Below are positions 1 through 34,790 of a stretch of 34,790 nucleotides of DNA, piece after piece. The stretch comes from a virus (taxonomy: Duplodnaviria; Heunggongvirae; Uroviricota; Caudoviricetes), in IMG/VR virus record IMGVR_UViG_2585427727_000020. One strand, written 5' to 3'. How positions within the stretch are numbered: the first letter of the stretch is position 1; the number at the start of each line of letters is the position of its first letter. The notes beneath the pieces were generated by a model. That model was not told the origin of the DNA and ran no database searches. It worked only from the letters and a program-made list of their open reading frames with translations. The translations under genes were made by a program, and so were the position numbers.

Positions 1-726
1 ATTGTTTATCTTGACTGTATCGTCCTGAAAGTTCGGCAGGACAGTCGCGTCATCAACAAATCGGTGTTCCTGGCACTGGGCATCAATATCGAAGGTCAGA
101 AAGAACTGCTGGGTATGTGGCTGGCCGAAAATGAAGGGGCGAAGTTCTGGCTCAATGTGCTGACTGAACTGAAAAACCGCGGTCTGAACGATATCCTCAT
201 CGCCTGTGTGGATGGCCTGAAAGGCTTCCCGGATGCCATCGACACAGTATATCCGAAGGCCTGCATCCAGTTATGCATCGTGCATATGGTGCGCAACAGC
301 CTGCGCTTCGTGTCATGGAAGGACTACAAAGCCGTCACTCGCGACCTGAAAGCGATTTATCAGGCTCCCACGGAAGAAGCAGGCCAGCAGGCACTGGAAG
401 CGTTCGCTGCGGCCTGGGACAGTCGCTATCCTCAGATAAGCCGAAGCTGGCAGGCTAACTGGCCGAATCTTGCCACGTTCTTCGCTTATCCAACGGACAT
501 CCGCAAAGTGATCTATACGACGAATGCCATCGAGTCGCTAAACAGCGTGATCCGCCATGCGATCAAAAAGCGTAAAGTGTTCCCGACAGACGACTCGGTG
601 AAAAAAGTGGTGTGGCTGGCAATCCAGTCTGCGTCCCAGAAATGGACGATGCCGTTGAAGGACTGGCGAATGGCAATGAGCCGCTTTATTATCGAGTTCG
701 GTGACCGCCTGGACGGTCACTTCTGA
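1..726 (+). CDS. IS256-family (Mutator-type) transposase, C-terminal part; 5' end lies outside the window
   Basis: Frame is open from nt 1 (IVYLDCIVLKVRQDSRV...) to the stop at 724-726. Translation shows IS256-type transposase C-terminal blocks (LIACVDGLKGFPDAIDTVYP, CIVHMVRNSL, YTTNAIESLNSVIR). The ORF-track start at 64 is an internal GTG. Confidence 0.85.
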   Translation: MVYLDCIVLKVRQDSRVINKSVFLALGINIEGQKELLGMWLAENEGAKFWLNVLTELKNRGLNDILIACVDGLKGFPDAIDTVYPKACIQLCIVHMVRNSLRFVSWKDYKAVTRDLKAIYQAPTEEAGQQALEAFAAAWDSRYPQISRSWQANWPNLATFFAYPTDIRKVIYTTNAIESLNSVIRHAIKKRKVFPTDDSVKKVVWLAIQSASQKWTMPLKDWRMAMSRFIIEFGDRLDGHF

Positions 727-757
727 GAAAAGGCATTTACACAGAATCTTAAACAGG
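1..757 (+). mobile_element. Right-hand portion of an IS256-family insertion sequence; end approximate
   Basis: Transposase stop at 726 is expected near the IS terminus. The convergent tfa frame stops looking Tfa-like about 12 codons before its stop (about nt 755), which places the IS/prophage junction there. Terminal inverted repeat not identified. Confidence 0.5.
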
Positions 758-1232
758 CTCGTAATTTCAGTTGAATCAGACTGATGGAGGCCATTGCAGT
801 ATCAATCAGCGACTGGCGCTGTGCTTCTGCTGCATCTACTGCGGCGCTATGCTGTGCCACGGTATCCGTCACCCATTTCTCACCATCCCATTTATCGTAT
901 GGCGTTAACGGGGCGATAGTGGTTGTATTATCAGGGTAATCACCCGGAGCTGTGATTTCTTTTGATTCTCCTGTTTCAGTGCTATAGACAATTTCACCAC
1001 GATGGTCTGGCACATATACCCATGAGTTAAAATCTTCAGAACGGCAAATTGCATAACCAGTTTTGTATGAGTCTGGAGCATCTAAACAGGAACATGCCGG
1101 AATGCCTACACCAATGGCAAGATATTCTGTTGATGTGGAAATATATTCCCGCGTTTCACCATTATAATTATAAACGGTTATGTCTCCAGCTTTTATGGCA
1201 ATGAGTTCGTTATTTAAGACAACTTTATTCAT
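717..1232 (-). CDS. Phage tail fiber assembly protein (Tfa), C-terminus replaced by IS-derived codons
   Basis: N-terminal two thirds follow the caudoviral Tfa pattern (W..VPDHRGEIVY...PLTPYDKWDGEKWVTD). The last 12 residues (CLRFCVNAFSQK) are read from IS sequence and the stop overlaps the transposase 3' end. Confidence 0.7.
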   Translation of the reverse strand: MNKVVLNNELIAIKAGDITVYNYNGETREYISTSTEYLAIGVGIPACSCLDAPDSYKTGYAICRSEDFNSWVYVPDHRGEIVYSTETGESKEITAPGDYPDNTTTIAPLTPYDKWDGEKWVTDTVAQHSAAVDAAEAQRQSLIDTAMASISLIQLKLRACLRFCVNAFSQK

Positions 1233-1981
1233 CAGGCAGCCCTCACGATATAATTAAAGGCAATGTTACGAGGTCGGTTTTCGTTTGCAGTTGGAACAAC
1301 TCTGGAAGCATCGAATGTTACTCGCTTTGCATAACCACCTTTAATTGAATCCGATGAAGCATCTCCGATGACGCTGGTTGTAAAAACGCCAGAATCAGAA
1401 GGATAGGTATTGAACCTGACATCCACTAATGCACCAATTATATTTCGAATGGCATCGCCCTGTGATGAAAGCAAGCTACGGCTAGTATCTATTCCTCTTC
1501 TGTCATCCCAGCCACGAATAAACTCACCGCGTAAATCAGGCAATTTATTTGTCAGGTAAACTTTTGCCAGTTCCGGATACTCTTCGGCAGAAAAAGGCGC
1601 ACCGTTGCATTTCAGCCAGCCTGTTGGCGGAGTGGCTGAAGGCCACGGAACAGGCACCCCAACAGGTAATGCAGAACCTTCTCCCAAACCAAGGTTTTCG
1701 AGAGCCGTTTTCACCGTGCCATCCGATTTGATATCGCCAAACGGATTCTTGCGGCTTAACAGCAGCGCACGAAGCGCGGTAAGCAACTGGTCGTGCCGCC
1801 CCTTCTCCAGGCTGGCACCGGATGCCTCCACCACGCTGCAAAGCTCCTCCTGCAACATGTCAAAGTAGTCATCATCCAGATCGGTGGCAGGTGTGCCGGT
1901 CTGGGGGTTACCACGGGTAAAACCGTTCTTACCCGCGCCGAACTTATCCTTCTGCGCGGTTTTCGTGTCTATACGATGCAT
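1232..1981 (-). CDS. Phage tail fiber protein (short side fiber)
   Basis: 249-aa ORF directly upstream of tfa with start/stop coupling; Gly/Pro-rich central segment and a C-terminal region typical of enterobacterial prophage fibers; position after the baseplate genes. Confidence 0.65.
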
Positions 1982-1984
1982 GGA

Positions 1985-2569
1985 TTACTCCGGATATTTA
2001 AAAATTACGTAGGTATGCGACGGGCAGAGTTTGTTAAGCACACACTCAACAACGGTGTCGCCCCAGATACGCAGTGCGGAAGCACAGGGATCGCCACATG
2101 TCATCCAAGTGGTGTTGGTGGCAGCTGGCATGTTGACCTGCCAGTAATACCGCCATTCCGGCGCATTCACCGCGTCAGTACAGGCCGATGAGCAGGTGAA
2201 CGTGCTTTTGTCGTATCGCGTGATGTTGGCATCTGGTCTGCCCAGGGCAGCAAGCTGTGCAAGATAAAAATCCTCGTTGATGCCGCCCACCAGGTTAACC
2301 TTCGCATCCAGCCGTTGCTGACGCTGGCGAAGGGTCTGCGTTCCCGCCGGAATACATTCATCCGGCAGACCGCACAGACGCTCCCAGCGGTTTATCAGTT
2401 CAGTGGTGGTGCGCGGATCCAGCTCCCGCATCAGGGCATCCGCACGCTGATGAACACGGGTTAATGAAGGTGCCGCACCGGCAATCGCCGGATCGCTGGC
2501 TGACCACGCCGGACCGGGCGGCAACAGTGCCGATAACAGGCGGATGTAATCATCGTTTGTCACGTCCAT
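1985..2569 (-). CDS. DUF2313/YmfQ-like tail protein (Mu gp48-like baseplate component)
   Basis: 194-aa ORF between the baseplate J-like gene and the tail fiber gene, overlapping the upstream gene; recognised from the translation as the YmfQ-like family that occupies this slot in e14. Confidence 0.6.
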
Positions 2570-3618
2570 GAAATCGTCCCCAGTACCGCCAGTTCGTTTT
2601 TCGCAATGGAGATATTGTCCACCGGTGCAAGCAACTGATGGCTGTATTCCCCGTTCGCACCGGAAATCGCCTCACTGATACGCGATACCTTCAGTTCTCC
2701 CTGCGGATAACCATCACGCAGCAGGAACGAACGCAACTCCGCGGTAATGGCAGCCCGTATTTCTGGTGTGTCCGGCGTCACGCGGATATGAAAATCCACC
2801 GTATGTGCCACCGGCCTGAATACATACAAATCAGAGCCTGCCACCGGGGCCAGTGGCCCGATATGTTGTCTTGCCGCCGTTTCCGTTGATTCTTCCGGAA
2901 TGGGGTTAATCAGGTCACTGCTGGCTATCATCACACCGACAGTCCCCGTTCCCATCCAGTGTCGGTATGTCCATGCGCGGGTAATGCCGGGCACTTCTTT
3001 AGCCCAGACGACATAGTCCCCGTCAGCCCCGCCCTGAGGCGTCCAGTAATACCGCTCAATGACGCGGGCGCGCCACGTTTCCAGCTCTTCAATATCAAAT
3101 CCACCTGTCAGGGTATCTGCCTCGCCGGAAGACGGCAGACCATTAACCGGCGTGACCAGGATTAATGACGTACCGTCGTCAGCGTTACCGACCGCGCCTG
3201 CACTTGAGCAGGCGATCGGCACGCGCAGGACACCACCGGTGCTGGTTGCATCGGCAGTTGCCGTGTACTGAACCAGGTCATCGCGCTGAATAACACTTCC
3301 GGCGGTCACCTTCAGGCCATCGCTGACACCTTCCCAGCGCATATACCCGCTGGCAGCCGTGGCCCCCTTGCGCGGACACCGTTTCATCGCAGCATGTCGC
3401 GCCAGCCAGGACTCATCGCACAGGTCAGGCAGCATGTTCATTGCCAGATAATCGATGTACCCGTAAACCGTATGCAGCGCCGCCGCATACACCTTTGCCC
3501 GCACGTCTTCATCCATGCGCCGGAGCGTGTCGCTGACGTCCAGCCTGGCGAATAAATCGTTACGGAGCATACTGATATTTTCTGCCAGCGTCGGGCGCTG
3601 AAATTCACTGTCCGCCAT
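2560..3618 (-). CDS. Baseplate J-like protein (Mu gp47 / P2 gpJ family)
   Basis: 352-aa ORF in a translationally coupled baseplate cluster; size, position and sequence character fit the baseplate J family. Confidence 0.75.
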
Positions 3619-4033
3619 GCGTTATCGCACTCCACAGATCATCAAAAGAAATCATTACCGGTCCGTCACGACGCCAGAGAGTGATACTGTTACCCAGTTC
3701 ATTAATCCCGGTGCGGCGGATATCCAGATCAATACGGGACACCACGCCGTCATCAATCATCCATTGCAGGCATTCGCGGATATACCCCCTTACCGTCTGC
3801 ACCAGCTGATTGGTCAGTTTGCTGCGCTGAAGCAGCCACAGTCGGGAGCCGTAACGGTCATTCTGTACCGCAGGCCAGGTATCCCCCCACCATCCCATCG
3901 GGACGTCGGCATTGTCATCAGGCTCCGCCCGCCGCCAGGTAAACAGGGAAATCACCACGGCGCGGGTCAGCGGATCCAGCGGTGCGCTGGCGCAGGTGCG
4001 TTTACCGTTCACCGTCAGCCACAGTTCCATCAT
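3605..4033 (-). CDS. Mu gp46-like baseplate protein
   Basis: 142-aa ORF overlapping both neighbours in the baseplate operon; conserved position between the spike and baseplate J genes. Confidence 0.6.
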   Translation of the reverse strand: MMELWLTVNGKRTCASAPLDPLTRAVVISLFTWRRAEPDDNADVPMGWWGDTWPAVQNDRYGSRLWLLQRSKLTNQLVQTVRGYIRECLQWMIDDGVVSRIDLDIRRTGINELGNSITLWRRDGPVMISFDDLWSAITHGGQ

Positions 4034-4578
4034 GCCTCCATCGCTTTATCAGGTTTGTCGGTGTTACTGCCCTGACCGTTCTCTCTGTGACGATGCCCGT
4101 TATAGGCAAGCCGCATCGCTGACATGGTGGTGCCGCCGGAGTCGCACAGGTCTTTCACCTGTCCGGTCACTTCAAGGTCCATTTCAAAACGTGCTTTAGG
4201 TGAATTGCGAAACGTGATCGTTTTACCTGCACCGTCCACCACGATCCCCTCCCGGGTCAGCGTCACGGACTGCCCCTGATCGTCATAGACAGCCACCTCA
4301 CCCGTCTGCAGCCCTTTCAGGCGGTAGCGCCGGTCCGACACCGTAACAACCACCGCATGAGAACGGTCGCCATCCGGAAACAACACCACCGCTTCCGCAC
4401 CGCTGTTTGCCCTTGCGGTAAAACCGTAGGGTTCAAGATGTTCAACCCCGGCTTTGGGTTCACCGGCAATCAGGGACACATCCACGGTCTGACATTTCGT
4501 GGCGGCACTGATGCTTTTCACCACCGCCCGCCCAATCAGGCCGAGGAGTTGTCGCTGTATGGTTTCAATCGCCTTCAT
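4030..4578 (-). CDS. Baseplate assembly/spike protein (Mu gp45 / gpV-like)
   Basis: 182-aa ORF with start overlapping the upstream stop; beta-rich N-terminal domain and synteny with the hub and gp46-like genes. Confidence 0.6.
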   Translation of the reverse strand: MKAIETIQRQLLGLIGRAVVKSISAATKCQTVDVSLIAGEPKAGVEHLEPYGFTARANSGAEAVVLFPDGDRSHAVVVTVSDRRYRLKGLQTGEVAVYDDQGQSVTLTREGIVVDGAGKTITFRNSPKARFEMDLEVTGQVKDLCDSGGTTMSAMRLAYNGHRHRENGQGSNTDKPDKAMEA

Positions 4579-5657
4579 CAGAACGGGTCCTCCTGTACTC
4601 TGGCTTTTTTCTTTTTCCGCGCGCCGGGGGCTTCGGGTTCAGGCAGATAAGCATCAGGTGGGCCGACACGGATTTCCGTCAGGGTGCCATTCTGGTCCTG
4701 AGTAAACGTGACTTCCGAGACAAGCAGTTCGGTATTGTCGAAACCACAGACCGGATCGAAGACAATCACCCGCTGGTTGGGCTGCCACAGCGTACCGTTA
4801 CCCTGTCGCCAGCCCTGCACCACATAGGTGGTTTCATCCGTCCGCGCCGCCCGTTGCCGGGCTTCAAAGTCAGCACGGGCAATACAGCCTGCCCCCGTGG
4901 CCTGCCCTGTCTGCCTGATATACATCGGACGGTAACGGGCAATAAATGCGTCCTCTGTGCGGGCCCGCAGCGCGGTGGTGGTGGCCTCACCGAAATCATC
5001 GTCGTTTCCGGCACGCTGCCCCGCCACCTGGTAAACTGAAAACCGCTCCCGGATACTCTTCTCCGTATCACAGGAAAGGATGTTTTCCCCAAGTACCAGC
5101 GCGGTATGTGCCCGCGTTGAGCCAATACCGCCAATCACCAGCCTGCCGTGCGGGTCGTCATAAGCCAGCGCCTGCTGCTGACCGAGTATTTTGTTGATTA
5201 CCTCAATCACCGTTTCACCGTGATCAGGCTGGACATCAGGAATAACACCCGACGGCGCACCGCTGTTCACCACCTCAATGCCGAAAGGCGCAGCAAGCGC
5301 CTGCGCAATCTGTACCAGCGATCGTCCGTTAAACTGTGTCGGTTCGGCTGCACAGTCAATCAGGTCAGCGGTCAGACTGCGTCCGGCAATACCGGTGCTG
5401 ACCGAACGGGCATCGTAACGAACGGGCGTCGCCTCCACCCAGCCGGTGATCACCAGCTCATCACCAATCAGCACCTCCACTTTTGAACCGTTTTTAATGC
5501 GCGGCTGAAGCGTGGTGATACCCTCATCTCCCGGCCACTGGCGGGTGATCTCCACACTGAAATCCCGCGCCAGTCGTTCAACACCGGCACCGATGCGCAC
5601 CGATGTCCAGCCATTCCACTCCCGGCCATTTACCCGTAGCGTGACGTTATCGTTCAT
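4578..5657 (-). CDS. Mu gp44-like baseplate hub protein
   Basis: 359-aa ORF between the DNA-circularisation-like gene and the spike gene in a Mu-type tail module; ends with a lysine-rich tail (ARKKKKARVQ). Confidence 0.6.
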   Translation of the reverse strand: MNDNVTLRVNGREWNGWTSVRIGAGVERLARDFSVEITRQWPGDEGITTLQPRIKNGSKVEVLIGDELVITGWVEATPVRYDARSVSTGIAGRSLTADLIDCAAEPTQFNGRSLVQIAQALAAPFGIEVVNSGAPSGVIPDVQPDHGETVIEVINKILGQQQALAYDDPHGRLVIGGIGSTRAHTALVLGENILSCDTEKSIRERFSVYQVAGQRAGNDDDFGEATTTALRARTEDAFIARYRPMYIRQTGQATGAGCIARADFEARQRAARTDETTYVVQGWRQGNGTLWQPNQRVIVFDPVCGFDNTELLVSEVTFTQDQNGTLTEIRVGPPDAYLPEPEAPGARKKKKARVQEDPF

Positions 5658-6982
5658 TGTACTGGCACCTTCAGAGGGATCACCGGCACAAAGCCGGGAT
5701 GCGTAATGGCATTACGCCGGATAATGTCCGCGTCACGCGCCGCGTTATCAAACCAGGTCGCCGCCAGCACCAGCGCGGGTAAAACCTCATCCGGCGTGCG
5801 CTGAATGATCCGTGCAGACTGTTCAAGGCGCGTGTTGATATCCGCATTCAGATCTGCTTTCACCCGGCGCAGCGCCAGAAACAGCGCATCACTGGTTGTA
5901 CGGGACAACTCCTTATCAATTGCCGTATTCAGTGTGTCGCGAATGTCAGTCAGTTCTTCCCACGTCGGCAGATCAACCGTGTTTTTCACCGCCGGTGCAT
6001 TGTTCAGTGCCGGATGCGTGACGGAAGGCCAGCCGGTGCTCTGCGCAGCTGTTGTTGCCTGCCCCACTGCGGCATTCTGCATCACCGCGGAAGTTGTTGG
6101 CGCAGGCAATCGGGTGACGGCATACGCCGCTTCGCTGATTGCGGTCGTACGAAGGGTGCTGGCAACCACGTTACGCTGCTGCGTCGCCGTGGCGGTGGTT
6201 TTACTGTCCGTTTTCCAGACGCCGCGCGGTTGCAGATCGCTGCCGAGGCTGACACCGGAAAGCGTTTTGATCATGGTGACCAGGTCGCTGGCGTTACCAT
6301 AAAGGCGTTTCCCGGTACGCCACATTTTCTGCACCTGCTCAACGAAATTTTTGCCTGACGATGGCGGCGGCAGAAGTACCGAGATATCCCCCTGCAACAG
6401 CCTGGCGGCATCCGATACGGCAGAATCCACCACTTTCATCGCATCAGAAATATACCCAAGCATTGTGCCGGCATTACCGACGACGTCGTTCTGCACAAAA
6501 TCTGCCACGCCATCGATACTGAAACCACTGAAACTGTCACTGATGCAGTCATCCAGTGCAGAACAGGATGACATCAGCGTCTGCGCCGTCGCCGCACCTG
6601 ATGTGGGGTAAGAGAGTTCTCCCGCTTCGACAAACTTCAGGTCAAAGCGGACAATACGCCCTTCACTTTTCGATGTGCTGACCCGAACTTCCCCGTCAAC
6701 ACAGACTTTCAGCTCACCATATGTCGGGTGGACAAGCGTGCCGGGACCGGGTTTATTCAGCGCTTCAATCAGGCGATCGCGCTGGTCAAAGCAGTCATCT
6801 CCCACCACATAAGCTGTGATGGACGGGCGGAAAGTGACTTTTCCCAGATCTTCGGTATAGGGTTTGTCGCGGTTCGGATATTCGTGTGTTTCCACACGAC
6901 GGCCGGTTCCCGCACTTTCTTCTTCAACCTTAAACGGCACACCTCGAAATGACGCATCCTGAAGCCTGTCTTTCCACGTCAT
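5654..6982 (-). CDS. Mu gp43-like DNA circularisation protein (tail module)
   Basis: About 440-aa ORF immediately after the tape-measure region; N-terminus (TWKDRLQDASFRGVPF...HEYPNRD) is typical of this family. The ATG at 6980-6982 is preferred over the ORF-track GTG at 6988. Confidence 0.7.
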   Translation of the reverse strand: MTWKDRLQDASFRGVPFKVEEESAGTGRRVETHEYPNRDKPYTEDLGKVTFRPSITAYVVGDDCFDQRDRLIEALNKPGPGTLVHPTYGELKVCVDGEVRVSTSKSEGRIVRFDLKFVEAGELSYPTSGAATAQTLMSSCSALDDCISDSFSGFSIDGVADFVQNDVVGNAGTMLGYISDAMKVVDSAVSDAARLLQGDISVLLPPPSSGKNFVEQVQKMWRTGKRLYGNASDLVTMIKTLSGVSLGSDLQPRGVWKTDSKTTATATQQRNVVASTLRTTAISEAAYAVTRLPAPTTSAVMQNAAVGQATTAAQSTGWPSVTHPALNNAPAVKNTVDLPTWEELTDIRDTLNTAIDKELSRTTSDALFLALRRVKADLNADINTRLEQSARIIQRTPDEVLPALVLAATWFDNAARDADIIRRNAITHPGFVPVIPLKVPVQ

Positions 6983-6992
6983 ATACACTCCG

Positions 6993-7020
6993 AAAAAAAA
7001 GCCACCTATTAGAAGGTGGC
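6993..7020 (-). terminator. Rho-independent terminator of the tail-module moron
   Basis: Minus strand reads a 7-bp GC-rich stem (GCCACCT / AGGTGGC, 6-nt loop) followed by eight T, starting 21 nt after the stop of the 7041-7571 gene. Confidence 0.5.
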
Positions 7021-7040
7021 CTTGTAATGAATTTTATTAA

Positions 7041-7571
7041 TTAGCGAGTCAGAAACAACGAATCTTTATACTTTTGCTGTTGTTCATTTAAATACTTAGC
7101 TGTTTCATCGCTGGCAAATGGAAATATTACCGTATTTTTAGGCATGGTAATTTCTTTTTTGTCCAGCGTCAGAGTAAACATAGGAACATACTGAGCAGAG
7201 TAACGCACCGCAGAAATGAGCTCTAGTTTAGACTCTTCAACAACACTTAAATTATCCAGGCTAACTTTCTCTTCATCTTTTTTCTTTGACGCATTTAAAG
7301 TTTTTATTACTTTATTTAATTTCTCCTGAAAATCCTCCTTAAAGTTTTCAGGATTGCCGTCGACAACAAGAATCTGTTCACCCTGATTATCTGGAAAAAT
7401 AATCTTTGCACTTATCAATTTATTTTCTTTATAAACATCACCAAGTTTTATGGCTCCTCCAGATAACTGAATAATATGTTCATCTTTAAAGGAGATGTTG
7501 CCAGAGATTATGAGAGATGAAAAAATAGCCGCTGCTCCAAGAATTACACTTGCTGTGATATAGCCTTTCAT
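7041..7571 (-). CDS. Low-GC moron: membrane-anchored hypothetical protein inserted between the tape-measure and DNA-circularisation genes
   Basis: 176-aa ORF with one N-terminal hydrophobic anchor (ITASVILGAAAIFSSLIISG) and a charged K/E-rich remainder. Far more AT-rich than flanking tail genes; own promoter-like element and terminator. Confidence 0.6.
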   Translation of the reverse strand: MKGYITASVILGAAAIFSSLIISGNISFKDEHIIQLSGGAIKLGDVYKENKLISAKIIFPDNQGEQILVVDGNPENFKEDFQEKLNKVIKTLNASKKKDEEKVSLDNLSVVEESKLELISAVRYSAQYVPMFTLTLDKKEITMPKNTVIFPFASDETAKYLNEQQQKYKDSLFLTR

Positions 7572-7606
7572 TTTTCGCCTATTAACATTTTTCTAAATGT
7601 GCATTA

Positions 7607-7634
7607 ATTCTATCACTCTATTTATGACTTACAA
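7607..7634 (-). promoter_or_regulatory. Sigma70-like promoter for the moron (TTGTAA-N16-TAGAAT on the minus strand)
   Basis: Hexamers read on the minus strand in the AT-rich gap between the tape-measure stop and the moron start. Confidence 0.35.
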
Positions 7635-7662
7635 CCAGCAATACCTGTGAGGGGAATCCTGG

Positions 7663-9495
7663 CTACCAAAATCGGGTATAGCCAACATCGTGATTTATAT
7701 CAATGCCACTGGAGCGTGTTTCCGTAACCCGCATACCTGATGGCATATTTATAAATGATACCTTGATCTCACCATCAACTTTTGGCGCGGTAGCTTTATT
7801 AATCATGAAGGGATTCGGGCCTGTGGCACCGGAGGCGTTGTTTGCCTGAGCCGGATCCACCTCCGGATAAGGAGTGTATCCCCGTGGCGGTATTCCCGTC
7901 CCATAAGCATCATAAGCACCCGCGCCCCACTGCGCCGAGTTAATGGCATCGACCGTGTCACCGGAACTGTCGGTAAACCACTCAATAATTGGCTTCAGCT
8001 TGTCCCACATATCCTGAAACCACTTAACAACCGGTCCCCAGTTATTGATCACCATTCCCAGCGGCGACCAGGCAAAAACTTTCTTCAGAAGTTCCCAGCC
8101 AGCCTCAAAATAAGGACCAATGGTTTCCCAGAGCTTCTTAAAATAAGGTCCGACAACATCCCAGTTAGTGATAATTAATCCCGCAGCCAGAGCAATCGCC
8201 GTCGCAATCATGCCAATCGGCGTCATCGACATAATCCTGCTGACAATACTGATGGCACTGCCCACGCCCATCAATCCCAGTTTCAGAATCGCAAGACCGG
8301 CAGCAAGCCCGACGACGCTGCGAATAACCCGGGGATTTTCATCCGCAAACTTCGTGAATTTTTCCCCTAACTCCCCCAGCCATTGCGTGATATTTTTGGC
8401 GTCACCAGAAAATGCGCCGCCAATAGCCGCAAGGCCGTTAGTTGCGGTCCCCGTCATTGCCTCCCACAGGTTGGACAGCGTACCAAGCTGGGCCTGAACA
8501 CGTTTATTCAGGCTAGCCTGTTTATTCATCTTCTGCTGGATCTGATCGTAACCATCCTTTCCTTTATCGATCAGAGCATTGACCACCTGAAGGGTTTCGG
8601 CATCATCACCAAATATTGCCTTAAGTACACCTGTTCGCTTAACGTCGGTCAGTTTTCGCAGCTTTGCCAGTTGCTTAAACATGTTATCAAGACCGCCAAA
8701 ACTCCCTTTGCCGTCAGTAAAATCGAGCTGCACTCCGAGTTTCTGGCGGGCCATGACTTTATTGACGTCCCTGATTTTCTTAACGCTTAATCCGGACTGG
8801 ATAACTTTTCGCAGGGCATTACCTGCCGACTCCCCGTTCATCCCCATCTGATCCATCATGACGCTGATAGGGGCAAGGCTCTGTGCAGCCTGAAGACCGT
8901 CCTTATTCACCATTTTCAGAACAGAACTGGTTTTAGTGAAGAAGGACAACATGTTGGTATCATCAACGCCCAGATAAAACGCCTTCTGGATAGTGTCGAA
9001 CAGCCCCATCATGTCTTCTGACGCCGTTCCGGTAGCATCCTGCATCTTTGCAGCAAACTCAGCAGCCGCTTCCGGTGTTTTTTTCAGTTGTACCGCAAGA
9101 TAAGCTGTCGCTTTACCCACACCACCAAGAATGTTTTCTGCCGGGATCCCCTGACGCACCAGCATCTGCATCATGTTCTGGAAATCAGCCGTTGTACCGG
9201 GTAGCTGGTTACCCAGACCAATAGCCAGTTTATTGATGTCCTGAAAGCGCTTTCCGACCTCACCGTTCGCATCCATCATGGCAACTTTCAGCCCGGTGGC
9301 GGCGTTTTCCTGATCGGCATAAGATTTCAGGGAAAGCGTCAGACCCGCAGCCAGTCCGCCACCAAGCGCCAGCCCACCCTGTGACGCTTCTTCCGCCTGG
9401 CGTTTAAATCCCCGGATTTTCTTTTGCATTTTCGACAGCGCGGGAGAAAGCCTGTCGACACCGGTGATCAACGCCTTAAGCTCAAATTCCGCCAT
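7663..9495 (-). CDS. Tail tape measure protein
   Basis: 610-aa ORF with long Ala/Gly-rich helical regions and hydrophobic segments (GLAAGLAILKLGLMGVGSAISIV), directly downstream of the chaperone pair. Confidence 0.85.
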   Translation of the reverse strand: MAEFELKALITGVDRLSPALSKMQKKIRGFKRQAEEASQGGLALGGGLAAGLTLSLKSYADQENAATGLKVAMMDANGEVGKRFQDINKLAIGLGNQLPGTTADFQNMMQMLVRQGIPAENILGGVGKATAYLAVQLKKTPEAAAEFAAKMQDATGTASEDMMGLFDTIQKAFYLGVDDTNMLSFFTKTSSVLKMVNKDGLQAAQSLAPISVMMDQMGMNGESAGNALRKVIQSGLSVKKIRDVNKVMARQKLGVQLDFTDGKGSFGGLDNMFKQLAKLRKLTDVKRTGVLKAIFGDDAETLQVVNALIDKGKDGYDQIQQKMNKQASLNKRVQAQLGTLSNLWEAMTGTATNGLAAIGGAFSGDAKNITQWLGELGEKFTKFADENPRVIRSVVGLAAGLAILKLGLMGVGSAISIVSRIMSMTPIGMIATAIALAAGLIITNWDVVGPYFKKLWETIGPYFEAGWELLKKVFAWSPLGMVINNWGPVVKWFQDMWDKLKPIIEWFTDSSGDTVDAINSAQWGAGAYDAYGTGIPPRGYTPYPEVDPAQANNASGATGPNPFMINKATAPKVDGEIKVSFINMPSGMRVTETRSSGIDINHDVGYTRFW

Positions 9496-9670
9496 GTGTG
9501 CGTTTCTCCTGCTCTATCCTGTTTGCCTGACTGACCAGCAAGGGAATTTCACTGATCGGCATATTCAGCAATTCGAAAGGATTAATGCGCCAGTAGCTGG
9601 CGCAGTCAAAGAAGCGATCAGTGAGGTATTCAGCCGTCAAGCCTGGAGAAAAAACCCAGCCACAAGCCAC
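9482..9670 (-). CDS. -1 frame partner of the tail assembly chaperone (probable frameshift extension)
   Basis: ORF in the -1 frame relative to 9637-9906, overlapping its 3' end and the tape-measure start. The overlap contains a U6 run (mRNA GCU GGG UUU UUU CUC). Has no plausible independent start. Confidence 0.45.
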   Translation of the reverse strand: MACGWVFSPGLTAEYLTDRFFDCASYWRINPFELLNMPISEIPLLVSQANRIEQEKRTHGGI

Positions 9671-9906
9671 GCCGCTGCATTCAGGTCTGCCGGAGACATC
9701 TGGTCGACAGAGCTTTGCGGCACTTTCGCCAGCCGCACAATGTATTTCGACACCACATGCGCCAGAAGTCTGACTGACTCATCCTGATTCATCTGGTAGG
9801 GATACCCCAGCTCGCGGACATCCTTCCCGGTGGGTTCATCAAACTCCAGTACGGAGAGTGTCTCGCCATGAGCAGTAATCGGTTTCTTTAACTCAAGCTC
9901 TTTCAT
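9637..9906 (-). CDS. Tail assembly chaperone (Mu gp41-like)
   Basis: 89-aa ORF between the tail tube and tape measure genes, the conserved position of the tail chaperone. Confidence 0.6.
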   Translation of the reverse strand: MKELELKKPITAHGETLSVLEFDEPTGKDVRELGYPYQMNQDESVRLLAHVVSKYIVRLAKVPQSSVDQMSPADLNAAAWLVAGFFLQA

Positions 9907-10262
9907 TACTGGTAATCCCCTTCTTCACCGTGGAACTCAAGATCAACCGTGCCTTCTTCGGCATTATGGTTCGCTTCGCCGTGCAGCCAGGCAGACGACA
10001 GTACATAGACCTGACCGTTCGCCAGCTCGGCAGTGATGGTCATCTCATCAGACGAGGTGATTTTGCTTACCGGAAAATTCTTCGGCACCTTGAAGGTCCC
10101 TTTGACATAAGGCGCACGGTGAGTTTCCTTGCGGTCCACTGAACCGTCCAGGCCGATGATGTCATCGTTAACCGTTTTGTTCATGGGCACCTCAATGCCG
10201 CCGGTCAGCGATAGCTGCTGACCGTCAATTTTGAAATAACAGGTTCCCCCGATACGGGCCAT
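9906..10262 (-). CDS. Tail tube protein (contractile tail)
   Basis: 118-aa ORF immediately downstream of the sheath gene with stop/start abutment; size and position as for Mu/P2-type tube proteins. Confidence 0.7.
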   Translation of the reverse strand: MARIGGTCYFKIDGQQLSLTGGIEVPMNKTVNDDIIGLDGSVDRKETHRAPYVKGTFKVPKNFPVSKITSSDEMTITAELANGQVYVLSSAWLHGEANHNAEEGTVDLEFHGEEGDYQ

Positions 10263-11758
10263 TATGCAGACTCCTCTGAATACTGAAGACGGAACTGATT
10301 AACCACGGCAAAGACACGCAGCTGGTTAACATAGTCAGGCGGGAACAGCGTGTTCAGGCGGTTCGGATCGCTGGCATCACGCTCCACAACCAGGTACTGC
10401 TTAAACAGTTCGTAGTTTTCCACGATCCCCGCACGCTCAAGCTGACGGTAGGTTGCCAACAGTTCCCCTTTGATCACCGCCGGGGTGACAATCGCCTGAC
10501 CGGGACCAAAGCGGGTACCGTCGCTGGCAAGCTTGTGACGCCCGTACTTACTGGTAATGACGGATTTCAGTTTGCGCAGTACATACGCACTGGTATGCAG
10601 CGTCTCGCTGTCGAGGTAGCTGTTATCCGCAACCCCGTAAGCGTTTTTCCTGTACGTGGTGACATCACGCTGAATGCGCAGTACCCCGCTTTCGACATAC
10701 GCCGTTGCCACGCCATGAGACAGCAGGGTCTGTTGTTCGGTCATCGTGAACCGTTTCCCCTTCGGCGCAGGCAGCATACCCACCAGCTCACCGGTCTGCG
10801 TGGGACGTGCCGGATCGTTGCGGATAAACACCGCTGCGCGGGCGGTACGGCTTGCCGCCAGCTCGTCGGCAGGCGTCTGGGTGTCTTTTTCGTACCCCGC
10901 CAGGGTAATGTGCTGCTGGTTAAACTGGTCACCTGCGGTCACCAGTTCTGACAGCGTGCCGATCTTTGCCGTATACACATGACCATACAGCTGACGCGCA
11001 TAGCTCCAGCGACCGCTGGTATCGTTCATCTCGGTCACCAGCGTGTTAACGGAGGCCGTGTCGTTGAACGGCAGGCCGATATAATCAAACGGCTCATCCG
11101 CCATTGCAGCCACCGCGCCGGTGAGAACCGGAGCACCCGTTCCGGCGGTACCCGTCGCCACGGCAATCTGTACGCCCGCTGGCAGCACTTCGCTCCCACC
11201 AAAGCCGTAGTAATTGAGGCTGACAGGAATTTCATTCCCGCAAAGCCCCTTATGACGCGCGGTCAGTGTGACCACGCCTGCCGAAGATGAAGCCGTAAAC
11301 GGCAGGGTCGGAACGGCATTGATGGCATCCTGGATACTGCTGGCAATCATCGTGACGTTATCGCCGTTAGTCACCGGTGCCTGCACGCGGGTACGTCCCA
11401 CATACACATTCACCGTGCCGGTTTCGGTTGCCGCCCCGGTCACCGTCAGCGTAACCGTTGCCGCCGCGCCTGTGGATTCAGGAACGGCAATCACATACAG
11501 CTCGCCAAACGGGTCAGTCTGGCGATAAGCCTCGACCATACGCGCCAGCTGACTTCCCGCACCACAAATCTGGCGTGCATAGTCTGCCGACGGCATCAGT
11601 ACCAGACTGTTGGCAACAATCTCTGCACCGTTATTGGCATGACCAATCAGCAGCGATGCTCCGCTGTCCTGTGCAGTATTCGCCGCCTGGTTATCCATTT
11701 CCGCATAAAACAACGGAACCAGCGTATTCGACGGAATGGTGTTAAAGCTTATCGTCAT
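10262..11758 (-). CDS. Tail sheath protein
   Basis: 498-aa ORF followed by the tube gene; sequence character typical of contractile tail sheath proteins. Confidence 0.85.
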   Translation of the reverse strand: MTISFNTIPSNTLVPLFYAEMDNQAANTAQDSGASLLIGHANNGAEIVANSLVLMPSADYARQICGAGSQLARMVEAYRQTDPFGELYVIAVPESTGAAATVTLTVTGAATETGTVNVYVGRTRVQAPVTNGDNVTMIASSIQDAINAVPTLPFTASSSAGVVTLTARHKGLCGNEIPVSLNYYGFGGSEVLPAGVQIAVATGTAGTGAPVLTGAVAAMADEPFDYIGLPFNDTASVNTLVTEMNDTSGRWSYARQLYGHVYTAKIGTLSELVTAGDQFNQQHITLAGYEKDTQTPADELAASRTARAAVFIRNDPARPTQTGELVGMLPAPKGKRFTMTEQQTLLSHGVATAYVESGVLRIQRDVTTYRKNAYGVADNSYLDSETLHTSAYVLRKLKSVITSKYGRHKLASDGTRFGPGQAIVTPAVIKGELLATYRQLERAGIVENYELFKQYLVVERDASDPNRLNTLFPPDYVNQLRVFAVVNQFRLQYSEESA

Positions 11759-11912
11759 CGGTATTCACCTTTTTATTCACGCGCCGGATATCACCCGCTG
11801 CTTCACGGCGCAGCCAGTAGTTGTTCTCGTCAACATTTCGCCCTTCGGCGGGCAAAAGGTCGCCGCGGGCAGGATCAGGAACTGACCGCCCTTTAACAGG
11901 TTTGACAAACAT
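11742..11912 (-). CDS. Small conserved phage protein upstream of the sheath gene (DUF2635-like)
   Basis: 56-aa ORF missed by the ORF track: ATG at 11910-11912, stop at 11742-11744 (MFVKPVKGRSVPDPARGDLLPAEGRNVDENNYWLRREAAGDIRRVNKKVNTDDDKL), overlapping the sheath start by 17 nt. Confidence 0.4.
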   Translation of the reverse strand: MFVKPVKGRSVPDPARGDLLPAEGRNVDENNYWLRREAAGDIRRVNKKVNTDDDKL

Positions 11913-11920
11913 GAGGATCC

Positions 11921-12481
11921 TCAGGAAGGAAGGGTTATTTCGGTGTGATGTTCGATATCGCCGTCAGGCCCGTTACCGGGCTCGAGATAATCAACATCAA
12001 TCGCCAGCGTTTGCAGTTCATCCAGACTGTTCAGATCATCCTGCTGGCGGGTATCGTCTTCAGTCAGCTCGCTGATGACCGAAAAATCGAACTGATAAAT
12101 CAGCTCATGACGATTCAGATCCAGCAGCGTGCCACCGTCATAGGTAATCGGGTTACCGCACGCCTCCGGGTTCCAGCCCAGCAGAGCCTTAAAGAGCATC
12201 TGCCGGACATCGTCCACCACATCATACGAGGCAAACTGACCGCGCTCATCACGCCCGTTACTCAGTATGACAACCACGGAGAAACCCTCTTTCAGCTCCT
12301 GCCAGTAGTCGGTCTGGCTGTTGTTTTCTCCCGGAGAATCATCACCCGGTACAACATATGCCGCCGGGAGTTTCAGCTTTCCGACCTCCGGCAGATTTTT
12401 GAACTGGGCCGCGCCTGCAACCCGGTTTTCAAAATACGGACAGCGGGCACGCAGTGCAGCAATAACAGGCGTCAGTTTCAT
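11921..12481 (-). CDS. Mu gp37-like protein (DUF1834-like; probable tail completion/terminator)
   Basis: 186-aa acidic ORF coupled to the upstream gene, between head-completion genes and the sheath gene. Confidence 0.5.
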   Translation of the reverse strand: MKLTPVIAALRARCPYFENRVAGAAQFKNLPEVGKLKLPAAYVVPGDDSPGENNSQTDYWQELKEGFSVVVILSNGRDERGQFASYDVVDDVRQMLFKALLGWNPEACGNPITYDGGTLLDLNRHELIYQFDFSVISELTEDDTRQQDDLNSLDELQTLAIDVDYLEPGNGPDGDIEHHTEITLPS

Positions 12482-12984
12482 CTGTGTCGTCGCTCCGGCT
12501 TCAGTGATTTACGCAATTCCCGCGCCAGAAAATAGCGTGTCCAACTGCGGTTCTTTTCAAGCGTTTCCACCATGAAGTTATTACGTGGAGCCAGTCGCCA
12601 GCCGCTGCCACCGGATGCACCACGATGATGGCTGCGACGACGCTTTGCCCCTCGCCTCACGCCATAGAACAAAAAAGCTGGATAAAAATCACCGGTGATA
12701 CGGCGGTTTCCCTCTCCATTACGCTGGTTAGGGGCTATACGTGCCATAAAACCAGGGCGATGTTTACTGGCTCTGGGTACCATGTAACCAATCGAACGAG
12801 CCAGGCGTCCGGTCTGATAACCGGGGTTTTCACCCGGTGCCGACCGCGCACGGCGCATCACCAGCCGACGGGCATCACGCATATGACGCTGACCAATCGT
12901 GACAAAAGCCCGCCGGACACGGGCGCGGTTAAAGCGCATCTCCGCGGGCTGCTGAAAATCAACGTGCAAAAAGGAAGTCGCCAT
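12478..12984 (-). CDS. HK97 gp10-like head-tail joining protein
   Basis: Arg-rich ORF in the connector cluster. Start chosen at the internal ATG (MATSFLHVDF...); the ORF-track frame extends to 13056. Confidence 0.45.
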   Translation of the reverse strand: MATSFLHVDFQQPAEMRFNRARVRRAFVTIGQRHMRDARRLVMRRARSAPGENPGYQTGRLARSIGYMVPRASKHRPGFMARIAPNQRNGEGNRRITGDFYPAFLFYGVRRGAKRRRSHHRGASGGSGWRLAPRNNFMVETLEKNRSWTRYFLARELRKSLKPERRHR

Positions 12985-13369
12985 TGTTGCCTCCGTGACT
13001 CTGCCTACATTCGCCCAGCTCCGTACACTCCAGCAGCAGAAAACGCCGCGCCCCATTCAGATCGCGCTGACGTTTCACCCGGTACACACTGTCACCGCAG
13101 ACCACCTCATAATCAGCGGTGATCCCCCGGCGGTAACGAATGGTGATGTAATGAGTGATGGCATCTCCGGTCTGCGCGGTTTCCTGCCAGGTGGTGGCAC
13201 TGGTCTGGACAACCTTCGCCCATGTCCGGAACGTAACCGGGTATTGAGGCTCCACGCCAAAGTTATCCGCGGGCATATCCACCCGCTGGCGGATCAGGAC
13301 GCGTTTATTCAGTTCACCGGGGTCCGGCAGAATGTAGGTTGCGCTGGTCTGCGCCTGACGAATTTTCAT
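12959..13369 (-). CDS. Head-tail adaptor / head closure protein
   Basis: 136-aa ORF downstream of the gp6-like connector gene with overlapping stop/start. Confidence 0.5.
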   Translation of the reverse strand: MKIRQAQTSATYILPDPGELNKRVLIRQRVDMPADNFGVEPQYPVTFRTWAKVVQTSATTWQETAQTGDAITHYITIRYRRGITADYEVVCGDSVYRVKRQRDLNGARRFLLLECTELGECRQSHGGNNGDFLFAR

Positions 13370-13689
13370 TGCGGAAAGTACCTGTACGGGCCGACAAGCC
13401 AGCCAAAACTCTGCGGCATGTCGAGTTTCTCCACTTCCGTAACCGACGAGCGGTTTTCGTAAAAATGGCTGATAAGCATCAGCATCCCCAGACGAATATC
13501 ATCCGGCAGGTGCAGCCCGTCCGGATCGCTGTCCGGAATGGTTTCATCCGGTGCATAGAGCTTCCGGTTCAGATACGTTTCCGTCCGCTTTTGCGCCGCA
13601 CAGGCCAGCAGTTGCAGATGGCGGTCATCAGCATCGAAATCCTCATCCAGCCGGAGTTGGGCTTTAATCTCTTCCATTGTCAGAAGCAT
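13366..13689 (-). CDS. gp6-like head-tail connector protein
   Basis: 107-aa ORF (MEEIKAQLRLDEDFDADDRHLQLL...) of the DNA-packaging/head-tail connector type, downstream of the capsid gene. Confidence 0.55.
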   Translation of the reverse strand: MLLTMEEIKAQLRLDEDFDADDRHLQLLACAAQKRTETYLNRKLYAPDETIPDSDPDGLHLPDDIRLGMLMLISHFYENRSSVTEVEKLDMPQSFGWLVGPYRYFPQ

Positions 13690-13691
13690 AC

Positions 13692-13892
13692 TCAGCCCTC
13701 TTTACTGGTCGTGGCTTTTTTCTCTTTTGTCGCTTTACTGCTTTTTGCACTGGTTCCGCGCTCTGCTAACCCGGCCTGAAGTGCAATCTCCTGCACCTGG
13801 GCAGGAAGCGCCCCGTCGTCATACTCACCGGCCCGAATGACCTCAACACGCATACCGTCCGGTGACCATTTCAGATCTTGTTTCAGGATCAT
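13692..13892 (-). CDS. Small hypothetical head-module protein
   Basis: 66-aa ORF tightly packed between capsid stop and connector start, with a K/S/T-rich C-terminus. Confidence 0.35.
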   Translation of the reverse strand: MILKQDLKWSPDGMRVEVIRAGEYDDGALPAQVQEIALQAGLAERGTSAKSSKATKEKKATTSKEG

Positions 13893-13941
13893 GATTCTTC
13901 ACCCGTCAGAACAGGGGCGCGGTTCCGCGCCCCTGAGTGTA

Positions 13942-15147
13942 TTACGCCACTGCAATCTTCAGCAGTTTGATGGCCTGCGAATCGACCAGCATGCCGCCGG
14001 TGCGTTTGGTGGTATAAAAACCGACAAACGGTTTATTGGTGTACGGGTCACGCAGAATGCGGGTGCCGATACGGTCAACGATGGTGTAACCCCGTTTGAA
14101 GTTACCAAATGCAATGGCTTTCGCATCAGCGGCGATATCCGGCATCTGTTCGTTTTCAGCGATACCGTAACCCGCCAGAGAGGACGGCTGCCCCAGCTCC
14201 AGCCCCGGACGCCACAGATAGTTACCCTCGCTGTCTTTCAGCAGACGGATGGCAAACAGGCTGTTGTTGTTCATCATGAACTTCGCACCGGTGCGGTGTG
14301 CCTTACGCAGTGTGTAAATAAGTTTGATAATGGCGTCTGCGGTCACCGCAGTCGCTTCGCCGGATACAATATGCTGAAGTTTGCCGAACGCCCGGACCTT
14401 ATCGGTTTCATCAGTGGATTCATACGCCAGGAACCCTTTCGGCTTCTTGGTGCCATCGCCTGAGGTAAAGGCAATTTCTTCCTGTTCGGCAAATTCGGTT
14501 GCCAGCTCGCTGTTGATCCAGGCCTCCACGTTGAAGAAGGCATCGTCCAGCATTTTCTGGGTGGCCTGCGGGTTGCCGTAGATTTCCCCCATGAGAGGTT
14601 CAATCAGCTCCAGTTTGGAGGTGGCAGTCTGGGATCGCGTATCCGTTTCCCCCACCCATCCGGAAGCCGTGCCGCCCAGATTCACCAGTTTTTTGTAGTC
14701 GGAACCGCCAACGGTGATCACCGTGGCTTCCTAGCGCATCACCACTTCATCTTTCAGCAGGGTGAGAATGTTGCGATCCAGCGCTTCCGGCACGGCATAG
14801 CCACCGTCTTCATCGGTGCCCACCTGCAATGCCTTACGCTCCAGATCGCGCAGACCATCTTCACGGCCTTTACGCAGGAAGCCCACAAACGCTTCTTTAT
14901 GCTCGGTGGCCAGTTTATTTTGCGCACCACCTGCCGGACGTTTCAGCTCAAGCAGCTCTTTTTCAAGATCGCTTTTGAGGTTTTCCAGCTCGCTGAGTTT
15001 CCCGTTCAGGGTTTCCACCTGCCCGGCAAGTTTGCCTTTTTCCTGCTCAATCGCATCCACGCGCTTGTCGTTCTTTGCTTTGAAGTCGTCAAACTTCTGC
15101 TGCAGCTCCTGCGCGACCTGTTCGACATCTTTAATATCTACCGCCAT
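13942..15147 (-). pseudogene. HK97-fold major capsid protein with N-terminal coiled-coil domain, interrupted by an in-frame TAG
   Basis: ORFs 14731-15147 (N-terminal coiled-coil, 138 aa) and 13942-14721 (capsid body) are in the same frame, separated only by a TAG at 14731-14733 and three sense codons (...EVVMR * EATVITVGGSDY...). Joined length is about 400 aa. Confidence 0.65.
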
Positions 15148-15161
15148 CGTATTTCTCCTGA

Positions 15162-15848
15162 TTAGAAGTTCAGATTTTTCAGTGCATTCAGTGCAGAGCT
15201 CACATCCTCAGCGTCGCGCAGGGACAGTGCGCTATAGCCCCCGGCCATGAATGCTTTGGCCTGGGTACGGGAGAGTCCGACATCACGCAGGACTCTTTCG
15301 ATTTTTTTCTGTTCGGGGATTTCCCCGCGGGCCAGCGCGTTCTTGACGTCGCTGATCCGTGCCTCGTCGTTAGACGGGAACGTCACCAGACTGACTTCCC
15401 AGAGGTCGATTTCTTTCAGCAGAAAGGCTTCTTTCGTCCGGTCGTATTCCCAGTCCTTCAGGACGTACCCAATAGAAAGGCCGGTTAACGAACCGGCCTT
15501 CATGTGTGCATGTGCGCGTTTTGCCAGGGGATCATCATCAATGAGCAACCGCCCCCTGACGTAAAGCCCGACATCGTCTTCCTTCATTTCGGTGTAAACA
15601 CCGATGGGCTCATCCATGCGGTGCTGCCAGAGCAGCGCAGGTAACGCTTTTCTGTCACTCCACGCCCGCAGGGAAGCAGCAAATGCCCCGGACATCACCA
15701 CATCATCGTGGCTGTCCTTTACACCAAAGACGGAGCCATACCCTTCAAACTCCCCGGAGTCACTGACAGATTTCAGACTCAGCGGTACATCAAGACGTTG
15801 TTTCGTCTGCATTGGCGTTATCCTTCTGCTTACCGGCTTTACTGCCAT
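15162..15848 (-). CDS. HK97-family prohead protease
   Basis: Sequence of the prohead serine protease type (EFEGYGSVFGVKDSHDDVVMSGAF...), between portal and capsid. True start may be the internal Met (MQTKQRLDV). Confidence 0.8.
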   Translation of the reverse strand: MAVKPVSRRITPMQTKQRLDVPLSLKSVSDSGEFEGYGSVFGVKDSHDDVVMSGAFAASLRAWSDRKALPALLWQHRMDEPIGVYTEMKEDDVGLYVRGRLLIDDDPLAKRAHAHMKAGSLTGLSIGYVLKDWEYDRTKEAFLLKEIDLWEVSLVTFPSNDEARISDVKNALARGEIPEQKKIERVLRDVGLSRTQAKAFMAGGYSALSLRDAEDVSSALNALKNLNF

Positions 15849-17031
15849 CGGAGGGTTTCGTGGTCATGTTCATCGGTGTGAGATAGACATCACCACCGGG
15901 ACGCGGATTCATATCTTCCAGGTCGCGGCAGTCATTGGGAGAGTAAATTCCCCAGTTGATCCCGGTGGCGTAGGCTTCAAAACGGGACTTCATATCCCCG
16001 CGCAGTAACGCCCCGGCGTTAAATTTGGCGTAATAAACGCCCTGCTTACTTTTTCGTACCAGTCCGGTGTTGATCCGCTGTTCGATGCGGGTCAGATACG
16101 GCACCAGTGAATAGTTGATAAATCCCAGCCCCAGCTCTTCGATATTGTTGAAGGTGGCGCGATCGGTGTTCTGCACCATGTGCAACGGCACCCGGAACAG
16201 ACGACAGATTTCTTCAAGCTGAAACTTGCGGGTTTCCAGGAACTGGCTGTCCTCGGCGTTCAGCGCCATCGACTTCCAGTCCAGCCCCATCTCAAGGATC
16301 ATCGGGCGGTGAGCATTGCCAAGCCCGGTGTGACGCTCCTCAAAATCTTTCTTCAGGCGCTCATAAGCCTGATCTGACAACGTCTGCTCTGTACGCAACA
16401 CACCCGACGTCACCGCGCCATTGCTGAACAGTCTGGCCCCGTGCTCTTCGGTCGCTGCCGCCAGCGATATTGCCTCGCGGGCATAGGCGATGGGATTCAG
16501 CCCCACCAGTCCGTCCAGCGTCAGCGTGCGCACATGCCAGATATCCTCCTGGCTCAGTACATCCGTGGAGCCATCCGGGAATGTGACCTGATAGACCGGC
16601 TCCCAGCTACTGTTAAGCTTCGGTACCACACAGCCGGGATCGACGGGCAGCAGTTCAGCCACTTCGCCAAATGCTTTCACTTTGTAGGCGTAAAAGTTTC
16701 CCCGCAGGCACAGACAGGTGACCACCAGCTCCCAGAACTCCTGCGGCGTCATATAGCCATTGGGATGCGTGGAGATCAGCTTATGCAGACGTTCGCCGGT
16801 GGCTCTCTGCTTCAGGCTGCCGTTCAGGTGATACAGGTTGCAGGGCAACATCCCGACCGACTCCGCCAGCACCCTGACACAGGAAAAAACCGCCGTCAGT
16901 CGCATGGCCCTCTGGCTGCTGATCTGCTTTCCGGTATAGGTGTCGTAGGACAACCCGATAGCATCCGCCAGCTCTGCTGGCGTGGTCACCGGTGCGTCAC
17001 TTTTTCGTTGAAATAATCCCGAAAAGAACAC
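15790..17031 (-). CDS. HK97-family portal protein
   Basis: 413-aa ORF downstream of the large terminase, with portal-like sequence character and a charged C-terminal tail. Confidence 0.85.
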   Translation of the reverse strand: MFFSGLFQRKSDAPVTTPAELADAIGLSYDTYTGKQISSQRAMRLTAVFSCVRVLAESVGMLPCNLYHLNGSLKQRATGERLHKLISTHPNGYMTPQEFWELVVTCLCLRGNFYAYKVKAFGEVAELLPVDPGCVVPKLNSSWEPVYQVTFPDGSTDVLSQEDIWHVRTLTLDGLVGLNPIAYAREAISLAAATEEHGARLFSNGAVTSGVLRTEQTLSDQAYERLKKDFEERHTGLGNAHRPMILEMGLDWKSMALNAEDSQFLETRKFQLEEICRLFRVPLHMVQNTDRATFNNIEELGLGFINYSLVPYLTRIEQRINTGLVRKSKQGVYYAKFNAGALLRGDMKSRFEAYATGINWGIYSPNDCRDLEDMNPRPGGDVYLTPMNMTTKPSDGSKAGKQKDNANADETTS

Positions 17032-17213
17032 TATTTACCTCCGCCGACAGACGACTGTGTACGGTCGAGATATCGCGCCACCAGCCACGACCAGAACAGG
17101 CACAACGCCCCGGCAACAACAAACCCCGCCGGGGGATAAATCAGCCAGGCACCATAAGCCAGCAAAAGCGCCCCCAGCACGCCCACCAGAGGCGCGAGAA
17201 TCAGCATGATCAT
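17031..17213 (-). CDS. Small hydrophobic protein (two predicted TM helices) between terminase and portal
   Basis: 60-aa ORF filling the 190-nt gap; could be a genuine small membrane protein or a spurious ORF. Confidence 0.3.
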
Positions 17214-17224
17214 AATTACCTCAG

Positions 17225-18958
17225 TTAAAGCGAGCGGATCCCATAGGACTCAATGTGGTCAGACAGCGTGTCTTCTTTCTCGTACAGCATGGCTCTGCCA
17301 ACCGCCATAATCAGCGCAACTGCACCATCGATTTTGTTTTCCGCCTGCTCTTTGACGGGCTTCACCACATCATCGTTACCCGGAATGGTTTTGCCGACCA
17401 CGTTGCCGATACACCAGGTCATGATGGGATTGCCATCATGATGAAAGCGCCCCGATTCAATTGCCGCTTCCAGCTCTTTCATCGGGTCGGACATGTTGGT
17501 GTAGTTCTGAATGATGGTGACGGGGTTCAGGTCTTCATCAGCAAGGTCATGTGACAACCCGGTCGCCCCGAAGGGGTCGATGGGTGACTCGCTGACCGGG
17601 CTGATTTTGTTCGCCGCTTTGGCCTCTTCGAGGATGTAGCGATAATCCACCTCTGCACCATCGGTAACGGTCAGGACGCCCATTTCCACCCATTTCTGAA
17701 AGCGTTCGGCTGTCCGGCGATCTTCATTTTTCTCGACGCTATACACCGTGTCATACGGTACCCAGAAACGCGGGGCCACACTGTAGTAATGCGTTTTACC
17801 GTCAATCTCGCGGGTATAAAGTCGCGCCATGCTGTTCATATCCAGCTTACGCGCCAGGTCAAAGGCCAGAATGCACGGCTGCCCCTCGAACTGCTCAAGA
17901 GTCAGTGATTTATCCTCGCAGCTCTGCCAGCTCACCAGGTTGAAATACGCCGAACGCGCCGACACCCAGATATTGAGGTGTTTTGTTTTAAAGACGTTTG
18001 CCAGACGGGCGTTATTTTTCGCACGTTGCTGCTGGCTTAACAAAAAATCGCGATAAACCGACACACCGATATTCGGGTTAGCTTTTTCAAGTACCTGCGG
18101 GTCGGTCCAGTCGTCGCCTTCGTCAACGGTATAGATGATCCCGAACAGTTCATCGTTGGGCACCGAGCCGTTGAGCATCTCGATGACTTCCCGCCGTTTG
18201 TCGTAGCACGGCCCCTCAATGTTGTACCCGGCGGTGGTAATGGCCCACATCAGTGGCTGGCGTCGCGCCCCCATCCCGGTAAGCATCGTGGTGTAAAGCG
18301 CATCTGTGGCGTGCTCGTGATATTCATCCACCACGGCACAGTGGGGTGATGAACCATCACCGGGGTTACCGATCAACGGTTCAAACCGCGCACCATCCTC
18401 CGGACGGTTCATGTTTGAGGCGTTAACCTCAATCCCGAACGCTTCCGTCAGCATGGGTGTGCGTTTACACATCAGTCGTGCCGGACGAAAGACTTCCCAT
18501 GCCTGTTTCTCCGTCGTGGCACCGGAATACACTTCCGCGCCGAACTCGTTATCACAGGCAAAACAATACAGGGCAACACCGGCAGAGATTGCCGATTTGC
18601 CGTTCTTACGGGGAATTTCGGTATACACCTCCCGGAAGCGGCGCAACCGGGTGCCTTTATTGACCCAGCCAAACGCACAGCAGATCACAAATAGCTGCCA
18701 CGGCTCCAGCGTGATGGGCATCCGTTTAAATGCCCACTCACCCTTGGTGTGCGGCAACAGCTGAATAAATTTGGCGGCCCGTTCAGCCAGGTCCTTGTCG
18801 AAGCGGTAACGAAACGACTTACTTTTTTCCGCCATCAGGTCATCAAGATGGCGCTGGCAGGCCTGAATCACAAACTGGCAGGCAACAATCTTTCCGCGCA
18901 CGACATCCCGGGCATACTGATTTGCAGCATTTACGTTGGGGTAAGATTTCCGGCTCAT
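17225..18958 (-). CDS. Terminase large subunit
   Basis: 577-aa ORF with ATPase P-loop-like segment ([13 protein letters not shown]), a DEYHE motif and a C-terminal nuclease region; follows the small subunit gene. Confidence 0.9.
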
Positions 18959-19458
18959 GATTCGATAATTTTCAGAAACGGGTTAGTGGCTTTCTTCTGC
19001 CCCGCCAGGCCAATCAGACGCTGGCGGCTGCTGGGGTCGAGTCCGAGCATTGCCCCCGTACTGCTCATCTCGGACTCCTGTTCTTTTTTGGCGGTCAGCT
19101 CCGGATTTTTGACCATGCCGCCCATTGCACCGGTGATGGTGTTGCCCTGTCTGGCAATATTTTTCACAGCACGTCGCCAGAACTCATAGGCTACGCACCA
19201 CCGCTCAAGCACTGCGAGGTCAGTCACGCACAGCAGGCCCTGACCGCAGAGTTCTTTGGTTGTCAGTTGCCACATGATCGTGGCGAGAGGGAGCTCTTCT
19301 TCAGCGAACCACTCCGGTGGCTCAACACCTTTGATGGGCGTAAAAACGGGTTCATCTTTGTTCAGGGCTCGCTTGCCGGGGTTTCCGGCCAGCGCCTTGC
19401 GCGCCGTTGGCTTGGGGCGACGCCCGGAACGCCCCGCCGTTCCAGCCATATGCGGCAC
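18955..19458 (-). CDS. Terminase small subunit (P27-family-like)
   Basis: 167-aa ORF overlapping the large subunit start, with a basic N-terminus ([22 protein letters not shown]). Confidence 0.7.
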
Positions 19459-19496
19459 TCCTGGTTAAATTTCATTTTTCGCGGGTATAAAAAAAC

Positions 19497-19550
19497 GATG
19501 GGGCGGGCAGTCCGGAAGACGTCAGGTCACAGGGATTTGCCCCGCCCCTC
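19497..19550. other. GC-rich inverted repeat between the HNH and terS genes; candidate cos/packaging-site region
   Basis: GGGGCGGG and CCCGCCCC arms separated by about 28 nt; location typical for cohesive-end sites of HNH-associated HK97-like packaging modules. Confidence 0.25.
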
Positions 19551-19574
19551 CCCTCTGGCAGTGGGAGCTGGTTC

Positions 19575-19925
19575 TTACTTCAGCCATTCACGGGCCGTCT
19601 TCGCCTTATGACACGGCCAACACAGGCTCTGTAGATTACTGTCGGCATCAGTGCCGCCACGCGCTTTAGGGATGATGTGGTCAACGGTCTTCGCCTCACG
19701 TACCACACCAGCACGCAGACATAACTGACACAGACCTTTGTCACGCTTCAGGACACGCGCGCGGATAACATCCCACTTAGAACCATAACCGCGCTGATGA
19801 CGGGATTGTCCTGACTTGTATTGCTTCCAGCCTTCGCTTTTGTGGCTTTCGCAGTAGCCTGACGGGTCTGTCGTGGTATTACGGCAGCCGCGAACGCGGC
19901 AGGCTTTTGGAGTTCGGGGGGGCAT
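19575..19925 (-). CDS. HNH endonuclease (terminase-associated)
   Basis: 116-aa ORF with Cys pairs and an HNH core (VDHIIPKARGGTDADSNLQSLCWPCH) directly upstream of terS. Confidence 0.8.
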   Translation of the reverse strand: MPPRTPKACRVRGCRNTTTDPSGYCESHKSEGWKQYKSGQSRHQRGYGSKWDVIRARVLKRDKGLCQLCLRAGVVREAKTVDHIIPKARGGTDADSNLQSLCWPCHKAKTAREWLK

Positions 19926-19951
19926 AAATATATTCCTGTTCTTTGTCCGGA

Positions 19952-20224
19952 CTATTTGCCTGCTGCCAGCAAAGCGTTACGGCGCATCTCGATATTTCGA
20001 ATCCCCGCTTTGTCAATATTGCATTGTCCCAACGCCGAAAGCAGGCTCACATTCAGATCCAGACTGGCCCCATAGGTCAGCGGCTCGGGAATGACTGGCT
20101 GGGGAGGTTCAGTAGTCAGGCTTGCTGGCAACGGTACCGCCGGAATCGGTACGTAAACTGTTCGCGTACTTCCGCAACCGGTCAGCAGCGGCAGCAGGCA
20201 CATGACGTGAAGCACAATCATCAT
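19952..20224 (-). CDS. Rz1-like o-spanin lipoprotein
   Basis: +1-frame ORF overlapping the 3' part of Rz, with lipobox LLTGC and a Pro-rich mature region. Start ambiguous (candidate starts at 20203, 20224 or 20290). Confidence 0.55.
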   Translation of the reverse strand: MMIVLHVMCLLPLLTGCGSTRTVYVPIPAVPLPASLTTEPPQPVIPEPLTYGASLDLNVSLLSALGQCNIDKAGIRNIEMRRNALLAAGK

Positions 20225-20501
20225 CCGCAACAGCCACTTTGATATCTTCCTGGGTTCTCTGTGACTCCAGTACGATCTGCTGTTTTGCATGCTGGTTAGC
20301 CTCTATAACTGTATTGATGATTTGCAGTGATTGCAGAACGTTACGGGTAATGGCAGTTGCTGATTCAGCATTTCGTACAGCCTCATCAGCACGCTCCTTT
20401 TCGTGCTGATATTTGCTGTAGTAATGCCCGGTAGACCAGATGAAGGAATCAATGACGGTAACAAAGAAGGCAACAATAACCAGCTTATATCTCAGCTTCA
20501 T
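20109..20501 (-). CDS. Rz-like i-spanin
   Basis: 130-aa ORF with N-terminal TM helix (KLVIVAFFVTVIDSFIW) and coiled-coil periplasmic domain; overlaps the endolysin 3' end and contains Rz1. Confidence 0.7.
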   Translation of the reverse strand: MKLRYKLVIVAFFVTVIDSFIWSTGHYYSKYQHEKERADEAVRNAESATAITRNVLQSLQIINTVIEANQHAKQQIVLESQRTQEDIKVAVADDDCASRHVPAAAADRLRKYANSLRTDSGGTVASKPDY

Positions 20502-20961
20502 TTACTTCCCCACCAGCCTCTTTAAATCGGGCAATCAGGTCGCCTATTTTATGTTCATACTGACCATAACCTGCACCAGGTAACGACGCCCAGATATTGC
20601 TGCAACGGTCGATTGCCTGACGAATATCACCGCGATCAATCATCGGTAAAGCGCCACGCTCCTTAATCTGCTGCAGCGCAACAGCATCCTGGCTTTTCGG
20701 AGAGAAGTCTTTCAGTCCAAGTTGCTTACGGTAAGCATCCCACCAACGGGAAAGAAGCTGGTAACGTCCGGCTGCTGTTGATTTGAGTTTGGGGTTTAGC
20801 GTGACAAGTTTGCGAGGGTGATCGGAGTAATCAGTAAACAGTTCGCCGCCAACAATAACGTCATAACCGTGGTTACGTGTCGGTTGTCGCCCGTTATCCG
20901 TTCCTTCTGACCAGGCCACCATATCAAGGAAAGCTTTACGCTGAGGATTTAGTTCCTGCAT
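20485..20961 (-). CDS. Lambda R-type endolysin (lytic transglycosylase)
   Basis: 158-aa ORF closely matching lambda R as I recall it (NPQRKAFLDMVAWSEGTDNGRQPTRNHGYDVIVGGELFTDYSDHP...). Confidence 0.85.
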   Translation of the reverse strand: MQELNPQRKAFLDMVAWSEGTDNGRQPTRNHGYDVIVGGELFTDYSDHPRKLVTLNPKLKSTAAGRYQLLSRWWDAYRKQLGLKDFSPKSQDAVALQQIKERGALPMIDRGDIRQAIDRCSNIWASLPGAGYGQYEHKIGDLIARFKEAGGEVNEAEI

Positions 20962-20964
20962 AAA

Positions 20965-21291
20965 TTACTCCTTCGAGCTACCAAACTTGTTACCGATTAC
21001 TCTCATTGCCGCACCACGAATAGCATCGACCCCGATCAGCCCAACGCCGCCACCAATGGCAACAGAAAGAGATTTAGGCCATCCGACATACTCAAGAGCG
21101 GATGCAAAAGTCAGTGTCAGAGCGCCACAGAGAAAAATCTCGAGCGTTTTTCGCTTCCAGCCCCCACCCCCGCCAAAATAGGCAATGCGCAAGCCAGCCA
21201 TAACGATCGACATAATTACTGCGCCCAGTGGTGTGTCTCCACGCCACCAGCTCTGGAACAACTCCAGCCAGGTATTTGGGTTATGAGGCAT
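20965..21291 (-). CDS. Holin
   Basis: 108-aa ORF with hydrophobic helices and a charged C-terminus, immediately upstream of the endolysin. Confidence 0.7.
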   Translation of the reverse strand: MPHNPNTWLELFQSWWRGDTPLGAVIMSIVMAGLRIAYFGGGGGWKRKTLEIFLCGALTLTFASALEYVGWPKSLSVAIGGGVGLIGVDAIRGAAMRVIGNKFGSSKE

Positions 21292-21430
21292 TTGTAGTTA
21301 TCTCTCACCTCGCCGATAAAGGAGGTGCAAATTGAGGGTGTACCACGAACCGCAAATCAGAAGCGGAAACGTAAAAGAAGCCGAGCCAATGGATAACTGC
21401 GGGATAGGGCAGAAGCAATTAATCCCTAGG

Positions 21431-21465
21431 CCCAGAAACGACAAAACCCGCTCGACGGCGGGTTT
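21431..21465 (-). terminator. Intrinsic terminator upstream of the holin (candidate late terminator, tR'-like)
   Basis: Minus strand: 8-bp stem AAACCCGC / GCGGGTTT with 6-nt loop, followed by TGTCGTTT; about 150 nt upstream of the holin start. Confidence 0.4.
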
Positions 21466-21588
21466 AAGTTGTGTGGCGAAGTAACCACTCATAACAGATT
21501 ACAATGGTTTCTGCGGACCGCGTGAGTGATTTTATTTAATTTTTAATGTAAATTTCAGTTCCTTTTGAGTGATTACATGGAGTACATA

Positions 21589-22404
21589 ATGAAAGTGTTC
21601 ATAAGTTGGTCTGGGCAAAGAAGTCAAGCTGTTGCAGAACTTATTAGCGACTGGCTGAAGTGTGTTATCCAAGCTTCGCAGCCATGGATTTCAACCAGAG
21701 ATATTGATCGTGGCGCTATATGGTTCTCTGAAATTAATGATAAATTAAAAGATGTATCTGTCGGCATTGTATGTTTGACACAAGAAAATAAAAATAAACC
21801 ATGGATTTTGTTTGAAACAGGAGCACTAGCAAAAGGACTTTCAACAAATAAAGTTTGTACATTCTTGATTGACTTAAAACCAGAAGATTTAAAAGATCCA
21901 CTTGCTCAATTCAATCACACAACGCCAAATAAAGAGAGTGTTTGGGAATTAGTAAGGACAATAAACAATTGTCTTGTCGATAAATCTTTAGATGACCGTA
22001 TTCTAAAGCAAGTTTTTAATACATACTGGGAGCAATTTGAAAACAATTTTAAACGAGCTTTAGATCAATACCCTCCAACTGAAGAAGTAAAACCACGTAC
22101 TGAACAAGATCTTTTATCTGAAATATTACAAAACACTCGTTCATTAAATCAAAGGATTAGAGTTCTTGAACGTGATGCTACTATCAACTCCATAAATAGC
22201 CATATGAATTTAACTCCTGTAGAACAGAAGGATGTTTGGTATCTACAAAAACAGATAGATGAAATTATAAAGAATGGATTGCTTGACGAGGATGAAATAA
22301 TATCATTCTTAGACAAATATGACATTCCTGAAAAAATGATTAGGAACCAAATAAAATACACATTAAACCAACGATTATCTGAAAGTAATAAAAAAAAGAA
22401 ATAA
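21589..22404 (+). CDS. TIR-like domain protein (N-terminal TIR-like fold, C-terminal helical domain); low-GC moron between Q and the holin
   Basis: N-terminus has the TIR-like signature order: VFISWSG strand, helix, DIDRG...W...I turn, VGIVCLT strand, then WILFETG with a Glu. Very AT-rich; opposite strand to all flanking genes. Start at ATG 21589 preceded by GGAG; alternatives at 21565 and 21577. Confidence 0.55.
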   Translation: MKVFISWSGQRSQAVAELISDWLKCVIQASQPWISTRDIDRGAIWFSEINDKLKDVSVGIVCLTQENKNKPWILFETGALAKGLSTNKVCTFLIDLKPEDLKDPLAQFNHTTPNKESVWELVRTINNCLVDKSLDDRILKQVFNTYWEQFENNFKRALDQYPPTEEVKPRTEQDLLSEILQNTRSLNQRIRVLERDATINSINSHMNLTPVEQKDVWYLQKQIDEIIKNGLLDEDEIISFLDKYDIPEKMIRNQIKYTLNQRLSESNKKKK

Positions 22405-22409
22405 CCTTC

Positions 22410-22446
22410 CCCCGTAAACATAAAGTTTACGGGGTTATTTTTTATT
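22410..22446 (+). terminator. Rho-independent terminator of the TIR-like gene
   Basis: Perfect 10-bp stem CCCCGTAAAC / GTTTACGGGG with 5-nt loop, followed by TTATTTTTTATT, starting 6 nt after the stop. Confidence 0.7.
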
Positions 22447-22810
22447 ATAACTCCATATCTAAATGAATATCGAGAGTAGAAAGGCAACCATCAATGAATC
22501 CCTCTGCTAACAATATTTCTATACGGATTAATTTCTCATCCTTTCCTTGTATTTTGGCAATCTTCCGCTTTGAAAACCCGTACAAATAATGCGCAACCAG
22601 TAAAGAATGCTCATAAGGTTTTCTTTTTTTTAGTTGCTCCAAGCAACTTTCAATAATTAGCGCATCATTATCTGAACAAGCTTGGCGTGCCTTACTGGTA
22701 TAGGGAAGAAGTCCCTTAAACCCAGCAGCTATAGGCGAATAGTCCACTCCTGAGCTATCACTAGCTGCCCATGCCCCCCAACGTTCAAGGATGATCTGAA
22801 TATCACGCAT
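22445..22810 (-). CDS. Q-type late antiterminator (QuuD-like)
   Basis: MRDIQIILERWGAWAA...AAGFKGLLPYTSK... resembles E. coli prophage antiterminator Q proteins; sits upstream of the lysis cassette. Start taken at the internal Met. Confidence 0.7.
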   Translation of the reverse strand: MRDIQIILERWGAWAASDSSGVDYSPIAAGFKGLLPYTSKARQACSDNDALIIESCLEQLKKRKPYEHSLLVAHYLYGFSKRKIAKIQGKDEKLIRIEILLAEGFIDGCLSTLDIHLDMEL

Positions 22811-22827
22811 CAAATTTCTCCACAAAA

Positions 22828-23823
22828 TCAGGCCAGCACGCCTATTTCCAGCGCACGATCGATAAAACGAAATATCAGCTCCAGCTGGGAGCCATACTTC
22901 TCTTCAAATGCCACGGTATCCGCATGCAGCTCGTCGTGATGCTTTCTGCACAAAGGCAACACAAAGAGGTCATGCGCTTTTGTACCCATTCCCCCCTGAC
23001 CGTGGCCTATCAGGTGGTGGGGATCATCAGCAGGTTTTCCACAACATGCGCACGGCTGCGTCTTAACCCAGCGCGTGTACTTTTCATTAACCCAGCGGCG
23101 ACGTTTTGGGCGTAACATAAAAGACTCCGGCGACTCCGGATCCACTTTCAGCGCCAGCATCTTTTTCGCCTTATCCTGGATGATGCTGGTGGCAGGAACC
23201 GAAGGCACAAGGTCACTTTCCCGGGTGACAGACGGCACAACAGGCTTCGGTAATCTCAGTGCCTTACGGGCTGCACTTTCCGGTAAGGCATCCGCCAGGT
23301 CATTACGAATCAGCCACCAGCACAGTTCCGGCATTGTCACAACGTGACTATAATCAAAACCGAGATCCCGACGCACAACAGACAACACCCAGCGGGCACA
23401 GTTATCCGTTGCCATTGATTCCAGCCGTTCCGTGAACTGATCGCGCAGCTGGTTATCACAGTGCCAGCACAGACGGATTGCGCCCGGAGCGTGTCGCATT
23501 GTGGTAATGTTCTCGCTGTGCCAGTCGGAATGAGGCCACTGACAGCCCTTTTCACGAAGTAACCAGCTTTCAAGACATTCCACGCCACCAGCACGACGGA
23601 TCACTGCCTCATTGCGGAACACGGCCCGAACGGCAGGATCATCCACCAGCGGTTGTGATGCCGCCGGAACGGCACCACTGGCGAAAGATGAATAACATTC
23701 CGGCTCAGGCTCCAGCAGGACACGCCCCTGCATAAACAGGGGCATCAGCTCTGAACCTGGCCTGAACAATACGATCCCCATACGCGGGGCAATTTCAGGA
23801 GTCAGTAGTGCTCTCACGGTCAC
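22828..23823 (-). CDS. DUF968-like prophage protein with C-terminal HNH-like motif
   Basis: 331-aa ORF; C-terminus CACCGKPADDPHHLIGHGQGGMGTKAHDLFVLPLCRKHHDELH is a Cys/His nuclease-like motif common in nin-region proteins of enterobacterial prophages. Confidence 0.6.
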   Translation of the reverse strand: MTVRALLTPEIAPRMGIVLFRPGSELMPLFMQGRVLLEPEPECYSSFASGAVPAASQPLVDDPAVRAVFRNEAVIRRAGGVECLESWLLREKGCQWPHSDWHSENITTMRHAPGAIRLCWHCDNQLRDQFTERLESMATDNCARWVLSVVRRDLGFDYSHVVTMPELCWWLIRNDLADALPESAARKALRLPKPVVPSVTRESDLVPSVPATSIIQDKAKKMLALKVDPESPESFMLRPKRRRWVNEKYTRWVKTQPCACCGKPADDPHHLIGHGQGGMGTKAHDLFVLPLCRKHHDELHADTVAFEEKYGSQLELIFRFIDRALEIGVLA

Positions 23824-23824
23824 C

Positions 23825-24622
23825 TCAATGAACGGTATCGAGCAGCTTTAACAGCTCAGGGAATCGGGATTCGAAGAAATGCGGCTGCGTCTCGCGCGGA
23901 TTTGCGGGACTGGTGATATTCTTGCCGAACATGCAGCCTTTCGCTGTCAGCGACCAGAATTTTTTGATGTTGTTAATCGCGGTACGGCTGTATCGTTCGC
24001 GCTGCTCGACGATCCCCAGCGTCACCATCTGGTGATATGCCTGATTAGCTGTCAGGCGGATACCATACTGCTTCAGCAGTGCACTCAGTGACAGCGTGGG
24101 GCGGCTTGAGCCATCAGGCGCGTCAGCAGGAGCATCAATGGCATAGCGCGGTGCCAGATTCGGTAAGCCAACAGCCTCCTGGAGTTTCTGACAGGCACCA
24201 AGCACTGAAGAGTTAGACAGGTTTAATTCCCGGCGCATAAAGTCCAGCAGAATCACACCAGCCTGCATCTTGTCAGCAGCCTGTCCGGATAATTTTTCCG
24301 GTGCGCTGGTTACCATATCGAAAGTACGGATCACCTTCAGATGGAATGACGGGCTGATCCACATTGCATAGGCATACACCAGTTCTTTGCAGACATACGT
24401 CCCCTGGTTATTTCCGCCACGAATAACGTTAACTGGCTCTATATTGACTGAGTTGCAAATCTGTAACTCGCTTATTAAACGTTCAGTTTGCTCATTGCGG
24501 AGCCAGAATGCAGGCTTATGCTTATCCAGAGAACCGGCAGCCCTGTGCAGATCGTTCAGGCTGTAACGCCCATAAGCATCACGACGAACTTCAATACCAT
24601 CAATTACCATCAGATTATTCAT
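23825..24622 (-). CDS. KilA-N domain protein
   Basis: N-terminus (MVIDGIEVRRDAYGRYSLNDLHRAAG...KPAFWLRNEQTERLI) has the KilA-N signature. Confidence 0.7.
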   Translation of the reverse strand: MNNLMVIDGIEVRRDAYGRYSLNDLHRAAGSLDKHKPAFWLRNEQTERLISELQICNSVNIEPVNVIRGGNNQGTYVCKELVYAYAMWISPSFHLKVIRTFDMVTSAPEKLSGQAADKMQAGVILLDFMRRELNLSNSSVLGACQKLQEAVGLPNLAPRYAIDAPADAPDGSSRPTLSLSALLKQYGIRLTANQAYHQMVTLGIVEQRERYSRTAINNIKKFWSLTAKGCMFGKNITSPANPRETQPHFFESRFPELLKLLDTVH

Positions 24623-24641
24623 ACTTCCTTTCTCCTCTTAA

Positions 24642-25031
24642 TCAGGCGGCTGCCCCCGCCGGTTTCTCGTACTTACTGATAGTGATCTCGACCTTCCCTT
24701 CCGGGATAACCGGTCCCCACTCCACCAACATTCTTTTCACTTGGCTGTCGTCTTCCCACACACCCGCGTGGGTCAGGGCGTCAAACAGCGCCTTGTTATA
24801 GTTGTCCAGATCGCGGATCCGGTTATCCGGAGGAAACAACACGATCTCCACTGAAGCAGGTGCCGACGTTGGTTTCGGCAGACGACGTAACTGCTCAACT
24901 ATTGCTGCGCACGCTGCGCTCTGGAATTTTCGCCCCGCCGCGCTTATCAGGCTCTTACCAGCAAACGCCCCTTTGTTGGGGTGTCGCCAGTACGTGTTCA
25001 CGCTGGGCGGAAAAGGCAGGATCAGCTTCAT
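24642..25031 (-). CDS. rusA: RusA-type Holliday junction resolvase
   Basis: 129-aa ORF (MKLILPFPPSVNTYWRH...DLDNYNKALFDALTHAGVWEDDSQV) with the conserved RusA motifs including catalytic Asp residues. Confidence 0.85.
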   Translation of the reverse strand: MKLILPFPPSVNTYWRHPNKGAFAGKSLISAAGRKFQSAACAAIVEQLRRLPKPTSAPASVEIVLFPPDNRIRDLDNYNKALFDALTHAGVWEDDSQVKRMLVEWGPVIPEGKVEITISKYEKPAGAAA

Positions 25032-25354
25032 ACTTTCAGGCCCCTCTCATGTAACCAGTGGGTTGCACGCAGCCTTGCGTTTTCCTCACCGGCAAGCAGT
25101 GCGCGGATAATCCCGACCGCCTCGCTGTCGTCGTCCTTCACCGCGGTATGAAGCGTTATCCCCCGGGCCACGCCACGCTTTATCGTGATGACGCCTTTTT
25201 TCTCCAGTGCGCGAAGATGCTCTACCGCTGCATTCACTGAACGGTATCCCAGCATGGTTGCCACCTCCTGATTGGTTGGCGGAAAGCCACGCTCTTTCTG
25301 ATAAGAAATCAGCATATCCAGCACCTGCTGCTGGCATTGAGTTAACGTCGTCAT
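25028..25354 (-). CDS. LexA N-terminal DNA-binding-domain paralog lacking the S24 peptidase domain
   Basis: MTTLTQCQQQVLDMLISYQKERGFPPTNQEVATMLGYRSVNAAVEHLRALEKKGVITIKRGVARGI aligns residue by residue with the LexA winged-helix domain, including the recognition helix (SVNAAVEHL vs SPNAAEEHL). Only about 45 further residues follow; no Ser/Lys peptidase domain. Confidence 0.7.
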   Translation of the reverse strand: MTTLTQCQQQVLDMLISYQKERGFPPTNQEVATMLGYRSVNAAVEHLRALEKKGVITIKRGVARGITLHTAVKDDDSEAVGIIRALLAGEENARLRATHWLHERGLKV

Positions 25355-25842
25355 TACGCCCCCACGTAATTCCCTGACAGATACCACTCATCACTCGATA
25401 CAGCGCGCTTGCTGCTTTTCCGTAAACACAGCTCACGACGCGCCAGAAAATTGTTTCGTTCTGGCTGGGAGTGGCTTTCACGGAATGCCGCCATCCACAC
25501 GGTTGCAGCACGACGGTATAAGCCCCTGGACTCCAGTTCTTCAGCCTGGCGGGTCAGGCACAAAATCACCCGTGGATCGTTAGTGCCGACATAGAAATTG
25601 CGCACAGGTCTGGTTTCTCGAACTGGTTGTGGTTCCGGTTCCTGCGCTCTCTCAGTCAGGCGCGGGAAATGTCTGCGTGTATCTCCTTCACAACGGTGAG
25701 CCACACGCCCACTCTGACGTAACTTGCTTGCAGACTGCAGAACGCGCTGCCGTGAGTAACCTGCAAAAGCATCCGCAATGTCTCCGGAAGTACACCCCGG
25801 ATGGGCTTCAATGAATTTCTGAACGTCATTTAACAGACTCAT
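25354..25842 (-). CDS. PerC-like transcriptional regulator (putative)
   Basis: Contains a GLYRRAATVWM segment recalling the PerC/Pch family motif; stop overlaps the start of the LexA-like gene. Assignment from memory only. Confidence 0.4.
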   Translation of the reverse strand: MSLLNDVQKFIEAHPGCTSGDIADAFAGYSRQRVLQSASKLRQSGRVAHRCEGDTRRHFPRLTERAQEPEPQPVRETRPVRNFYVGTNDPRVILCLTRQAEELESRGLYRRAATVWMAAFRESHSQPERNNFLARRELCLRKSSKRAVSSDEWYLSGNYVGA

Positions 25843-25844
25843 GA

Positions 25845-26786
25845 TCACCCTCTGAATCCTGTCGGGATCTGGCTGTAGTCCACGTTGTCGTAACTGGCTT
25901 TGAAGTACGGGTCCTCGCGTTTTTCGGTGTACGTGCTGACGGACGGCGATAAGCGCAGGGAAAGCTCATCCCATTTTTCCCGCAGCTTCGACGGGCTGAG
26001 CACGTTACGGCACCAGAACGGATCGCGGCTGACGCGGCTGTACATCTCGCAGATTTGTTTGTGAGTACGCCCATCCTGTACACACATCAGGCGAATTTCG
26101 TTTGCCCAGGCTGTCCAGTTCGGTTCTTTGGGACGAACCACCTCGCCGTCACATTCGGCAGCCTGCTCGTACAGGGCGATGATTTTTTTCCAGAGCCACT
26201 GTGCGCAGGTCAAATCATCCTTCGTCCCCCACTGGCGCTTTTTAGGGCTGAATACAACCGCATCAGGATGGCGAGTTAAAAAATCCTGTTCATCCGTCTG
26301 CGTGTCCGGTTGCGAAGCGTCCGGACGAGAAGGTTTTTTATCTGACGGATCATGTTTTGATTTTACTGACGGATCCCCGCCAGATTCTGACGGGTGAAAA
26401 CCCGCTTTTTTGCCAGATTTCGACGCATCAAATTTTGACGGGTCAGATTTTGATGCGTCAGATTTTGACGGGTCAGAATCTGACAGTTGAGAAAATGCCG
26501 CTGCCTGAAGCTTCGCAACGTTAAGCTGATAAACATTCGACGCATTGCGGTTACCCTGGCGACGCGCCTTACGCGTTAACCAGCCTTCTGCTTCCAGCCG
26601 TGCGATAGCCGTTCTGACGGTACTCATCCCCGCGCCAATTTGACGGGCAATGGTTTCAATTGATGGCCAGCACACACCTTCGTCATTACTGAAATCAGCC
26701 AGGCGGGCCATAATTGCCACGCTGGATAACTTCATGCCTGATGCAGCGCAACCATCCCATACATAACCGGTTAATTTAGTGCTCAT
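25845..26786 (-). CDS. Replication initiator (lambda O-like: N-terminal winged-helix domain, repeat-encoded linker)
   Basis: N-terminal HTH (ETIARQIGAGMSTVRTAIARLEAEGWL), central low-complexity SKSDxSK repeats encoded by DNA iterons, C-terminal domain. Occupies the replication-gene position downstream of cro. Confidence 0.6.
   Translation of the reverse strand: MSTKLTGYVWDGCAASGMKLSSVAIMARLADFSNDEGVCWPSIETIARQIGAGMSTVRTAIARLEAEGWLTRKARRQGNRNASNVYQLNVAKLQAAAFSQLSDSDPSKSDASKSDPSKFDASKSGKKAGFHPSESGGDPSVKSKHDPSDKKPSRPDASQPDTQTDEQDFLTRHPDAVVFSPKKRQWGTKDDLTCAQWLWKKIIALYEQAAECDGEVVRPKEPNWTAWANEIRLMCVQDGRTHKQICEMYSRVSRDPFWCRNVLSPSKLREKWDELSLRLSPSVSTYTEKREDPYFKASYDNVDYSQIPTGFRG
26340..26490. repeat. 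Iteron-like direct repeats inside the replication initiator gene (candidate origin)
   Basis: Several copies of TTTTGACGGGTCAGA / TTTTGATGCGTCAGA-like units; analogous to ori-lambda iterons inside gene O. Confidence 0.5.
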
Positions 26787-26955
26787 AACCGACCTCTATT
26801 TCCCTGAATTTACGACGAAACTGTTCGAGCGGACTGAAGCATTCATGCTCATAACCTTCGCGGAGGTAGATAACCCGTTGTGTTTCCGGCTCCCAACGAA
26901 TGACTCTGACGGGCACTCCGTAGTGATCTTTGAACCAGCGGTTAACTTGTCGCAA
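26776..26955 (-). CDS. Small DUF4222-like phage protein (TTG start)
   Basis: 59-aa frame not listed as such in the ORF track: (M)[49 protein letters not shown]... preceded by AAGGAGA; stop overlaps the replication gene start. Confidence 0.4.
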
Positions 26956-27130
26956 AGGACTGTCTCCTTCTGCCGGTTGAAATCACCCACAGCCCACTCT
27001 GCAAAGCTGTGGGTTACAATTTCCCTGTCACCTGGTACATTCACTGCATAGCAATATTCCACCTTCGCTTTTCCACCCGGTACAGGAAGCGCAATCAGTT
27101 GCGAGCGACGGTAGTGTGTTGTTAAACTGT

Positions 27131-27700
27131 TCATGCGTTAGTTTCTCCACAACCAGAAGCAATCGACGCCACGACGCCCGGAGCTGCACACTCGCGGGCG
27201 TCATTACTTTCTGAAATGCAAAAAATTTTGTAGACAAGTGCTGCATGCTCCTGCAGCTTCGAAATTGAGAGATACAGCTCGTCGTTAATTGCTGTCTTCT
27301 CATGCGGTTCCACTACACCGTCTTCGATTGCTGAACGAATCTGTTTTGAATAACTGCCGATCTGTTCAATGACTTCCAGCAGACGCTGGTTAATATCGGC
27401 GTTGTCCACATCCTCGACGTCAGGAAGAGACACAAAGACGCCATTTGCAGACTGCGCCACAGCATCAGCAATGAAGTGAGTGCCACCAGCACGCTGTAAA
27501 ACCATTGCCCATCCCAGCGGGAAAATCTGATCGCCATCTGCACGAAGGCGGTTGAATAAAGCGTTTTCTGTTACATCGAGCCAGTCAGCCGCTTCAGCGT
27601 AACCACCCGGCAACGCCGCGATAGTTTTTCTGACAGCTTTCACGTACCACTCAGGCTGTTTTTCTACTTTCCAGTGATGCTTACCCACGATTAGCCTCAT
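27131..27700 (-). CDS. Putative cII-like early regulator (186 CII / CP76-type?)
   Basis: 189-aa ORF in the cII position between cro and the replication gene, with a possible HTH ([21 protein letters not shown]). Weak assignment. Confidence 0.3.
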
Positions 27701-27731
27701 CGTTCTGTGGTTAAAAATTGAAAGTGTTCTG

Positions 27732-27932
27732 CTAATCTTTCGGATAGATATCCGGTCTTAAGTCAGATTTCGTAATTGCACCTGACGTGCATTGCTCAAG
27801 TTTTTTAGCCAGCACAAAACTGGCTTTTTTATAGCCATTGAAAACCAGCCGTAAGTAGCCAGGTGTTGAGCCAACTTTTCCGGCCAACTCGCCCTGCTGT
27901 TCTTTGGTTAAAGAGTCCCAATACGCTTTCAT
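27732..27932 (-). CDS. Cro-like HTH repressor
   Basis: 66-aa ORF (MKAYWDSLTKEQQGELAGKVGSTPGYLRLVFNGYKK...) with a GGAGGT RBS, divergent from cI. The 167-aa ORF-track frame is an upstream extension overlapping cI. Confidence 0.65.
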   Translation of the reverse strand: MKAYWDSLTKEQQGELAGKVGSTPGYLRLVFNGYKKASFVLAKKLEQCTSGAITKSDLRPDIYPKD

Positions 27933-27935
27933 ACA

Positions 27936-28007
27936 ATATGTACCTCCGGTGTACATATTACATGATTGAAATGAACCTTCAAGATACTTGTACCTTAACG
28001 GTACAAG
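27936..28007. promoter_or_regulatory. OR-like operator region between cro and cI
   Basis: Two palindromes built on a TGTACC/GGTACA half-site: ATATGTAC-N7-GTACATAT (27936-27958) and CTTGTACC-N5-GGTACAAG (27987-28007). Confidence 0.5.
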
Positions 28008-28022
28008 GGTTTTAATTTCGTT

Positions 28023-28697
28023 ATGAAAACAATCCATGACATCCGGCGGTCTAACGCCAGAAAACTGAGAGATGGTGTTGGCGGGAATTCTTCCTTTGCC
28101 ACTATGATTGATCGCGAGCCAACCCAGACCAGCAGGTTTATGGGAGATGGTGCTACTAAAAATATCGGTGACAACATGGCACGACACATCGAAAAATGTT
28201 TCGACCTGCCTGTCGGATGGCTCGATCAAGAACACCAGACAACGAACATCACAAAAAAACCTGATGTTTCAATCACTAATAAACAAATCACATTAGTCCC
28301 TGTCATATCATGGGTACAGGCCGGAGCATGGAAAGAAGTTGGATATTCTGAGGTTGATTTGAGCACAGCAGAAACGTATCCCTGCCCTGTACCCTGTGGG
28401 GAAATGACTTATATCTTGCGGGTGATAGGTGATTCAATGATTGATGAGTACCGCCCGGGAGACATGATTTTTGTCGATCCTGAAGTACCTGCCTGCCACG
28501 GTGACGACGTTATTGCATTGATGCACGATACAGGTGAAACCACCTTCAAAAGGTTGATAGAAGATGGGACACAGCGTTATCTCAAAGCGTTAAACCCAAA
28601 CTGGCCTGAGCCTTACATTAAGATCAACGGTAATTGCTCTATAATTGGAACTGTGATTTTCTCAGGAAAACCAAGAAGATACAAAATCAAAGCCTAA
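28023..28697 (+). CDS. CI-type prophage repressor (N-terminal HTH, C-terminal S24 LexA-like peptidase domain)
   Basis: C-terminal domain has the S24 Ser/Lys dyad context (RVIGDSMIDEYRPGDMIFVD ... TFKRL); divergent from cro across the operator region. Confidence 0.85.
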   Translation: MKTIHDIRRSNARKLRDGVGGNSSFATMIDREPTQTSRFMGDGATKNIGDNMARHIEKCFDLPVGWLDQEHQTTNITKKPDVSITNKQITLVPVISWVQAGAWKEVGYSEVDLSTAETYPCPVPCGEMTYILRVIGDSMIDEYRPGDMIFVDPEVPACHGDDVIALMHDTGETTFKRLIEDGTQRYLKALNPNWPEPYIKINGNCSIIGTVIFSGKPRRYKIKA

Positions 28698-28708
28698 TCA
28701 ATGTTTAT

Positions 28709-28733
28709 GAACCTGCTTCGGCAGGTTTTTTTA
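28709..28733 (+). terminator. Rho-independent terminator after cI
   Basis: Stem AACCTGC / GCAGGTT with TTCG loop followed by a T7 tract, 12 nt after the cI stop. Confidence 0.6.
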
Positions 28734-28736
28734 TAC

Positions 28737-28770
28737 TTGACAATGTACCCTTGAGATACATAATGTACCT
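28737..28770 (+). promoter_or_regulatory. pL-like early promoter with OL-like operator repeats
   Basis: TTGACA (28737-42), 16-17 nt spacer, CATAAT-like -10; two direct AATGTACC copies (28742-49, 28762-69) share the operator half-site seen between cro and cI. Confidence 0.45.
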
Positions 28771-28931
28771 AAGAGAAACAACAAACAGGCAGGACGCCCA
28801 CGAAGTAGCCGCCTGGGGCATATGAAGTCCAGGATGATTCGTTAGCAACAAAAAAGCGCCCTACAGGACGCTTAGCTCTTTAACAATCTGGTCCCCATCA
28901 ACAAGTAACTGATAACTTGAGGAGGTGTGAA

Positions 28932-29138
28932 ATGCACAAAACAGAACCCAAAATCGTCGCGCCCGGATACACAAATGAGGAAATTTACGAGTGGATGGCA
29001 AAGAAGCTGGCAGCTATAAACCAGCTTCGTGAAGTGCTGTCTTATCGACAGGAAACAATAGACTCCTTAAAAAAACTGGATCAGGAAATCACGGTTTTAT
29101 CACAGGATGTTACTTTAGATATTGTGCAGACAAATTAG
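28932..29138 (+). CDS. Small hypothetical protein, first gene of the early-left transcript
   Basis: 68-aa ORF from the ATG preceded by GGAGGTG (MHKTEPKIVAPGYTNEEIYEWMAKKLAAINQL...); the ORF-track frame starts 15 nt upstream. Confidence 0.4.
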   Translation: MHKTEPKIVAPGYTNEEIYEWMAKKLAAINQLREVLSYRQETIDSLKKLDQEITVLSQDVTLDIVQTN

Positions 29139-29544
29139 GATCCCATTCATTTTCGTCAAAATCATCAAAGTGATGAATTTGTGATCTCCAGTCTCGATAA
29201 TCTAAAAATTTCTGGGCGGTTACGCTTATTTTATCAAGTGTGAGTTCATCCTGAATTGAAAGAAGAAGTTCATCAAATTTCATCTCATTAATCTGTTTTG
29301 GCATCCAGTGATGCTTCATCAGAATAAGGTGAACCAGAGCCTTTTTCCCATTCAACTGATTATAGGGAGTGCCGAATTTCTTCCGGTGCTCATGTAAGAC
29401 AAGATCCAGAAGAGTAAGTAATGTTGCCCTTGATTCCACTTTGCTTATTTCGACTGATGACACTACCCCACTGATTTCAATGCCCCGATACTTTCCAACA
29501 TTTTCACAGTGGGATTTGTACAACGTGTAGATATTACCGGACAT
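29110..29544 (-). CDS. Low-GC hypothetical protein encoded antisense to the early-left operon
   Basis: 144-aa ORF, AT-rich, convergent with and overlapping the upstream small ORF. Contains an Rx6H segment near the C-terminus (RDWRSQIHH) weakly reminiscent of HEPN motifs; no family assigned. Confidence 0.55.
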   Translation of the reverse strand: MSGNIYTLYKSHCENVGKYRGIEISGVVSSVEISKVESRATLLTLLDLVLHEHRKKFGTPYNQLNGKKALVHLILMKHHWMPKQINEMKFDELLLSIQDELTLDKISVTAQKFLDYRDWRSQIHHFDDFDENEWDPNLSAQYLK

Positions 29545-29558
29545 TTCTTTTCCTTTTG

Positions 29559-29612
29559 CGTTGTTGGGGATAACCAGATTAACCGAATCCTTGTTGTTGG
29601 GGAATAACCAGG
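29559..29612. repeat. Two direct repeats TTGTTGGGGA(A)TAACCAG upstream of the 29110-29544 gene
   Basis: 17-18 nt units about 33 bp apart, 17-68 bp upstream of the start codon; candidate regulator binding sites. Confidence 0.4.
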
Positions 29613-29840
29613 TCCACCTCGCCTGATGTGGCTAAAAGCAGGCACATAACAGCTAAGTATTTTCAACCAGAGAGAATCCTTAGCGTTGTGGTGAATGCTG
29701 CTCAGCGCACGCGGGTTAAGGTTGAGGCTGACAGTCGACCTTCTGTGGATACCCACCCGCCTGGTGTGCAACCTTCGCCAGGCACCGGGAGGCACCCGGC
29801 ACCACAACTTTATGCTGTGTGTAGTCTTGGCGGTACCAGC

Positions 29841-29892
29841 TTGTACCCTTGCTTCCGGCTGGTACCGTCCTTTTTACAAAACAGAGAAGAGC
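29841..29892 (+). terminator. Strong plus-strand stem-loop with T-tract (candidate tL-like terminator or 3' end of a small RNA)
   Basis: CGGTACCAGC and GCTGGTACCG form a perfect 10-bp stem around a 17-nt loop, followed by TCCTTTTTAC; lies in a 450-nt GC-rich non-coding gap. Confidence 0.5.
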
Positions 29893-30024
29893 ATCACCGG
29901 ACGACGGGCTCATAACTCAATCCATCCGGGCGGCTGCCACCGCAGGTGTTCTTCTCTGTTTTGTGGAGAAACTAATCGGCCTTGCAGGGTCGATATGATG
30001 AGGAGCAGCAAAATGGCTAGCGAA

Positions 30025-30375
30025 CGCAGTACTGATGTGCAGGCATTTATCGGGGAGCTGGACGGCGGCGTATTTGAAACCAAAATCGGCGCAGTTCTCA
30101 GTGAAGTCGCTTCCGGTGTGATGAACACGAAAACCAAAGGTAAGGTCTCACTCAACCTGGAAATCGAACCATTTGATGAGAACCGAGTGAAAATCAAACA
30201 CAAACTCTCATATGTTCGCCCGACTAACCGCGGGAAAATTTCTGAAGAAGACACCACCGAAACGCCGATGTATGTCAATCGCGGTGGTCGCCTGACTATT
30301 CTGCAGGAAGACCAGGGACAATTACTGACTCTTGCCGGTGAACCTGACGGAAAACTCCGCGCAGCAGGTCATTAA
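30025..30375 (+). CDS. YfdP-like early-region prophage protein
   Basis: 116-aa ORF from the ATG preceded by GAGGAG (MASERSTDVQAFIGELDGG...); the upstream in-frame extension is Arg-rich junk. Synteny with the downstream YfdQ-like gene as in CPS-53-type prophages. Confidence 0.45.
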   Translation, partial: RSTDVQAFIGELDGGVFETKIGAVLSEVASGVMNTKTKGKVSLNLEIEPFDENRVKIKHKLSYVRPTNRGKISEEDTTETPMYVNRGGRLTILQEDQGQLLTLAGEPDGKLRAAGH

Positions 30376-30440
30376 TATCGTTCTTAATTAACTGATTATT
30401 TATCTCATCACTGAATATCTTTATATAGTGAGGACTTATT

Positions 30441-31265
30441 ATGTCTCAGAACTTAGACGCAACCGCAATTAATCAAATCCATGCTATTATTTCTGCTCAG
30501 GGTGTTAATGAAATTATCAGTAAGATTGGTGCCGATGCTGTAGCATTGCCTGAGAATTTCCGCATTCATGATCTGGAAAAATTTAATTTAAATCGCTTCC
30601 GTTTCCGTGGTGCGCTTTCCACTGCCAGCATCGATGACTTTACCCGTTATTCTAAAGATCTTGCAGATGAAGGCACCCGCTGCTTTATCGATGCTGATAA
30701 TATGCGTGCCGTCAGTGTGCTTAACCTGGGTACTATTGATGAACCAGGTCACGCAGATAACACCGCCACTCTCAAACTGAAAAAGACAGCACCGTTCTCT
30801 GCACTGTTGTCTGTTAACAGCGAGCGTAACTCCCAGAAGTCACTGGCAGAATGGATTGAAGACTGGGCCGACTACCTTGTGGGTTTTGATGCTAATGGTG
30901 ACGCTATCCAGGCAACAAAAGCGGCTGCGGCTGTCCGTAAAATCACGATTGAAGCAAACCAGACCGCTGATTTTGAAGATAATGACTTCAGCGGCAAACG
31001 CTCCCTGATGGAGTCTGTCGAAGCGAAGACCAAAGACATTATGCCAGTGGCATTTGAATTTAAATGCGTTCCGTTTGAAGGTCTGAAAGAACGTTCTTTT
31101 AAATTACGCCTCAGCATTATCACTGGCGATCGTCCTGTACTTGTTCTGCGCATTATTCAGCTGGAGGCGGTGCAGGAAGAAATGGCTAACGAATTTCGCG
31201 ATCTGCTTGTTGAGAAATTCAAAGACAGCAAAGTAGAAACCTTTATTGGTACTTTCACCGCCTGA
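30441..31265 (+). CDS. YfdQ-like (DUF2303) prophage protein
   Basis: 274-aa ORF ([21 protein letters not shown]...); length and N-terminus match my recollection of E. coli CPS-53 YfdQ. Confidence 0.5.
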
Positions 31266-31393
31266 TTTGATTACTGCAAATGCCCCTGCGGGGGCATTTA
31301 TGGAAACGTAATTAACTCAATAATCTCCGGATGGTGAGGGCTTCCTTTTACCAGAATTCAGTGCGGTGCAGCGCAAATAACGTGGAGAACAAA

Positions 31394-31942
31394 ATGTCAT
31401 TTATTAAAACTTTTTCTGGGAAGCATTTTTATTATGACAGGATAAATAAAGACGACATCGTTATTAACGATATCGCGGTTTCCCTTTCAAATATCTGTCG
31501 CTTTGCAGGACATCTTTCACACTTCTACAGCGTCGCCCAACATGCGGTTCTTTGCAGCCAACTGGTACCGCAGGAATTTGCTTTTGAAGCGTTAATGCAT
31601 GATGCAACAGAAGCGTATTGCCAGGACATCCCCGCTCCACTGAAACGCCTTCTTCCTGACTATAAACAGATGGAAGAAAAAATAGACGCCGTAATCCGTG
31701 AGAAATACGGGTTACCCCCGGTTATGAGTACGCCCGTGAAATATGCCGATCTCATCATGCTGGCAACCGAACGCCGCGATCTCGGGCTTGATGATGGCTC
31801 TTTCTGGCCTGTACTGGAAGGCATCCCGGCAACAGAGATGTTCAACGTGATTCCACTGGCACCGGGCCATGCCTACGGGATGTTTATGGAACGCTTTAAA
31901 GAGCTGCATAAGATGCATAAACAATCCAGACAGCGAAATTAA
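31394..31942 (+). CDS. HD-domain phosphohydrolase (YfbR-like 5'-deoxynucleotidase family)
   Basis: HD motif context (HLSHFYSVAQHAVLCS ... EALMHDATEAYCQDIP). Start taken at MSFIKTFSG; the ORF-track frame starts 63 nt upstream. Confidence 0.7.
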   Translation: MSFIKTFSGKHFYYDRINKDDIVINDIAVSLSNICRFAGHLSHFYSVAQHAVLCSQLVPQEFAFEALMHDATEAYCQDIPAPLKRLLPDYKQMEEKIDAVIREKYGLPPVMSTPVKYADLIMLATERRDLGLDDGSFWPVLEGIPATEMFNVIPLAPGHAYGMFMERFKELHKMHKQSRQRN

Positions 31943-31970
31943 CTAGTGAAATAGTTTTGTAGCAAAAGAA

Positions 31971-32231
31971 ATGAGGTTATCAAAAATGCTTCAAATGCTG
32001 ACACTTGAGGAATGGGCTGCGGAAAAATACAGAAGTAATCCTCCAAGCGTGTCCACATTGCGTCGTTATGCTAAGCAGAATTTATTTTGTCCACCGGCAA
32101 TGAAACAAGGTCGACTATGGCGAGTGCGTGAGGACGCAGAGTTAGTTGGGGAATTAGTTACTCCTGTCATCAAGAAAAATGATTCTATTATTCTACAAAG
32201 GATTTTAAGTAATGGCAGCCAGACCACGTAA
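31971..32231 (+). CDS. xis: Excisionase (lambda Xis-like)
   Basis: MLTLEEWAAEKYRSNPPSVSTLRRYAKQNLFCPPAMKQGRLWRVRE parallels lambda Xis (MYLTLQEWNARQRRPRSLETVRRWVRECRIFPPPVKDGREYLFHE); overlaps the int start. Start among three in-frame ATGs uncertain. Confidence 0.7.
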   Translation: MRLSKMLQMLTLEEWAAEKYRSNPPSVSTLRRYAKQNLFCPPAMKQGRLWRVREDAELVGELVTPVIKKNDSIILQRILSNGSQTT

Positions 32232-33339
32232 AAATAATGTTTCAGTCCCGAACTTGTATCCGCTTTATAGTAGAAAAGTAAATAAAGTCTATTGGCGATA
32301 TAAACATCCTGTGACCGGGAAGTTTCATTCTTTAGGCACAAACGAAGCTGAAGCCATTGCTATTGCCACTGAGGCAAATTCACGCCTGGCTGAGCAAAGA
32401 ACCCGGCAGATTCTGGCTATCAGTGACAGGATCGCAACCAGCAAAGGAAAAGCAATCACAACGTCAACCTGGTTAGATCGCTATCAAGCAATCCAGGATG
32501 ACAGACTGGAAAGTGGCGATATAAAGCTAAACACCTATAAACAGAAAGCCAAACCAGTATCCTTGCTCAGGGAACGAGCAGGAATGAAATTAATTTCATC
32601 AGTTGATGTAAGGGATATAGCACAATTACTTGACGAGTATATCACTGCCGGGCAACCGAGGATGGCGCAAGTAGTCCGCTCCGTTCTAATTGATGTATTC
32701 AAGGAGGCACAACACTATGGGGAAGTCCCTCCGGGCTATAATCCAGCACTGGCAACCAAACAACCCAGAAGAAAAATTACCCGACAACGGTTAAGTCTTG
32801 AAGAATGGCAAAAAATCTTTGATATCGCAGATGCACGCCATCGTTATATGGGGAATGCCATGCTGTTAGCACTGGTTACCGGCCAACGGTTAGGTGATAT
32901 CTCACGTATGAAATTTAGCGATATTTGGGATGATCATCTTCACGTCATCCAAGAAAAAACCGGGAGCAAAATCGCCATCCCGCTTTCCCTTCGCCTCAAT
33001 GCAATTAACTGGAGTTTACGCGATGTAGTAGCCCGCTGCCGTGACTATGCAGTCAGCCCATACCTTGTACATTTTTTTCGTACTACTTCACAGGCTGAAC
33101 GTGGCGCGCAAGTAAAAGCCAATACATTGACGATGAATTTCAGTAAAGCGAGGGATTTAGCAGGCATTGACTGGGGTGAAGGTTCGCCCGCCACATTCCA
33201 TGAACAAAGATCTTTATCTGAGCGACTTTACGAAGCTCAGGGCGTCGACACCCAAAAACTTCTGGGACATAAATCGCCTAACCAGACAGCTAAATACCAT
33301 GATGATCGTGGTAAGGAATGGGCAAAAATCAAGGTTTGA
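32212..33339 (+). CDS. int: Lambda-family tyrosine integrase
   Basis: 375-aa ORF; C-terminus HEQRSLSERLYEAQGV...LLGHKSPNQTAKYHDDRGKEWAKIKV parallels lambda Int including the catalytic Tyr context. Confidence 0.9.
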   Translation: MAARPRKNNVSVPNLYPLYSRKVNKVYWRYKHPVTGKFHSLGTNEAEAIAIATEANSRLAEQRTRQILAISDRIATSKGKAITTSTWLDRYQAIQDDRLESGDIKLNTYKQKAKPVSLLRERAGMKLISSVDVRDIAQLLDEYITAGQPRMAQVVRSVLIDVFKEAQHYGEVPPGYNPALATKQPRRKITRQRLSLEEWQKIFDIADARHRYMGNAMLLALVTGQRLGDISRMKFSDIWDDHLHVIQEKTGSKIAIPLSLRLNAINWSLRDVVARCRDYAVSPYLVHFFRTTSQAERGAQVKANTLTMNFSKARDLAGIDWGEGSPATFHEQRSLSERLYEAQGVDTQKLLGHKSPNQTAKYHDDRGKEWAKIKV

Positions 33340-33358
33340 ATTTTACAAAATTGAATGA

Positions 33359-33378
33359 TACTGTATATGCATACAGAA
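33359..33378. promoter_or_regulatory. LexA box (SOS box) inside a promoter upstream of the int-distal two-gene cassette
   Basis: TACTGTATATGCATACAGAA matches the E. coli LexA consensus TACTGTATATATATACAGTA at 16/20 with both CTGT and ACAG arms and exact 8-nt spacing. It overlaps a possible TTGAAT-N17-CAGAAT promoter; a second promoter (TTGAAA-N16-AATAAT) lies just downstream; the ATG is at 33455. Confidence 0.6.
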
Positions 33379-33454
33379 TTTAAAGAAAATTAAGCTCTTG
33401 AAAGTGCTTGGTTTTATGGAATAATGAAACCAAATAGTTTACAGGAGTTTTCTT

Positions 33455-34351
33455 ATGCAGTTGTATGCCTTACGTGTGTTAATGAGACCGCGCGATCCAG
33501 ACCTCTTTTCGAAAGGAGCTGTTCAGAAAGATATCTCTCATTTTGAAAATGCTATGGTTGTCGCTGCAAAAAATTTACACATGACGTCATCAACACCTTC
33601 CGTTCATAAGAAAACTAGTTACACCCTGAAATTGAGCATAAAACCTACTGATGGTGTTATGGCTGGAGTCATATCAAAGCTGCAAAAGATTAAAGGACAT
33701 GATAAAGACTTTCGAGAGTACGATGTAGACAACTATCCACCTATCGTATGGATTTGGGACAAAGTAGAGCAGGTGTTACTGGTTGAGAGGAAAACCGCTG
33801 TTTTCAAGGATGCGCAACAAGTTGCTAAAGCATTCGAAGATCTAGCCAATAACGACTATTTGGCTCAGTTAGGACTTAGAATATTTATAGAGCCTTGTCT
33901 TGAAATGGAAGATTTTTGGTCAGAATACCATAGGCTTCAATTTATCGACAAAGTCAGCTTTACGCTGATTACTCCGAATATCTTCGGAAGCAGTAAGCAA
34001 GCGTTAACCAATGATTTACGGAAGCTTGAAAAAGATACCAATGCAAATACTGTGACCACTATTTTTGAAAACAAAGATGGCAATTTGAAACTCAAAGGTT
34101 CTCATTGGGCTGAGACTCTTGTTGACTGGGTCAAAGATGGTGGCGGGTCATGGTTGATTAAAGGACGTAAGACACTCAAGTCAAAATCTACTACGGTATC
34201 CAGTAATCAGACAGCCAAAATCGTGCTGATCGAAGGTGAGATATCAGAAATTGAACTTGATGGCTACTCAGCAAATGATATTAAAGAGATCATAGCATTA
34301 CATCAAAACAGGTATACGTTCAAAAATGCAAAATCTAACTGTCTGGATTAA
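33455..34351 (+). CDS. Low-GC hypothetical protein, first gene of the SOS-box cassette
   Basis: 298-aa ORF with ATG preceded by GGAG; AT-rich unlike the prophage backbone; no family recognised, no HEXXH or other catalytic motif seen. Confidence 0.6.
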   Translation: MQLYALRVLMRPRDPDLFSKGAVQKDISHFENAMVVAAKNLHMTSSTPSVHKKTSYTLKLSIKPTDGVMAGVISKLQKIKGHDKDFREYDVDNYPPIVWIWDKVEQVLLVERKTAVFKDAQQVAKAFEDLANNDYLAQLGLRIFIEPCLEMEDFWSEYHRLQFIDKVSFTLITPNIFGSSKQALTNDLRKLEKDTNANTVTTIFENKDGNLKLKGSHWAETLVDWVKDGGGSWLIKGRKTLKSKSTTVSSNQTAKIVLIEGEISEIELDGYSANDIKEIIALHQNRYTFKNAKSNCLD

Positions 34352-34790
34352 AGCTATAGCTACCTTCTTTTTGTGCTTAGCATTAGCATCGACTGATAAA
34401 ACCATTTATACCTTACTTGAGCAGGCTTCTGCTGGAGTAATAGGTTCAATACTTGGAGGTATTGCCGCAGGTATCTCCGTTATCTTCGGAATTTTGGCTG
34501 TCATTAATAAGGGCGAGAAAAGCACAGACTTTACGGACTATTTAGATAGTTTAGAATTAGATTTGAAATTACTGGTCATGTGTCTGGCAGTAACAATCTT
34601 CCTTCCCTATTTACGTAATTATGACATACCACTAGTAAATTATCCTCAGCACGAATTTATCCCTTCTAAAGGCAAGCTATTTACTGCTTTAGAACTTTTT
34701 GCTATCGTGCTATCTCTTAACCTCATTGCAGAAGTGATTAGCTGCATGATTTTAGTGGTTAAAAAAAGTTTCAAAATTGAATCAAAGTGA
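34326..34790 (+). CDS. Small polytopic membrane protein (about 4 TM helices, glycine-zipper segment), second gene of the cassette
   Basis: 154-aa ORF overlapping the upstream gene by 26 nt; hydrophobic helices include GSILGGIAAGISVIFGILAV. The stop codon is the last 3 nt of the window. Confidence 0.6.
   Translation: MQNLTVWIKAIATFFLCLALASTDKTIYTLLEQASAGVIGSILGGIAAGISVIFGILAVINKGEKSTDFTDYLDSLELDLKLLVMCLAVTIFLPYLRNYDIPLVNYPQHEFIPSKGKLFTALELFAIVLSLNLIAEVISCMILVVKKSFKIESK

Follow-up and report, generated by a model that had tools for sequence, protein, structure and literature searches.

The genome-entry machinery is counteracted at the inner membrane by HK97 gp15, P22 SieA and SNIPE alike (PMC3594210, PMC10883804, PMC13190303). 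The paradigm of a tail-dependent block to genome entry is gp15 (PMC3594210), and SNIPE is a constitutive inner-membrane nuclease defence at the genome-entry site that associates with tape measure proteins (PMC13190303).

The locus described here, a 176-codon gene in the tail module of an Escherichia coli prophage, resembles the gene for gp15 in being a low-GC moron with a terminator, in adjoining the tape measure gene within the tail operon and in encoding a single-helix protein (PMC3594210). The two differ in that gp15 has 62 residues, belongs to a siphophage and is encoded upstream of the tape measure gene, in the gap between the chaperone and tape measure genes, whereas the protein of the present myophage carries a folded domain of about 150 residues and is encoded downstream; the statement in an earlier note on this DNA that gp15 occupies the equivalent position is therefore not supported. 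At the sequence level, gp15 matches YebO (PF13974, E 1.2e-8), the 176-residue protein has no YebO match, and alignment of its family profile with gp15 using hhalign gave a probability of 0.2%. Judged by these comparisons, the parallel with gp15 is an analogy of genomic logic and not homology.

The cassette and the slot that it occupies

The window, the whole 34,790-nucleotide stretch of DNA that was analysed, holds an SfV/SfI/SfII-like, e14-type E. coli prophage at icd, and is 100% identical to strain 1190 over the examined region. The late operon lies on the minus strand in the order sheath, tube, chaperone, tape measure, 176-codon ORF, DNA-circulation and gp44-, gp45-, gp46- and gp47-like baseplate genes (Table 1). 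As read in the earlier note, the ORF is a low-GC gene between the tape measure and DNA-circulation genes: its GC content is 0.34 and its GC3 0.30, compared with 0.51–0.59 in the flanking tail genes, and the GC content of the DNA is 0.32–0.36 over positions 7000–7700 and 0.51–0.60 on each side. The chance of 176 stop-free codons at the composition of the ORF is approximately 5.5e-7, and the dN/dS of the gene is approximately 0.08; it is a real gene under purifying selection. The start of the DNA-circulation gene downstream was placed by the ORF finder at a GTG (6988) and by RefSeq at an ATG six bases downstream (6982), which suits the GGAG ribosome-binding site better.

Table 1 Features of the cassette and of the genes on either side of it
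Feature	Position	Strand	Basis or remark
Cargo cassette	6990..7662	-	From the RBS of the DNA-circulation gene to the stop codon of the tape measure gene
176-codon CDS (phrog_5485 family)	7041..7571	-	ATG start; full-length phrog_5485 match, E 1.7e-107
Codons 2-23, predicted transmembrane helix (signal anchor, N-terminus cytoplasmic)	7503..7568	-	AlphaFold, Kyte-Doolittle, family charges
Codons 25-176, predicted periplasmic alpha/beta domain (beta hairpin, two beta-beta-alpha units)	7044..7499	-	
Promoter-like site TTGTAA-16 nt-TAGAAT, TG extended -10	7607..7634	-	36 nt upstream of the start codon
Intrinsic terminator, hairpin and T-run	6990..7023 (stem 7023..6998)	-	18 nt after the stop codon
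Tape measure gene, 610 codons, upstream neighbour	7663..9495	-	PF10145, E 5.7e-27; phrog_28, phrog_17727
Mu gp43-like DNA circulation/baseplate hub gene, downstream neighbour	5654..6982	-	PF07157, E 3.7e-34; phrog_184

The earlier note had described the insert as an optional, self-contained low-GC moron, and comparison with related prophages bears this out. In SfV, SfI and SfII both flanks match at approximately 94%, the span between them is 1084 bp compared with 1701 bp in the window, and the slot is empty. Among 5426 complete E. coli genomes the tail junction was found in 1093, of which 171 contain both junction and insert; the 673-base cassette itself, at an identity of at least 99%, is present in 179 of the 5426, and the 176-codon gene is missing from about 60% or more of the E. 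coli prophages that have the junction. The presence/absence comparison that the note had called for thus shows that the gene is not a conserved tail component of all relatives. Homology between filled and empty loci stops on the left at ...CATATA(A/C)ACTCCG, at the ribosome-binding site of the DNA-circulation gene, and on the right within the last two to three codons of the tape measure gene. Best explained as a moron, the region forms an optional cassette that is exchanged horizontally and occupies a cargo slot separating the tape measure and DNA-circulation genes.

This slot holds at least five unrelated low-GC single-gene cargos in E. coli, four of which, counting the 176-codon gene, encode envelope-targeted proteins. 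The membrane-anchored 176-residue protein (179 genomes) is joined by a signal-peptide protein of 170 residues (85 genomes), which also occurs in the viable phage SKA5, a membrane-anchored OB-fold protein of 148 residues encoded on the opposite strand (PF12869; 72 genomes), a lipoprotein of 225 residues (55 genomes) and a bacterial PH-domain protein of 125 residues (PF08000; 28 genomes). Each cargo comes with its own hairpin, and the boundaries are precise (window 6990–7662 compared with loci L001, L009, L010, L011 and L012). Profile comparison showed the other cargos to be unrelated to the 176-residue protein, and none of them matched a PADLOC model. A literature search for the tape measure/DNA-circulation slot and for the protein accession returned no description.

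The remaining elements that the earlier note had assigned to the insert, a terminator and a promoter-like element of its own, fared differently. The terminator, in which a T-run follows a stem of 10 bp, is strong (−16.7 kcal/mol, z = −3.2), yet the empty slot of SfII also has a terminator hairpin (L002 1993–2031, annotated by the SfII authors), which makes the terminator a feature of the slot and not of the insert alone. Leclercia and Lelliottia orthologues have different hairpins at this position, and the Edwardsiella orthologue has none, its next gene being 13 nt away. An Rfam scan gave only a sub-threshold Phe_leader match on the hairpin, which was taken as chance. The promoter-like element exists as TTGTAA-16-TGaTAGAAT, but the promoter scan found 2 sites compared with 2.6 expected in shuffled sequence, which is not above chance, and conservation is partial: of the whole site, only the −35-like TTGYMA is conserved, and that loosely, in Leclercia and Lelliottia orthologues.

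The tape measure and DNA-circulation genes of the late tail operon are therefore separated by an intrinsic terminator even where the slot is empty, which implies that the baseplate genes downstream depend on Q-mediated read-through for their expression. As the 176-codon gene has the orientation of the late operon, its product would also be made late in lytic growth.

Other regions of the same prophage were noted alongside the cassette. The major capsid gene (13942–15147, minus strand) has an in-frame stop at codon 139 (14731–14733), and RefSeq likewise flags an internal stop in strain 1190; given this stop, the copy of the prophage in the window is probably defective, while its 176-codon gene is intact. 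In strain D2 the gene resides in an apparently intact prophage. A gene for a 279-residue TIR-domain protein (21565–22404, plus strand), located on the opposite strand between the holin and Q antiterminator genes, matches the PADLOC candidate defence model TIR-TM (E 1.9e-57) and PF13676, and is a second moron in the same prophage. Past the integrase, at the icd-proximal end, two overlapping hypothetical genes of 298 and 154 codons (33455–34351 and 34326–34790, plus strand), neither of which has a Pfam or PADLOC match, may be att-end cargo.

The 176-residue protein and its family

The protein begins with a single hydrophobic segment (residues 5–23, Kyte-Doolittle 2.11), in agreement with the one N-terminal anchor proposed earlier, and the charged domain proposed with it corresponds to the remaining 152 residues, 30% of which are charged (pI 5.6, no Cys, no Trp). 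An AlphaFold model calculated from a 62-sequence alignment (pLDDT 92, pTM 0.76) comprises a helix of residues 2–23 (pLDDT 86–90), a short linker, a beta hairpin (residues 32–44) and two beta-beta-alpha units (residues 46–93 and 114–171). Conserved elements of the family are the N-terminal hydrophobic helix, the motif N-[IV]-I...G-x-V-x-L-G-x-V-Y-x-E just after it, and V-x-Y-x-S-E-x-x-P-x-F-x-L-T-L in a later hairpin.

Several features point to an uncleaved signal anchor followed by a periplasmic domain. Over the 62 family members the net charge changes from +1 ahead of the helix to −0.4 behind it; many orthologues have D or N at position −1 of the would-be cleavage site; one distant member has a canonical lipobox; and the only significant structural neighbour of the model is itself a lipoprotein. 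The protein is accordingly predicted to be a bitopic inner-membrane protein with a cytoplasmic N-terminus, one helix and a periplasmic domain of about 150 residues. Lipobox-like matches in several other members were rejected, as the Cys lies inside the continuing hydrophobic helix. An i-spanin (Rz-like) assignment was also discarded: the domain is a beta-rich alpha/beta fold and not a coiled coil, no spanin PHROG is matched, and the prophage has its lysis cassette, which includes an Rz1-like lysC, at another place.

The structural neighbour, found with Foldseek, is A0A2H4P829 of Pseudomonas phage ventosus (E 1.1e-6, TM-score 0.55/0.65). This lipoprotein, compared by its predicted structure, resembles the 176-residue protein in being phage-encoded and envelope-anchored, and differs from it in length (144 residues), in carrying a lipid anchor where the 176-residue protein has its membrane helix, and in sequence, with 13% identity. 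No structural neighbour of the model was found in the PDB, and phmmer against PDB sequences returned only noise. The protein had no match in Pfam at E ≤ 1, none in NCBIfam and no defence family in PADLOC-DB v2 at E ≤ 10, and none of the 62 family members was convincingly matched in Pfam, NCBIfam or PADLOC. All 62 of these aligned members match phrog_5485, for which no function is annotated. An exhaustive profile search yielded 79 homologue clusters, nearly all of 165–200 residues and with the same layout.

The insertion is not an isolated event: the family recurs in the same slot across at least five genera. Homologues with 38–58% identity occupy it in prophages of Leclercia, Citrobacter farmeri, Edwardsiella anguillarum and Mangrovibacter, where they are always low in GC (0.34–0.42) and where their divergence always exceeds that of the tube, hub and DNA-circulation proteins (56–87% identity). 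The tape measure alleles beside them differ radically, with identities of 23–75%. Between two Leclercia prophages (L004 and L020, gene at 8001–8525 and 6001–6525, respectively) the dS of the gene is 1.07, compared with 0.2–0.3 in the DNA-circulation and hub genes; a dS four to five times that of the flanks indicates that alleles of the gene are exchanged as a cassette by recombination. In these Leclercia relatives (L004 10013–11808; also L005–L007 and L020) two extra genes, of 503–507 and 94 codons, separate the DNA-circulation gene from the gp44-like hub gene; both are without a match in Pfam or PADLOC and are lacking in E. coli and L. pneumoniae, and the gap that they fill may be a second cargo slot.

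More distant relatives, at 23% identity, are found in Pseudomonas and marine bacteria on small integrative elements without tail genes, which carry serine or tyrosine recombinases, an Mrr nuclease and a DUF5906 primase. Two such homologues (L013 6634–8534 and L017 6935–8531) adjoin a small serine recombinase and follow the gene for a secreted 180-residue protein or a small membrane protein. A promoter flipped by the recombinase was considered for the Pseudomonas homologues and dropped, no convincing inverted repeats having been found. The upstream neighbour in the Pseudomonas element was unrelated to the 176-residue family by profile comparison. Searching 50,697 phage records (INPHARED) by tblastn with the 176-residue protein and the Pseudomonas homologue gave no match.

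A family member also persists outside a prophage. In Lelliottia amnigena approximately 770 bp of phage DNA is left beside icd (L008 7810–8581), consisting of the last ~190 bp of the tape measure gene, a gene of the 176-residue family and its terminator. Two Lelliottia lineages share this remnant (L031–L034). Their coding sequences differ at 8 of 525 nucleotides, giving 3 amino-acid changes, compared with approximately 27 mismatches and 4 gaps in the remaining ~540 bp, so that the coding sequence is several-fold better conserved than the DNA around it. An intact orphan after loss of the other prophage DNA argues for a benefit to the bacterium that is independent of virion production. Lying downstream of the icd terminator, the orphan would need its own promoter if it is expressed.

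Candidate roles of the 176-residue protein

The protein most likely works for the lysogen and not for the virion, and the gene is presumed to be expressed from the repressed prophage. Its long association with a single tail slot in five genera could, alternatively, reflect an accessory role in connection with the tail. For the lysogen, the leading proposal, which we put forward tentatively and by analogy with known systems, is that the protein may block superinfecting phages at the envelope or genome-entry step. Anchored on the outer side of the inner membrane, its periplasmic domain would disturb either the incoming phage's tail tube, tape measure or ejection machinery or an inner-membrane entry factor, and the incoming DNA would then fail to cross the inner membrane. 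Superinfection exclusion is favoured by the predicted membrane-proximal position of the periplasmic domain, by the bias of the slot cargos towards the envelope, by the TIR-TM gene in the same prophage and by the precedents. Counting against it are the lack of a match in the defence database, the lack of homology to gp15, a promoter-like site at chance level and the copy number of tail junctions, which shows no deficit: a second junction was present in 7 of the 60 best-matching carrier records, compared with approximately 0.12 extra copies per record overall. There is no sign in these junction copy numbers that the gene keeps related prophages out.

Of the other explanations, the best placed, though unlikely, is a lysogenic-conversion or host-fitness factor unrelated to phages. 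Such a factor might alter envelope physiology (stress or serum resistance, colonisation) or provide orphan immunity against periplasm-acting toxins such as colicin M-like proteins or cell-wall effectors of the T6SS, and morons with such roles are on record (PMC3594210). The status of the gene as optional cargo, the envelope location of its product and the Lelliottia orphan fit a host-fitness role and an exclusion role equally well. A host-fitness role also agrees with the many hosts and environments from which carriers of the gene come and with the PADLOC search, in which no defence-specific feature was found.

Alternatively, the protein could be an accessory of the lytic cycle that is made with the tail operon. 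The T5 Llp protein prevents newly made virions from ejecting uselessly into lysing cells and debris, and the 176-residue protein might likewise stop progeny from ejecting into such targets, or modulate lysis or late envelope events. The gene lies inside the late tail operon in the same orientation, the phage-encoded Q antiterminator would read through the hairpins, Edwardsiella has no terminator between the gene and the next tail gene, and the association with the tail module is a long one. Against a lytic function, the Pseudomonas and marine relatives have no tail or lysis genes nearby, the Lelliottia orphan is maintained with no phage left, and in the window the gene is intact even though the capsid gene has an in-frame stop. 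On balance we regard a lytic accessory as improbable.

Selfish or neutral cargo, of benefit to neither phage nor host and carried along in an intergenic gap that permits recombination, would account for the truncated or frameshifted copies of the gene that exist in some genomes and for its lack of an assigned function; it is made very improbable by the strength of purifying selection, by the conservation of the family with invariant motifs across gammaproteobacterial genera, and by an orphan coding sequence that is better conserved than the remnant DNA around it. A structural or assembly role in the tail, for instance as partner or chaperone to the tape measure protein, is suggested by the position right after the tape measure gene, repeated in several genera, but is largely refuted and hardly credible, given that the gene is missing from SfV, SfI and SfII, which are functional phages, as well as from most junction-bearing E. 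coli prophages, that unrelated genes replace it elsewhere, including in viable SKA5, that the adjoining tape measure alleles can be only 23–35% identical to each other, and that the protein has a membrane anchor and is not encoded by any INPHARED record.

Taking superinfection exclusion further, phrog_5485 might represent a new class of periplasm-facing, inner-membrane-anchored exclusion proteins directed against genome delivery by contractile-tailed phages, with the slot as an undescribed hot spot for swapping single-gene envelope defences (at least five cargos, in ~40% of such E. coli prophages) and with at least one gene domesticated by Lelliottia amnigena after prophage loss; this wider proposal, taken as a whole, is doubtful. 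To our knowledge, the single-gene exclusion proteins of Gram-negative bacteria that are understood are few, with almost none acting against myophages. Interest in the locus is raised by the slot, for which no description was found in the literature searched, and by the domesticated Lelliottia orphan, a natural case of retention after prophage loss. The 176-residue protein is a clearly delimited candidate that has a confident model of its structure and lacks characterised relatives, and the alternative cargos of the slot (signal-peptide, lipoprotein, OB-fold and PH-domain proteins) can be screened together with it. Should no phage phenotype emerge, the gene would be one more uncharacterised moron.

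Relation to known exclusion proteins, morons and hotspots

P22 SieA resembles the 176-residue protein in being a prophage-encoded membrane protein of similar size, and blocks DNA injection at the cytoplasmic membrane (PMC10883804). No PADLOC or PHROG annotation links the 176-residue protein with the SieA or Sie2009 families, and the comparison with them is by description only. The lactococcal Sie2009-type proteins, of ~160–170 residues, have an N-terminal anchor and an extracytoplasmic domain, the same architecture as that predicted here, and block DNA injection. SieA and Sie2009-type genes are located in early or immunity regions, unlike the 176-codon gene in its tail module. SNIPE is a nuclease, whereas the 176-residue protein, most of which is predicted to lie in the periplasm, has no recognisable domain, nuclease or other.

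Among moron products that serve the host are Bor, a lipoprotein, and Lom, an outer-membrane beta-barrel. As prophage cargo encoding envelope proteins, bor and lom of lambda parallel the 176-codon gene, and lom also lies in the tail gene region (PMC3594210). Their products have no similarity to the 176-residue protein, which is a predicted inner-membrane-anchored alpha/beta protein.

The slot itself differs from the hotspots of P2 and P4 prophages in holding single small genes, mostly for envelope proteins and none matching a known defence system, but resembles them as a fixed intergenic site in an E. coli prophage family at which low-GC cargo is interchangeable (PMC9122126).

Follow-up and report, generated by a model that had tools for sequence, protein, structure and literature searches.

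The question raised by this locus is whether a solitary gene for a TIR-domain protein, lodged between the antiterminator and the lysis genes of an Escherichia coli prophage, acts on its own, as a partner in a larger system, on behalf of the phage, or not at all. The window, that is the whole stretch of DNA analysed (34.8 kb), is an E. coli prophage inserted beside icd, at the e14 site, whose structural genes are of the SfII/SfIV myovirus type and whose regulation is lambdoid. The prophage is defective, its major capsid gene carrying a premature stop. In the half of the window around Q and the holin all phage genes lie on the minus strand, and the TIR gene runs against them. It had been read as a single low-GC gene on the strand opposite to Q and holin; the ORF list and the base composition bear this out, the TIR gene having 32.5% GC, the holin 52.6% and the window as a whole 50.9%. 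The features needed for the argument are these:

20965..21291, minus strand: lambda-family holin (PF05106), first gene of the lysis cassette, after which come a GH24 lysozyme and spanins
21292..21533, minus strand: late-leader block upstream of the holin, phage backbone and not cargo (found in SfII/SfIV and in over 1000 E. coli genomes, with 85-93% identity)
21465-21444, minus strand: tR'-like terminator inside the late-leader block (terminator scan)
21529..21558, minus strand: promoter-like site CTGAAA-18-TAAAAT (9/12 matches), candidate late promoter pR' by tentative assignment
21549..21554, plus strand: weak candidate -10 (TGTAAATT) of a putative promoter of the TIR gene itself
21579..21582, plus strand: Shine-Dalgarno sequence GGAG, read from the sequence, 6 nt 5' of the ATG
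21589..22404, plus strand: CDS of the TIR-domain protein, 271 aa, stop codon included (RefSeq WP_000862379.1, Pfam TIR_2, PADLOC PDLC03016, PHROG 13899)
22410..22444, plus strand: intrinsic terminator with a 10-bp perfect stem, a 5-nt loop and a T-run (terminator scan and folding)
22445..22825, minus strand: Q antiterminator (PF06530, E 1e-48), 39.9% GC, convergent with the TIR gene; the RefSeq start of Q is at window position 22813

The mechanical ORF of the TIR gene spans 21565-22404 on the plus strand and opens with a TTG at 21565. The true start is the ATG at 21589, because it is served by the GGAG Shine-Dalgarno sequence, because the homologues all begin with MK[VI]F, and because the RefSeq CDS, named 'TIR domain-containing protein', is identical (816 nt). 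The insert had been drawn as 21292-22450; the gene itself occupies 21589-22404 of this span, while the ~300 nt at 21292-21588 are late-leader DNA of the phage, on the minus strand.

Regulatory signals around the gene are unevenly clear. A consensus scan found no convincing sigma-70 promoter upstream of it, the candidate -10 being left uncalled too, so that expression in the lysogen is an assumption; a motif AATGTAWATT lies about 35 nt 5' of the ATG, at equal distance in the window and in a Klebsiella homologue (alignment). The terminator, as first described, is the gene's own and has a perfect 10-bp stem: it begins 5 nt after the stop codon, reads CCCCGTAAAC-ATAAA-GTTTACGGGG, then TTATTTTTT (22410-22444), and folds with -19.5 kcal/mol (z = -4.35), none of 200 shuffled sequences being equally good. 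It looks bidirectional, on account of the A-tract upstream and the U-tract downstream, and probably closes the Q transcript as well; in phage mEp390 bidirectional terminators are annotated at the corresponding place.

The interval between Q and the late leader

In an alignment of five prophages with differing cargo, homology ends at about 21533 towards the holin and, towards Q, precisely at the Q stop codon, and each cargo has a hairpin of its own. These limits place the cargo between Q and the late leader, and not 3' of the late terminator; the late-leader block adjoins the holin in every case. The candidate pR' straddles the upstream edge of the block, only its -10 side falling inside the conserved part, and stands back-to-back with the start of the TIR gene, which is transcribed away from the late operon. 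Another promoter-like site, at 22473-22444 on the minus strand, would as pR' have made the TIR gene antisense to the late transcript; it was rejected, for its TATAAT is built from the Q stop codon and is unconserved in a prophage with an 85%-identical Q.

The comparison of this Q-S junction across related prophages, suggested by the first-pass annotation, reveals a variable hotspot in which the cargo is always on the opposite strand. Related prophages hold there a KAP NTPase of defence type (PADLOC candidate PDC-S20, E 5e-177), two hypothetical proteins, or a NA37 nucleoid-associated protein together with a 404-aa protein, and the same slot holds SfIV_49 and SfIV_48. The recognition of the Q-to-late-leader interval as a cargo hotspot is added by the present analysis.

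In Stx phages the stx genes lie downstream of the late terminator. The TIR gene had been assigned to the same lambdoid moron slot. Like the Stx-type morons of lambdoid phages, the gene is foreign cargo in the Q-to-S interval of a prophage under lambdoid regulation. Unlike them, it is situated upstream of the late leader and its terminator, on the opposite strand and with a terminator of its own, hence it is not co-transcribed with the late genes; a late-operon moron of the Stx type lies downstream of pR'/tR' on the late strand, and the TIR gene does not.

A TIR domain with a fast-evolving tail

At the level of profiles, the protein matches Pfam TIR_2 (PF13676) over residues 3-97 with 31.1 bits, above the gathering score of 28, and PHROG 13899, a family to which PHROG assigns no function, with E 3e-100; NCBIfam gave no match. 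The TIR_2 relationship expected from the first reading is thus found, and the ThsB-like one is not: PF08937 falls below the cut-off (E 0.062) and aligns with residues 196-262, outside the TIR domain, and PADLOC ThsB1 reaches E 0.018 only. A profile search of PDB sequences with a shallow alignment returned nothing, and with a deeper profile the plant TIRs were matched weakly.

An initial AF2 model from 30 close homologues was poor (pLDDT 70, with the TIR core below 50) and was replaced by one from a 134-sequence alignment (pLDDT 92.5, pTM 0.73), which divides the protein as follows:

21589..21924, plus strand: TIR domain, residues 1-112, strand-helix repeats with strands at 2-6, 31-34, 56-63, 88-93 and 109-111
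21814..21816, plus strand: codon GAA of Glu76, putative catalytic Glu, in the motif P71-W72-I-L-F-E76-T-G78
21925..22206, plus strand: conserved helical region, residues 113-206, in the AF2 model (identity 64% down to 49%)
22207..22401, plus strand: hypervariable C-terminal three-helix domain, residues 207-271 (26% mean identity; dN 0.55-1.4)

Both halves of the original description, an N-terminal TIR-type fold and a helical domain after it, are recovered. The modelled N-terminal domain is a flavodoxin-like strand-helix fold superimposable on solved TIR domains; the helical region includes a 35-residue helix (residues 172-206), possibly for oligomerisation, and the C-terminal domain is proposed to be a specificity or sensor module.

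The Glu of WILFETG (residues 72-78) had been singled out as placed like the catalytic Glu of TIR NADases, and this too is upheld. Across 134 diverse relatives W72, E76 and G78 do not vary, nor do W7, S12, G42, N67, P104 and N126; the motif has the form W-x-x-x-E, with the Glu at the start of the third helix. The family profile 'NknkpWilFEaGaL' aligns with 'NYASSSWCLDELAEI' of the NADase RPP1, W72 and E76 falling on the W and E of 'SSWCLDE', a Glu which by counting is E158 and which I take to be the catalytic residue of RPP1. By motif and modelled fold, the protein is a putative NADase, of the NAD-cleaving type of TIR. No hydrophobic segment was found in the window protein, and a single borderline one among 270 relatives. 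A membrane helix, hinted at by the PADLOC name 'TIR-TM', was rejected on this ground; the name refers to a system, PDLC03016 tracing back to the three-gene locus of phage P2_AC1.

The two ends of the protein evolve very differently. Measured against the window protein, close relatives have a mean identity of 89% over the TIR domain; the value drops to 64% for residues 113-165, to 49% for residues 166-206 and to 26% for the C-terminal domain. A codon comparison with copies from Klebsiella, Vibrio, Shewanella, Bermanella, Marinomonas and mEp390 put dN at 0.04-0.12 for the TIR domain, where dS exceeds 1.7 or is saturated, and at 0.55-1.4 for the C-terminal domain. The TIR domain is 88-94% identical across genera at saturated synonymous sites, so that its high identity reflects constraint, in the form of extreme purifying selection, rather than recent transfer; GC content is 33-38% in all compared copies, regardless of host. 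A constant TIR with a variable tail is what one would predict if a conserved effector were coupled to a diversifying sensor, and this unusual mode of selection in the family is likewise an addition of the present analysis.

Solitary gene or member of a system

The nearest validated homologue of the window protein is the TIR protein of the 2TM-1TM-TIR system of phage P2_AC1, a system named Rst_2TM_1TM_TIR in DefenseFinder and covered in PADLOC by the models 2TM-TIR, 1TM-TIR and TIR-TM, which the three P2_AC1 genes match with E 7e-58, 3e-75 and 3e-118, respectively. The window protein matches the last of these, PDLC03016, with E 1.7e-57 over model positions 1-248 of 293, scoring 194 bits vs 393 bits for the P2_AC1 TIR protein (E 2.7e-118); the two proteins are 38% identical over residues 1-179 (E 1e-33), and their C-termini are unrelated. 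The TIR gene is flanked by Q and the holin, not by 1TM and 2TM genes. A tblastn search for homologues of the 1TM (PDLC02977) and 2TM (PDLC02978) proteins gave no match with E <0.01 in the window, and found them absent from 172 other loci, P2_AC1 itself excepted. With both membrane partners missing, as they are from all but a few of the 160 related loci surveyed, the locus is placed outside the 2TM-1TM-TIR system, although the TIR lineage is shared. Of 5426 E. coli genomes only 14 have the three-gene system, which is thus rare, and 6 more have weak 1TM-like DNA; none of the 25 E. coli genomes that carry the TIR gene is among these 20 genomes with any P2_AC1-system DNA. A literature search for WP_000862379.1, 'TIR-TM' and '2TM-1TM-TIR' found nothing, and a preprint on defence in the Vibrio cholerae integron does not mention TIR, NAD or Thoeris.

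The family is large: clustering at 90% identity leaves 2084 clusters, and at 50% identity there are 11,260 representatives with E <=1e-3, 3365 of them with E <=1e-30. Its members are nearly all 250-300 aa long and the match is confined to residues 1-200. In E. coli 25 genomes of unrelated origin carry the ORF in intact form, with 99.6-100% identity; the isolates stem from humans, dogs and poultry. Copies in Klebsiella prophages (72% identical) and in phage mEp390 (59%) occupy the same slot beside Q on the opposite strand, next to different holin families, and relatives fill the slot next to Q in Enterobacter as well. In 14 of 80 IMG/VR loci the TIR gene is convergent with a Q-DUF968 pair; the Q proteins are only 65-100% identical, which indicates that the linkage is old.

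Outside phages, V. cholerae and V. metoecus have the gene as a single-gene cassette of 1.1 kb between VCR repeats, with two copies in one array; in Shewanella it occupies the first cassette position, next to intI, and three Haemophilus genomes have the gene between nrdA and nrdB, on the same strand. Close relatives (60-78% identity) are found in bacteria of marine and soil origin and in MAGs, among them Halomonas, Shewanella, Bermanella, Planctomycetota, Bacteroidota and Paenibacillus. Neighbours are heterogeneous in 76 diverse genomic loci with the exception of four, in Bermanella, Marinomonas, Paenibacillus and Tissierella, where SLATT/DUF4231 2TM genes and extra TIR_2 or ThsB_TIR genes are nearby. 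Hence the TIR gene is shown to be solitary and independently mobile, and the solitary form, as the present analysis adds, is the common state of the TIR lineage of 2TM-1TM-TIR.

The reading preferred here is that the TIR gene is a self-contained, one-protein anti-phage sensor and effector acting by abortive infection, to which a probability of about 0.55 is given. The gene would be a moron of the prophage and would be expressed in the lysogen. Its TIR domain, at the N-terminus, would be an NAD+-cleaving enzyme with Glu76 as catalytic residue, and would stay inactive in uninfected cells until part of an infecting phage is recognised by the helical C-terminal domain, which evolves fast. This would lead to self-association of the TIR domains, probably via the long helix and TIR-TIR surfaces, and so complete the active sites; NAD+ would then be consumed, the infected cell would stop growing or die, and phage spread would be blocked. 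SpbK and the one-protein systems TIR-V, -VI and -IX of E. coli, compared below, are precedents for such a course. NADase activity, anti-phage phenotype, trigger, oligomerisation and expression in the lysogen are all elements that I infer. Autonomy is supported by the lack of 1TM/2TM homologues, by carrier genomes free of P2_AC1-system DNA and by the single-gene integron cassettes; a defensive context is consistent with the PDC-S20-type KAP NTPase found in the same slot and with the nearest validated homologue being part of a system protective against lambda and other phages. The stand-alone TIR protein of the first reading is in this respect supported. Against autonomy counts the fact that this validated homologue operates from a locus of three genes, two of which encode membrane proteins.

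That same fact leads to the alternative that the protein is a signal generator of the ThsB type, converting NAD+ into an ADPR-derived messenger for an effector, perhaps a membrane protein, whose gene lies at another locus, in which case the TIR gene alone would be insufficient. Sequence and fold fit NAD+ depletion and signal synthesis alike. The protein belongs to the family of the P2_AC1 TIR, whose 1TM/2TM neighbours were proposed to be messenger-activated, and the members in Bermanella, Marinomonas, Paenibacillus and Tissierella stand beside SLATT/DUF4231 2TM effectors and further TIR genes. These loci make up 4 of the 160 in the survey and fit a signalling role for at least some family members; as no convincing attC sites were found in the Bermanella and Marinomonas clusters, these clusters may be true operons. 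The window, however, has neither SLATT nor a second TIR gene, and no effector candidate was found in its 34.8 kb nor beside the gene in at least 150 of the 160 loci. A gene that spreads alone, in integron cassettes and as a moron, is less likely to depend on a partner, the ThsB profiles are unmatched (PF08937 at E ~0.06 in the wrong region, ThsB1 at E 0.018), and the nearest solved structure is SpbK, not ThsB. A signal generator is on balance unlikely at this locus, though it is the main rival and deserves real weight.

A role in the phage life cycle or in counter-defence, such as remodelling of the NAD+ pool or destruction of NAD-derived messengers, could be imagined for the Q-DUF968 lineage, in view of the 14 of 80 viral loci that keep the TIR-Q-DUF968 linkage with diverged Q alleles and three lysis cassettes; the near-invariant TIR surface despite saturated synonymous sites could also mean docking to a conserved partner. 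The gene is, however, on the opposite strand, outside the late operon and with its own terminator, and it occurs in non-phage settings too (integron cassettes, the nrdA-nrdB site of Haemophilus, many bacterial phyla). I know of no phage counter-defence TIR enzyme, and benefit to the phage is a very unlikely explanation.

Highly improbable is a virulence factor of the TcpC/BtpA type that would disturb the TLR/MyD88 signalling of animal hosts and be encoded in a toxin-type moron region. The fold resembled BtpA/TcpB and PdTIR in a search with the poor first model, humans, dogs and poultry are the sources of the E. coli carriers, and the neighbourhood of the Q-S junction is the toxin site of Stx phages. 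Relatives are nonetheless widespread in marine and soil bacteria instead of being restricted to pathogens, for which this reading was down-weighted; no secretion or hydrophobic segment appears among 270 relatives apart from the single borderline case, and the gene is no part of the late transcript, which is what drives toxin release. Brucella TcpB/BtpA, moreover, has its TIR domain at the C-terminal end, whereas the window protein has it at the N-terminal one. Finally, that the gene has no current function and is silent or decaying baggage of a dead prophage, as the premature stop in the capsid gene and the failure to detect a strong promoter might suggest, is hardly credible for an ORF kept intact at 99.6-100% identity in 25 genomes from unrelated sources and belonging to a family under strong purifying selection.

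Part of this was already known, namely the TIR name in RefSeq, the PADLOC model of the lineage and the single-protein TIR defences of E. coli (2024); these being documented, the gain for E. coli biology is modest. If the single gene defends alone, however, the TIR subunit of 2TM-1TM-TIR belongs to a family of more than 11,000 clusters at 50% identity, one that is ignored by current defence finders because these require the two membrane partners. Autonomous defence would also provide a compact 271-aa model of a TIR enzyme joined to a diversifying sensor, with natural C-terminal swaps at hand, and would make the Q-to-late-leader interval of SfII/SfIV-type and lambdoid prophages a hotspot worth mining, with its PDC-S20 KAP NTPase and unannotated cargoes. 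A bolder proposition, speculative and distinctly doubtful, is that a TIR clade known only from the rare 2TM-1TM-TIR system is mostly a one-gene immune module with a frozen TIR and a swappable C-terminal sensor, spread via integron cassettes, beside Q and inside nrdAB, the frozen TIR surface serving to dock on a conserved partner or substrate besides or instead of NAD+. Docking on a conserved partner, if true, would be a mode of action undescribed for bacterial TIRs.

Comparison with known TIR systems

The three P2_AC1 genes, when cloned, protect against lambda and LF82_P8, and the TIR protein was proposed to make a messenger for the two membrane proteins (Rousset et al. 2022, PMC9122126). The window protein shares with the P2_AC1 TIR the N-terminal TIR domain and first helical segment, the PDLC03016 match and the location in a variable hotspot of a prophage. 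The P2_AC1 protein is longer (315 aa vs 271 aa), differs in its C-terminal half, and is preceded by genes of 126 aa (2TM) and 185 aa (1TM), both absent at the window locus.

With ThsB of Thoeris, the window protein shares its nature as a bacterial TIR and the logic of the catalytic Glu, and the relatives in clusters of several TIR genes with a membrane effector resemble Thoeris loci with several thsB; a ThsA effector, either SIR2-SLOG or Macro-TM, is absent from the RefSeq annotation of the whole prophage. The top Foldseek match is the TIR-APAZ protein of the short-Argonaute system SPARTA (E 3e-6, identity ~15%), in which an N-terminal TIR is likewise followed by a non-TIR domain and which is an NAD+-depleting effector activated by oligomerisation. 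Unlike SPARTA, the window protein has neither an APAZ domain nor an Argonaute partner.

The nearest solved structure is SpbK (PDB 9phb), with a structure-aligned identity of 18%, that is, kinship at the level of the fold only. SpbK, from ICEBs1 of Bacillus subtilis, is a single-gene TIR NADase of abortive infection activated by the SPbeta portal protein YonE (PMC11984713); its TIR domain comes last, so that the domain order is opposite to that of the window protein, and its gene resides in an ICE of a Gram-positive host rather than in a prophage. Closer in host and organisation are TIR-V, -VI and -IX of E. coli, single proteins that act by abortive infection and depend on the active-site residues of their TIR domains, with portal or tail-fibre proteins as triggers; in the same survey 20 of the 32 TIR candidates tested gave no defence (Wang et al. 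2024, PMC11350192), a point against the reading preferred here. The window protein is like the former three in being an E. coli protein encoded by one gene and with TIR as the sole recognisable domain; it may be one of them, one of the 20 inactive candidates, or a cluster outside the tested set. Its architecture and its solitary, mobile context fit the single-protein TIR defences.

A possible Q–TIR module and its insertion slot

In the prophage, the TIR-domain gene lies beside the antiterminator gene Q, which is itself of low GC content (39.9%).

Window 22445-22825, (-) strand, and L094-L118: Q gene

In 14 of the 80 viral contigs, Q is inherited together with the TIR gene and with a gene for a DUF968/HNH protein, and this co-inheritance spans three different lysis cassettes. 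Since Q is low in GC as well, and since it accompanies the TIR gene across differing lysis cassettes, the pair appears to be a long-lived module, not a recent insertion.

Related prophages vary in what they carry between Q and the late leader: this stretch is a hotspot, and other cargoes occupy the equivalent of window 21534-22444.

L009 2125-3456; L010 4620-5620; L011 4619-7011; L002 2405-3827: slot cargo in related prophages

One alternative is a KAP NTPase (PADLOC PDC-S20, E 5e-177); the others are a pair of genes without annotation, an NA37 nucleoid-associated protein with a 404-aa protein, and SfIV_49/48; in every case the cargo lies on the opposite strand, and in each a hairpin of its own follows the Q stop.

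Capsid gene and att end

Window 13942-15147, (-) strand: major capsid gene, whose codon 139 is an in-frame stop (…VVMR*EATV…)
Window 33455-34351 and 34326-34790, (+) strand: two overlapping genes (298 and 154 aa) just past the integrase, at the att end

In strain 1190 the major capsid gene is flagged by RefSeq as a pseudogene; the prophage is probably defective, its TIR gene still intact. The overlapping pair, neither member of which has a match in Pfam or PADLOC, may constitute a second cargo module.

The TIR family in other genomic settings

Across genera, the TIR domain (window 21589-21924) retains 88-94% identity, with synonymous sites saturated (compared with L003, L004, L008, L012, L014 and L015); the constraint on it goes far beyond what an enzyme active site alone would need.

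L025 3713-7897, also L027 and L062 (Haemophilus), same strand as nrdA and nrdB: family member of 253-266 aa
L003 7832-11187 (Vibrio cholerae chromosome 2 superintegron): two TIR cassettes in a single array
L015 5045-7946; L014 4300-6804; L033 541-5190; L058 7204-8119: family member in a cluster that also encodes SLATT/DUF4231 2TM proteins and has further TIR_2 or ThsB_TIR genes

The Haemophilus copies are inserted between nrdA and nrdB, that is, within the essential ribonucleotide reductase operon. The V. cholerae cassettes (1116 and 1117 bp) are 100% identical over their first 300 nt, with seven VCR copies within 5 kb. In the Marinomonas and Bermanella clusters (L014 and L015), the two checked, a search for attC sites gave no convincing candidate, and these clusters may therefore be operons. 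All four clusters resemble Thoeris in arrangement, namely several TIR genes together with a membrane effector.

Follow-up and report, generated by a model that had tools for sequence, protein, structure and literature searches.

The window, that is the whole stretch of DNA that was analysed (34,790 nucleotides from a Caudoviricetes virus, IMG/VR record IMGVR_UViG_2585427727_000020), carries on its minus strand a gap-free run of genes for an O-like replication initiator, the PerC-like protein YfdN, a small LexA-like protein, RusA, a KilA-N protein, a DUF968 protein and the Q antiterminator. The LexA-like gene thereby occupies a nin-region position, upstream of rusA and of the DUF968 gene and before Q. 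The features of the locus are as follows.

22445–24622, minus strand: rest of the co-inherited block, with the KilA-N gene (23825–24622), the DUF968/HNH gene (22828–23823) and the Q antiterminator gene (22445–22825).
24642–25031, minus strand: rusA, Holliday-junction resolvase gene, a conserved downstream neighbour; its start codon shares bases with the stop codon of the LexA-like gene (ATGA).
25028–25354, minus strand: gene for a protein made of a LexA DNA-binding domain only, 108 amino acids plus stop, identical to RefSeq WP_000210156.1 and a member of PHROG 362.
25046–25132, minus strand: predicted C-terminal helical hairpin, residues 75–103 (helices 75–88 and 93–103), conserved in the family and absent from LexA.
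25148–25354, minus strand: winged helix-turn-helix domain, residues 1–69 (helices 6–22, 28–35 and 40–52, strands 56–58 and 66–68 in the AlphaFold2 model).
25199–25240, minus strand: recognition-helix segment, residues 39–52 (SVNAAVEHLRALEK), with S39, N41, A42 and E45 as in LexA and Val at position 44.
25354–25848, minus strand: yfdN, PerC-like gene (164 amino acids), with a weakly MarR-like N-terminal part and a PerC/ANR-like C-terminal part (residues 98–154).
25845–26786, minus strand: O-like replication initiator gene (HTH_36; PHROG 391), the first of the gap-free run that includes the LexA-like gene.
28023–28697, plus strand: ymfK, CI-like repressor gene with an S24 peptidase domain, the RecA-sensitive switch.
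33359–33378, no strand assigned: near-consensus SOS box TACTGTATATGCATACAGAA, 77 bp upstream of a two-gene cassette (33455–34351 and 34326–34790).

The LexA-like ORF runs on the minus strand from an ATG at 25354–25352 to a stop codon at 25030–25028. Residues 2–66 of its product match the Pfam domain PF01726, LexA_DNA_bind (E 3e-19; 69 bits against a cutoff of 23.7), and phmmer aligns residues 2–70 without gaps to the LexA sequences of the PDB (E 6e-16). The score against the NCBIfam lexA equivalog (TIGR00498) is 70.5, below the cutoff of 110.95. No Peptidase_S24 domain was detected by profile search, the chain ending at residue 108, and neither the Ser119/Lys156 dyad nor the Ala84-Gly85 self-cleavage site of LexA was found in the protein. 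These data bear out the first-pass annotation, which had described a LexA DNA-binding-domain paralogue devoid of the peptidase domain and hence insensitive to RecA; self-cleavage in response to RecA* is impossible because the peptidase domain is missing. The match to LexA had also been called nearly residue by residue. The homology is indeed gapless, but this wording was too strong: 35 of the first 70 residues of E. coli LexA are identical (50%), and its Glu44 is replaced by Val.

The protein matches the PHROG 362 profile over its full length (E 1.2e-59; residues 1–108 on profile positions 1–106 of 106), and its C-terminal tail is 39–52% identical to those of its relatives. It is 96–97% identical to proteins of phages SfII, SfIV, mEp460, cdtI and Stx2c, and corresponds to orf42 of phage SfV. 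The gene occurs in about half of the complete E. coli genomes (~2,680 of 5,426) and is under strong purifying selection (pN/pS 0.07 across 67 alleles). It is a real, very common and already annotated gene, named ‘LexA family transcriptional regulator’ in RefSeq, and is not new as an object. We found no functional or experimental study of the PHROG 362 family: the literature on yfdN, LexA-like phage proteins, Glu44 and Stx phages yielded annotation tables only.

The AlphaFold2 model of the LexA-like protein (pLDDT 83) superimposes on the DNA-bound LexA domain of structure 3JSO with an rmsd of 1.0 Å at 50% identity. The C-terminal hairpin is also predicted with confidence, and most likely forms a dimerisation module standing in for the C-terminal domain of LexA. 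LexA dimerises via that domain; because the LexA-like protein does not have it, heterodimers between the two are unlikely. The tail contains the string ‘LLAGEE’, reminiscent of VAAGEP in LexA, which we considered as a relic cleavage site and rejected: it lies inside a predicted helix and is not conserved, ‘LAGE’ at residues 87–90 being replaced by LAKE, LANE or LVGE in relatives.

For the residues of LexA that contact DNA we relied on secondary sources. A 2024 review lists S39, N41, A42 and E45 as the primary direct-readout contacts in E. coli; an older source also counts E44, a residue about which the sources disagree. All four residues of the first list are present in the LexA-like protein, K53 and, in the wing, R64-G65 never vary across the PHROG 362 family, and R52 of LexA is conservatively replaced by Lys. 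Position 44 behaves differently, none of the 116 family members having Glu there (V 48, A 21, T 15, N 12, L 11, F 7), whereas E44 is found in 14 of the 22 long LexA-like proteins (≥185 amino acids) of the same hit list, among them all of those with an NAAE/NSAE signature in helix 3. A specificity identical to that of LexA cannot be assumed, because Glu44 is never present in the family. The alignment thus upholds the claimed conservation of the recognition helix for S39, N41, A42 and E45 and contradicts it for E44. Among 15 family representatives with less than 75% mutual identity, the helix-3 consensus SPNAAxEHLRALERKG agrees with LexA at the base-contact positions 39, 41, 42 and 45, position 44 being the exception of low conservation, and two further positions differ conservatively (R for K and E for A). 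The retention of this surface over such divergence suggests a target common to all hosts, as the SOS box would be.

Translational coupling to the PerC-like gene had been proposed for the LexA-like gene. The C-terminal part of YfdN matches Pfam PerC (PF06069; E 1.1e-9, 38.9 bits against a gathering threshold of 22.6, residues 100–154) and, weakly, the ANR family, and its stop codon TAA does share bases with the start codon of the LexA-like gene (TAATG). However, this arrangement is not conserved, as a dam gene intervenes in most phages: the direct junction was found in 754 genomes, against about 2,250–2,680 with the LexA-like gene, and PerC is missing altogether in other lineages that carry the latter. 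The junction is a local accident, which exists because a dam cassette was precisely lost at the TAATG and ATGA boundaries. We therefore discarded PerC as a conserved functional partner, the junction being a minority arrangement and PerC being absent from several lineages.

The conserved neighbours are rusA and the DUF968 gene. In all sampled lineages except Klebsiella, rusA lies directly 3′ of the LexA-like gene or one small ORF away, and DUF968 then follows in every lineage whose locus reaches far enough (locus L008 stops at an unannotated cut gene). This neighbourhood holds whatever the replication module. A role as helicase loader or second replication gene was rejected, since the family adjoins three different replication modules, some of which possess lambda P or DnaC. 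In the window, origin-like iterons (GTCAGAnnnTGAC, with a 15-bp period) are located within the O-like initiator gene, at about 26340–26490. No promoter-like site beyond chance was detected inside the operon of the window, and the region upstream of the LexA-like gene contains neither an SOS box nor a promoter-like site of the kind that defines Gifsy-type operons.

The first-pass annotation had correctly placed a LexA box upstream of the cassette on the int side. The box at 33359–33378 has the form CTGT-N8-ACAG and scores 22.1 bits with an SOS-box matrix derived from sites of E. coli; its core, CTGTATATGCATACAG at 33361–33376, is the only CTGT-N8-ACAG in the window. The box is the only candidate for a phage-borne target, because there is no other LexA-type dyad in the window. 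The further proposal that this box and the LexA-like gene jointly rewire the SOS control of accessory genes did not survive the comparison of genomes. The cassette with its SOS box is present in 32 of the 5,426 genomes and the LexA-like gene in 2,681, so that their association is a coincidence of the window prophage. Nor are SOS boxes enriched where the gene is present: among related prophages anchored on Q, strong boxes accompany 24 of 39 loci with the gene and 9 of 15 without it (Fisher p = 1), and 35 of 80 loci have no strong SOS box within 10 kb. A private operator was equally elusive. Around the LexA-like gene no inverted repeat stood out in six loci, an unbiased count of 4-N8-4 dyads in the window revealed nothing beyond the canonical SOS box, and no intergenic region or operator-like palindrome was found to travel with the gene in the shared module.

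A link to SOS does exist, other than the one originally claimed. In four distant lineages (Klebsiella, Enterobacter, Salmonella and a fourth, at loci L009/L010, L011, L092–L095 and L180), the LexA-like gene itself belongs to an operon located behind an SOS box of 20–27 bits, and these operons also hold dinI or a phage recA. In one lineage, the phage recA lies just upstream of the LexA-like gene. A terminator precedes the operon in three of the four (L009/L010, L011 and L180) and was not found upstream of the SOS-box loci of Klebsiella, whose prophages keep the LexA-like gene without rusA. In three of the four, position 45 is also non-acidic (L, I or T), so that the members there would hardly read CTGT as LexA does.

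As far as sequence can tell, it is plausible that the LexA-like protein is an uncleavable stand-in for LexA. The protein would be a small, LexA-derived, sequence-specific DNA-binding protein consisting of a winged helix-turn-helix (residues 1–69), a short linker and the hairpin (75–103), which RecA* would be unable to inactivate for want of an S24 peptidase and a cleavage site. In the window, it is expected to be produced only once YmfK is lost, because its gene sits without a promoter of its own in a gap-free run, and the loss of YmfK would coincide with cleavage of the host LexA. A dimer would then bind LexA-type dyads (CTGT-N8-ACAG or a close variant) and could thereby silence some or all LexA operators again while the phage grows lytically, both on the host chromosome and at phage boxes such as that at 33359–33378. 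The domain architecture, the retained contact residues, the missing cleavage machinery, the position in the operon, purifying selection, the distribution of the family and the SOS-box-controlled operons of relatives are results of the analysis; that the protein dimerises, which operator it binds, that it represses and does not activate, and what physiological advantage this brings are the parts of the scheme that we infer. The reading that we tentatively adopt, with confidence slightly short of even, is that of a dimer unaffected by RecA, which occupies LexA-type operators and is produced while LexA is being destroyed. We are more doubtful about its extension to the whole of PHROG 362, according to which the family would comprise uncleavable LexA surrogates used by enterobacterial prophages to shut off or re-programme the SOS regulon while RecA* is active. 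On this view, the surrogates of Klebsiella, Enterobacter and Salmonella prophages would complete a negative-feedback loop, itself induced by SOS, for which the host LexA is not available during DNA damage.

The replacement of position 44 throughout the family, its variation between subfamilies and the variation of position 45 in some members would also fit a phage-specific regulator that reuses the LexA fold, represses or activates from a non-SOS dyad on the phage or the host, and leaves the SOS regulon untouched. The truncated LexA homologue gp6 of phage GIL01, which recognises another palindrome and turns on a late promoter, sets a precedent, and the lack of SOS-box enrichment near the gene points the same way. 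We nevertheless regard this as rather unlikely: no alternative 4-N8-4 dyad is prominent in the window, no intergenic region or palindrome co-travels with the gene, and the remainder of helix 3 has kept its resemblance to LexA through 40% divergence, which would be unusual if operators were private. In a narrower version, the protein would activate a phage promoter by binding beside its −35 element, as gp6 does. This seems very improbable despite the same precedent, as the late genes of these phages are already served by the Q antiterminator and neither the inverted repeats of six loci nor the dyad count in the window yielded a candidate for a gp6-type site, i.e. a palindrome overlapping the −35 element.

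The genomic neighbourhood could suggest an accessory factor of DNA metabolism and not a transcription factor, with a winged helix that binds DNA or a partner and aids RusA and the DUF968/HNH nuclease in recombination, replication restart or DNA processing. It would account for the constancy of rusA (outside Klebsiella) and then DUF968 beside any replication module, for the overlapping start and stop codons and for the phage recA just upstream in one lineage. However, what the protein has in common with LexA is precisely the set of helix-3 residues that read bases, which speaks for sequence-specific recognition in the major groove. The conserved gene order of the nin region can account for the synteny, and the gene persists without rusA in Klebsiella; we consider this explanation improbable. 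We give hardly any credence to a protein-binding winged helix without DNA target, which might serve as an anti-repressor or modulate RecA, LexA or some other protein of the host. Winged helices such as that of RPA32, which was among the matches of our structure search, can serve as protein-interaction modules, and four lineages place the gene, paired with the conserved small protein PHROG 1813, in the SOS-operon slot used in Gifsy phages by dinI and an antirepressor. Yet the DNA-contact residues are conserved, LexA dimerises through a domain that the LexA-like protein does not possess, and the window prophage has no need of an antirepressor because its S24 repressor is cleavable.

If LexA operators are bound, prophage induction would bring a RecA-resistant SOS repressor into many strains of E. 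coli, Shigella, Salmonella and Klebsiella, including carriers of Stx2c and some Stx2a phages. After antibiotic or DNA-damage stress, this could alter mutagenesis, filamentation and colicin release, as well as the behaviour of prophages with LexA-controlled antirepressors and the release of toxin. It would also add to GIL01 gp6 a second natural case in which a phage has put the LexA DNA-binding domain to new use. If LexA operators are not bound, what remains is an ordinary nin-region gene that has already been annotated.

The closest known entries, PHROG 362, orf42 of SfV and the RefSeq ‘LexA family transcriptional regulator’ (Pfam PF01726 only), belong to the same family and are in part the same protein; we see no difference from them, and their names rest on homology. 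The neighbouring YfdN shares the PerC domain, over its C-terminal 55 residues, with the PerC/Pch activators of LEE1 from the EPEC plasmid and EHEC prophages. Unlike these, it has an additional MarR-like N-terminal part and sits in a prophage replication-nin operon, in strains that need not carry LEE. With E. coli LexA itself (PDB 3JSO, 1LEA), the LexA-like protein shares S39, N41, A42, E45, K53, R64 and G65. It differs by the lack of the S24 peptidase, of the Ala-Gly cleavage site and of Ser119 and Lys156, by Val instead of Glu at position 44, by a 35-residue helical hairpin in place of the dimerisation domain, and by being encoded by a phage and placed in its lytic programme, unlike the host LexA.

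Gifsy phages carry a LexA-controlled dinI-antirepressor operon in their nin region, and the LexA-like genes of Klebsiella, Enterobacter, Salmonella and L180 are similarly placed behind a terminator (except in Klebsiella), a promoter and an SOS box. The Klebsiella loci come very close to Gifsy-2 in their promoter and dinI, and the small ORF next in line is homologous to STM1021.1n. The Gifsy phages have gftA and STM1020 in the slots of PHROG 1813 and of the LexA-like gene, and do not carry the latter; the window prophage in turn has neither the Gifsy-type promoter nor dinI. We considered and rejected an equivalence between PHROG 1813 and the Gifsy antirepressor GftA, as the two share their position and no sequence similarity.

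A natural parallel is gp6 of the Bacillus thuringiensis tectivirus GIL01, a truncated homologue of LexA whose binding sequence is GaCACAn-nTGTGaC and which turns on the late promoter P3. Like the PHROG 362 member studied here, it is a phage protein consisting of a LexA DNA-binding domain without the peptidase domain. This likeness is drawn from its description, which mentions a winged helix-turn-helix only and reports no C-terminal hairpin. Moreover, gp6 derives from a Gram-positive LexA, whereas the PHROG 362 family comes from enterobacterial lambdoid prophages with Q-dependent late control. Finally, the inferred role of the hairpin recalls engineered proteins, the LEVI and LexRO optogenetic repressors and the LexA two-hybrid fusions, in which the LexA DNA-binding domain is joined by a short linker to a heterologous dimerising module. 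These constructs are artificial and, unlike the LexA-like protein, have the authentic or the ‘408’ recognition helix of LexA. Because such fusions with unrelated dimerising domains repress LexA-type operators, a LexA DNA-binding domain plus any dimeriser is sufficient for repression, and the predicted hairpin of the LexA-like protein may be a natural version of this design.

The LexA-like gene of this prophage is real and had been correctly recognized. Its 108-aa product matches the Pfam domain LexA_DNA_bind (E 3e-19) and aligns without gaps to residues 2-70 of E. coli LexA, with 35 of 70 residues identical; the domain match is thus confirmed, although 'nearly residue by residue', as the first-pass annotation had put it, overstates an identity of 50%. 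In an AlphaFold2 model (pLDDT 83), the LexA winged helix-turn-helix occupies residues 1-69, followed by a disordered linker (70-75) and a confident helical hairpin (75-88 and 93-103). The modelled N-terminal part superimposes on DNA-bound LexA (3JSO) with an rmsd of 1.0 Å. The S24 self-cleavage domain is missing, as had been claimed, and the NCBIfam lexA score falls under the cutoff. The motif LAGE was ruled out as a LexA-type cleavage site, since relatives do not conserve it.

Single-protein and profile searches yielded a family of 116 full-length members, with identities down to 39%, from Escherichia, Salmonella, Citrobacter, Cronobacter, Klebsiella, Enterobacter and Atlantibacter hosts. The C-terminal hairpin occurs in all 116, and purifying selection on the gene is strong (pN/pS 0.07, 67 alleles). 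Among 15 representatives with pairwise identities below 75%, the helix-3 consensus is SPNAAxEHLRALERKG, the LexA counterpart being SPNAAEEHLKALARKG. This consensus equals LexA at base-contact positions 39, 41, 42 and 45, is poorly conserved at position 44 and differs conservatively at two more helix positions. Across the family, S39 is found in all 116 members, N41 in 114, A42 in 101 and an acidic residue at position 45 in 100, whereas position 44 is never Glu (V 48, A 21, T 15, N 12, L 11, F 7). Secondary sources conflict over E44: a 2010 paper gives the LexA contacts as S39, N41, A42, E44 and E45, whereas a 2024 review summarizing the crystal structure gives S39, N41, A42 and E45. All four residues of the latter set are present in the prophage protein, so that the proposed conservation of the recognition helix holds there but fails at position 44. 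E44 is present in 14 of the 22 long (at least 185 aa) LexA-like proteins of the same hit list, including all those with an NAAE/NSAE helix-3 signature; in the remaining eight the helix differs, and several of these are tandem-DBD proteins. The representative library also contains proteins with tandem LexA-type DBDs and no obvious peptidase domain (P0132, P0133, P0148, P0151, P0153, P0155, P0156 and others), another route to a 'dimer' within one chain.

The gene is already annotated and very common. RefSeq holds the identical protein as WP_000210156.1 ('LexA family transcriptional regulator'), PHROG 362 ('transcriptional repressor') matches it over its full length, and in a survey of Stx phages it forms a phamily whose sole defining feature is pfam01726. 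The 821-bp pair formed with the PerC-like gene yfdN occurs in 2,681 of the 5,426 complete E. coli genomes searched; 50 phage records carry it as well, among them SfII, SfIV, mEp460, Stx2c and Stx2a phages; tblastn with a distant family member as query retrieved 56 phage records, SfV orf42 included. Our literature searches found no functional study of the family.

The prophage occupies the icd/e14 attachment site, and a prophage in E. coli strain 1190 is 99.96% identical to it. Around the LexA-like gene, adding 5027 to a coordinate of locus L001 gives the window coordinate. The LexA-like gene belongs to a gap-free run:

Gap-free gene run, with the immunity repressor listed last (window coordinates)
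25845-26786 (-), O-like replication initiator
25354-25848 (-), yfdN (PerC-like)
25028-25354 (-), LexA-like gene
24642-25031 (-), rusA
23825-24622 (-), KilA-N gene
22828-23823 (-), DUF968/HNH gene
22445-22825 (-), Q antiterminator
28023-28697, immunity repressor YmfK, S24 peptidase domain present

Start and stop codons overlap at the O-like/yfdN, yfdN/LexA-like and LexA-like/rusA junctions, and the remaining spacings are at most about 20 bp. Since no promoter-like site above chance was found within the run, the LexA-like gene should be co-transcribed with the early lytic genes after loss of YmfK. The O-like gene contains, at 26340-26490, iterons resembling those of a replication origin (GTCAGAnnnTGAC palindromes repeating every 15 bp); in the protein they correspond to a repetitive SDxSKSD segment. 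A TIR-TM defence-like gene (21565-22404 (+); PADLOC TIR-TM E 1.9e-57; Pfam TIR_2) sits between Q and the holin and is oriented against the lytic genes. In the major capsid gene (13942-15147 (-)), an in-frame stop at 14731-14733 interrupts the reading frame, and PGAP calls the gene a pseudogene in strain 1190; the prophage may therefore be defective.

Translational coupling to the PerC-like gene had been proposed, and the yfdN TAA stop does overlap the LexA-like ATG. This arrangement is not conserved, however: in most phages a dam gene lies between the two, and in other lineages PerC is absent altogether. Dam behaves as a precise cassette with boundaries exactly on overlapping stop/start codons, and the window represents its precise loss at TAATG and ATGA (25352-25358, compared with 6324-6327 and 6975-6979 in phage locus L002). 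The direct yfdN/LexA-like junction is found in 754 genomes.

The LexA box reported upstream of the int-side cassette is also real: TACTGTATATGCATACAGAA (33359-33378) is the sole such dyad in the window. It is near-consensus, and 77 bp separate it from the cassette downstream, which comprises two genes (298 aa and 154 aa; box and genes 33359-34790) between intE and the attachment-site side. The best promoter-like site (33398-33425) is just downstream of the box. Neither cassette gene has a Pfam, PHROG or PADLOC match. Only 32 of 5,426 E. coli genomes have the cassette, so its occurrence together with the LexA-like gene is a peculiarity of this prophage. These phages often carry strong SOS boxes, inside cI, just past rusA, and after Q before a methylase. 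At least one occurs in 24 of 39 Q-anchored related loci with the LexA-like gene versus 9 of 15 without it (Fisher p = 1), and thus they are not specifically associated with this gene. According to the gene tables, mEp460, Stx2a_1447 and locus L008 carry a consensus-quality box (e.g. TACTGTATATAAAAACAGTA) within the coding sequence of a cI-like S24 repressor (L002/L003 10763-10782; L008 836-855). A box lies -2.9 to -5.3 kb from the LexA-like gene in 24 of 80 IMG/VR loci, and from this matching distance we infer that it falls in a cI-like gene there too. Another strong box sits immediately ahead of a DNA methylase gene that follows Q, or at its 5' end (L002 1712, L003 1237, L011 8739), and 25 of the 80 loci have one at the corresponding +3.9 to +6.1 kb; this recurrence suggests a LexA-controlled methylase moron. 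Ten IMG/VR loci (L012-L091 set) have a box at +764 bp from the LexA-like start (nine loci) or +2113 bp (one); in the nine it is TACTGTATTTATGAACAGTG, directly past rusA, where these phages presumably carry a gene other than KilA-N.

The isolated N-terminal fragment of LexA reportedly still binds operators, weakly and cooperatively, and the cleaved fragment is said to be normally removed by ClpXP via its new C-terminus, which the LexA-like protein lacks. When fused to unrelated dimerizing modules, the LexA DNA-binding domain represses LexA-type operators. A natural 'DBD plus hairpin' protein with intact primary contact residues would be produced while LexA is destroyed. The protein may be an uncleavable binder of LexA-type operators, the simplest reading and one that we hold tentatively. 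The functional idea of the first-pass annotation, a RecA-insensitive LexA mimic, appears plausible for this subfamily. The PerC coupling and the int-side box, on which it partly rested, are incidental.

The main rival is a regulator of altered specificity, modelled on gp6 of the Bacillus tectivirus GIL01, a truncated LexA homologue that binds a different palindrome and activates a late promoter. The universal loss of E44 in the family speaks for it, but no private operator turned up among inverted repeats around the gene in six loci or in a 4-N8-4 dyad count over the window, and we regard it as rather unlikely. A role in DNA metabolism alongside RusA and DUF968 seems improbable. The conserved part of the gene order, on the downstream side, is relevant here: rusA follows directly, or one small ORF later, in all sampled lineages but Klebsiella, and DUF968 lies downstream wherever the locus reaches far enough (the L008 locus stops within an unannotated gene), independently of the replication module (O-like Phg_2220_C, DUF1376 with lambda P, or DnaT with DnaC). 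We give still less credence to an activator role, and very little to a protein-binding one.

The most interesting new context comes from relatives. In four distant lineages a strong SOS box precedes the LexA-like gene itself, in operons with dinI or recA in some:

SOS-box operons containing the LexA-like gene
Klebsiella: promoter and TACTGTTTATTTATACAGTA, then dinI, PHROG 1813 small ORF, LexA-like gene, 67-aa ORF, DUF968
Enterobacter: terminator, promoter TTGCAA-17-AATAAT and ACCTGTACATTCATACAGTA, then PHROG 1813, LexA-like gene, 67-aa ORF, rusA
Salmonella: terminator and TACTGTTTATATATACAGTG, then PHROG 1813, LexA-like gene, rusA
L180 (fourth lineage): terminator and TACTGTTTTTATATCCAGTA, then recA homologue, PHROG 1813-like ORF, LexA-like gene, 66-aa ORF, rusA

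No upstream terminator was detected in the Klebsiella loci, and the immunity repressor of the Enterobacter lineage has no S24 domain. The prophage-encoded L180 RecA homologue (369 aa, 2957-4066) directly follows a box of 25.5 bits, scored with a matrix built from E. coli sites. SOS-box regulation and the DinI/RecA neighbours tie the family to the SOS network. Position 45 is also non-acidic in three of the four lineages, and such members are unlikely to recognize CTGT in the manner of LexA. The family members in these operons (P0139, P0172/P0287, P0278, P0230; 130-135 aa) carry putative N-terminal extensions of 25-30 residues loosely sharing an S-A-G motif. In L009/L010, the nin region holds an insertion of RNase A-like bacterial toxin and CdiI-like immunity genes on the other strand (3863-5232 (-)), and the SOS box at 5560 falls within their upstream region.

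These operons follow the layout of the dinI-antirepressor operon that LexA controls in Gifsy phages. The promoter in Klebsiella is similar to the Gifsy-2 one, and STM1021.1n is a homologue of the small ORF that comes after the LexA-like gene. In the SOS-box operons the LexA-like gene is always preceded by the conserved PHROG 1813 small protein (L092-L095 6670-6960; L009 5713-5961; L011 5724-5951; L180 4105-4338), with 47-56% identity between lineages. It takes the Gifsy antirepressor slot with no sequence similarity to GftA, and is therefore a candidate for a new antirepressor family.

Follow-up and report, generated by a model that had tools for sequence, protein, structure and literature searches.

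The locus described here raises the question of whether a short open reading frame (ORF) running backwards through the early-left operon of a temperate phage is a genuine gene and, if it is, in which phase of the phage life its product acts. The window, i.e., the whole stretch of 34,790 nt that was analysed, belongs to an SfIV/e14-like E. coli prophage, in which an ECs1072-type gene lies downstream of cI and of a pL-type promoter. This gene (29110-29544, minus strand) starts with ATG and encodes a soluble, all-helical protein of 144 aa, in agreement with an earlier note on this DNA, which had described a 144-aa minus-strand ORF and its AT-richness; the GC content of the ORF is 38.2%, compared with 50.9% for the 34,790-nt window and 54% over the following 400 bp. 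The same note had allowed that the ORF could be a spurious antisense frame, and the SfIV annotation of this region does include doubtful overlapping ORFs (SfIV_35 and SfIV_34). However, the protein matched the curated NCBIfam model NF033230 (‘ECs1072 family phage-associated protein’) with 157.8 bits (cut-off, 70), and this match was full-length (residues 4-144 on profile positions 2-142). It also matched PHROG 5286 (phrog_5286; E 1.5e-90 over residues 1-144), was identical to WP_000016389.1 of the RefSeq E. coli annotations and differed in nothing from a full-length member of these families. The comparison with the E. albertii allele gave a dN/dS of 0.20 at a dS of 0.83, the AlphaFold model was confident (pLDDT 91.8, pTM 0.85) and consisted entirely of helices, and each of the 76 diverged family representatives at 50% identity was 145-155 aa long. 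The family match, the dN/dS value, the model and the representatives rule out a spurious frame, the probability of which is practically nil, and the ORF is a genuine conserved protein-coding gene.

The family itself offers little more than its existence, as both NF033230 and PHROG 5286 are catalogue names only (‘hypoth_equivalog’ and ‘unknown function’). The literature search returned no paper mentioning WP_000016389 and no function described for the family; ECs1072 appeared only in one microarray table, with a regulated signal in an uninduced culture of O157 Sakai (PMC2241611). Searches of PDB sequences with the family profiles gave no matches, the structure comparison against BFVD gave a best E of 0.81, and no DNA- or RNA-binding fold was recognised for the 144-aa protein; its modelled helical fold is without a known relative among the searches run. 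According to the earlier note, an R-x6-H segment made the protein weakly HEPN-like. The corresponding reading is a HEPN-like RNase acting as an abortive-infection toxin. The motif is literally there (R117-x6-H124), and an all-helical protein would suit such an enzyme. Nevertheless, conservation across the family alignment (58 relatives) is lowest in the part that contains both residues, and the near-invariant positions of that alignment are R54, L64, G66, A69, H72 and W134, of which R54 and H72 are 17 residues apart. The Pfam scan found no family for the 144-aa protein at E ≤ 1 and no HEPN family among the 58 family members at E ≤ 0.1, and the searches for a HEPN or other nuclease fold that the earlier note had proposed (Pfam, PDB profiles and BFVD) were without match. 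On these alignments, the HEPN-like RNase reading appears very improbable and close to refuted. PADLOC-DB v2.0.0 (2023) contained no defence-family match at E ≤ 1 for the 144-aa protein or for the 68-aa product of the convergent gene described below, and no entry for the 144-aa protein was found in the DefensePredictor supplements.

The position of the gene was determined relative to the immunity region. The gene for a LexA-like S24 repressor (cI, 28023-28697, plus strand) is followed by its terminator (28709-28728) and then by a near-consensus pL-type promoter (TTGACA-16-CATAAT, 28737-28764, plus strand, 12.9 bits). Two operator-like sites overlapping this promoter (28744-28760 and 28764-28780) match the TGTAC-N7-GTACA sites located between cI and cro, at 27939 and 27989. 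Because the repressor gene, the terminator and the pL promoter with its operators precede it on the plus strand, the 144-aa gene is antisense to the pL-type operon, and the earlier claim that it is transcribed against the early transcript was borne out by this layout. The comparison with the position of rexAB, made in the same note, was inexact. The rexAB genes of lambda share a transcript with cI and occupy the interval between that gene and pL/OL, whereas the present gene is found past the cI terminator and pL on the opposite strand and is therefore closer to the place of sieB; it resembles RexAB as a prophage accessory function close to the repressor gene and differs from it further in having no PADLOC or Pfam match. 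In lambda, P22 and Rac, sieB is an accessory gene of the early-left region that adjoins the immunity region, and the prophage presumably expresses it. The 144-aa gene is likewise accessory, early-left and adjoins the immunity region, but its product has no PF14163 match and is soluble (GRAVY -0.47), whereas SieB is a membrane protein. As flanking context only, an STnc100-like prophage sRNA element (Rfam RF02076) was located at 29655-29878 on the plus strand; it matched over the full model length with 41.9 bits (E 7e-8) against a gathering score of 47, and the Rfam scan at the gathering threshold listed nothing for it. The element ends in a hairpin and a U-run (29829-29876), which should halt unmodified pL transcripts; its 3′ end is weakly DicF-like, and the folding z-score for 29800-30015 was -6.05.

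The first gene of the pL-type operon (28932-29138, plus strand, ATG at 28932 and stop codon ending at 29138) encodes a coiled-coil-like protein of 68 aa. Pfam and NCBIfam offer no YdfC model for comparison. The protein was assigned to phrog_1744 (E 4.8e-34), and tblastn aligned 97% of the query with the annotated ydfC genes of PPompW and other phages at 38-39% identity (E 1e-8 to 2e-8). Judged by this similarity, the 68-aa protein is a newly recognised member of the YdfC family, and YdfC is without known function (bioRxiv 10.1101/2025.03.22.644768). The two coding regions converge and overlap by 29 nt (29110-29138), consistent with the earlier observation that the 144-aa gene overlaps the 3′ end of a convergent small ORF. 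The TAG stop codon of the partner abuts GGATCCCA, which codes for the conserved W134-D-P of the 144-aa protein. The arrangement resembles the Qin dicBF operon (ydfA-ydfB-ydfC-dicF-dicB) in the YdfC homologue itself and in the order of a ydfC-type gene and a same-strand, terminator-ended sRNA element, here the STnc100-like element with its weakly DicF-like 3′ hairpin, but the ydfC contexts of the Qin type in phage records (PPompW was inspected) lack an ECs1072-family gene. An identical layout is present in e14, where, beside a closely related ymfK repressor gene, the ymfJ/ymfI pair consists of a small gene codirectional with the operon and a convergent antisense gene that overlaps it by 63 nt at its 3′ end; with no detectable similarity to either family, they are an analogous cargo pair and not homologues. 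Neither the e14 YmfI/YmfJ proteins nor the genes neighbouring ydfC in PPompW were retained as homologues of the pair, as no homology was found.

Genomic contexts were collected one protein at a time for 15 loci, including the window. The family member opposed the flanking phage operon at all 15, which comprised loci on the pL side (the window, L008, L009, L017, L020, L021 and L007), on the pR side after cro (L018 and L022/23), between Q and the holin gene (L006, ST64B (L014) and KPP5665-2 (L015)) and in a P2-type early operon after cox (L026/27), along with two further loci (L028 and L025). A convergent, 3′-overlapping YdfC-like ORF was clear in 11 of the 15 loci and marginal in 2; it was always codirectional with the phage operon at the paired loci, and the convergent overlap ranged from 29 to 194 nt in ten pairs. 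The E-values of the partner HMM refer to tiny candidate sets, with several partner matches reaching just 15-27 bits. The two families co-diverge (Mantel r 0.79, reached by 0 of 5000 permutations). Their pairing is not obligatory, since YdfC-like genes also occur alone (19 phage records of the Qin/PPompW type without an ECs1072 partner) and L007 and L025 carry a family member without a YdfC-like neighbour. At L020, the family member adjoins a Pfam SieB gene in the same antisense orientation, which adds to the likeness with sieB. At the level of sequence comparison, the data demonstrate a conserved module, an orientation rule and a mobile cassette.

Since the gene always lies backwards in a lytic operon, its expression is probably limited to the dormant phage. 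We therefore favour, tentatively and at somewhat less than an even chance, the view that it is an accessory gene of the prophage state, convergently wired against a lytic-phase partner and perhaps interfering with incoming phages. A compact, co-inherited and mobile two-gene unit, with an antisense overlap reminiscent of type I toxin-antitoxin systems, could instead be an addiction module that stabilises the prophage. The pair is not a type II system, because its genes are convergent and do not form one co-transcribed operon, nor is it type I, because the 144-aa protein, with the GRAVY value given above, is no small hydrophobic peptide. In addition, the Pfam, NCBIfam and PADLOC searches gave no match to a toxin or an antitoxin, and a 144-aa toxin would be produced by the lysogen at a time when its supposed antidote was repressed. 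We regard a toxin-antitoxin function as decidedly improbable.

The 144-aa gene has an intrinsic terminator of its own at 28844-28873 on the minus strand, read from 28873 to 28846 (AAGCGTCCTGTAGGGCGCTT then TTTTGTTGCT), with an 8-pair stem containing 5 G-C pairs and located just before pL. The terminator is common to PhiR29_1, whose different cargo between the same repeats is also on the minus strand, and is missing from SfV, where the cargo is on the plus strand. These features bear on the proposal that the gene acts in lytic growth or early infection (e.g., in anti-defence or host takeover), being expressed from its own promoter irrespective of the repressor state, with the antisense orientation incidental to its insertion. 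Host takeover and anti-defence are the tasks of many small early-region phage proteins with novel folds, and no promoter or operator ties the present gene to the repressor. Nonetheless, an antisense orientation at 15/15 loci in four operon types is hard to see as an accident, a head-on collision with transcription from pL, pR or pR′ would lower expression when a lytic function was needed, and the antisense transcript is kept out of pL by a terminator of its own. A lytic role is thus improbable, and use of the gene in the prophage remains the preferred reading.

The two direct repeats reported in the earlier note were found 17-67 nt upstream of the start codon, the proximal one (TTGTTGGGGATAACCAG) at 29561-29577 and the distal one (TTGTTGGGGAATAACCAG), with one extra A, at 29594-29611. 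In a 3-mismatch scan of the 34.8-kb window, 0.22 matches were expected, so that the pair alone is modestly beyond chance; we accept it as real mainly because it is conserved in other phages, the proximal repeat being retained in E. albertii and PhiR29_1 and to approximately 70% in L007. On the minus strand, the distal repeat provides a -35-like TTCCCC, and the proximal repeat covers the predicted transcript start and a CA-rich leader. The resulting candidate, a putative weak sigma-70 promoter of the 144-aa gene at 29576-29604 (minus strand), combines the -35 element TTCCCC (29604-29599), a 17-nt spacer and the -10 element TAATCT (29581-29576). It was the best minus-strand site within 350 nt, at 5.3 bits against a median best of 7.4 for shuffled sequences, and the consensus scan detected no minus-strand sigma-70 promoter upstream of the gene. 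In the homologues at L006, L017, L020 and L022, the best site was equally distant, with the -10 element ending 27-36 nt before the start codon, and homologues carry TATCCT-type -10 elements where the weak promoter-like site of the window sits. On this sequence analysis, the direct repeats overlie the only promoter-like site on that strand, and a weak one.

A third, inverted copy of the repeat (AATCTGGTCCCCATCAACAAG, 28885-28905), missed by the earlier reader, is located in the leader that precedes the convergent YdfC-like ORF; PhiR29_1 carries AATCTGGATATCCACAACAG at its position. The RNA duplex predicted between the 5′ and 3′ repeat copies had an energy of -27.1 kcal/mol, compared with -16.4 +/- 3.4 for shuffles. 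Several other functions of these sequences were considered and rejected. The repeats are not CI operators, as TGTAC-N7-GTACA was found at OR and OL only. They are not the ends of an invertible switch either, since the predicted inverted junction was absent from the 5426 complete E. coli genomes (0/5426 with at least 80% coverage, though 406 carry the cassette). The inverted copy is not a family-wide trait, given that motifs shared upstream of the two genes were absent in seven diverged modules and were confined to the window and to L008, a close relative (score 23 versus a shuffle mean of 14). The leader folded no better than shuffles (z +1.17), on which ground a structured 5′ leader or riboswitch was dismissed.

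The repeats also mark the recombination joints of an exchangeable cassette (28844-29613), which comprises the terminator, the inverted copy, the YdfC-like gene, the ECs1072-like gene and the two repeats. Homology with SfV, SfII and mEp460_4F5 ends at 28843 and restarts at 29614, which places the joint with these phages at the distal repeat (29613|29614), and the joints with PhiR29_1 lie at 29560 (the proximal repeat) and, on the left, at 28891 (by the inverted copy). The cassette has a GC content of 40.4% and shows moron-type features, namely its own terminator, a GC content of 40% versus 51% and presence or absence with sharp joints, while the promoter candidate is not above background. The 144-aa gene occupies a variable accessory slot: the module is missing from SfV, SfII, mEp460_4F5 and Ayreon, whose immunity region is the same. 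The other cargo of the slot (SfV orf33, the 63-aa protein of SfII and the proteins of PhiR29_1 and mEp460_4F5) matched no informative family except an HTH_17 domain. The exact cassette was present in 406 of 5426 complete E. coli genomes (approximately 1 in 13), and relatives were found in phages of Shigella, Salmonella, Klebsiella and Serratia.

The variability of the slot is relevant to the possibility that the module helps the phage itself to decide between lysis and lysogeny and does not protect the host. Antisense transcription and/or the 144-aa protein would then brake leaky transcription from pL, pR, pR′ or Pe, or a YdfC-like early function, and thereby tighten lysogeny, in the manner of the lambda OOP RNA and the coliphage 186 promoters described below. 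Indeed, only a few genes at most ever separate the module from a major lytic promoter (it follows pL, cro, Q/tR′ or cox), the predicted minus-strand transcript would pair with the ribosome-binding site and the entire ORF of the partner, and the two families have long been inherited together. Orientation alone is compatible with both host-protective and phage-regulatory roles. However, the slot is dispensable, as the four phages lacking the module illustrate, and the purifying selection on a folded 144-aa protein implies that the protein matters and not transcription alone; the failure to recognise a DNA- or RNA-binding fold also speaks against a regulator. We consider a regulatory role possible, though unlikely.

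On the favoured reading, the locus may work as follows. The weak promoter over the two direct repeats would drive the 144-aa gene, and the minus-strand transcript would oppose the lytic operon, cross the whole partner gene antisense and stop at its own terminator. The 68-aa YdfC-family protein, encoded by the first gene of the pL operon, should be producible only once the repressor is gone, and because they are convergent and overlapping, the two units should exclude each other. The lysogen would make the 144-aa protein, from an mRNA whose long 3′ UTR could mask leaky partner mRNA; upon induction or infection, strong pL transcription would overrun the weak promoter of the opposite strand, and production of the partner protein would begin. 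The 144-aa protein would be useful in the prophage state, most likely by interfering with incoming phages, and the YdfC-like protein and/or the colliding transcription would turn its gene off, sparing the phage's own lytic growth. The promoter, the prophage-state expression, the antagonism of the two proteins and the exclusion role are inferred; expression in the prophage state and a role in exclusion are each plausible. The former is consistent with the minus-strand terminator, the 15/15 antisense loci and the SieB neighbour at L020, and this neighbour, the ECs1072 microarray signal, the AT-rich moron-like cassette and its occurrence in 406/5426 genomes hint at use in the prophage state. Counting against this model are the missing consensus sigma-70 promoter, the best site scoring below the typical shuffled best, the lack of defence-family matches in PADLOC and the DefensePredictor supplements, and the non-obligatory pairing and low-scoring partner matches described above.

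Parts of this scheme have precedents. For a phage to make an antidote against the exclusion protein that it encodes would follow the SieB/Esc self-immunity pair of P22, although Esc is an in-frame internal product of sieB and the partner here is a convergent gene. In lambda, the OOP antisense RNA acts on cII, and in coliphage 186 the convergent pR and pL promoters interfere with each other. Like these, the present locus would send a head-on transcript into an early lytic operon, overlapping the 3′ end of an early gene, and by analogy transcriptional interference and antisense pairing would be the expected outcomes; the antisense transcript is here the predicted mRNA for the 144-aa protein and not a 77-nt RNA or a repressor transcript. 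In its fullest form, the proposal is that ECs1072 and YdfC proteins constitute an undescribed two-component system, a prophage-state superinfection blocker and a lytic-phase self-immunity antagonist, with convergent, 3′-overlapping transcription hard-wiring the two to exclude each other and with a cassette that, in temperate phages of enterobacteria, is mobile between early operons of the pL, pR, pR′ and P2 types. We put this extended proposal forward as distinctly unlikely in its entirety.

The YdfC membership of the partner, the recurrent convergent pair and the co-divergence of the two families are new here. Approximately 1 in 13 complete E. coli genomes hold the cassette, yet neither of its proteins has a known function or fold relative, and the orientation rule together with the co-inherited partner provides a testable wiring by which the lysogen would express the gene and lytic growth would silence it. 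Should this wiring not hold, the locus would still represent a clean nested cassette exchange at short repeats in the SfV/e14-like early-left region. If the larger protein is an exclusion or regulatory factor, this would be the first function for a family known by a catalogue name and, if true, also the first functional context for YdfC, a K-12 gene without known function.

The window is an SfIV/SfV/e14-type prophage of E. coli. Over the 1.3 kb around the 144-aa gene (29110-29544, minus strand), identity was 100% to many E. coli chromosomes and 98.7% to Shigella phage SfIV. The gene for the LexA-like S24 repressor, ymfK/cI (28023-28697, plus strand), has cII-like ymfL and cro-like ymfT to its left on the minus strand and is followed by an intrinsic terminator (28709-28728) and a near-consensus promoter, TTGACA-16-CATAAT (28737-28764). 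This promoter overlaps two TGTAC-N7-GTACA sites, perfect copies of which occur elsewhere in the 34.8-kb window only between cI and cro; it was therefore assigned as a pL-type promoter. The early-left operon downstream of it comprises yfdP, yfdQ, yfdR, xis and int (plus strand), and the leader segment 28777-28843 is kept in phages SfII and mEp460_4F5 and in the compared locus L021. Further along the pL leader, directly 3' of a hairpin, AGCTCTTTAACAA (28874-28886, plus strand) is one position off the rrn boxA, TGCTCTTTAACAA, and may act as an antitermination signal for a phage without an obvious N gene; by count alone, one match of such quality does not exceed chance.

The 144-aa ORF, described in the earlier note as AT-rich and antisense to the pL-type early transcript, was recovered on the minus strand, opposite to the pL operon genes, with a GC content of 38% (51% for the window); its last 29 nt overlap the 3' end of a convergent small ORF (28932-29138, plus strand). 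The possibility that it is a spurious antisense frame was countered by matches to NCBIfam NF033230 ("ECs1072 family phage-associated protein"; 157.8 bits, cut-off 70) and to PHROG 5286, an entry without assigned function, by a full HMMER scan that retrieved 76 family members from 1.8 billion representatives, by a dN/dS of 0.20 against the E. albertii allele and by a confident, all-helical AlphaFold model (pLDDT 91.8, pTM 0.85; 58-sequence alignment). Full-length family members are about 143-175 aa long, mostly 145-155. We consider it very probable that the ORF is a real gene in a conserved antisense module. The Rx6H segment previously regarded as weakly HEPN-like is literally present (R117-x6-H124), but both residues fall in the least conserved stretch of the family, the nearly invariant positions being R54, L64, G66, A69, H72 and W134. 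The profile and structure searches proposed for a HEPN or other nuclease fold gave no match to the protein or the family profile in Pfam, PADLOC or the PDB sequence set, and Foldseek with the 144-aa protein against BFVD returned nothing below E 0.8. The HEPN suggestion is therefore unsupported, and very little weight is left for HEPN or an artefact.

Sequence comparison places the convergent 68-aa ORF among the YdfC homologues (38-39% identity to annotated ydfC genes over 97% of the length; phrog_1744). Across 15 distinct loci, covering family members down to about 21% identity, the ECs1072-like gene was antisense to the surrounding phage operon in every case. It lies downstream of cI/pL in the window and in loci L007, L008, L009, L017, L020 and L021, in the pR operon downstream of cro (L018, L022/23), between the Q antiterminator and holin genes in Serratia (L006), Salmonella ST64B (L014) and Klebsiella KPP5665-2 (L015), after cox in a P2-type early operon (L026/27), and in two other elements (L028, L025). 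A convergent, 3'-overlapping YdfC-like ORF in the direction of the phage operon accompanied it in 11 loci; two further cases were marginal and two lacked the partner. Coding overlaps ranged from 29 to 194 nt in the ten pairs measured, and the pairwise similarities of both families were correlated (Mantel r 0.79, reached by none of 5000 permutations). Since YdfC-like genes without the large gene are present in Qin/PPompW-type phages, the association is strong but one-sided. The palindrome TGGGATCCCA (window 29137-29145; L006 6391-6400; L014 and L015 3247-3256) reads W-D-P on both strands: in the large protein it accounts for the nearly invariant W134-D-P, and on the other strand, in the Serratia, Salmonella and Klebsiella modules, for 'PWDP' or 'LWDP' of the partner. 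In the window it is abutted by the partner's stop codon, TAG. In L020, a SieB-family gene (PF14163; 4827-5321, plus strand) lies directly downstream of the ECs1072-family gene, co-oriented and antisense, between yfdP and cI; an uncalled YdfC-like ORF (4278-4646, minus strand) sits between the two and extends into the end of the large gene. In L009, a phage-borne CsrA homologue (PF02599; 2-169, minus strand) adjoins the ECs1072-like gene, and two GGA motifs, one inside the Shine-Dalgarno sequence, are present in the leader of the window gene and in that of its L007 counterpart.

The promoter scan gave no consensus promoter upstream of the 144-aa gene on the minus strand. The best candidate of the weight-matrix scan (-35 TTCCCC, 29604-29599; 17-nt spacer; -10 TAATCT, 29581-29576; minus strand) scored 5.3 bits, versus 7.4 for the median best site in shuffled sequence and 12.9 for pL. 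The direct repeats TTGTTGGGGA(A)TAACCAG were confirmed at 29561-29577 and 29594-29611, the candidate -35 lying inside the distal copy and the predicted transcript start inside the proximal one. Their placement in a promoter region is thus reasonable in that they cover the best candidate site, but this site scores below the shuffle median. In the four homologues examined (L006, L017, L020, L022) the best site lay at equal distance, the ends of the TATCCT-like -10 elements being 27-36 nt ahead of the start codon, and was likewise followed by a CA-rich leader; these parallels, together with the position of the -35 and the transcript start in the repeats, speak for the candidate site. Folding revealed no structure in the leader of the 144-aa gene. 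We infer a candidate promoter at the repeats. A good intrinsic terminator on the minus strand (28873->28854 plus T run) separates the small gene from pL, so that a transcript of the 144-aa gene would run in antisense across the ribosome-binding site and all of the YdfC-like ORF and end shortly before pL.

A third, inverted repeat copy, absent from the earlier note, was found upstream of the small ORF (28885-28905); predicted transcript pairing between the 5' and 3' copies reached -27.1 kcal/mol, compared with -16.4 +/- 3.4 in shuffles. The inverted copy was ruled out as a family-wide feature, and an invertible switch was rejected, the predicted inverted junction occurring in 0 of 5426 genomes. 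Homology with SfV, SfII and mEp460_4F5 ends at 28843 and restarts at 29614, directly outside the minus-strand terminator and the distal repeat, respectively, and homology with PhiR29_1 ends at 28891, inside the inverted copy, and restarts at 29560, at the proximal repeat. These alignments mark the repeats as recombination joints as well. Relative to E. albertii, the flanks including the repeats were 92-100% identical and the coding region only 70-86%, with a dS of 0.83 versus 0.19 for cI, which points to an allele swap with the start codon and the 3' overlap as its limits. The slot that separates pL from the downstream RNA element (28844-29613, compared with L002 and L010-L013) is a cargo hot spot, holding orf33 in SfV (plus strand), an HTH_17 protein in mEp460_4F5 (plus strand), a 63-aa ORF in SfII (minus strand) and a coiled-coil plus zinc-ribbon protein in PhiR29_1 (minus strand). 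The latter phage retains the terminator and both direct repeats; its cargo is annotated as 242 aa, the first ~65 residues being read from a conserved non-coding region, and a homologue adjoins the ECs1072-like gene in L017.

Between the cassette and yfdP, a GC-rich stretch (29655-29878, plus strand) matched the prophage sRNA family STnc100 (RF02076), tied to PasD prophage sRNAs (2026 preprint), over the full model at 41.9 bits (E 7e-8; gathering score 47, narrowly missed). The hairpin and U-run at its 3' end (29829-29876) weakly resemble DicF (19.4 bits), and the order of ydfC-like gene and sRNA mirrors ydfC-dicF in Qin. Neither the PGAP 'frameshifted hypothetical protein' here nor SfIV_34 or SfIV_35 is likely to be a gene. 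A stem of ~25 bp (arms 29876-29900 and 29940-29964, within 29871-29968, plus strand) immediately precedes the ribosome-binding site of yfdP and could serve as an RNase III site or gate yfdP translation; folding of 29800-30015 gave -91.5 kcal/mol (z -6.05).

The reading with the best support is an accessory gene of the prophage state within a convergent two-gene switch. While pL is repressed, the weak antisense promoter would allow the 144-aa protein to be made, and the long 3' UTR of its transcript would mask the YdfC-like message. Once the repressor is gone, pL transcription would pass head-on through the antisense unit and should silence it, the YdfC-like protein then being made. Unmodified pL transcripts should terminate just past the cassette, at the plus-strand hairpin and U run (29829-29876); pL would then first yield a YdfC-like mRNA that continues into the antisense of the 144-aa gene. 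Expression in the prophage state, which we regard as reasonably probable, is supported by the universal orientation rule, by the dedicated terminator and by the sieB neighbour in L020, and more weakly by the regulated microarray signal of ECs1072 in uninduced O157 Sakai (PMC2241611); a lytic-phase function appears improbable.

The position and orientation of the gene resemble those of sieB in lambda, P22 and Rac rather than those of lambda rexAB, the comparison first drawn. Its wiring recalls the opposition of OOP to cII in lambda, or the convergently arranged promoters of phage 186, and a role in the phage's own lysis-lysogeny control is conceivable though doubtful. Exclusion, with the partner as an antidote in the manner of P22 SieB/Esc, is a somewhat better but still tentative proposal, and an addiction role is improbable. 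The protein is a member of none of these systems. In e14 of E. coli K-12 (L024, 5498-6085), ymfI (plus strand) and ymfJ (minus strand) have the same convergent layout beside a related ymfK repressor, and share a 63-nt overlap at their 3' ends; the arrangement is analogous, and neither sequence is related to the ECs1072/YdfC pair. The literature search found no description of the function or fold of the 144-aa protein or of its conserved convergent pairing with YdfC. Since the protein already has catalogue entries and many identical copies, the gene as such is no novelty; we rate it as an uncharacterised gene that belongs among the antisense prophage morons adjoining the immunity region.
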